A stretch of DNA of 64,000 nucleotides from assembly GCA_965113315.1 (NCBI GenBank), contig OZ220366.1; one strand, given 5' to 3'. A program made the translations under genes and the position numbers. The notes beneath the pieces were generated by a model that saw only the letters and a program-made list of their open reading frames with translations, was not told the DNA's origin and made no database searches. Source of the stretch: Podarcis vaucheri (Eukaryota). This document shows, in pieces, positions 1-64,000 of this stretch (positions are counted from its first letter, which is position 1; every line of letters begins with the position of its first letter).

Positions 1-360
1 TGCCAGCAGCGGCAGCGCTGCCGCTGCTGGCGGAGACTTGCCGGCATGCCGAAGCCTGCGCGCAGCGCGCCCAGGCTTCGCGGATCTCTCTGCCAGCAGC
101 GGCAGCTCTGCCGCTGCTGGCGGAGAGTTGCCGGCATGCCGAAGCCTGCGCGCAGCGCGCCCAGGCTTCGCGGATCTCTCTGCCAGCAGCGGCAGCTCTG
201 CCGCTGCTGGCGGAGAGTTGCCGGCATGCCGAAGCCTGCGCGGAGCGCGCCCAGGCTTCGCGGATCTCTCTGCCAGCAGCGGCAGCTCTGCCGCTGCTGG
301 CGGAGACTTGCCGGCATGCCGAAGCCTGTGCGCAGCGCGCCCAGGCTTCGCGGATCTCTC
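1..360. repeat. GC-rich 90-bp tandem repeat (4 visible copies, may continue left of window), each unit with two hairpins
   Basis: Units 1-90, 91-180, 181-270 and 271-360 are nearly identical (tgccagcagcggcag...cggatctctc). Bases 2-31 form a perfect 30-bp palindrome, and cgaagcctg...caggcttcg forms a second stem in each unit. Confidence 0.95.
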
Positions 361-681
361 CTGCCTTCAAAAGCCGTCCGGGATAGCAGGAAGCGCTTCC
401 CTGCTATCCCGGACTGCTTTTAAAATGCTGGCGCTGGGGAGCAAAGCCTTTTGGCCCCCGCCAGCCTTCCTGGACCTCTTCTGAAGGCCGGAGGGGGGGG
501 AAAGGCTTTGCTCCCCACCGCTAGCATTTAAAAGAGGTCCCCGGAGATTTCCCTATGGGCTTTCGTCTTGCGAAGCAAGCCCATAGGGGAATTCGTCTTG
601 CGAGGCAAATCGCGGACGAAAAAACCTTTCGTCTAGCGAGTTTTTTGTCTTGCGAGGCATTCGTCTTGCGGGGCACTACTG
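1..681. mobile_element. Right part of a long non-autonomous Tc1/mariner-pogo (Tigger-like) element, CGTCTTGCG family, carrying the 90-bp array
   Basis: Ends ...cgtcttgcggggcactactg|TA (681|682-683). Bases 548-681 closely match the complete MITEs at 37932-38200 and 41029-41347. The left end is outside the window. Confidence 0.75.
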
Positions 682-2408
682 TATTGGTTTCCGACAATTT
701 GCACCAACAAGGCAAATACCTTCAGGTTGGGCCTGAGACACATCTCTCCAGCCCTCTTCACACATAAGAAGGGACTGCAAATATGCATCTCCGGCACCAT
801 CCTGAGCTTGCGTGACTCCTCAGCTAATCCCCTTATGTCTGTTTGGACACCTGTAAGGGAAAGCCTACATCCATCCATTCATTCTGGAATCCCAATCATG
901 CATGGTTCCAAAAATTCATTGAAAACATTTGCAGATAGAAGTCTACACATGCAAAGTTTTTCCTCCTGAGAAGTCATGCAAGCTTCGTGAGGAGGCTGAA
1001 GTGTGAAGGGAGCTTATGCTATACTTACTGTGAGAGAAAACAGTGGCTTTGTTTTTTAGAGGAGAAATTGATTCATGTATAGAAATATAATAAATGTAAT
1101 GTTCCCTGTATATATTAATTTGAAAAATATCTATAGAGGGAAAACTACTGTTAGGCTGCATAACCTAACCATACTGTGTAGATATCAGCGGTGTGTTACT
1201 GAGCCTCCCATAAATGTTTTTCACAAATCATAAATTGTTATGTTACATGGGATGGGTCCAGTGTAGTTGCTGAAATAATTCACTTTGATCTGACTGAACA
1301 TTGAAATTGGGCGGGGGAATAATCTAATAACTGTATAATTCAGGAGTAGCGACAGATCTGTATTTTCAAAGCTTAGATTAAAAACTACACTGGAGATAGG
1401 ATTTGGCTTTTATATTAAAAATAGATGCCTTCAGCAACAGCTGTAAGTAACAGAATACTGCCATATATATGGTTGCATTTCTATTCTATAATATAGTTAT
1501 TTTACATCTATGGAAGTAACTTCTCTGATGTTAGTAGACTTAATAAAAACCATGAAGTAAGATTGATGTTGATGAAATTGTTACTGATTGTATGGAATAT
1601 TTATGATATATTGTACCCTGTACTGTATATATTGACTGCAAAGCTATGAACTAGATTTTAGGGTTTTTCTTGTCAAATAATTTTCCTGATTCTGTATTAT
1701 TGATTGGAATATCTTCACTAATTTGTCTTCAAGTGCAACTTTAACCATGATCAGACCTCAGCCCCAGAATCTTTTTTCAGAACAAGAATCGAATCCTTGC
1801 CTATGTGAAGTAATACTACTATTACTACTACATGAAGTGTCTCTTCTTATGTGCCTTTTCCTCTCTAATGAGCAGTTGCAGCTACACGCATGCTGAGAGC
1901 TCAGTAAAACTGACTAGCAGGGCAGATGACATGGCTCCCAGGCAGGCTCAGCGTCTCTTTGTTTTTAAAAATAATTCCCTGCTTTTAGTACTTGCTAGAT
2001 ATAATCCACAACAAGCTTATTTTGGTCAGTTCATATATCTTGTTACATTCTTGCTGCATGCAAATGTGCCACAATCTCATAGGAGAGTTTGAAACCCTGT
2101 ATCATATCTACAGCTTCTGTGGTTAAGTTTGAAAGAAGAGCTCCTTAATGAAACACTTACTTAAAAACAGTAAGGATATGACAGTGCATAGGGACTTAGC
2201 TTAATTATAAACTTTGCAGCCTTAGACATACATCTTTGGGGGTGGGTACTTTCGGAACTGTACTGAAACATGCACCAGAGATGCCATGGCCCAGTGTCTC
2301 TATCTTAGTAGGATAAAACCTTCAAAAGATGGCATTGACAGGTGAGCAGTTTAGGCATATTGCCGCCTTGTAAAAATGTGTTTATATAAAATATGAATGG
2401 ATTAATGA

Positions 2409-2558
<150 letters not shown>

Positions 2559-3353
2559 TAAAATTGGCTTACTTTCATTTTGTACTAAAATTAGTTTTAA
2601 GTTACTAATGCTTATATTGAGTGAAGAAAACTCTGTGATAACCAGTATACAAATACTGATTCCAAAAGCAAGCTGTAATCAGTGTCATGTTACACAGTTG
2701 TATAAAGGTAATATCTATTTGTAGAAGATTGGTGTTTGAATTTGCAGGGTTGTTTTTCTAAGATAAACCAAGAAACTGACAGAATCTTATTAATCTCAGC
2801 ATCTTGGAATACTTCTGGAAAGCTACCAGTGTTAGCAAATCACAGCTTGCCATTTGCTTGATGTAGAGCAACAGTCGGTGGGATCAAGCTGTGTTTGCCC
2901 ATCAGTGGAAAAGACTCGCTGAAGCAATGATATTTCTCCTTCCTCACCTCCGCCTGCAGCCCTTATGCACCCCCTCCCCAAAAAAATCCACCTGCTCCAG
3001 AAGACTGTGGGCAATGACAAAGGCATAGATTGCTATTATTTGGAAAGTTATATTTTCACTAACTTGTTGGCGAGTGTGCAACATTTCAGCTTACGTCAGG
3101 CTTGTGCAGGATGAGAAACAGAGAAGTTGGTTTCCCCCCCCCCCCCACTCTGCTTCTGGAGGCTGAAACGTGAGCATGGGGGCTGCCTTAAATTATTTGC
3201 AAAACCTCTGTTTGAAGAAGCTAATACTTCCTCTTTAAGAACAGGTAGTTGGTGGCAGCTGCAGTGGGGTGCGGGAAAGAAGTCCCCTAGCTACCCTGCT
3301 GCCATCCACTTACCTCTCCACTTGCCTGTTTAAAGGAGAAGCACAAGTTTCTA

Positions 3354-3597
3354 GAGAGCCAGTGTGGTGTAGTGGTTAAGAGCGGTAGCCTTGTAATCTC
3401 GGGAACCGGGTTCTCGTCTCCGCTCCTCCACATGCAGCTGCTGGGTGACCTTGGGCCAGTCACACTTCTGTGAAGTCTCTCAGCCCCACTCACCTCACAG
3501 AGTGTTTGTTGTGGGGGAGGAAGGGAAAGGAGAATGTTAGCCGCTTTGAGACTCCTTAAAGGGAGTGAAAGGTGGGATATCAAATCCAAACTCTTCT
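3354..3597 (+). mobile_element. tRNA-derived SINE, Squam3-like (Ther1/MIR-related), copy 1
   Basis: GAGAGCCAGTGTGGTGTAGTGGTTAAGAGC head, core gggtgaccttgggccagtcac, and a 3' tail tatcaaatccaaactcttct. Confidence 0.85.
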
Positions 3598-3737
3598 TTT
3601 TCGTCTAAGCTATCCTCTCCCTGGATCTAGAAGAAACTTTCTGAACATGGTGCCTGCTAGATGTTGTTAGACTACAACAATCACCAGCCCCTGCTAGCGG
3701 GCATCAGGTTGAGGATGGCTGAACTAGTCTAGCTCTT

Positions 3738-3982
3738 GAGAGCCAGTGTGGTGTAGTGGTTAAGAGCGGTAGCCTTGTAATCTCGGGAACCGGGTTCGCG
3801 TCTCCGCTCCTCCACATGCAGCTGCTGGGTGACCTTGGGCCAGTCACACTTCTCTGAAGTCTCTCAGCCCCACTCACCTCACAGAGTGTTTGTTGTGGGG
3901 GAGGAAGGGAAAGGAGAATGTTAGCCGCTTTGAGACTCCTTAAAGGGAGTGAAAGGCAGGATATCAAATCCAAACTCTTCTT
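3738..3982 (+). mobile_element. tRNA-derived SINE, Squam3-like, copy 2
   Basis: Near-identical to 3354-3597 (4 differences counted by eye). Confidence 0.85.
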
Positions 3983-4825
3983 ACTTCAAACAGTGCTTTT
4001 GCAAAAGGCTTTATTCCCCTACTCATCAGCTGATGAGTGAAGATTAAATCCTGCTGCTTTATCTGAGCAATCCAATTCACTGGTGGGCACAGGGCATGCA
4101 GCCAAAGCAGCATTAAACCCTGTCCTCTTGTCCATCAGCTAATGTCACCAGTGGCATCAGCTGATCATCGAGTGGGTGTGGTTTGGGAAAAGTGGCCTTG
4201 TGGGCTAAATTGGACCTCCTAGTGGACAAAGATGGCCAATGGCCCAAAGGTTCCTTACCTCTGTAGTAAAGACTTTAGGGAAGAGGCAGATGAAATAGTA
4301 GGCAGAATCAAGGGAGCCAAAGAGAGGAAGAGATCAGAGCCAGAGGAAAGAGAGAGGGGTCGGTAATGACAGAAATATTTTAAGAAATGGAGCACTTATA
4401 GTTACTTCTCTACTGCTGCTACAGCCCTTATAGTCTTATTTTCTCATATATTCCCATTGATTTGTGAGGATCTTGCGAATTCACTTAACTTTTTGTATTC
4501 TCTTCCAGACACTGCAAACACTGCTTCCACTTTGTTAGGCATTCCTTATAGGGCAGGGAAACTGAACGTGATGGTGTCATGTTAGATTTTGTTTTATTGC
4601 AAGTGGTTGAAAGAAAGAGGAAATTGAGGTTTGCTGCTTCAGGCAGCAACTAAGCATCTCAGCATCTTTCATGTTGGTCTGTGCTATGTACTATCTTCAT
4701 ACACTAACAATAAATATTCTTCTGTGGCTATGATTTGATCTTAACTAACTGTAGAAAATGTAAACACTTTTTTCATTAGGTTTTTTTTTGTGCCATTAAA
4801 AAATGTTTTTTTTTTCTCATTTTAG

Positions 4826-4881
4826 TGCTAGTGATGCTCTTAAAGGAGAAGGTTTGCAAGAAGGTGTAGACTGGCTTCAAG
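4826..4881 (+). CDS. ARL6: ARL6 coding exon (56 bp)
   Basis: ttttag|T GCT AGT GAT...CTT CAA G|gtacat. Encodes (C)ASDALKGEGLQEGVDWLQ; phase fits the preceding exon. Confidence 0.97.
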
Positions 4882-4986
4882 GTACATTTCATCATGCTTT
4901 GCATTACCAGCTTCCCTTTTCCATTCATTTTGTAGTCTTTTCTGTCATTTCATTTTGCTTTTCCCTCAATCTATTTTTGCTATCAG

Positions 4987-4999
4987 ATCAGATTACACA
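4987..4999 (+). CDS. ARL6: ARL6 13-nt alternative microexon (BBS3L-type long isoform)
   Basis: Pyrimidine tract, then tgctatcag|ATCAGATTACACA|gtgagt. Inclusion shifts the last exon to give DQITQSDPGNEDMKNQ*, resembling the recalled human BBS3L C-terminus (..IQSDPDCEDMKR). Confidence 0.85.
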
Positions 5000-5530
5000 G
5001 TGAGTATACTCATCAAACTTGGCTATTTGGATCCCTGTGTGTTACACTTTATATTTTTAGCAAAAATACCTCCCTTTAAAACTTCCCATTTAAATTAAGC
5101 AAATATATGGACAGTATTGTTACTCCTAAATTAAGACTAAGAAATAGTGCTTGTGGTCTGAGTACAATGCTATAAGCGTGGAATGTATGATTCTTTTATT
5201 TGTTTACAACAGAAAGCAAGTAGCATTATGATGTAGATTACAAAAAGCTAAAGCATTTAGTAAAATATGGCAGCTTTTATGCTGTGCATACCAGAGAATT
5301 TTCAAAATGACTAGATGATTTCTAGGTCTAGAGATAATTGCATTTTCAAGTCTCATTCTCGCTGTCTGCTCTCGTTGACTGAATGAGTCTTGAGAAGTTT
5401 TATGCAGCATTCAAGCATCCCACATTATTATCCTCCACTATCCTTTGGTGTAAGTTATCATAATTAATGTTTAATATCTACCATTGTTTGGGCTTTAATA
5501 GTGATACTGTCTCTCTTCATTTAATTTATT

Positions 5531-5610
5531 ATGATGATGATGATGATGATGATTATTATTATTATTATTATTATTATTTAAATGCCACCCATCTGACTGG
5601 GTTGCCCCAT
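5531..5610 (-). repeat. (GAT)n(TAT)n microsatellite joined to a very short L2 3'-end remnant
   Basis: The repeat run is followed by cacccatctgactgggttgcccc, similar to the L2 3' end at 8887-8915. Confidence 0.65.
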
Positions 5611-5987
5611 AACACATTATTTAGTAAATAAATTAATTTATATAATCAACATTTATTTTTATTCCAATGATCACTGTTTTGGAATGGAATATTCTTATAG
5701 GAAATTACTGGTTTACATAGAGTGGCAAGCTCTTTTGCATGCTTTTTAGAAGCTTTGCTCTAAGCTTTGGCCTTAGTTGAGTACAGTGTTTTATTTAAAA
5801 TACACCGCTAGATGTCAGCAGAGACTAAAAGATGAGAGGCAGAGAAGCACCATTTAGTATATTGGCTGTGTGAAGATCCATGTTTACACACTGTAGTGCT
5901 GATCCATAAGAACATTTCTATGAAGGAGGCGCAGGTTATAGTTTATATTTCAAGGCTCTATAAAATAGCTCAGAAGCCTTAATACTA

Positions 5988-6222
5988 CAGTGGTACCTCA
6001 GGTTACAGACACTTCAGGTTACAGACACTTCAAGGTTATAGACTCCACTAACCCAGAAATATTACCTCGGGTTAAGAACTTTGCTTCAGGATGAGAACAG
6101 AAATTGCGCAGCGGCGGCAGCGGTAGGCCCCATTAGCTAAAGTGGTACTTCAGGTTAAGAACAGTTTCAGGTTAAGAATGGATCTCCAGAACAAATTAAG
6201 TTCTTAACCCGAGGTACCACTG
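5988..6222. mobile_element. Tigger-like MITE, CAGGTTA family
   Basis: TA|CAGTGGTACCTC...GAGGTACCACTG|TA terminal inverted repeats with TA duplication; homologous to 12769, 14518, 29463 and 48840. Confidence 0.92.
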
Positions 6223-6246
6223 TACTAGAATTCTGTGGCGAATATA

Positions 6247-6504
6247 CCGTATTTTTCGTTCTATAAGACGCACCAGACCACAAGAGGCACCTAGTTTTTG
6301 GAGGAGGAAAACAAGAGAAAAAAAATTTGAATCTCAGAAGCCAAAACAGCAAGAGGGATCGCTGCACAGTGAAAGCAACAATCCCTCTTGCTGTTCTGGC
6401 TTCTGTGATAGCTGCGCAGTCTGCATTCGCTCCATAAGACCCACACACATTTCTCCTTACTTTTTAGGAGGGAAAAAGTGAGTCTTATAGAGCAAGAAAT
6501 ACGG
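6247..6504. mobile_element. Tc1/mariner-superfamily MITE with CCGTATTT termini
   Basis: TA|CCGTATTTTTCGTTCTATAAGAC...GTCTTATAGAGCAAGAAATACGG|TA; related copy at 60407-60818. Confidence 0.88.
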
Positions 6505-6554
6505 TAATTAAATAAAAACAGCATTTTAACATCAACTTTATTTGTTTTACCTAG

Positions 6555-6591
6555 ATCAGATCCAGGCAATGAAGACATGAAAAACCAATGA
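6555..6591 (+). CDS. ARL6: ARL6 terminal coding exon; short isoform stops at 6578-6580 (DQIQAMKT*), long isoform at 6589-6591
   Basis: ttttacctag|ATCAGATCCAGGCAATGAAGACATGA AAAACCAATGA; human short C-terminus recalled as DQIQTVKT. Confidence 0.95.
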
Positions 6592-7134
6592 GTTATGAAA
6601 ATGTCATAAAGATAATTTCTAGATGTACATGATGACCTCTTGAAGATGAAGACTTTTTATAGGTCTGTTTTCTTCTGTTGGCTTTTATAAAAGCCCAATA
6701 AAAAAATAATAAATATTTTTGTAACAAAATGTAGTAGCTCAAATGCACATTCATCATACTGAAGGAAAAAATACATGTGGTTTGGTAGAATAATAAAATC
6801 ATTGTATGTAGTCTAAAAATGCTGGTGGATTTTTGAGTTAGGGGCTCAAGAGATCACATTTGACTTCCTGATTGTGCTCACCACAGTGTTTCATTCAAAA
6901 ATATGCAGTGAGATGGACCTTTACCAGAATGTAAAAGTTTTCTCTTGCTTAGAAAACAGCTATTTAAATTTTACACACCATATTTCAGTAAAAATTTGGT
7001 TGAATGCGTTTACTCCGAGCCTGCATGCAATCCTGTATTTTTATAAGCAGTTGTGGATGTTTATGAATAATATGTACTGTTGATATGTACTGGACTATAT
7101 TGTGTTCTATAAGAAGTGAAACAATATTTTCATA

Positions 7135-7140
7135 AATAAA
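7135..7140 (+). terminator. Candidate ARL6 polyadenylation signal (one of several AATAAA in the AT-rich 3' UTR)
   Basis: AATAAA about 550 nt after the stop; other AATAAA hexamers lie near 6697-6712 and 6792. The one actually used cannot be determined from sequence. Confidence 0.35.
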
Positions 7141-8844
7141 ATATGTTACTAAATACCTACTGTGCTTTTAAGATAATACGTTGAATATCAGCCAAGAACT
7201 AAAATAGTCTGTTACACATATTAAATCATCTTTTTGTTTTATAAAACTTTGCAGTGTATTATTCATTTTTTTGCTTGGTTCCTTTAATGCTAATATTTCA
7301 TTCATTAATACAATACATAATCTGTACATTAAACTAAGCTAGACCAAAACCATCTATTTAGCACTGTACAGTTGGTTCTGGATGAGCTTCCTACTATGAA
7401 AGGAGAAGGTTCTAGTTCCAGTCCTCTCTTCAAAACAGTCTAATGTACACATGATTTTGTGAACTTATTGAACTTCGCACATTTTAAAGGTACGTCAAAC
7501 CTGTGGTTACTTTTGATTATGTCTGATCTCTTCAAGTGAGATAGTTTTGCATGGATTTCCTCGCCCCCGTCCCAGATCCAGCCAGTGGGGAATCTGGTTT
7601 CTGAATCCACACCCAAAATAGTAATGCAGGTAACCAAATATATGTTGGTATATAAATTGTGTTCCCTTCCTGTAGCTTATATATACTGGTATGATGCTTG
7701 ATTAGCTACTGGACTTGTCACAATTATGTCCTTCATTTTACCTGGTCACTGAACTATGTATATCATTAAGTATTGTGTTTTCTATTTTGGGGTGAACAGA
7801 AGATGCAGTAGATGGAGGTATAATGGTAGATGGGGATCCAATGGTAGATCTTTATGCAGTATTTTTCAGTAAATTAACAAGGGTTTCTGGCCCCTTTACA
7901 ATGAAAAGAACTATAAAGTTCCTTTCTCTCCTTAAATTACACTGCTGAAATAAAATTAGGCTGCTGAAATGAAGAAAACTTGAGGTAACCAGGAGTGAAA
8001 TTTGTGTGAATGTACTGAGCTCTGTTCAGTTCTGATAATGAAAACATATCTCTAGGCTCAGAGGCCCTGTTTTTTAATTCCAATAGTATGTCTTCTGCAC
8101 CTGGGTCTTGTTACAGATCTTGATGTTCTTCTAAAACACCAAATTAGATCTGACAAGCTTGAAGTCTGCTCAACCCTGCCATACGCTAACATTTCACTAG
8201 TGCTTAATGTATAGTATGTTGAATTAAACTAACCAAATCACTCTCATTGCTGTGGTCTTCATTGCCCACCTTTTAGCCTTGTAACTGCATTGGCACAGCT
8301 GCACAGTAGTAAGGTATAAACACTTTCTACCAATGCAACCCAACTTCTGAAAGCTGGGCAAGTGTAGTGTGGCAACTAGTTGCCCTGCACTGCAAGCTTA
8401 TCTCATGTCTTTGGGTCCAAGGATAAGTTTGTGGTGTTCAGTACTCTTTCTTTGTGGATAATAATATTAATGCAGTTTTAAAAAATAATGTATTTTCCTT
8501 ACTGCATAGGAAAGATGTTCATAATAAAAGCTGTTCCTGCCTGCCCTCTCCAGCCAATAAGGCATTTGGTAACAGTTACAACTTAGTATATGCTTCTCAA
8601 ACTCTCTTCTGATATTTGGAACAGAGTTCTGACCTTTGGGGGATACACAGAAATTGGGGGGAAAGTGGGCAACACGTAGCAGAATGTTACTACAGAAGGC
8701 ACTGTTCAGAGTCCTTGTAAATATGCATCACAACAAATAAACATGCATAAATACATAATTTAATTTGCATGCAACCTTTCCACAGTTCAACCGTACTCAG
8801 TGTGGCTTAAAGCATGAAAAAAATACATAACTCCAATATAACAA

Positions 8845-11431
8845 AATAATAATAATAATATAATAATAATAATTTATTATTTATACCCCGCCCATCTGGC
8901 TGGGCCTCCCCAGCCACTCTGGGCGGCTTCCATAAGAACCAAAAATACAATAAAATATCACACGTTAAAAACTTCCCTGAACAGGGCTGCCTTAAGATGT
9001 CTCCTGAATGTCAGGTAGTTGTTTATCGCCTTGACATCTGCTGGAAGGGTGTTCCACAGGGCGGGCGCCACTACCGAGAAGGCCCTCTGCCTGGTTCCCT
9101 GTAGCTTTGCTTCTCGCAATGAGGGAACCGCCAGAAGGCCCTCGGCGCTGGACCTCAGCGTCCGGGCAGAATGATGGGGGTGGAGACGCTCCTTCAGGTA
9201 TACTGGACCGAGGCCGTTTAGGGCTTTAAAGGTCAGCACCAACACTTTGAATTGTGCTCGGAAACGTACTGGGAGCCAATGCAGGTCTTTCAAGACCGGT
9301 GTTATATGGTCTCGGCGGCCGCTCCCAGTCACCAGTCTAGCTGCCGCATTCTGGATTAGTTGTAGTTTCCGAGTCACCTTCAAAGGTAGCCCCACGTAGA
9401 GTGCATTGCAGTAGTCCAAGCGGGAGATAACCAGAGCATGCACCACTCTCGCGAGACAGTCCGCAGGCAGATAGGGTCTCAGCCTACGTACCAGATGGAG
9501 CTGGTAAACAGCTGCCCTGGACACAGATTTGACCTGTGCCTCCATGGACAGCTGTGAGTCCAAAATGACTCCCAGGCTGCGCACCTGGTCCTTCAGGGGC
9601 ACAGTTACCCCATTCAGGACCAGGGAATCCTCCACACCTGCCCGCCTTCTGTCCCCCAAGAACAGTACTTCTGTCTTGTCAGGATTCAACCTCAATCTGT
9701 TAGCCGCCATCCATCCTCCAACCGCCTCCAGACACTCACACAGGACCTTCACCGCCTTCACTGGTTCTGATTTAAAAGAGAGGTAGAGCTGGGTATCATC
9801 CGCATACTGATGAACACCCAGCCCAAACCTCCTGATGATCTCTCCCAGCGGCCGCATGTAGATGTTGAAAAGCATGGGGGAGAGGACAGAACCCTGAGGC
9901 ACCCCACAAGTGAGAGCCCAGGGGTCTGAACACTCATCCCCCACCACCACTTTCTGAACACGGCCCAGGAGGAAGGAGCGGAACCACTGTATAACAGTGC
10001 CCCCAGCTCCCAGCCCCTCAAGACGGTCCAGAAGGATGCTATGGTCGATGGTATCGAACGCCGCTGAGAGATCCAGCAGAACTAGGAAACAGCTCTCACC
10101 TTTGTCCCTAGCCCGCCGGAGATCATCAACCAGTGCGACCAAGGCAGTTTCAGTCCCATGATGAGGCCTGAATCCCGACTGGAAGGGATCCAAATGGTCC
10201 GCTTCTTCCAGGCGTGCCTGGAGTTGTTCGGCAACCGCTCGCTCAATCACCTTGCCCAGGAATGGAAGATTTGAGACTGGGCGATAGTTGGCCATCGTGG
10301 CCGCATCTAGAGATGGTTTTTTAAGAAGCGGTTTAATAACCGCCTCTTTCAGCGGGTCTGGGAAGGCCCCCTCACGGAGGGAAGCATTCACCACCCCACG
10401 AAGCCCATCGCCCAGCCCTTCCCGGCTTGCTTTTATTAGCCAGGATGGGCAAGGATCCAGGAGACAGGTGGTTGGTTTCACTCGTCCAAGCAGCCTGTCC
10501 ACATCCTCGGAGGCAACAGATTGGAATTGATCCCACTCAACTTGACCAGACAGAACTCTTGCACTCTCCCGCCCCAGCCCTGCTCCCACGGTGGAGTCTA
10601 CTTCTTCCCGAATCTGAGCGGTTTTATCTGCAAAAAACTTTGCAAAATCATTGCAGGAGAACATGTGGCCCGTACTGGGCCCCGATGTTGCAGGTGGTTC
10701 CGCTAAATTGTGAACCACCTGAAAAAGTCTCCTGCTGCTGTTTTCTGCAGATGCAATAGAGGCGGTGAAGAAATTCTTCTTCGCCGTTGCTATCGCCACT
10801 TGGTAGGCTCGACGTTGAGCTCTAACCTGTGTCCGGTCAGATTCGGAATGAGTTCTCCGCCACCGGCGCTCTAGCCGTCTCAACGATTGTTTCATTGCCC
10901 TCAGATCCGTGGAAAACCACGGGGCTGTCCGGGCTCCATGCAATCGGAGAGGGCGCTTCGGAGCCAAACAGTCAATAGCCCTGGTTAACTCCACATTCCA
11001 GCGGGCCACCAGGGAATCAGCTGAAAGGCCATCAACATGGGATAAAGCATCCCCTACCACTCTCTGGAAACCATTTGGATCCATTAAGTGGCGGGGGCGG
11101 ACCATCCGAATTGGTCCCACCTCCCTGCAGAGGGGATGGGTCGCAGAGAAGTCCAGTTGCACCAGGAAGTGATCTGACCATGGCACTTCTTTCGTTTCGC
11201 TTTTACTTAGTGTCAGATCACCAACATCCATAGAGGTAAACACCAGGTCCAAGGCATGTCCACGGCTATGGGTTGGGCCAGACTTATTCAGGGACAGCCC
11301 CATGGAGGCCATGCTTTCCACGAAGTCCCGAGCGGCCCCTTGTAAGGTCGTGTCGGCATGGATGTTAAAATCCCCTAGGACGACCAAGCTAGGTGTCTCC
11401 AGGAGAACATCCGCCACGACCTGAAGCAGCT
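8845..11431 (-). mobile_element. Young 5'-truncated L2-clade LINE with (TTA)n tail
   Basis: Uninterrupted ORF2 fragment with APE C-terminus (GDFN, HALDLVF, WSDH) and RT motifs (YRPVSNL, QSGFR, DLSAAFD, GVPQGSVLSP, YADD). It has an L2-type C-terminus (LQLIQNAAARL..LHWLP..RAFSVVAPALWN), a short 3' UTR and a microsatellite tail at 8845-8872. Confidence 0.93.
8958..11431 (-). CDS. L2 ORF2 (partial endonuclease plus complete reverse transcriptase), N-terminally truncated
   Basis: ORF track 8958..11453 (831 aa). The first few codons come from flanking DNA, so this copy cannot make a full ORF2. Confidence 0.85.
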
Positions 11432-12768
11432 GAAGCAACAATAAATTAAACATTTAAAAATACAAAGCCAAACTAAACAATTTCCACATAAATCACAACA
11501 AAATCTAAAATAAAGATACAAAAAACCCCAGCAACAACCACACAAACAAAACCCCAAACAGCATTCCAGCCCAAGAGTCTGTTCAGCAATCAACAATCAG
11601 CCTCAGCTTTTGTAGCTTGCAATCAGTCAGGGCTCCACCCTCCCAGGCCAGGTGGAAAAGGTCTGCAAGGCAGGAAGGCAGGTGGAAAAGGTCTGCAACC
11701 CAGGACTCACAGGCAAGATGGTCCATATTTGAACACCAAAGGTAATTAACACAGAAGTATGTTGGCATTGAATTTTAACCTTATACATAAGCTGAGTGAA
11801 CAATTATGTTTAGACCAAAAAAATAAATTGGAATTAGCTGTTTATGTTTTGAAATGTGTTGCTGTAAAAAGTTCAGTTATGACCCTTGCTTTCCAAAGGA
11901 CAAAAAAGTCTGAGTCAACTAAACATGTGGGCAATTTTGAAGCATTGTAAAACTCAGCCTGCCACAGCCTACCTGTCTTTAAAAGGAAGCAAGTTTCCTA
12001 ACTGCAAAAAGCAAAAAAAAAAAAAAAAAAAAGGTAAAGTAAATCTGTTGTACTAGGAAGACAGAATGTTCTAATTATAGAATCCTAACTTGTGATATGT
12101 GCTTTAATTTCTCCCATAAAACAGTGCCAGCCTAGAGGCACCCATGAATTTAATGCTTGTATTGCCTTAATTTTGTTTGTTGAAACATAATTCTAGGTTG
12201 TGACAAATCTGTTTACACATTTACTAACTTTTCCTGTGTAAAACCCAAAACCTTTTATGTCATATCTGGGTAAATGTTTTCTTCTGTGCTATTGATCCAA
12301 AGCATGATTTTCTGTCCCAGAGTGTGCTGGAGGCCTAATACAAAATCCTATGTTTTGCTGCTAGTGGTAACAGAGCATGGCTGAAGCTAAAATTGGGTTG
12401 CAATAAACTATTATTTATTTCAGAAAATTTATATACCACTTGATTGTAAACCACTTTAAGGGTTTAAAAACAACAGCAACAGACTATACACTATCATTAT
12501 CTGCAACACAGTCCTAAGTGTTTGTTTAACAGTAAGGCATCCTGATAAAATGAACCTGCACCCCTTTTTTTTTTTTGCCACTAACCCAATTGGTGAGGAA
12601 GGGGAATTCTGAGGACATCCCTTCTCTCTCCGTAACTTTAGGGCTCCAGTGCATGCAGCATGTAGCTGGATTTGAAACCACATGAATAGCGAAGGGTGAT
12701 ATCCAATGTTTGTCAAAGCAGACCCTATTAAGGAAATATGCATGGATGCTTGCTTCTGCATACTAGTA

Positions 12769-13010
12769 CAGTGGGACCTCAGGTTACAAATGCTTCAGTT
12801 TACATACGCTTCAGGTTACAGACTCCGCTAACCCAGAAATAGTACCTCGGGTTAAGAACTTTGCTTCAGGATGAGAACAGAAATTGTGCGGCGGTGGCGC
12901 AGCGGCAACGGGAGGCCCCATTAGCTAAAGTGGTGCTTCAGGTTAAGAACAGTTTCAGGTTAAAAACGGACCTCCGGAATGAATTAAGTAGGTAACCAGA
13001 GGTACCACTG
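12769..13010. mobile_element. Tigger-like MITE, CAGGTTA family
   Basis: TA|CAGTGGGACCTC...GAGGTACCACTG|TA; internal match to 5988-6222. Confidence 0.92.
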
Positions 13011-14517
13011 TAACTAATTTGAATGAATAGCAGGAATTGCTACTAAATAAATACATATTTGTAGCTTTTAATTAGAATAAAAGAGTTTTGCTATTCAGTT
13101 ATAGCTCTCTCTGACTTTATATTTTATTTAAAATTAGACAAATTAAAATTTATTTTCTCAGTAGTCTGTATTTTTAAACAAATTTTTCTTAGTTTTGAAC
13201 AAGCAACTTAATAAAATGTTTCAAAGGGCTCATGTGAGATGAATTTTTTTAAATAAAAACAACAACCAAGATTATTTAATTTCACCATCTGTTCAGACTG
13301 AAACCGCAATCAGCCAGGAGGTCTCCCATGTGTGCAAACCATTCTAGTCTGAATGGCTGCAGAAAATAACAGCATGTCAAGCAAGTTCAGTGTTCCTTGT
13401 CATTTGAGAGAATGACTCTAGTGAAAACTGTAGCAAAATGAGCTGAGATACTTTAAAGGATAAGATACATCCTTACACTCTGGATTTAGCTCTGCTTTTA
13501 CAGACTTACTGGCTGTCTTGGGCCATATGTTGTTACATCATATTCTCTGCACGTGGCAATTTAAGGCTTCATTACCATCTGCCTGATTTGCATGCATTTC
13601 CATGGTCCTTAATGTTGACAGCTGTGTTCAGAGGCCATTGCCACCTGCCACATGATAAATAACCTCGTATGTGGAAAATATGAATGGATAGTCGAACAAA
13701 TTTATATTGCCACATCTGCCTCTGTCATGGTCTTTTGATGACACAATAGGACAGAGGGGACACCACCTAAATTGGCCACTGTTTGCCCAGCCTAAATTTG
13801 TATTCCTAATACATATCCTAATGTTAATTCATTCATATACATACATATTTTTAAAAACCTACAGATTTTGGATGCAGAAATAGTCTAGCTGAGCTGGCCC
13901 AAATAATTAATCCATTTCTAATTAGTATTGGAATGGTGTCTTTTAGGAGGAAAGGCCACTCTTTCCAGACTTTTCAACTGGATTTGAAGTGAGCCCTGTT
14001 TTATAAAGAATGAGCTTTGATGTGGTTGGGGGTGATGAATAAGTAGGGGTTACTCCAGAATAAGTACTTTGGACAAGAAAGGGAGTAAAAAAGGCCATGG
14101 TTAGGAGAACAATAATTTACTCCTTGGACCGCAAGAGCTTGAAGTCATCCTTGAATGTTCCTGCATCTTTTGTATTTAAATATACATTTGTCAAATCAAA
14201 GGCAGTATAAACTATTTTAGGTTGCAGCATGTACAGTTTCAGGACTACAACTTTGAGCTCTGAGAGGAATTCCAAATTGTGCGCCTCAGGAGTTTAATGG
14301 GAGAAAGGCTAACACCTTCACACACTGATGAAATTTGGATCATGCTCTTTGTTTTCAGTCACTCATGTTGTATTCCTTGTATTTGGCTTGTTAAAAATAT
14401 ACCCTCTTCCTTTAAGTGTGATGAAAATAGTAATCATAGTTAAGTGTTGTCATTTATCTACTTACTTGAGAGTAAGCTCAATTGAACTCAATGGGACTTC
14501 TGAGTATATATACTGTA

Positions 14518-14735
14518 CAGCGGTACCTTGGGTTACAGACGCTTCAGGTTACAGACTCCGCTAACCCAGAAATAGTACCTCAGGTTAAGAACTTTGTTTC
14601 AGGACGAGAACAGAATTTGCGTGGCAGAGGCAGCGGTAGGCCCCATTAGCTAAAGTGGTACTTCAGATTAAGAACAGTTTCAGGTTAAGAACAGACCTCC
14701 AGAACGAATTAAGTTCTTAACCTGAGGTACCACTG
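14518..14735. mobile_element. Tigger-like MITE, CAGGTTA family
   Basis: TA|CAGCGGTACCTT...GAGGTACCACTG|TA. Confidence 0.92.
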
Positions 14736-14959
14736 TATACAGGATTATACTGTAAAAAAAAATAAGAATCCACAGGTCACTTTAAACATAATCACTTTAT
14801 TTGTGAGTGTTTACAGACACTGTACTCAAAATTGGTGGACAACAAAGCATGGAAACAATAAAAAAAATGCTGAATATTGATGTGTACTTTTATACATATG
14901 TTGGGCTTTGAAAAGATGGACTCACAATAAAAGCAAAACTGCAATTACTAAACATTAGT

Positions 14960-15075
14960 GACGATTCCCAAAAGCCTGGGGGGAAAGCCATATTTTGCAC
15001 TGGTGTGGGCACTAGCTGAATTTCAGGGAACAGGAATTTCCAAAGCCAGGGTGCCACCACAGAGAAGGCCCACAA
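14960..15075 (-). mobile_element. Old L2 3' fragment
   Basis: Minus-strand translation WAFSVVAPWLW resembles the L2 ORF2 C-terminus RAFSVVAPALW. Confidence 0.6.
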
Positions 15076-15349
15076 GTCACTGCCAGATATGCAATTCCAA
15101 GTGGTAGGTAGGACACTAAGTAGGGCTATCTTAACTCACCAGCAGGATTGTAGGGGGGCAGGAGGCTAGGCAATCCTTCAAATGCTTTTAAGTATTCAGT
15201 AATGTACTGCTTAGAATTTGTAAAAGGAGTGTACCCCCTTTGAAGTGAGTTATGTATGCAGATTAAAAGGGAGTGTTGTGGTACCTCCATCAAATCATGC
15301 ACCTAACAGGATGAAGCCCGAGTGAACTTAATGGAACTGACTTCCAAGC

Positions 15350-15560
15350 AAGCCTGTGTGGCATAGTGGTTAGAGCGGTTAAAGTGCCGGACTAGGGCTT
15401 GGGAGACTAGGGTTAAAATCCCCTGGGGGCTGGGTGACCTTGGGCCAGTCACAATCTCTCAGACTAAACTCCCTAAACTGTTGTTGAGATTAAATCAGAA
15501 GGGAGAGAACCATGTAGGTTGAGCTCCTTGAGCAAAAAGAGGGGGATATAAATGCAATAA
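15350..15560 (+). mobile_element. Older Squam3/MIR-like SINE
   Basis: tgtggcatagtggttagagc head, gctgggtgaccttgggccagtcac core, and gggatataaatgcaataa tail. Confidence 0.7.
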
Positions 15561-15779
15561 TGTAAATATAAAACCTGTGTAGGATCCAGGTGCATATTTT
15601 GGCAGGTGTTTTCAATGACGGAGCAGGTTCACCAAAAACCTGTGCCAAAATGACTTTAAAGTGCCACAAGGCTCCTCCTCTTTTCTTGCCCTGCTTGACT
15701 GCAAGGCAAGAGGCTTCAACAAGACTGGCTCTCTGTGAGGAAAAGTTGGGTGGGGTTTTTAAAAAAACATTTCAGTTTG

Positions 15780-16890
15780 GCGGCTGCGAGGCAGAGCTGT
15801 TTGGGAGGTCGCCCGCTTTGCCTCCGAGCGGAATGCAAGTCGCCTCCCCGTTCCCGCTGCCGCCGAGAAACCCACGCGCCTCGTGGTAACCATTGTTTTC
15901 TGTGCTGAGGGGAGGCTGTAACTCGACCGACCTGAAGTTCTTGGCAGAAGCGAGAGAGGGAGGCGGCTGCAGCAGCAGCAGCACCGGGAACGTCCTGCCC
16001 AACCCCGGGCCGAGAGGAGCCCATGCTCCGGCTGCCTGGGGAGAGAGAGGGCGGGCCGCGGAAGAAGGGGCGTGCTCGGGAAGCGGCCATGGCTCCTCCT
16101 CGTGGGCCGGGCGGCCGAGGGAGCCGTGCAGCGTTTCCCGCCTCCACAGGGGGCAGAAATCAGTGGCTGGCTGCTGCTCGGCATACTTCCTTTTCCCCGC
16201 GTCCTGCCGCTGGAGGACCGGACTAGAAACTTGGGAAAGAGGGCTGCTGCTGCGGCGAGCGCGGGAAGGGACCGAGGGGGAACAGCCGCCTCTCGCAGCC
16301 GCCAAAGCACGAGGAGGAGGAGGAAGGAGAGGGCAGCAGCAGCAGCAGCCCTCCTCGTTTTCTGCCGGTGCCGGGGAAGATGTCCGGCGGGAGCAGCCGA
16401 AGGAGAAGCGGCTCCTCCTGGCACAGCAGCTTCTCCCGACTTTTCTCCAGGAGCCCGTCCAAGGAGCAGGAGGCAGCGGGCACAGCAGCAGCTGCTCCTC
16501 CTCAGCAGCCGGGCGCACGCAGGTAGGGAAAGGGCGCGAGCAAGGCCGGCAGCGGCGGCTCGTCTTCTCCTTCCTTCCTCCCTTCCTTCCTTCCTTCTGG
16601 GCTCGGCTGAAGAAGTTGCTGCCCTTCGCGGGCGGGTGGTGGCGGCTCGGGCGCCTCAGCCCCTTCTTCGCGTTTCCCTCGTCCCCGGCCTTCCCCGCCG
16701 GTCCCAGCTCGTCTCTGTCGCGGCGCCCCATCGCTGGGCGACAGAAGCAGCTGTCTTGCTGCTGGGACTGGCGGGGGCAAGTGCGCGCGGCTGTGGGCGA
16801 AAGTGGCATTTCCTGGTGGTACAACACGGCCAAACCGTGCGGGCAGGACGCTTCTTCGCCGCAAAAGAGTGTGTGCTGGGCGGGTTGAAT
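15780..16890. promoter_or_regulatory. CRYBG3: CpG island: promoter, 5' UTR and exon 1 of CRYBG3
   Basis: Abrupt GC- and CpG-rich block with GC boxes (gggcgg) and short CAG runs, enclosing the CRYBG3 start codon. Confidence 0.9.
16380..16522 (+). CDS. CRYBG3: CRYBG3 exon 1 (coding part, 143 bp)
   Basis: ATG TCC GGC...CGC AG|gtaggg. Encodes MSGGSSRRRSGSSWHSSFSRLFSRSPSKEQE..., resembling the recalled human [29 protein letters not shown]. Not listed in the ORF track. Confidence 0.92.
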
Positions 16891-19557
16891 GAGACTGGAT
16901 CCCCCCCCCCCGGGTCATTCGAGTCCACTGCCTTATTTCCTTTCGAGCTCTTTCTTTCCCCTCCTACTTTCCCAAAGAAATCAGAGTTGGACCCGATTTC
17001 GATTTCAAGCACTTTCTCATTTTGGAACAAAGCATTTGCCATGAGGCATTCTAGTCAGAAGGCGGTGACCTTAACGTGGCACTCCAGATGTCACTTGCAA
17101 AAAGGGAGTTCGTGGGGACTGACAGGGCAAGCGATGTCTTTCAGATCAGTATATATATTTTTGGTGAACTGCCTTTGGGTCGTGAGTTGTGATGGGCAGT
17201 ATGTAAATATTCTAAAAATAAATAAATCTATTACTCCAGCAGTTAACAATTACTGGCAAGCACATCTCTGAGGTTGAGCATTCTGAAGTAGTTGATATTC
17301 CATATGGATGCCCTTAAAGTTCACTTCCTATAAAAGCAACTTCCCCCCTCCTCTCCTGCCAAGCAATTCTGACTGAAGAAGTACAGTATAGCTGCCATCC
17401 TAGACATGCTTTCCTGGGAATAAGCTCCCTTTAAAGCAGCAACTTGCATCCTGCTAAACATGCGTGGGACTGTGCTACAGCAACATAACACAACTTTTAG
17501 TAAAGTAACATAATTTTGAATCTCTGTTAGGAATAACTTTTCTCACATACAGGAAATGCAGAGGTTCTCTGTAGAAACTAATTACTGTGCAATTATTTGT
17601 AATCACATTCCAGAGTCTGAGTTAACCTAGTCCTATTACAAACCTCCTGACCAAGCCCACAAAATACTGTACTATGAAACTGCTTTACTTTAGCATACAG
17701 TAGCCCCTCATTTCACATGCATTTGACTTGTGTCAATACGCAGTTAGAGGTGGGCTGGTTGAAATTGTGCAAGTCAAGTCTCAAGGAAGGCAGAGGATTT
17801 TAAAGTTCTTTTTGAACCAGGTTGCCCAAGCAGACCAAGCAGTGAGAAAGGAGCTTTTAAGCTCTTTGCCTTTCTTGCTGGGAAAGGCCCACTTGGTGCA
17901 TTGGTGCTGAGAGTGCTCTCTTTCCCTTCACCCACTAGCCACAGGGCAACTGAAGAGGTTTGACTATATGTGATCTACATGCATACGTGGGAACCTTGGA
18001 ACCGAACCTGCACATAAGATGAACTATGTATTAGACCTCTCCACGTTGCTTCATCTGGTGAATAAGCAGGTGTATATCTTTAAATGGGGTTTTAAATGTT
18101 TATTCTGGATTTTAGCTAAACCATAATTAGAATCAAGTGTTTTTGTTGGTTAAAATGAAGGAATAATTCCTTCACAGAAATATATTTTTGTTTCTGGCTT
18201 TGGCCATTTATTGTACAGGAAGTTGTAAGCCATTTGGCATCTTGTCTTGGTTTTTGTTGAGCAATGAGTCCTCTTAAGGTATGACAAATAATAAGATGGA
18301 AGATTTCCTAGATTATTAAACAATGTAAACAAAAACATTGTTTGTTTAGGAAACATGCCACAGATTGGCTTGTAGTACTGGTGCTACTATAAGTTGGAAA
18401 ATTTTCTCTTGTGTGTAAAATAGAAGAAGAATGTGGAATAAACTTGTTCTGAATTGCACTGGACACATTTCTGCTTAAAATTGCATATGACTTAGTCCCT
18501 TATATCCATCAAGTTCATTATGAATAGGATGCACGTCTATCTCAACTGTGTGTAAATCTCCCTGGTTTACTGATTACTATCTCCAGAAGTAAATAGTCTT
18601 GACACCTTGCTGGGTTCCTTCATGAGGAAGGGCATAGTATAGAGTGAATAAATGAATAATAATAATACAGTAATAGTAATATCACTGCAGTGGTGTAGAG
18701 AGTTAAAAGTTTTCATTTATTTTCATTGACCAAATGTAGCCTACTATATATGAATGTTTAAAGTGACACAGTATGAGTACTGAACTCCTCCCTACCACAG
18801 CATGTACATTAGATGAAAGTTTTAAGACAATATGTGCAGTGTTAATGAGCCCTTTACAGTCTTGGGAGACTGTCATTTGATTCAGAATGTGATAATAGAT
18901 TTTCCACTGTATAGCAGGTTTGGATGTGGTAAAGATATGTTATGTACATGAACTATGTGTTTATAGTTGTAGCATATGAGTGATGTAGACTGATTATGTG
19001 GGCTTTATTTATAAATATTTCTAGGTGGCTTGCAACATAAAAACACAAAAGCCATTAAGGCAACAGAAGATAAACACTACCAAGTATTTATGAGACAGTG
19101 CTGTCTTAAATTGAATGTTAAAACCATATCTGCATTTAATAACTGTTTTATTAGAATAAAGTTTATACTTTTGGATTCTAATTAACTATTGTTGTCTAAT
19201 AAACATTTTCATGAATGGAATATTCATTTAGGTTATAGTTACAGTTAAATGCTTACCATAATCTCTTGCTATCCTTGACTCTCCCTCCTCTCCCCTCTAT
19301 TGTCTATTTTTTATCGTTGGCTTTTGGGGAATGGAACCGTCTTCTTTTTCAGTTTGCTACATGCACTTAAATGGATGTGCTGTACAAAAAATTAACAGTG
19401 ACCCACATCTATTGGCTGATATCCAACATTAATCTTAAGAGTACATCCGTTTATTCCAGCAGGTCTACTATGACTATAACTGAGTTGGATCTCACCCTTA
19501 GAGTAGAATAATTTAGTTACTGTGCATCAGATGGAATGCCCCCCCCCAAACCAGATA

Positions 19558-19789
19558 CAGTGGTACCTCAGTTGTTGAATGTAATCCATCCCAGAAGACC
19601 GTTCGACTTCCGAAAAGTTTGAAAACCGAGGTGCAATGGGCAGTTGGCAAATTCCATTGAGAAATGCGCCTCAGAAGCCATTCGACTTCTGAGGCGCATT
19701 CAAAAATGGAAGCATTTACTTCCGGATTTTCAGTGTTCAAAAACCAAAACATTCGGCTTCCAAAGCGTTCAACAACCGAGGTACCACTG
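19558..19789. mobile_element. Tigger-like MITE, TTCGA family
   Basis: TA|CAGTGGTACCTCAGTTGTTGAA...TTCAACAACCGAGGTACCACTG|TA; related to 54794-55043. Confidence 0.88.
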
Positions 19790-22700
19790 TATGGGCAAAT
19801 CCCCCCCCATGCTGCTAAACTACAATTCCCATCATTCTTGGTCCCTGGCCTTGCTTGCTGGGGCTGATGGGAGTTGTAGTTCAGTCACATCTGGAGGGCT
19901 AAAAGTTTCCCACCCCCAATTTTAAAACACATTTCTTTAGCTCATGGTTGCAAGTAAAAGAACATAAATGTTGGCTTATGTTTGGCTGAAGTTTAACTAT
20001 ATGGTTTAGAAAACTGACAACAGTGAATAGTGAAATGAAGTAGCAGTCCCATGGAGCTAGCACACTAAAGAGCTTAGTGGTTGCTGCTGCTTTGCTGTGG
20101 AAAGATCTTGCAACATATCAGCTGATGATCTTCACTGGAGAGTGTTCCTGTTTGCTGGCTTCGTTGGAGACAGCTGGCTGAAGGACCTAGCAGTTGTGAG
20201 GCTGCTCAGCCTTCAGAGATCTCTCTGTCCCGCAGTATTGTGACAAAGCCTACTCTTTGCTGGAGAAGGCAAGTAGAATACTGTAGCAGAGAAGGCTTAT
20301 TACTCAGGAGAAGAGGGAGGAGTTCTTCTGACAACCTCCACCAAACATATACAACCCTTTTCTAGCTGTCCCAAGGCAAGCATCTGTATATTAACCAACA
20401 TTTTGGATGATACTGTACTCCTGGTAGCCTAATACTAGTACTATTAGACAATGCAGGGACTTGGTTTGGAGCAAATATGAGTTTGATTTAATATTCTGTG
20501 CGAGGTTAGGATGGTTCGTCTGGTAGAGATCTTCCAATGCCTAACCCCCTCCTAAGATTGCTCTCATTTGTCCATTCAGTGCTGATGAACCAGGTTTGCA
20601 AAAGGTCACTTTCTGTTAATCACTCTGCACTTTTTAGGACAGATAATTTTGAATAAATATGATGCTTGATTTATACCCTTGAATTCTGGAGTTGAGTATT
20701 GTACAGAGTAAAGAAGTACAACTGCAGAACTTTCTTTGACCACTGGAAAATGAGTTCTAGCATCTTGTAGTACTGAAATAATTTAAATAACTCTTATTTA
20801 TTTTGCAATGCCTGCTAGGATTTTCTTTTGCTATTACTGTATTTTATAGCTGAAATGAAATTGCTTCTTGGCGTTTAAAATTGCTACTGCTTAGAGTTCA
20901 CCATAGACATCATTTTCAACATCATAAATATAACTGGCACTTTAAACATTTACATAATCCTGTTTTAAACTGCTGGATCTATTCGCATATGCAAACATGG
21001 GCCAGTATCATGCGGTCAATATTTTGTATGAAGTATTAAGGTCAATATTTTGTTTTCAAATACAAGATATTGCTGCTCCTTTCTTTGTAATTGTTTAAAT
21101 TTAATCAAAATTCAATATTCTCAAATGTGTTGCTGCAAAGTAGCAGAAACATTACTTTTAATTTGAAAATCATGTTGGAATCTTCCTATGACCTATTTGT
21201 CTAATGTATAGTCTGTATTAATATTAGTTGCTATGCTTGACAGATGACAGTAGGAAAATCTCAGTGTAATCTGCCATAATCCTGATGCTCAATATTGACC
21301 TTGAGCTCTGTACAAAAATAAAACATTCTGATGTTCATATGTACTGCAGATTAAAAAATTTGCTTTGTGTAATATTGGTCAACAATATGTATTTTTAATG
21401 TAACAGTTAAAATTTGGTGACAGTTTTTTGTGAAATTCAGAGGGAATGGGAAGATTCTGATGTTCTCAGTGGTTGTAATGTTTCTGTTTTTCCCTCTTTC
21501 AACAATCCTAGCATCAGTTAAGATTATTTTCATGTAATCTTGAAATATAGATTGTCTTGCATGGATTTAAATAATTATTTTGCACAATTAAAACTTCCTT
21601 GTTTCTCTTGCAGTCATAAAAAATGGAGCTGTTTAAGTTTTTAGTCCAAATTGGTCAAGAAGAATGTGCATTTTATTTTTGCTTTCCAAATTGGAGCCCT
21701 AAATCAGAAATAGACCCATACTGTTTAGTTCCCAGGTTGTGAGCATTATGTGAAGCAGAAACAGTTTCCTAGTTGCAGGCTCCTATGAAGGGGTGGTTCT
21801 TCCTCACCCTGTAGCCACCTTCCAGGCTGTTCTGGAAGGCCCTCCTGAAATTTTAAGATCTTTGAGGGGCTGCAGAGGAATCTGAGAAAACAGCATCCCC
21901 CAACTTCCATTTGCAGATTAAAGGCCCAGAAGCGAATAGGCCTGAAAAACAGCACCAAGTAGCTGATTGTTATAGTGAAACTCAGCGGCTTAGTTGCACA
22001 AATAGCTGGTTGCCTTAGCTGTTATCCTCAATATTAATAATTCTTTATCCTTTCAATATTCCTAGATTATTTGAACTTTTAAAATAAAATAAAGGCAGAG
22101 AACTCCAATATGCTCTCAGGAGGAATCTAAGGGAGAGCATGTGTGAATGTAGCTGAATTAGAGGCACTTTCTGTAGTAGCTCGTATGGCAATTGCATCCA
22201 TAACTCCATGTATCCCTGAACTTTTCCCCGTATCCTTACTATCCTCTGTCAGCCCCACCACCACCACCATTGTGCTACTTAAATTAATGAGGGATACTGA
22301 CACTAGTATTCTACTCAGTCCTAGCAGGGTTTAAATTCTATTGCTGTCAAGCATCATTGGAATGCCAACACCCTGCATAGTCTTTGAAAGTCCAACCCAG
22401 AACCCCTGTCTTCCAGTTTTACCCCTCCCATACTTACCCAACATACTTACCCAACTGCATTGTCAAAGCCAAGACATCTCTGTTCTCCTGCCAGCGCTCA
22501 GTTTCCTTCTAAGTTCCAAGCATTGCTGCCTAATACGGCAAACAAATGTTTGTATACATAATGTGGGTGGGGTGGTTCAATAAAGGAAGAGAAGGGATGG
22601 GCTTTTTCTTTACACATTCAGAGGATTGTTGTGCAGAACAAAGGTAAGGAAATGCACTTGGACAGTCTTTGAAGATTTGTGTTCTCTTGTATATTTTTGC

Positions 22701-25300
22701 ACAGGCGATTCGATTTGATTTTCAGGTTAAGTGATTGAACTGGGCTGCTTCAGCAGCTTGGAAATAAAGTCTATTATAACATCTTGTATGTTCTAATTTA
22801 ATCTAATTTAATCTCACCTTTTTCTAAATCTTAGGCTCTGCATTAAGACTTTAATCATTTTCAAAGTGGGTTCATATTTCTTACAAATTCAGAATACAGT
22901 ATTTCAGAATAACTAATTTGGCTCCTGCCACTTTAATGAAAATTATAAGCAAGGTATATAAACAGGAGATTGCCTGTAAATTTTTCCGCATCAGTGTTCG
23001 TGACCCTGGGTTCCAAAGAAGTTGGCTTTGGGGGGGGGCAGTGGGTGTTCCATTCCATTTTGTAAGAAGTTGAATTTTCATTTTCGCAATAGTATTAAGA
23101 GGACACTATCTTTTCGTTCTGTTATTGGGTGAATGCTTAAGGGAGTGCAGTCATGTGGCCACTTTCAAAGGAGAATTGGAAAGTGGGAAGTAGTGCTCAG
23201 CCTTTCCTCTGCCTCCCTATTCTTCCCTGTAGTCCTCCCCTTTCCCCCAGGTCTTCAAGTCCCAATATGAATTTATTTCCAATCTCAGAATTGGCTAGAC
23301 GAAACTGCAGAAAAACTACTGGAGGACGAGAGAGCAGGGGAGAATTGGCAGAATTGCAGGACAGTTTAAGCGCTCGTTTCCCACCTGCCAATTCTTATCT
23401 GCAAATGCCATCTCACCTGTGCATTAGTATTAAATGTAGTAACATGTTTTTCCTCAAAAAAACTTATCTGAGCTAGATAGATTAGTTAGCATAAATAGGA
23501 GTTTTACTTGCAGTGCAAATAGCAGGTGTGGGAGGCCAGATCAGATCTAGAGGGCAAATGGTTAAAAAAAACCCTCTCCCATTAATCTGGCTCAACCCCC
23601 CCCCCCCCGCCCGCCCCATGTCTGTTTACATTTTGGAAAGTATTCATGCAGTTGCTAATTGCAAGAGTGGTGTCTTGTCTACCTAGGAGACAACTTCAAG
23701 TTAATTTTAAAGCGAATAATGTTTGAATAGGTCTAGAAGTAGTTTACAAGTGACTTTACAGAAAAGTTGTTGTTGATGATGGTGCCCAATAAGAAACTGA
23801 GAGTGTGTACATTTATTTGTTTAGCTGTTTCTCTTACCTTGTAGTGTTGCTAACTTTGTTGTTCCTGCCATTGTGTGTTTGTTTTGTACAGTTTCTTATA
23901 AATGGATGGCATTTTTAAACCAGATTGCTTCTACAGTGTATTACATTAGCTGTCCTCTGGTTTTAACATTATAGAGTACAGCTTTGTTAACCTCTAAGAA
24001 AGGCCATAATTCTTAATATCCTTTCTCATTTCAAAATACAGGAACACATTCCAGTGTTTGCAGAAACAGTGGATTGTAATTTTTTCCTGTATTGCAAGTG
24101 GGTCACAAAGGGTCCTGTTCTTCTAAATACTGTATATTATTGGCATCAGCAGTTGTAGGCTTATTGTTTACAGCTCTGGAAGGCAGCATCACTTAATGGG
24201 GAAAAGTACAGTTTGGGAATAACCAACCTTATCACTTTTTTTCCTACACAGAGAATTTTTGGATTTAAAACAGTTGGTTTACTTTTTGTATAAGTCATCA
24301 ACTAACAAGAGGCCTTGTACAAATAATGGCAAAAATCCAGCATACAGTATTGTATGTACTTAAATCATAATTTATTTCATTGGGTTTTAAGTACACTTGA
24401 CAGCTCTTGATTAACAGCCAGTGTAGATAACCTGACCGCCCAGTTTTCAAAAACGTTCTTGAAAAGGAGAAACTGTGTTGGCACAAGTATTAGTTAATGA
24501 GCTATAAACCAGAGAAAACAGAAATTTTCGTGTAGCCCAGGGTGACATAGAGATACAATGCTGATTTTCTATTAATCCATCATGGGTATTACCGTAACTC
24601 CTTCCCCCTACGTGATGCTTTATATAAATCTTCGTATTTTCTTCTCATCTAAATATTCATTTAAGGTATTTCTGAAAAGTATTGTTTTTTAGATTCTAAA
24701 ACCACCTCATATTTCTCTTTCATTTTAAGTATTACTTCTTAGAATAAATAAAAAGCAGCTAATTTCAGTTTTGCTATACAAGATATACATTCACAGAAGA
24801 AAACCTTTTTTACTTACCAAAATGCTGCAGTCCTAAGCCCCAATAAATAAAGTGGACTTGCTTCCAATTTAACTTGCATCGGATTGGGCTGCAGTTGTAT
24901 CTTTTTGATAATATCAGTAGCAGAATTATGTAGAAAATTTTTATTAACTGAATTGCACTACACACACCAATTTTACTGTCAGCTTCTAATTCTTATGTTG
25001 GTGCATCCCTGTAACTGGTTCAAGCTCAGTCCTGTCCTAATTGTTTATACTTGGGAAAAGCTAGCAGAGATAATGTCATTACACTGAGGGAAGAAAACCT
25101 ATTCCATGTCTTTATAAGCAGACTAACTAGTCTTTGTATATTAACTTTACACTTTATACATCTCAAAATAATTGTCTTATGGCATGCAAACTTTCCCCAT
25201 TAATCTCCACTTTTCTCTGTGAAGTTAATTTGTGAAATCCATGTGTAATTTTTCATATGACGATTATATATGTGGCTTTCACATATGTACAGCAGGTCTA

Positions 25301-25655
25301 GGTAAAGGTAAAGGGACCCCTGACCATTAGGTCTAGTCGTGGCCGACTCTGGGATTGAGGCGCTCATCTCGCTTTATTGGCCAAGGGAGCCGGTGTACAG
25401 CTTCCGGGTCATGTGGCCAGCATGACTAAGCCGCTTCTGGCGAACCAGAGCAGTGCACGGAAACGCTGTTTACCTTCCCGCCAGAGTGGTACCTATTTAT
25501 CTACTTGCACTTTGACGTGCTTTCGAACTGCTAGGTTGGCAGAAGCAGGGACCGAGCAACAGGAGCTCACCCTGTCGTGGGGATTCGAACCCCCGACCTT
25601 CTGATCGGCAAGTCCTAGGCTCTGTGGTTTAACCCACAGCGCCACCCGCGTCCCA
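25301..25655 (-). mobile_element. Full-length Sauria SINE (Squam1) with 13-bp target-site duplication
   Basis: Minus strand starts GGGACGCGGGTGGCGCTGTGGGTTAAACC, has a B-box GGTTCGAATCCC and an (ACCTTT)n tail. TACAGCAGGTCTA is repeated at 25288-25300 and 25656-25668. Confidence 0.93.
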
Positions 25656-37931: not shown

Positions 37932-38200
37932 CAGTGGTGCCTCGCAAGACGAAATTAATCCATTTTGTGAGTCTCTTCGTCTTGCGTTTTTTTCGTCTTG
38001 CGAAGCACGGCTATTAGCGGCTTAGCGGCTATTAACGGCTTAGCGGCTTTAAGAAAAAGGAAACAAACTCGCAAGACGTTTCGTCTTGCGAAGCAAGCCC
38101 ATAGGGAAATTCGTCTTGCGGAACGACTCAAAAAACGGAAAACTCTTTCGTCTTGTGCGTTTTTCGTCTTGCGAGGCATTCGTCTTGCGAGGTACCACTG
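37932..38200. mobile_element. Tigger-like MITE, CGTCTTGCG family
   Basis: TA|CAGTGGTGCCTCGCAAGACGAA...TTCGTCTTGCGAGGTACCACTG|TA, with many internal CGTCTTGCG motifs. Confidence 0.92.
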
Positions 38201-41028
38201 TATAAGGCTCATTAATTGAACTTTTAACCGCCTCTTTTACAACATACAGTTATCTGCGATCGCATTGTACACATATGCACCTTGGTCCAGTTAGGCGACT
38301 GAGGAAGTACGTGTGCCAACAGGTAGTGCATACCTGTTCTTTTCCCTGATCCAGCACTGAAAGTTGTACATGCAGAGCCATTCCTAAAAAGCTAAAATCC
38401 CCAAGCAGTTGTTATGGCAGAGAAGTGTAGGACAGAATCCACCCAAATCCTGCTTCACCTTCTCCACCAAATAATAATGATTGGCAGGACATTTCTTTTC
38501 TTTTCTTTTCCAAACCTCTGTGCCTGCTAGGTTGAACCAGAGTCTTAACCTCAAATCTTCAGCATGTTTTTATGTCATGTGGTGTTTACTCACAGAAATG
38601 AAGATCTGTATGGCTTCATTTCACAGTAATAGGCTGTGATCCAGGAAAATGTATAATGCATGTGGAAACATGTTTTCACACATAGAAGAGCTATTTTCCT
38701 CATGCATGTGGTTTGCCCAATGAAAATCAAACAGTTTCCACATTCACAAGCCATTTGTGTTCTAATTGTCTACTTGTTCTCCTTTGTTCCTCATACCCAG
38801 TTGTATACAACTTATGCACCCTTATAGAGATATTTAAGTGGTTTATTTTGTGCACGTAGTTTCCTGGGTCATGTGCTATATTTTACAGATAATCTAGTAC
38901 AGTAGTTTGAAAGTTCGGTTCTGAAGGTTTCTCATTTAACTATGTCTTTATTTTTTACTCTTTTTTTGAAGGCATAGCATCTTACTCTATTTATATCAAA
39001 CTATATCTTTTGTTGACTTAGGTAATAAATACATTGTAAGTGAACAGTATATATTCAATAAACTCTATGACTCAGAGCATTTATTACTGGCTCTATGGCT
39101 ACACCTATTCTTTAGTACAGTTTTAAAGGTCATTCAACAATAACTGGATGTAGGTTGCTGTGAAATATTCAACAATGGTGCATGGCATGGTTGTTCTGTT
39201 GTGAAGCATCTGAGTCAGACAATGTAGGCAGGGCTTTCTTCACGATCAGGATTTTCTTTCCCACGTTGCCTTGTTGGCTGCATCATTCAGGGCTGCCATG
39301 GCATAGATTTGGCTATGAATTGTGCTGGGTGCTCATTTCTCCCTGTAAACTAATCTGCTCCTTCCCTGCTCAAGCTAAATAGAATTTGTCAATCTGAACT
39401 TTAAATTCTATAATTCCCTTTCTTGGTAGCTCAGAACAATTGTACTTTTATTAAAATAGATAATATATTTACAGAGTGTGTTGAGCTGATTAAGTTTATG
39501 TGATACTTTGCAGGTTGGTGGTGGCCATGCCAGCATTTCCAGCCCAAAGATTATGGTCCTTTTTTTCTTTTTCATGTGCACATAGCACATGTGGCTGCAT
39601 TCTTCCTTATCTCCATGTGTAGTCTTCTCTATTCCGGGCACTTTGAACAGCAGCTGCTGCTGGAAATGGAAAGGAGAGAGGCAGTCCTTACTTCTTGTGG
39701 ATCATTCACCTCCTCTAATCCTTCACCCAATCTTCTTCAGATGGGCTTTTTTCTATAAATTAATGTCTGTAGTCTACGATTACTGTGCTACAGTAGAAGG
39801 CTGTAATTTGGTGTATCTGCTGGCAGTATTGGTGATTAAGCAAACGAGTAAATGAGGATGGATGCTTCTCTGTACCTCACTGTAAGAAGTGCTGAGTAAT
39901 AAACAAGTGTAAAGAAACTTAGCACTCCATGGTTTGGCCCTTGTCAATACCAATGGAGAATTATACTTTGCTTTCTAGGAATCTCAGCAATTTAAGTGCA
40001 TTGATTTACTGTAAACGGAATGAAAAATGAGTCTAGAATAAACTTTCTGCTCATGGCATTGCAGATATTTTTCGTGTACCTTAAAATAATAGTAGAATAT
40101 TGGTTATGAATTGAATCATGAATGCAAAAATCTCTGGGGAAAATAATAAAAACAAAAGGCTCAATAACTTTTTTTAAAAAACCATGCCATTTTATATATA
40201 ATAATCTCTTTCAAATGTTGGCCTTTTCGTATTGGTGCTGTGGCATTCCACAGGGAAGGCAAAACCTTGGCCATAGAAGACTTAAATGTCTGGAGCAGCT
40301 CTGAAGTGGATAGACAGATGGTGCTGTTGGAATATATAATCTGCTTTCCCCCCCTCTGGAGACTAAGAATGGCACCTGAATAATGTACCAATAATCTGTC
40401 CCTGCTGCATTTGTATTTCACCGATTAGAATTAACTGGGCTTTTAAACTGTATGCACAAGAGGAATGTCATATTTGCTTCATATCCTCTTGGTCTTATAA
40501 CACATGTTTAGTCTTATAAAATTCATTTTTTTTCTTGAGAGTGAGAGATTAAAAGGCTTTAATTCATGTATAAAATGACATTAACCCCACAGATAGCCTC
40601 TAAAGATTACATCCAGATGGCAAGTATACATAGCAGAAAAGCACCAGTTTCTCTGTAGCCTTCATAGAGCTGCTGATTCATATGACACTTCTAACATGCC
40701 ACATGGGGCTCATGATGAGGTTTGACTTTGTTCTGAAGTGGCCATCTGATTGCTTCAGGCACAGCCAGATTGTAGTTTAATTTGCAGTGCTTCTGCTCTT
40801 GGGTTTACAGTGATATGGAGAGCCATGCCACAGTCTGGTCACAATGTGTAGTCCTCAAATGAATCCAACATTCACTCCAATTGCAGTAACTCTCTCTCTC
40901 TTTTACATGTGGCACCATTTCTCTCAGTTTCACATCTAGTTGGATCTCAGTTCAAAGACATTTGCTCGTCACCCAGTAACTTACTGATGGCTTGCATGTA
41001 TACAATTAGCACCAATGATTAAATACTA

Positions 41029-41347
41029 CAGTGGTGCCCCGCAAGATGAATGCCTCGCAAGACGGAAAACTCGCTAGACGAAAGAGTTTTCTGTTTTGGA
41101 GGTGCTTCGCTTCGCAAAACGAATCTCCTATGGGCTTGCTTCGCAAGACGAAAATGTCTTGCGAGTTCCTGCGATTTTTTCCCCTTCCCCCTTTTTCTAA
41201 GCCGCTAAGCCACTTATCAGCTGATCCGATAAGCCGCTAATAGCGCTAATCCACTAATCCGTCAATGGGCTTGCTTCGCAAGACGAAAAAACCGCTAGAT
41301 GAAGAGAATCACAGAACGGATTCTTTTCGTCTTGCGAGGCACCACTG
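41029..41347. mobile_element. Tigger-like MITE, CGTCTTGCG family (opposite orientation to 37932)
   Basis: TA|CAGTGGTGCCCCGCAAGA...TCTTGCGAGGCACCACTG|TA. Confidence 0.92.
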
Positions 41348-41695
41348 TATAGACAGGACTTTTGTATCACCTCATACAATAATTTTAAATAGGGTCTGTT
41401 TTTCCATGAATAAGTCATTGAATGATACACTGAAGTGACAAGATGCTGTGTAGCATATATGTATGTGTGAATCAGTCCTGAGTTAAATGGTAAAGGAAAC
41501 AGGCCTTACTTACAGATACACAGCCATCATATACTTTTAATTAAAATTTTCAGCGGATCATAAATGCACACAAACACAACAGACTGTATCTGACATTTGA
41601 CCAAGTCCAAATATTCCACTTATCTCCAGGAGGAAAGACTCAGAACTGTTTCTGAGCGCTAATGGTAGACCATTACTTTAAATCGCTACATGAAT

Positions 41696-41828
41696 CAGGT
41701 GGGGAACCTGAGGCCCTCCAAGTGTTGTTGGACTCCAGCTCCCATCAGCCCCAGCCAGTATGGCCAGTAGTCAGGAATGTTGGAGGTTGTAGTCCAATTT
41801 CCAGAGAGCCACAGGTGCCCCGGCCCTG
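41696..41828. mobile_element. Short palindromic hAT-like MITE (related copies near 19810-19915 and 50306-50430)
   Basis: cagg..ggaacctgaggccctc..ggactccagctcccatc / ggaggttgtagtcc..gagagccacaggt..ccctg imperfect inverted arms. Confidence 0.6.
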
Positions 41829-42199
41829 ACAAGCAATTAGGGTAACATGAACGTTTTCAGAAAGAGACAGGCGAATGGTACTTTTGAGGATTTTGTTGAT
41901 CCTTTTATAATCTAAAACAATGTAAAGTGGATAAAGTGAACTACTTTCATCTGCAAACCTCATCCAAGGGTGCAGATCACTGTAGTTAGGACACAATTAT
42001 TTGACAAAAATAGCTTTACATACATGTTTCTGCCAGGGGTTGGACATGATGACCCACAAAGCCTTCTCCGCTGTGGTACTATGAGTCAATAGCTATTTAA
42101 AAATCTCCACTAATTACACCTGTAATGGCATATATAGATTATACATTTGAGTATTTTGACGGGTGGTGGTGGGAAATAACTTAATCATGATGGCTATAA

Positions 42200-42360
42200 T
42201 TCCTTCAGTATCAGAGGCAATACCAGTTGCAAGGGGCCATAAGTGGGAGAGAGCTATTGCACTTTTGTCCTATTTGTGGGTTTCCCATAAGCATCTGGTT
42301 GGCCCCTGTGGGAACAGGGCGCTGGCCTAGAGTAGACTTTGGTCTGATCCAGCAAGATTC
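42200..42360 (+). mobile_element. Degraded LINE (probably CR1) 3' end; related pieces near 55510-55660 and 60950-61080
   Basis: Shared motif ttccc..gcatctggttggcc.ctgtg..aacagg..gctgg.cta..ggtctgatcca in three places. Confidence 0.5.
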
Positions 42361-42516
42361 TTCAAAGTAGAAACATTGCTTTAGATTTTTGAAATAAAAG
42401 AGACCAGTGCCTATTGTACTAATCTTTCTGTGTCTGTTTAAAATTTCACTTTATATAACTGAGTATGCCTAGGAGCTTTTGCTAATGTTCCAATAATGAT
42501 ATTTCTTCTGTTCCAG

Positions 42517-45078
42517 GAAAACAGAATGTGAGCTGGGTGCACCTGCAGTTACTTATGCAACATATCGAGGTTCTGCAAGAATTAAGCAATTGCTTAAGAA
42601 ACAAGCGGAATTGGAGCAAGAAAAACAAACCTCAACCAGCATTAACAGCACTACAGCCAAAAACAAAGAAAACAGGACTGTAAGCCTTCCAGACTCAGAA
42701 ACTACTACAACAAAGAAAGAATCTTCGTTGAAAACAAACTCGGGACCTAAGACTAACGATGACACAAAGGATTCACAAGCAAACGTATTTTTGGCAGAAA
42801 TGGATTTGGGGGGAAATTCTCTGGATGTCTTGGGCAATTGTGAGCACAAAGAACTGAAGAACAAAATTACCTTGTTGACAGAAATGGAAACAATCAAAAA
42901 TTGCATTGAGGAACTGGTTTCTGTGAAACATACAGCAGTTTCCAGCACACCAGAACTTAATAGGAACCTTCTGTTGAAAGCCAATTTCAGTTGCCAGAAT
43001 AGAGATGCTGTTAGTATGAGTTCAGAAAATAGCAGATTGCTTGAAAATAGGGAGGAGGTGTTAGGGGAAATACAAATGGAGATTCAGTCAATCAATGCTA
43101 CCACTGTTGGCTTTCAAAAAGGAATGCAGTTTTGCGCTTTTTCTAACACAGAAACAAAAGAGACAATGCAAGAGGAGTTTTTTTCGCACCCCAAAGTAGA
43201 CTTAGGTGATAATGAGCAACAGTTGCTAGAAAACAAAGGTCCCTGCAATAGTTGGACTGGGGATCAATTCAAACTAAAAGAGAACCAAACATTGCATTTG
43301 AATAGTATTATAGGTAGGGGACAGGCAGTTAGCAGGGTAGAAAGTGAAACTGAAGAATCACACCAAAAAGTGACAGAGCAGAACGAGAAAAACATGCAGA
43401 TCATTTCACCAGATGGGCACTTACCTCTCCACGAACAAAAAGTTGGAGAAGAAATGCAGTTGGTGTTGCAGGATACAAATTGCAAAAAAGGTGATATATC
43501 AGCAGGAGTCGGTATGCTTGCTTCAGTCCAATCCAAAGAAATGGTTCAAAATGTAGATATATTTGGCAAAAGCGATCTAAAGTGTGAAGAGGCCACTGAG
43601 CCCATTGTACTTACAGATACACAAAACAATCATAACTTCCCCATGACGTCTGAGAATGGAACTAATAATTTTACCAATGATAATTTGTATGTGCCTGTGA
43701 CACAATTTGACCATGTTAGAATGACAGGTGCTTCTCCTAACACAACTGAGGTAAACCATGCCAACACATCCTTGTTAGCTGCTGAATATGAAAATGTGGT
43801 GTCTCGGGTGGCATCAGCTTTCTTAGAAACAGGTGGTACCAGCACTGAGGAGGCTGTGGGCACTATGGATGGTGCCCGTCTTATCCTTGAGGCTAAAGAT
43901 GACAACTGCCATATTTCTGAGAGAGTTGAGGATGAAACTCTGATCGAAACATTGACTGGTTTACATAGTCCTCTTCCTCTCGCTGAAGACAAAACCAAGC
44001 CCATCAAATTAGAGAACTCAGAACTTAAAAGCAACACAGGCACTACTACAGTGGCCAAACCTATATCTGCACAAAAAAATGATCCATTAGTTGATGAAAT
44101 AAAAAATCAAACTGAAGCAAAAATGGCTTATGAAACTAAAGAGGACATCTCAATAGGTCTACCTCCTGTCTCTTCTTCTAAAGAGGCATGCTTCCCCGAG
44201 ATCTCTCCTCCTGTTGTGAAATCAGAAGAAAATAGTTATTTATCATTTCCTTCTTCTCCGTTACGTGTCTTGGTCAGTAACTCTTTCATCTCTGGAGATA
44301 GCAAAATCATTTTGGACGATGTGTCTAAACCCGTCCTTAATTCTGAAGATCACAGTTTGTTGGGGGCTTTGTGTTCTTTGGCTGATAAACAGGATTGCAC
44401 TAACCAGTCTCTAAGTGATTCTGCAGGGACTATCAATGGTCAAATATGTTGTTCTGCCTCTACATGTGAAACTAACCAAGTTATCTCAAAGTCAGAGGAC
44501 TGTGGACCTGCGAGCCTTCTTATTGCTGCTGAATTTGGGTGTGCAGGTCAAGTTCCTGGTACTTTTTTGGAATCTGAAAGCATTCCTGAAACTAATATTA
44601 CCTTTGACACAGCTGAAATTGCTGATAGTAGAAGTGAGATTTTACTGCGCTCTGAAGAAATGAAGGATATGTCTGCCTCTTGCTTGGTAGACTCTAGATC
44701 TAACCTGGCAAAAGAGGATCTTCCTGTTTCTACATTTGAAAATGTATATACTTTCAAGCCTGTGTCACCCATTACATGCTTTAAAGATAGCTCAAAGCTT
44801 AGTTCTCCTGCCTGTGAAACATCAGATTTTGTTTTAGACAAGAATCATTCTCTTCCTATTGATTCTGAAGAAAAGAAGGGCAAGGTTTCACCTAAATATA
44901 AACCAAATAGTCTACACTCTAAATCAGTGTCAGAAGCAGAGTACCCAGTCCCATTCTTGTCCCCAGTTGCCTGTGATGTGGAAGCTACAGGACCTGCAAA
45001 GATTGTACTAGGAATGTCTTTCACTACACAGCAGAGAAAAGAGGAGCAAAGAGCTTCAGGCCAGCTAAATCTTCACTA

Positions 45079-45109
<31 letters not shown>

Positions 45110-47290
45110 AATTCAAACACCTTTGAAATGGGTGATCAAGCAATTACAACTTTGTTTACAGAATCAAGCAGCCAGTTTTCCGAGGAAGCACTGAATGATG
45201 TTGAAACAGGAAGGCAAGTACAAATTAAATCCCAAGACTTAACTGTTTTGCTCCAAAAGGCTGATGAAATAGTTGATGCAGTTCTGCGTTTAGCCATAGA
45301 AGAAATAAGATCAAAGCAAGCAGCTGGCGTCTGCCAGCCTAATGACATTAAGGACAATTTATTAGGGCTCAGCCTTCAAAAAGATCAGAAAAATAGAAAA
45401 ATGCTGTCAGAATCAAAAGAAATGCAGTCAAGGAATTCATCATTAAAGCATTTTAATGAGGGTTGTATCAGAAAGCTTTCTGAAGTTAAAGCAAAAGACA
45501 CACTTGGCACAAATATTAAAGATGAAAAAATACCATTTGACATTACAGATAAAATTGACCTACATAGTTCAATAGCACTAAAAGCGAAAGAAATAATTGA
45601 TGATGTTATTAATGCAGCCATACGAAAAGTGACATATAATCAGCATGAGGACCATCTGAGCAATGGCATTCTTCAAAATTCAGCCCTTAAGTCCAACACT
45701 GAAGCATCAAAGAAGCTTACTACTGATACTGAATTAACAGCTAAACTTCCCAAAATAATTGAAGAACCTTTAAATTTAAGTCCAATATATGGAACTTCAG
45801 TATGCGATATAATCAGTGAAGGTAAAGTAGCAAACTCCTCAGCATCTTTGTATAGTAATATGAAAGACGACCACAAAGAAATAACAGGTGGAGAACAGAA
45901 AAATGAAAATGACTGGTCTGATCCCACAGCTACTATAGAATGCAGCCCTCCTATAGTCAATGGCAAAAACAGTAAACATGTCAATTGTACTATGTGCATG
46001 ACAGATGCCGGTGAGGAAACGAAGTGGACAATTGATGATAAATCTGAATATTCCTCATATTTAATAAATGAAGAAACTGTAATGGATGAAGTGCATTTTC
46101 CACCATTTGGACCTTTAGATTCACTTGGAAATAATGTAGGGAAGAATCTGCCTGAATATGTTTTTAAAGAGGGTGACTCTGCAGAAGTTGTAAGAGAGGA
46201 ACCATGTGAAAAATATTATGAAATAGAACGTGAAAAGGTCTGTGGTAAAATGATGAAAGCTTACGCAGTGCCTCAGAATGTTTGTAAATTTGGTACCCAG
46301 TTCAGTATGTCTGAACGGCCTGTAATGAACAGCTCAGCAAAGATTGGCTTGAACTCAGATTTTTCCTTTAAGAAAGAAGCAGTCGTTGAGACAGGTTTAA
46401 CAGTGCTCAAGGAATATTATCTGGATGTTGATGATGATTGTGGAAATGGAGAGAAATCCCCCAAGTTATTTGCTTCTTCTCCACCAGAAGAGTTGGACAG
46501 CAGTTCTTTCACCATTTTGTATGAAGGTGCTCTTCAAGATAATAGCTATTTCTTTTCAACAGAAGAACCAGATCATCCCTTATCATCCCCTCCTGACCAA
46601 TCCCTGGATAATAATCAACATTTTCTTATGTGTAAAACTGTAAAAGGCAAACTTGAGTCTGTCCACCCTTGTGAACAAAGCAGCCAATTAAACAATCTTT
46701 CTTCAGAAGCATTTGTGACAGTGGAAGCAAAGCGATTCAGTGTTTACCCTTTCTCTTTGTCTCCTATATATGAAGATGACAGTTCTCAAGAGGACTTGCT
46801 GTCCGCTGATGGCTCACCAGAAGGTAATCCTATTGAAAGAGCCAACCAATCCTTGTCAGTCTTATCACTTCTTCAGTCAGTGTCTGAACGGTTAAGATCT
46901 AGCAGCCAGTGTAATGACGAAGAGGAAGAGAATATTTGTGAAGAAAACAAACCAGAGGATGAAAAAGAATCATATCTTTCCAGTCAGGGGCCAAACAGCT
47001 TGTGCACAGCAGTCCCAGAAAACATTCATGAGAGGAGATACTCACATTTTCTTTCTAAGGAGGCACTTAACGCAGAAGAGACCTTATCTTTAAGTTCAGT
47101 GCCTTCAGCTCAGCTTTTACAAAAATCTGATCGTGGCATACGTTCTTCTTCAAAGAGTATATACTATGAAAGTCTGCAGAGTTCAAGAACTTATTCCAGC
47201 GAGAAGGGAACTCGATTTAGGAGTGTTTTGGTGCCAAAGGATCAGCAGCCTGAAAGTAGTGGCTTGCAAAAACCGGCAGCTTTTCAAGTG
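42517..47290 (+). CDS. CRYBG3: CRYBG3 exon 4, giant exon (4,774 bp) encoding the long low-complexity AKAP region
   Basis: ttccag|G AAA ACA...CAA GTG|gtaagg, open throughout. Conserved blocks include PAVTYATYRG, SSFTILYE, VEAKRFSVYPFSLSPIYEDDSSQEDLLS, SVLSLLQSVSERL and SSEKGTRF. Confidence 0.97.
45083..45109 (+). repeat. Coding (GCT)9 repeat, poly-Ala9
   Basis: Pure GCT run in frame within CRYBG3 exon 4. Confidence 0.95.
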
Positions 47291-48149
47291 GTAAGGTGCT
47301 TTTCATTAATTTTATATGTGTAATGAAACTATTAAATGAGCATAATGGGGTGGGGTTGTAGGTGTACATACACACATACATTTAGAGTATCCTATTTCAT
47401 GTCTTTGTGTGAGCGTGTTCAGTTTTAATTGTGCCAGACATTTCAGTTTTGGTTTTGTTACTAACACAGTTATTATTGGGGTTATGTTCACGTAATAATT
47501 AAGCTGAGGCAATAGGCATAAACACCAATCTTTGGGGTAAACACATTGTGGAGAGAGAGAATTTCTTATATTCACGGGCTATTGTCTGGGGGCAGTTTAC
47601 AGACATAGTGTGGAAAATTACATTCTTTCAGTTCACCCAGTGTAGAGGGGAATCACAGTACACTAGCCAGGTGAAAAGAAAGATGATGAATTTCACTTAG
47701 CAGAAATGCCTGTTCTTCCCCAGCAAGGTGAGGTAGGGTGAGGGAAGGAAACTTAATGCATGAATCTTAAAATAAGGGTAAGAATATATTGGCAGGTATG
47801 TTTATGTTTCCATGTGTGCTGCACCAAAGACGATGAGGACCCCTCATCTTCTATTGAATAATATGAGGGGAGTGTTTTGCATTAACATAAACAGCCACAC
47901 AGGTCAGGAATCATAGACTTACTAATGTTTAATCAACATTAGCTCCAGACACCTTTATGACAAATTTTAATGATGTCTCAAAAGTTCATTCTTTCTTAGG
48001 GCATCACCCATGTTTGTGCTGAAAGCTTTACAATCAGGTTTTTATTTGATATACCAATCTTGTATTTTAAAACACTTGTAATAAGTTTCCACACTAGCTT
48101 GTCAGCACTGATTTTCACCACTAATGAAAAATATTACTATTTAATTTAA

Positions 48150-49340
48150 CAGAAAATGCAAAGACAGTTGCCCCGCATCCACCAACTGGGTACTAGCGGT
48201 TGGACTTGATGACCCTTGTAACACATGGGTATCCAGTGCAGATGTTTTAGCAGAGCGTTCGCACAGCATTGATTATTTGCCCTCTTCAGCAGTGTGCCTG
48301 CTGCATTGTGCAGTAGCTGTAGCATCTGGACCAGAGCACATTGCAGTATCAAGGCAATCAGTGATTACAGTGGCTGGGCTATTCTGTATTCCAAATACAG
48401 GCATAGCTGGCATACCGTATAAACCTGGTAAAAGGCACTCTAATCTACAGAGGATACTTTTGCCTCTAAGGACAAAGCTGTACTCTAAGCTATGTACCTG
48501 CTCCTTCAGAGTGAGTGCAACCCCATATGGAACTGGCAGTTGGCGTATCTTACAAACACAGGAGCCACCTACCCACAGAGGCTTTACCTTCCCAGGAGTC
48601 AAACTCATCCAGTCTAATCTTGCATTCTTCCACTGCCTAGCACAGCCACACACCTGATTCAGATGCTGTGGAGAAATAGATCTGTGTGTCATCCATAGAT
48701 GTAACCCCATAGAGCAAGTCCAAGGGGGCCAAGGAACATGTTCCTAAATCTACTCTCTGGAGTCGATTGCACAGTTATGAATAGAACAAATGTAACAGAG
48801 TGCCTCTGATACCTATCCAGGAGGATACAGTGGTCAATACAGTGGTACCTCTGGTTACAAACTTAATTTGTTCCAGAGGTCTGTTCTTAAGCTGAAACCA
48901 TTTTTATCCTGAGACGCACTTTCGCTAATGGCGCCTCCTGCTCACATCCTGGGGCAAAGTTCGCAACCAGGAGCAACTACTTCCAGGTTAGCGGAGCTCG
49001 TAACCCGAATCTTGCATAACCAGAAGCGTTCGTAACCAGAGGTAACACTGTAGTATCAAAAGCCACTGAGAGTAAGAGCAACAGGGTCACACTCCCCCTG
49101 ACCCTCTCTCAATAAACGTAATCCTTGAGTCAGCCAAGGGCGATTAACTTCTAAAACCAGGCCTGAGCCCAATTGACGTGGATCCAGATAATCAATGTCA
49201 TCTAGGACCACTTGCAGTTGCTCTGCCACTGTCCTCTGCACTACCTAACCCCGAAAAAGGGTATTTGTAACTGGCCAATAGTTATTACACACCATTAGAG
49301 TCCCACAGCATTTGGAAGCCATGAGGATGGCTATCCCTAC
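48150..49340 (-). mobile_element. Old degraded L2 RT fragment interrupted by a MITE
   Basis: Minus-strand fragments LQLLHNAAGTLL..LLKHLHWIP, LTLKEQVHSL and VAEQLQVVLDDIDYLDP parallel the intact L2 ORF2, with frameshifts. Confidence 0.8.
48840..49050. mobile_element. Tigger-like MITE related to the CAGGTTA family, nested in the L2
   Basis: TA|CAGTGGTACCTCTGGTTAC...GTAACCAGAGGTAACACTG|TA. Confidence 0.88.
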
Positions 49341-49419
49341 CTTAAAGGCATACTGCTTAAAATATCTATTGTTGGTTCATTATAGCACTTAAATAATTAT
49401 TTCCTCATTTCACTTTCAG

Positions 49420-49467
49420 TGTCCTGTTGACAGGGAAGGACTCAAATGCAATCAAAGACCAGGAAAA
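49420..49467 (+). CDS. CRYBG3: CRYBG3 exon 5 (48 bp)
   Basis: tttcag|TGT...GGA AAA|gtgagt; CPVDREGLKCNQRPGK. Confidence 0.92.
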
Positions 49468-49967
49468 GTGAGTGTGACCTTTTCACCATATAAGCAAGTA
49501 TAAGATACTGACTGTTTTGCCATGTACATTTGAGTGAAGCAGTGAAAAGTAGGTAGGTAGATAGGGAGAGAGAGAGAGAGAGAGATTCTGCATTTTCCTT
49601 GGATGTAATTAAGATGATTGTCGGCTAGATTCTACTTTTTCCTTGAATGTAGTTGTTGGCTAGAGCAAACAACGAATAAAAACTTTGATTAGTTAATTTA
49701 ATATGAAAAGTATGATCCAACTTTCACTGATTTTGCTCTATTTAAACCAGTGATAATATACTAGTGTAAATGATTTGTGGATGACCCGTTTGATTTTTTG
49801 ATTTGGTTTAGACTGCAGTCCTATATACTTTGAAGCAAGTCCCATGAAGTAAACATGACAAAGACCTTAAAGCCTTTATAAAACTAAACACAACAAGCAG
49901 AATATTTGTTATATATGGGAAACTGAATTTGCTAGTGTTTCCTTAACACCATCGCATGTCATTTCAG

Positions 49968-50077
49968 ATGGTTATTTGTGATGTTCACGGCAACACAATT
50001 GAAATTTACCATGATGTGGTAGATGCTACAGCCTGGGTGTTTTCAAAAGAAGCACTGATCAGAGTTGTCAGAGGATG
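49968..50077 (+). CDS. CRYBG3: CRYBG3 exon 6 (110 bp), first beta/gamma-crystallin motif
   Basis: tttcag|ATG...GGA TG|gtaagg; MVICDVHGNTIEIYHDVVDATAWVFSKEALIRVVRGC. Confidence 0.94.
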
Positions 50078-50659
50078 GTAAGGAACATGCACTTTATGGG
50101 TAAAGTGTTATTTATGTACCTGATTTTAGTGAAGATAAATCAGGTTCCCTAAGTATGCAAATGTTAACATATATTGTAGTTAATTGTCATCCTATGATGA
50201 AATTAATATTTTAATGAACACTTGCTGTTTTTCCATTGTTTGAATAATTACAGTTTTGTTGATTTGATAGAGAAATAAATAAAAATACAAATTTATCAGT
50301 TAAGGCAGGGATAGTCAATCTGTGGCCCTCCATATATTGTTGATTTCCAGCTCCCACACACCAGCCACGTGCCTATAGTCAGGGATAATGGGAGTTACAG
50401 TCTAGCAATATTTGGAGGGCCACAGGTTTCTCTAATTTAAGGGAATGTTCAGTTTTGAATGCTCGGTTTTTAATCTGAAATTTAAAAATATGTCTTATCT
50501 GAACTGTATAAAATACTGTTACATTTCTATTGCAAAGAAGAGAAAGTAAACAAGTGTATGCTAAGTTATAGAACATCATATTTGAAGCATGTGAATATAT
50601 TCAGGAATTTTGAAAAAAAAATAGTAGTGGGTTCATGTGCAGGAAAATGGTTTAAGGTA

Positions 50660-50892
50660 CAGTGGATGCTCGGGTTGCGAACGTGATCTGTGTGGGAGGC
50701 ACGTTTGCAACCCGCAGTGCCGAGTGTGCGCATGCGCGGGTCACAATTCGGTGCTCATGCGCAAAGTGCGATTTAGTGCTTCTGCACATGCGCCAAAACC
50801 CGGAAGTAACCCATTCCAGTACATGCAGGTTCGGCGTGGTGCGCAACCCAAAAACACGCAACCTGAAGCGTCTGTAACCCAAGGTATGACTG
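50660..50892. mobile_element. Tigger-like MITE (further family)
   Basis: TA|CAGTGGATGCTCGGGTTGC...GTAACCCAAGGTATGACTG|TA imperfect TIRs; CpG-rich interior. Confidence 0.75.
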
Positions 50893-51406
50893 TATCCAGG
50901 TAAAAGAAATAGTATACTGAATAACAAGTGTTGGAAGTGTCATAAAGAAGTGTGTATTTCCATTTTTGATGATTTTGTAAGTTTAATAAGCAATAGAAAT
51001 GATTACTTGTAAGAGACCCATATTGGTTTCTCTATTTTATTTTATTTTTACTTTTACTAAAAATGTTTGTCTGGTTCCACCAACTGCAGGGATGTGGGCT
51101 CTGAAAGCTTTCCACTGAAGTAATGTGGCCCACAGTCTGAAAAAAGTTCCCAACCCATCTTACATGATTATAGCTACAAGGCTATATCATCCTAAGCTTT
51201 GGAAAACAGTATCTGTTCTTAATATTGCTGAATATGAAGCTGAATTGTATTGATACACATAATGATGAAATTAACCAAGTACATTAGACTAAAAAATCAA
51301 CAACACAAAGAACATTTTTATTGTCTTATGCCAAATAAGGCATATATTCCAAAGTTATAAATCATATAAATATTCTTTAAAAGGTATAAACTACATATAA
51401 AAGAAT

Positions 51407-51600
51407 GGCGATAGCTCAGTGATAAGAGTACATGCTTTGCATGCAAGAAGTTCCAGATTAAATCCTAGGAATACCCTGTCTGTAACCCTGGGTTGCTGCT
51501 GCCAATAAACAATACTCTGTGAATAATAATACTTAGTAAATAATATTGAATTAGAAAGACAAGTGGTCCAATTCAATATTAGGCAACTTCCTGTGTTCTT
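51407..51600 (+). mobile_element. Degraded tRNA-derived SINE
   Basis: gatagctcagtgataagagtacatgctttgcatgcaagaagttccagattaaatcc tRNA-like head. Confidence 0.5.
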
Positions 51601-52416
51601 TCCATTTGTAAAACTGAATTTGTGATACTGAATGTGTTATTTTATACTAACAATGAAATTGAAATTAAAAAGAAAGACATACTTGTATGATTACATAGCA
51701 TCATTGCATTGAGAGTTCTTAGTGGAGTTGTTAAAAAATAGAGCATTAAATGCTTCCCCATATTATCACTTTGTTAAACAGTAGTTGTTTCGGGACTGGG
51801 GAGGATCCACATCTTCCCCTAAAGTAGTGTTTGTTTGGTAAAGAAAGCTCCTGGAAAAAATGTGACTTGGAGTGCTACATGAAACTCATGAGCATTATGG
51901 AAACATCTCGGATATTTCCTGTGGCAGCAGTAGTGACAAGCAATCCCACTCCAGGGCCGTGCACCATTTGGAAACTTTTAATGTTGAATGTTTCCCCTGC
52001 GTTTTATCAGACTTTGGAGACTGTGTCTGTTTATAGATGTCCACCCCTCATGATGACAAGCACTTTGCTAATGTATATTACTTGCAAACCATGTTATAAA
52101 TAGTTTGTACCATCTCCAGAAGGATTTCTAATTGCACAAATTTCAGATGACAATTTATAAAGCGGCCTCCGAGTCGGTAGTGGTTGGCAGGACTTTGCTC
52201 ACCTACCTCCCCAACAGAGTGTTTCTGCTGGATCCTGAGAGGGGGAGAGGGGAGTCGCAGGGATGCAATGCAAGGTTCCTGCCAGTGCATCTACACTGCA
52301 CAGAGCTTCCCCTGTCTCGCCCTTCCCCCTCTCGGGAACTGGCAGACACACTCAGCGTTGGGGAGGCTGGTGAGCTACCCTGCTCTGCCTGTGCCACCCT
52401 GCTGACCACTTTTGCT

Positions 52417-52418
<2 letters not shown>

Positions 52419-52454
<36 letters not shown>
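52419..52454. repeat. (GT)n microsatellite
   Basis: Read directly. Confidence 0.95.
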
Positions 52455-52456
<2 letters not shown>

Positions 52457-52463
52457 CAGCAAA

Positions 52464-52713
52464 CAGTCATACCTTGGTTTTTGAACAGCTTAGTTATTGA
52501 ACGTTTTGGCTCCCGAACACCGCAAACCCAGAAGTGACTGTTCCGGTTTGCAAACTATTTTTGGAAGTTGAATGTCTGACGGGGTTTCTGCGGCTTCTGA
52601 TTGGCTGCAGGAGCTTCCTGCAGCCAATCAGAAGCCAAGCTTTGGTTTCCAAACGTTTTGGAAGTCGAACGGGCTTCCGGAACGGATTCCGTTCGACTTC
52701 CAAGGTACAACTG
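52464..52713. mobile_element. Tigger-like MITE with an internal 21-bp perfect hairpin
   Basis: CAGTCATACCTTGG...CCAAGGTACAACTG|TA termini. Confidence 0.75.
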
Positions 52714-52829
52714 TAAAGAAATAGTACAATTTGTAATAAAATTAACCATGGCTTCTTACTAGTATTTGTGCTATGTTAGCTACCTCGTGGTAGCATGTTT
52801 ACAGTGTTGTGTTTATTTTATTAATATAG

Positions 52830-52974
52830 CTGGATTATGTATGAGAAACCAGGATTCCTGGGTGATAAATATGTTCTAGAAGAAGGAGAGGAGATGCTGC
52901 ATGATCTGTTGAATCCTCACAGTGAAAAACATCAAAAGAACTTCAGAGTTGGTTCAATCAGACAAGTAGTGAAG
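52830..52974 (+). CDS. CRYBG3: CRYBG3 exon 7 (145 bp)
   Basis: atatag|C TGG ATT ATG TAT...GTG AAG|gtgagt; WIMYEKPGFLGDKYVLEEGE...VGSIRQVVK, a Greek-key motif. Confidence 0.96.
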
Positions 52975-53670
52975 GTGAGTTGTGAGAAACAGATTCTACT
53001 GGCAATGACAGTAGAGTCCATTTCACTCCTCTCTGCTCCTGTCCACCACCATCTGTTAATTCATTTATTTTGGTTTAGGTCACACCCACACCATACGCTT
53101 ATAGTCATGGCTTTCCACCAAAGAATACTGGGGAATGTAGTTTGTTTTAAGGAGGGTGAGAGTTGTTAGGAGACTCCCCACAGAGCAACAGGTCCCAGCA
53201 CCCTTGACAAAAGTACAGTTCCCAGAATTCTTTGGGGGAAGCCATGACTTTGGGGGGAGCATGTTCTGAATGTATGGTGCAGATGGCATCCCTTTTAGAG
53301 AAGACCCAGAACTTCAGATACCTTTCTCAATCTTTCTTAATGCTGCACCTCAGACTTCCCTTTCCATATTGCCCATGTTAGGCATCTGCTAATGCAGTTG
53401 CTTTCATGAAAGTTTGTATTTTATAGTGCTTATTCTCATCACAGTCATATCCAACAGCTCTTTAAAAAATAACCTGGCTGTAGCTCAGGGCACTGAAGCA
53501 ACAGTGGTGCCCCACCATTGTCAGTACTCCTCTCTGCTGTGTACCATTCTTAACCTCCTGTTTGAAGCCCTTTTCATGGAACCATGTTTTACGGGATGTA
53601 AATAAATACAGTCAAGGGATGCACAGCTCATACAGTCATGTTTGTTTTTGTTATCTGATGTGTTCTGCAG

Positions 53671-53804
53671 GATTGCAGTGTTCCTGAGATTGAGCTTTAC
53701 CCACAAGATAGCACAGATCATGCTCCTGTCTGCATCCAGAGTGCAGTTGCTAATTTAGAAGAACTGGAAGTCAAACCACATACTCTTTATGTGAAAGCAG
53801 GAGT
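53671..53804 (+). CDS. CRYBG3: CRYBG3 exon 8 (134 bp)
   Basis: ctgcag|GAT TGC...GGA GT|gtgagt; DCSVPEIELYPQ...AVANLEEL...VKAGV. Confidence 0.95.
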
Positions 53805-54793
53805 GTGAGTGCAGGTTCCATTATATATACATCAGTTTGTGAACCTATAAAAACATGTAAAATGTCAGCAATCAACAGTTGCTAGCTGTTTGTAAGGCGA
53901 AACGAAGAAACAAAATAATGGGGTGTTTCAGAAAGCAGCAGTAATTTCCAATTTATAGCATAGATTATTATTTTGCTTATATTCTCTAGGGGGAAAAACC
54001 CTCATAAATTTAGATTACATTTTAATTTAACAGGGGCTTGCACCCAAACAGGCATTGTCCTGTTTTTAAAATAACTGCTTTCCTAAAGACAATTTCTTTT
54101 GCCATCAGTGTAAGATAAACATATTTGGCTTAAATTAGTTCTGTTTGCTAAAATTTTCCTGTATTCAGTACAACTATGGCTGCACCAAATCTTCATATAG
54201 AATACAATGTGCCACAATATTCAACTAAGCACTCCAAAGTGTTCTTCCCATCAATTCTTTGCATTTGTTTTTTTTTAACCTAGTCATTGCCCCTCTTGAC
54301 AGCTGCCACTGCATCATTTTTCTTTTAAAATGAACATTTTCTGGCAGGAATCACTTTTCCAGCACATATCCACATATCCAATTGGAATTAGCACCACTAT
54401 TATTTTACAAAGTCAGTTCAGAATGAAGGCAATGGGTTTGGGGAAGGAGGAAGTGCTGCGGAAACGTTTGTCTCTATTGGCGGCCTGCCTCCAAATCACT
54501 GAAAGAGGGCATATTTGCAACTTTCAGCTCAGCCTTAAATACAACTGTCATGTTGTCTAAAGCCATTGCTTTCATTATTATTTTTAATATGCTATTTTGT
54601 AAATGCTATTGCTTTATTATTGTTACCGTTAAAAGTAGCACAAATAAAATCTGCCTTGGAATCTTTAGAAGGGGACAACTGGCCTTTGGATTTCGTCAAA
54701 ATTCTCTGTTCTCTTTTTCAGCTATTTGAATTTCTGTGTCAGCACTTCAAGCCATAAAGTAGCCTAACTATACACAGAATCATGGGACTAATA

Positions 54794-55043
54794 CAGTGGT
54801 ACCTCCGTTTTCGAACGTAATCTGTTCAGGAAGACCATTCGAGTTCCGAAATGTTAAAAACCGAAAACTCAAAACGGAAGCCTCAGAACGGAAATCTTAA
54901 TACAGAAAACTCAAAACAGAAGCTGCATTTCCTGTTTGACTTCTAAGGCGCATTTGAAAACCGAAGCATTTATTTCCAGGTTTTCAGCGTTCAAGTTCCG
55001 AAACATTTGTCCATGGAGACGTTCGAATACAGAGGTACCACTG
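54794..55043. mobile_element. Tigger-like MITE, TTCGA family
   Basis: TA|CAGTGGTACCTCCGTTTTCGAACG...CGTTCGAATACAGAGGTACCACTG|TA. Confidence 0.88.
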
Positions 55044-55119
55044 TATATTTCTAAATGGTCAACTATTTACAGCAATTATGCTGCTGAGTGGGTTCCACAT
55101 GGAGAGGAGACAATTAAAA

Positions 55120-55462
55120 GGCAATATGATAGCCATCTTAAAATATATGAAGGGCTATCACATAAATGATGGAGGAGCTTTGTTTGTTTTCTGTTGCTGC
55201 AGAAGATTGAACCTGAAGTAATGGGTTCAACTAGTAAGAAAAATAATTCATACTAAGCAATTAGGATGGGAAATCCTGATGGTATGAGCAGTTTGACCAC
55301 GGAAGAGACTGTTCCAGGAAGAGGTGGACTCTTCTTCATTAGAGGTTTTTAAGCAGAGGCTGGATGGGAACCCTTATGGGATTCTGTACTAGTGAACTTC
55401 CTGCATTGGAAGGGAGTTAGACTGGATGGCATTTAGAGCCCCTTCCAGCTCTCTCATTATGT
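55120..55462 (+). mobile_element. CR1 LINE 3' fragment
   Basis: atatgatagccatctt..atatgaaggg.., gaggtttttaagcagaggctggat and ..ccccttccagctct are typical of the CR1 3' end. Confidence 0.8.
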
Positions 55463-55700
55463 AATTATTTTCTGATGCTAGTAGTCAAAATAGAGCATTG
55501 GGCATTATCCAATGTTTTCAGGGGCAATACACCTCCTGAATACTGAATTAAGCAACAGGACGAGTGTTGTTTTCCTTCATGCTTTTCTTATGGGCTTCCC
55601 AGAGGCATCTGACTAGCCATTGCTGGAGACAGAATGCTGGGCTAGATAATTCTGCTGGATCAGATGAAAGGTTCATTTTTATTAATTAAACTGCACATGA

Positions 55701-55883
<183 letters not shown>

Positions 55884-56847
55884 TAGTAGTTTTTCAACCG
55901 ATTTATACACCAATCCATCCTCTTCTGCAACAATCGTGCATCTAAATCAGAATCTATTCCATGTCTGAGCACCCACATTGACTGAGATCAGCCAGGACAC
56001 AGATCTGATTCAGTACACCATCTTCTGAGTCTTGAAATAAGCAAGAATTAGCCTTTTGGTTAATAATTTCTCTAGATTAGATTTGACATAAGGCATTTTG
56101 TTTGCCTGGTGCTCCTAAAATCAGAACTAGATGAGAATAGACTTATAAAGTATTTATTCAGATTAATCATTTTAAAAGAAAATAAGACTCTAGTACCTAG
56201 TAGTTACTGCAAAGATCTGCGCTATAAAGGATCATAACAGCCTATGTTTGCCTTTAGTGGATGTGATGATAGGTGGAGTTGGAGATAATCTGTTCTTAAC
56301 ATTCCCATTAAGTTTCCAGAAATGAAATGAATGAAATTAGATACGTATAAAGTTGGTTTTGGATTCATAGAAATCTATCTCTTTATATGCCCTATGAACA
56401 TTTTTGCCACTGTCAACAGCCATCTCCCCTCAAAACCTGCCAAAGATAGGAGTCCCTTTTGCAGGAAGTAAAGATGTTCAGGCCATGTGAATACTGTCTT
56501 TCTTCATATCCGCATGTTGAAGAATTCCTAATTCTTCTGGAACAATCAAGCACTCATAAACATGTTTCTTATTTTGGAATCAATATTTAGTGCCCTTTTA
56601 AAAGGCATGTTGATGATATCAACAGTGAGAGGAATAAAAAAGGTTTTATCCACTCTGAGCATGGAGAAGCTCTAATTAATATTCTTTTATTTGTTTCTTT
56701 ATATAAAGGGATTACATACCATCCTTCAGCAAATTTTGAGGGCGATTTGCAATAGCACTTATTCATATTTGCATAGAACTAATGGAACTGAAACATGCAT
56801 TTGGATTTTACATACCTGATCATTTGTTATTTTGTTTTACACTATAG

Positions 56848-56883
56848 GGTGGCCTGAAGGTTCAGATGCCTACGAACATTAAG
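56848..56883 (+). CDS. CRYBG3: CRYBG3 exon 10 (36 bp)
   Basis: ctatag|GGT...AAG|gtaagt; GGLKVQMPTNIK. Confidence 0.93.
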
Positions 56884-57554
56884 GTAAGTATGGATCCTGG
56901 CAACAGTAAACTAATCTGTTTTTAAAGGCCTTCAAGATCATAGAATCCTAGAACTTAAGGGTTGTCACTTATGCCTAACTTTGCTATTCCATTAAAACTA
57001 TGGGATTGAATCTAGAGGTGCCACCCCACAAATGGGAGAGCTTTTTCCATTCACAGATGTGACAGTGAGCTAGCGGAGGCTCCCAGTTGAGAGAGGTTCA
57101 GGGAGATGATTTTTGACATTTTCTTCCTTTCCCTCTGCAGTTCCTGCACCATCTCCCACCCGATTCTAGAGGGGCCCAAAATTTCACAAAGCACAGGAAG
57201 CAACCAAGGGAAGGGGGGGGGATGACAAAAAGTGTATTCCTCCAGTATGCACAAAATTCTGTTCTTGAGAACTCTGGATGAAAGCCATAGAGTTGTAACA
57301 GATCACTAGTCATTCAGTATGATCCCTGGCCAAGCTATTCATACACAAGTTAAACTCAGATTAATTCATGCCACTTCAGATCATTGTGTTCCATAACAGA
57401 ACACATACAGAGCAGATGCACCACAATTAAGGTACCTGGGGTGAAAAAAGCATCAAATGATTGAAACTGGATAAGGATAATTTCATAGACTATACAGAAC
57501 ATAGACCTGGATCTGAAATGTATTTTAAAGGATCGACTATTTCACATTCTGCAG

Positions 57555-57688
57555 ATGATAATATATGAGACCCCATACTTTGGAGGATGGCATAAAGAGC
57601 TTTCTGAAAATACTGATTGTTTTCCAAACCTTTTTGAAAATGCTGATGATTTCCAGGGAATTGGATCAATACGTGTCATTGGTGGAAT
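57555..57688 (+). CDS. CRYBG3: CRYBG3 exon 11 (134 bp)
   Basis: ctgcag|ATG ATA ATA TAT...GGA AT|gtaagt; MIIYETPYFGGWHKELSEN...IGSIRVIGG. Confidence 0.95.
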
Positions 57689-58069
57689 GTAAGTACAATT
57701 TCATTTCCTTTTTAAAATTTCCTTGCAAAGGTTCTCTGTGGCCTACCTGAGGCTCAAAAGTCTCTCATCTGATCTGTTATTCTGCGAGCATAGGAAATCC
57801 GAACTCACCCAGTTAACCCTGTGCCCTGAAACTCATCACAGTAAACATTAACAAATTCATTTTCCATTGAAATTGATGTCACCATCCATTTCTATTTACT
57901 TTGTCATGTGTGTCATTTTATTTAGAACATTTGGTGAACTATCTTTTAAAAAATTACAATCCAGATATGTTTACAACCATGTTTACATTAAAATTGTTTA
58001 ACTTTATAAATAAGAATATGATTAAAACAGTGGATAATAAACCATTTGCTACCTCAACATGAGAAAACA

Positions 58070-58310
58070 CTTGGGTAAATAAAAAATGTAGACTACCTCA
58101 CTGGGGAGAGTGTTCCAGAGATGGATTACCACAGCTGAAAAAGCTCTTTCCACAATTATCATCTAACTCACTTCAGCTCAGAAAGCAGGGGAACCTCCAG
58201 AAGCATCTCTGAGGGGATTTTAGTGACAGGCCTTTAGGTCCTCAAGGACCAAGTAATATAGTGCTTTATAGGTAAGTACCAGCACTTTCAAATTGTGATT
58301 GGAAATGGAT
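58070..58310 (-). mobile_element. Old L2-like fragment
   Basis: gagagtgttccaga..accacagctgaaaaagctct and accagcactttcaaattgtgattggaaa resemble 9045-9085 and 9237-9265. Confidence 0.5.
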
Positions 58311-58569
58311 CAGTAGCCTCTGACCTGTCCACTGGCAAACATTGAATCCCACCCTTAGTATTAGAAGTACAACATATGCCATTCATGAATGAATCGGAAC
58401 AATCAATCTGGCATGTGATATTTATGTACAAAGTAGTAAGTATGGAATGGTAACGTAAATATGAAAAAATGCATCGAAAGGTTGGTATAAATTAATTGAA
58501 TATTAGAATGTAAAACTTAGTATAAAATATAAGGAAAGTTGTTTTAGAAGTAACATAAGCAGAAATTGA

Positions 58570-59073
<504 letters not shown>

Positions 59074-60117
59074 TGAAGGCATACAGATGAATACATACAA
59101 ATACATTATTTTTATAGTTGAATGGGCTTTTGTGCTCGGGAGGGTTGGTTGTGATAATTATAGTTATTTAAGTGATAATTATTTATTCTAGAGTAAATCT
59201 GTAGAAAATCTGTTTCCATTTAACAGTTCTGCAAGTATCTTAACTATAGATTTTTCTGAGACCCAACGGTCACTAAAATGATTTGGGGTGTAATTGTATT
59301 ATTATATCTACTCCTATAACATGAGAGAAAGCTCTAATGTAAGAGGGTTGTTTGTGTTCTACATAACTCTTTTGGAGACAGTTTGACATACCAATTATTC
59401 TTGCAAAGCATGAAAATAGAGTAGTTCCTAGGCTGAACCTGACTCAGATGTTTGAGTTAAGCACCTGTGTGGCAGGGTTGTTGATAACAGTTCTTTTTCT
59501 GTAATGTTAAATGTGGCTGCAATCCCATCATCACTCATTTGGACCTAGATCAGTAACATCTAGTGTACAACTGGCAGGTAAGTAGCTCTGGAATGGTGCC
59601 ATAATTTTTCTTTTCTTTTCTAACCACAGTCTTGAAATTGTGACTGCTGAATTCAAGCAAAGGGAGAGGAGCCCCCTGAATAATAAAGTTCATTGGTCTC
59701 TAGCAGGGGCAAAATTGTTGTAGATATTCAAACACTCATCTTTCACATACTGTATAACTGATTTCATTTAAGAATGAGGCAAACTTGCAATCGGCTGCAG
59801 AACTTTTACATAAAGACTGTGCCAAAGAATGTTAGCGATGTCAAAGAAAAACCAAACACACAAGTTGTATGTTAAGAAACAGCACTGTTAACATTTCATT
59901 GCTCAGGAACAATAATTGCATTTACTACTATTTACTCTGATTAGGGAAATACATTTTAGCTTTGGATAGGGCCATTGTGATGATGAACAGAAAGATATGG
60001 AGTGGAACTTGTTCAAGGAAATTCCGCAGGTCAAGAGTTGTGTGGCAACTGTCCAGATAACCTGATGAAAGATTCTTCTTTCTTTCAAAGCAAAGTCAGC
60101 TCTAAATGTATATGTAA

Positions 60118-60366
<249 letters not shown>

Positions 60367-60406
60367 TAAGTTCTGTTTCAAATCTCGGTAAAGTAAGAAA
60401 TAATTA

Positions 60407-60818
60407 CCATATTTTTCGCTCTGTAAGATGCATCTGACCATAAGACGCACCTAGTTTTAGAGGAGGAGAACAAGAAAAAAAATACTCTCTCCCTCTCTGC
60501 ATAGCGCCCCTTTGCGAAGCAGCAGGAGAAATGGATCCCCTTCTGTTTCTCCTCCCGCTTTGCTGAAGGGGCACTGCGCAGAGTGGGAAAGCTGCGTAGC
60601 GCCTCTCCAGCGAAGCAAAGCCAGGTGAGCAAGAGGGATTGGTGCGCACCAATCCCTCTTGCTCTCCTGGCTTCAGCAAAAGCAACGCGAAGCCTCTCGA
60701 GCGCAGCGTTGCTTTCGCTGAAGCCATGGAGCCTGCATTCGCTCCATAAGACACACACACACATTTCCCCTTACTTTTTAGGAGGGGAAAAGTGCGTCTT
60801 ATAGAGTGAAAAATAAGG
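60407..60818. mobile_element. CCGTATTT-terminus MITE (longer variant) with internal palindromes
   Basis: TA|CCATATTTTTCGCTCTGTAAGA...TCTTATAGAGTGAAAAATAAGG|TA; arms match 6247-6504. Confidence 0.88.
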
Positions 60819-61338
60819 TAACTTGCTTGCATTCCAAATCTTTCTTTTTTTCTCTTTATTTAGTTATCATTCTCTGCTTAACCTGCAAAGTTACCTATAA
60901 GTGATATCAATGGCTACTAGCCACAATGTCTATGTTTGGCCTCCACTGTATGCCAGTTACTGGGAGAATGTGGCCATGCTCAGGTCCTGCTTTCAGGCTT
61001 CCCTTATCTGACTGGCCACTGTGAAAACAGGATGCTGAACTACAGGGGCCCCTGGCCTGATCCAACAGCCTCTTCGTCTTGTGATATATGACTGCAAATA
61101 GAAAGAACTTTTTGGCTTCACCCATAATTATAATTGGCTAATAGAAATGATGTCTTTTCCTGTGGCTTTATAGGCTAACTGGGAAATCTGTCTAGTGTCA
61201 GATAACATTGAATCACAACACATAAATTTTAAATGCTTGTTTTAAATTTATATTTGATGAACAAATGAGGAATGGACAATTCTTTTAGAGCAGTATATGA
61301 ATTACTAGTATATCTGAGTAGCTGCCTCATGAGTTTGA

Positions 61339-61563
<225 letters not shown>

Positions 61564-62223
61564 TAAACCAATGAGACAAATATTTTAAAGCTCTCGTATA
61601 ACAATGTAATAGTGAATTCCATCTACCACACACAGAACTCACACTTCTTGTGGTTTTGAAATTTATTTACAATTTTCCTATCATACTTTGATTTTTGTTG
61701 TTGTTGCAAGTTGTTCTGAGGTGGAATCAAATTTAAGTAGTGTCAAGATGTGCTGTCATGAGGATATTTTTAAGAGAATAATAAATAGTTTGTTTGGGCC
61801 AAAGGTCTTAATAAAAATTATGTTTCCTTCCCCCCAAAAGTGTGCAGTCAATCCATAAGTTGTGTTTGTGTGGGGAGGATTCAGTGTGCATACTCAGCGG
61901 CAAAGGCATATAAAGCCAACCTTGTGGTAAAATCTTCTGCCAATGACTTATAGAAAATCCGTATTTTATCGGACACACACACACAGTTTGAATAAGAAGC
62001 TTTCCCAAGTTTCTGCAGCTTATCTCCTTACAGAGGAGGAAATCAGAACAGAATATGCCATGTACATATTAAGCGTATCTATGAATCCCATTTCATTTTT
62101 GCTAAGTATGCAAGTAGAAAATGAAGTTGAGCCTCCATGATGAATCAACAGTTTCTCAATAATATACTCACATACTCAATGATATACTCATATTTCTATT
62201 TTATATATTTATGCTTTTTATAG

Positions 62224-62256
62224 GAGCCACTAGGAAATCATGAACCCAAACACTGG
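62224..62256 (+). CDS. CRYBG3: CRYBG3 exon 15 (33 bp)
   Basis: ttatag|GAG...TGG|gtaagt; EPLGNHEPKHW. Confidence 0.92.
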
Positions 62257-63348
62257 GTAAGTTCTTGTGAAATCACAATTATTAGCACCATTAATTTTGT
62301 GGGATATTGGGGTTAGATCAAGATTTACCCTTTTGTGAATGGAAGTTGCCCTCTGGAGGAAGCAGGTGTGGCTTTGAAGCCCCCCAACACCACCTCCCAT
62401 GTATTCTAGGATAGCTCCCCTCCCACTGAGAGCAGCTTTTCAGTAGTTAAGCTAAATAGACTGTTTCAAAGGAAGGAAACTCATATTTAACTATTACACA
62501 CACACACACGCGCGCACACAAATAGTGAGTTAAAACTAAACATGAATGGTAATTCCTAATATAAAACTAATCCTGGGTTTATTTTTGCAAGCAATTTCCT
62601 CTTTCTTCTTTTTACTGGAGAGAACTCAACTATTGTCCACTATTTTTTAAATCCCTGGGAAAGCATAACCAGCTGGTTGATTTTCCAGTTTCTCTTGCTC
62701 TTTTGCCCCTAAGGGTTGGTGCCAAGATTTTTTTATTATATTTTTTGCATCCTTACCAAGTTAAGCAAGTTACATGCTTACATCCAAAACTGCGGTGTTG
62801 TCTTGCTCTCTAGCAAGCTTACATAATGTTTTTCAGTTGTACTAATGAGTCCATTCTCAGTTGACTAACATTTCCTAGTCTATCCTACTGGAGCACATCC
62901 TGTGATGGAAGCCTACCACATTTTGTCAATTTCCAGGCCTAACTGGATGGTGTATACTTTTGCTGCCCATTAGGCAGTGTACTAGAAGACTTCACTTTCT
63001 ACCAAAATCTTGATTTAGGCTGCTTAACCTTAATTGCATTTAATTGGGAAAAATTATATTGCATACTGCGCAGCTGTATTCCATAAATACGAACATTGCT
63101 AATAGTTTTCATACAGGCAACTGTTGTATCAACAAGTACATACTTGTTATCAGCAATCTTAGCAGAAATATCAGATCAGTTACAAATCAGTCATAATGCT
63201 ATAGGGAAAATAACATGTTTTAAGTACAACTTTTTCTTTTTAAAACTTCAGAATGATAAAACACTGCTTCTCTGTGACTACTTATCGTAATATATACATT
63301 TGTTTTCTAGTTTATGCATTTATGTGTTGAAAACATTTTTTTTAATAG

Positions 63349-63458
63349 CTTAAAGCTTTCAGCGGCACACATTTCAAGGGATCGTATATAGATGTTACAA
63401 GAGAAGTTGCTGGTTTTGCATCATTTACACCTTGTTCTTTTAAGGTTCTTCGGGGATG
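63349..63458 (+). CDS. CRYBG3: CRYBG3 exon 16 (110 bp)
   Basis: taatag|CTT AAA GCT TTC...GGA TG|gtgagt; LKAFSGTHFKG...PCSFKVLRGC. Confidence 0.95.
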
Positions 63459-63888
63459 GTGAGTTGATCTATTCACAATTTTTAAAGCAACTTGGAAAAC
63501 AATTTCAATCTATTTTATTTACACCTTAAAAGTGAGAGAATTTTCAAGGCAGTTTACAAAAAAAATGGTGATAATGCTTTAATTATAATATTTGTTTATA
63601 AGCTGTCTTGAAAATTATCTCTCTTTTAAGCTGTTAACTTTTCAGTAAGGGCATTATATAGTTGCTAAAGCCTACAGTCAGATTTGTGCCATGCTTAGAA
63701 ATAGGCCCCTAATTTCATGACTGCTAGTATCAAACTTACGCTGTATGCATTTATTTTGTGTTTAGTTGTAAGTCCCTAGAATGAAATCAGTGTGTGTTGA
63801 AAAAATTGTCTTCTGTTGATATTTTATTTGGAGAAAAACATAATAACCTATTACGACAGCTGACCTTTTCTTGGATTTATCCTTCTAG

Positions 63889-64000
63889 TTGGTTGCTGCA
63901 TTACCAGGGGGAAACTGCTGAGGATCAGTGTGTGCTGGAAGAAGACCTCTACCCTGACCTTACTTCCTGTGGTTGTCCAGCAGCTGCAGTCAAGTCCCTT
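63889..64000 (+). CDS. CRYBG3: CRYBG3 exon 17 (truncated by window end)
   Basis: ttctag|T TGG TTG CTG CAT TAC...; WLLHYQGETAEDQCVLEEDLYPDLTSCGCPAAAVKSL. Confidence 0.95.

Follow-up and report, generated by a model that had tools for sequence, protein, structure and literature searches.

A 13-bp exon of ARL6 that shifts the reading frame (PMC2841623) gives rise to the long BBS3L isoform, and the question raised by a lizard genome is whether this exon has been kept there, how its inclusion would be controlled and what it would do to the protein. We addressed this in a 64,000-nucleotide stretch of Podarcis vaucheri DNA (contig OZ220366.1; referred to below as the window), in which a preliminary description made from the sequence alone had proposed a 13-nt ARL6 microexon as the lizard counterpart of the BBS3L exon. 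Our reading is that positions 4987-4999 are very probably the squamate ARL6/BBS3L microexon, that photoreceptors are likely to be the main place of its inclusion, with SRRM3/4 probably acting at the upstream UGC, and that it would swap the tail of the protein.

The ARL6 locus and its 13-nt exon

The exon at 2428-2557 retrieves ARL6 proteins with a best identity of 95% (to an agamid lizard), and the best 120 matches listed for it are mostly named ARL6. A search of the genome using tortoise ARL6 gave 12 matches, three of which are the ARL6 exons at this locus, and the remaining nine displayed 34-43% identity and are taken here to be other Arf-family genes. Further downstream, a large open reading frame of 4.8 kb on the plus strand (42500-47323) matches bird CRYBG3/very large AKAP (E 8e-38), and as there is a bird protein model in which ARL6 is fused with CRYBG3/very large AKAP, the neighbourhood also fits ARL6. 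A GC-rich stretch near 15760-17270 is probably the 5' end of the CRYBG3/very large AKAP gene. The ARL6 residues shared with snakes, taken with a tail that is not of the snake kind, fit a lizard source. Repeats are also seen in the region, with a LINE-type element on the minus strand whose 831-codon open frame (8958-11453) has a reverse-transcriptase domain and a partial endonuclease domain. Within ARL6 introns, examination by eye located two near-identical SINE-like repeats of ~240 nt (~3355-3600 and 3740-3980) and a GC-rich tandem array with a unit of ~90 nt (1-360).

Coding exons 1-4 (123, 62, 69 and 95 nt) lie upstream of the window and are followed on the plus strand by coding exon 5 (2428-2557; 130 nt), which covers the G4 motif region and has homologue matches and a Pfam Arf match, and by coding exon 6 (4826-4881; 56 nt), which ends in phase 1 in the C-terminal helix. 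All ARL6 exon borders are AG/GT, on both sides of the window start. The intron that follows (4882-4986) is only 105 nt long and 74% pyrimidine, and it is free of AG from -53 to the acceptor at 4985-4986. A TGC at -9 (4978-4980) is a candidate SRRM3/4 enhancer, with further TGC triplets at -31, -87 and -92, and YTNAY motif matches place branch-like adenines at -35 (4952), -60 and -96. The 13-nt exon (4987-4999) is followed by a GTGAGT donor (5000-5005) that agrees with the consensus at all six intronic positions. The coding part of the last exon lies at 6555-6591, and beyond it is the likely 3' UTR (6592-7140), with AATAAA at 6697, 6708, 6792 and 7135. On re-reading of the window, the positions first proposed for the exon, upstream intron, TGC, acceptor and donor were exact.

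Because 13 nt shifts the frame, two different stops are used in the last exon, at 6578-6580 when the microexon is skipped and at 6589-6591 when it is included, with predicted proteins of 186 and 194 aa, respectively. Translation of the skip and inclusion forms reproduced both of the C-terminal tails that had been described before. Two features of SRRM3/4-type microexons are found at this site, a length within 3-27 nt and a UGC between the pyrimidine tract and the AG, as are those of the BBS3L exon, namely ARL6 as host, a 13-nt AG/GT exon between the last two coding exons, and a frame shift that leads to a conserved long C-terminus.

Two other features of the locus were observed. ARL6 residue 136 (2484-2486), three after the NKMD nucleotide-binding motif, is a phenylalanine, while the 310 motif-bearing homologue rows have aspartate (291), glutamate (15), serine (2) or asparagine (2) at this position and phenylalanine in none; the change needs two base substitutions and may be lineage-specific, allelic or the result of misassembly. 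In addition, some snake and bird proteins (21 of the 349 homologues) are one residue longer at the junction of coding exons 2 and 3, but no 3-nt exon candidate for this form was detected in the 914-nt exon 2-3 intron of this lizard, which runs from ~3120 to ~2210 nt before the window start.

Regulation and proposed working of the microexon

The anatomy of the exon, its two reading frames and their conservation are observed directly at this locus, while retina-enriched inclusion, SRRM3/4 induction and the dependence of vision and opsin localisation on the long form are taken from orthologues. In human, mouse, chicken and zebrafish the ARL6 exon is reported as a retina-enriched 13-nt microexon (10.1101/2021.09.08.459463; PMC9303857), and the supplements of PMC9303857 give inclusion (PSI) in retina and other tissues of 88.8 and 3.8 in human, 96.4 and 2.0 in mouse, 89.9 and 1.4 in chicken, and 53.2 and 0.7 in zebrafish. 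Neural PSI in the same supplements is 13-27 in mouse, chicken and human, so the amniote exon is retina-enriched rather than retina-exclusive. High inclusion is likewise given for mouse photoreceptors in PMC4991804, where the exon is listed as 14 nt, contrary to the other sources. In zebrafish the long form is described as confined to the eye, and in mouse brain its level is given as low; the long form alone rescued zebrafish vision and green-opsin localisation, null mice had a mild retinal defect, and a need for it in photoreceptor organisation and vision is thus documented in zebrafish and, to a mild degree, in mouse (PMC2841623). With chicken as the nearest measured orthologue, retinal inclusion in this lizard is likely. 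Among 24 sequence-run rows, for which tissues are not given, none was recorded as RNA and 18 were guessed to be RNA; four runs of the guessed class, kept as contigs, were compared with the last exon and UTR and placed nothing in 4/4, a zero that can be false.

With respect to regulation, SRRM3/4 expression in human cell lines raised inclusion in 8/8 experiments, with a dPSI of +20 to +79 (PMC9303857 supplements). These sources (PMC2841623, 10.1101/2021.09.08.459463 and PMC9303857) agree with what the preliminary description had stated on the 13-bp human exon and on SRRM3/4. In the eyes of srrm3-mutant zebrafish inclusion was 59 compared with 67 at 5 dpf, with no fall at 60-72 hpf (PMC9303857), and this small effect indicates that SRRM3 alone is not required in vivo. 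Most SRRM3/4 targets, though not every one, have a UGC lying between the branch point and the AG, and the triplet is described as neither strictly required nor a predictor of sensitivity (10.1101/2024.09.17.613571). As a class, the SRRM3/4-regulated RetMICs share with the lizard exon a length of 3-27 nt, an upstream UGC, a pyrimidine-rich upstream intron and a ciliary host gene, although most RetMICs preserve the frame, unlike the lizard ARL6 exon and its human orthologue.

The weak effect of srrm3 loss in fish would also be expected if a genuine retinal exon were included in lizards mainly through Musashi or another photoreceptor factor, or if its inclusion were broadly neural, and the chicken neural PSI of 23 (PMC9303857) and the placement of the exon in a photoreceptor programme linked to Musashi (PMC4991804) are both in keeping with this. 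We consider it improbable, however, since MSI1 gave a dPSI of 0 on the human exon in 2/2 experiments (PMC9303857 supplements), UAG is not enriched by count here (the 400 nt that follow contain 8 TAG, compared with an expectation of 7.9), and the TGC has been kept at -9.

We therefore favour SRRM3/4-dependent inclusion in photoreceptors, which could work as follows. In most tissues the microexon would be skipped, and the last helix turn of ARL6 would be followed by only eight residues. In photoreceptors the UGC-containing acceptor would be recognised by SRRM3/4, likely acting redundantly, and the microexon would be included, so that the last exon is read in its second frame and the 8-residue tail is replaced by a more acidic tail of 16 residues. 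According to a table in PMC9303857 the insertion point sits within the C-terminal helix, so residues 1-178, which form the GTPase core, would be left untouched, and the new tail, starting after the last helix, would likely retune contacts with partners or membrane during BBSome-linked cargo transport through the photoreceptor cilium. In the homologues long tails have a mean net charge of -2.0 (44 distinct tails) compared with +0.35 for short tails (31), and a glutamate at tail position 11 is found in 40/44 distinct long tails; tail positions 5-6 were used in the long-tail filter and conservation there does not count. This acidity and the kept glutamate suggest a conserved contact in opsin transport through the connecting cilium. 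AlphaFold2 modelling of the tortoise long form with a 23-row alignment gave a mean pLDDT of 49, falling to ~30 at the last residues, which is too poor for use, and two solved ARL6 sequences align only as far as the end of the shared core.

Conservation of the site and of the long tail

We scanned the 4882-6554 intron, omitting 40 nt at either end, for AG..GT stretches of 3-30 nt, and only 2 of 160 passed a simple splice-site filter. Both share the donor at 5000-5005, being the 13-nt exon and an 8-nt version that begins at an inner AG. Similarly, a strict motif (pyrimidine fraction of at least 0.75, TGC, YAG, 3-27 nt, GTRAGT) was found once on the plus strand of the 64-kb window and not on the minus strand. 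As the thresholds of these scans were chosen after the site had been seen, the match across species is the stronger test.

Tails were classified in 349 homologous proteins, with 64 being of the long type, 146 short, 87 other (intron read-through or fused models) and 52 without the anchor motif. Fifteen long tails open with the same five residues as the microexon here, and belong to garter snake, turtles, birds, frogs and two killifish rows. Microexon-coded residues are identical in Thamnophis sirtalis X1 and X2 (P0153, P0147), Chrysemys picta X1 (P0013) and Gopherus evgoodei X1 (P0130), although these RefSeq isoforms are predicted models with no tissue stated. Over the whole tail, the lizard shares 13/15 positions with Thamnophis (P0147) and 13/16 with Chrysemys (P0013), differing at two or three residues, compared with 8/15 for chimpanzee (P0022). 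The DNA around the exon is also represented in protein models, as 11 of these read through the upstream intron, with the acceptor visible in one frame in four. In a passerine model of this kind (P0049), 9/11 residues match a non-coding frame at 4975-5007, spanning acceptor, exon and donor, and imply an upstream intron of 113 nt, while three mammal-type read-through rows imply one of 128-131 nt. A TGC at -9 is implied in both bird and mammal models.

When compared with the published BBS3L exon (PMC2841623; HsaEX0005873, MmuEX0006149, GgaEX2002902, DreEX0014775), the lizard exon lies in the same gene and at the same place before the last exon, and has the same 13-nt length, frame shift, similar long tail and short upstream intron. 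The mutagenesis oligonucleotide in PMC2841623 shows TGC at -9 in mouse, as in the lizard, and 6/13 nt of the mouse exon match, with two wild-type splice bases of that oligonucleotide being deduced. The residues coded by the lizard exon are unlike those of mammals but match those of birds, turtles and frogs, and its long form is one residue longer than the mammalian one (194 compared with 193 aa). Orthology with the BBS3L exon, which had been the central proposal for this site, is thus supported by agreement in host gene, position, length, frame, tail sequence and flanking signals.

Among the 26 squamate-named rows seen, two have the long tail, both from Thamnophis sirtalis, one (Laticauda) ends within the microexon peptide, and the long tail is present in 0/4 lizard-named rows among the matches listed; cluster listings held at most 15 members each, and such counts are not a census or proof of absence. 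Under the same scope, 6/6 cartilaginous-fish rows among the matches listed are short-tailed, and no lacertid-named ARL6 protein was found among the matches listed from homologue searches and clusters. The earlier suggestion that the exon is easily missed by annotation is in part borne out by the four lizard rows listed, but the exon is annotated in Thamnophis and turtles. Snake isoforms of 187 aa were considered as truncated versions of the long form and rejected, as their difference lies at another junction.

The four lizard rows would also suit a conserved relic that is disused in this lizard, yet we hold this to be very improbable given that the site is undamaged from acceptor through exon to donor, that the last exon keeps its second frame, and that all of these are nearly identical to their bird and snake counterparts. 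Least probable of all is a different use of the site. One such use would be an 8-nt exon (4992-4999) from the second AG, which passes the same splice-site filter; another would be a terminal exon with its stop inside the donor, giving 183 aa, in line with three database models (coelacanth, P0112; frog, P0134; sea krait, P0155) that terminate in the microexon peptide. The 8-nt form, however, would have a tail absent among the homologue tails listed, and the exon is catalogued at 13 nt in each of four species (PMC9303857), while for the truncated models the simplest explanation is an error of gene prediction, since the microexon starts like the last exon. Use of the second AG within the microexon (4990-4999) would give a protein of 186 aa with a different tail.

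Origin and meaning

Published work already covers the exon together with its isoform and regulation, and the exon is present in existing gene models of reptiles, with a possible origin by duplication being the one new hint; in the open-access text searched we found no paper on the BBS3L exon in lizards and no title on its origin. The first seven nt of the microexon (4987-4993) are the same as the first seven of the last exon (6555-6561), and 53/64 long tails begin D/E-Q-I/M, like the short tail. It is possible that the microexon arose when the start of the last exon was duplicated along with its acceptor, before the split of ray-finned fish and tetrapods, with its residues ancestral in non-mammals and rewritten only in mammals, and both the footprint of 7/13 nt retained in the lizard and the shared opening of the tails point in this direction. 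We put this forward tentatively and lean against it, because selection on the helix end could by itself yield such a pattern, no more than two of the seven shared bases fall at free third positions, and the microexon and last exon have dissimilar upstream flanks. If true, it would be a tidy example of a frame-shifting microexon that arose without damage to the last helix.

For the reading of 4987-4999 as the BBS3L microexon, the lizard branch is now filled in for a known blindness-gene isoform, and an exon is flagged that gene models can miss or misread as the last exon. In diurnal lizards cones dominate the retina, and a parietal eye is present in many of these animals. With an intact exon, such cone-rich species would be a natural place to test the cone-biased role proposed for the long form in PMC2841623. 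The shared seven-nt start can also make inclusion reads look like a 13-nt insertion in the last exon, and cause aligners and gene predictors to misplace the microexon.
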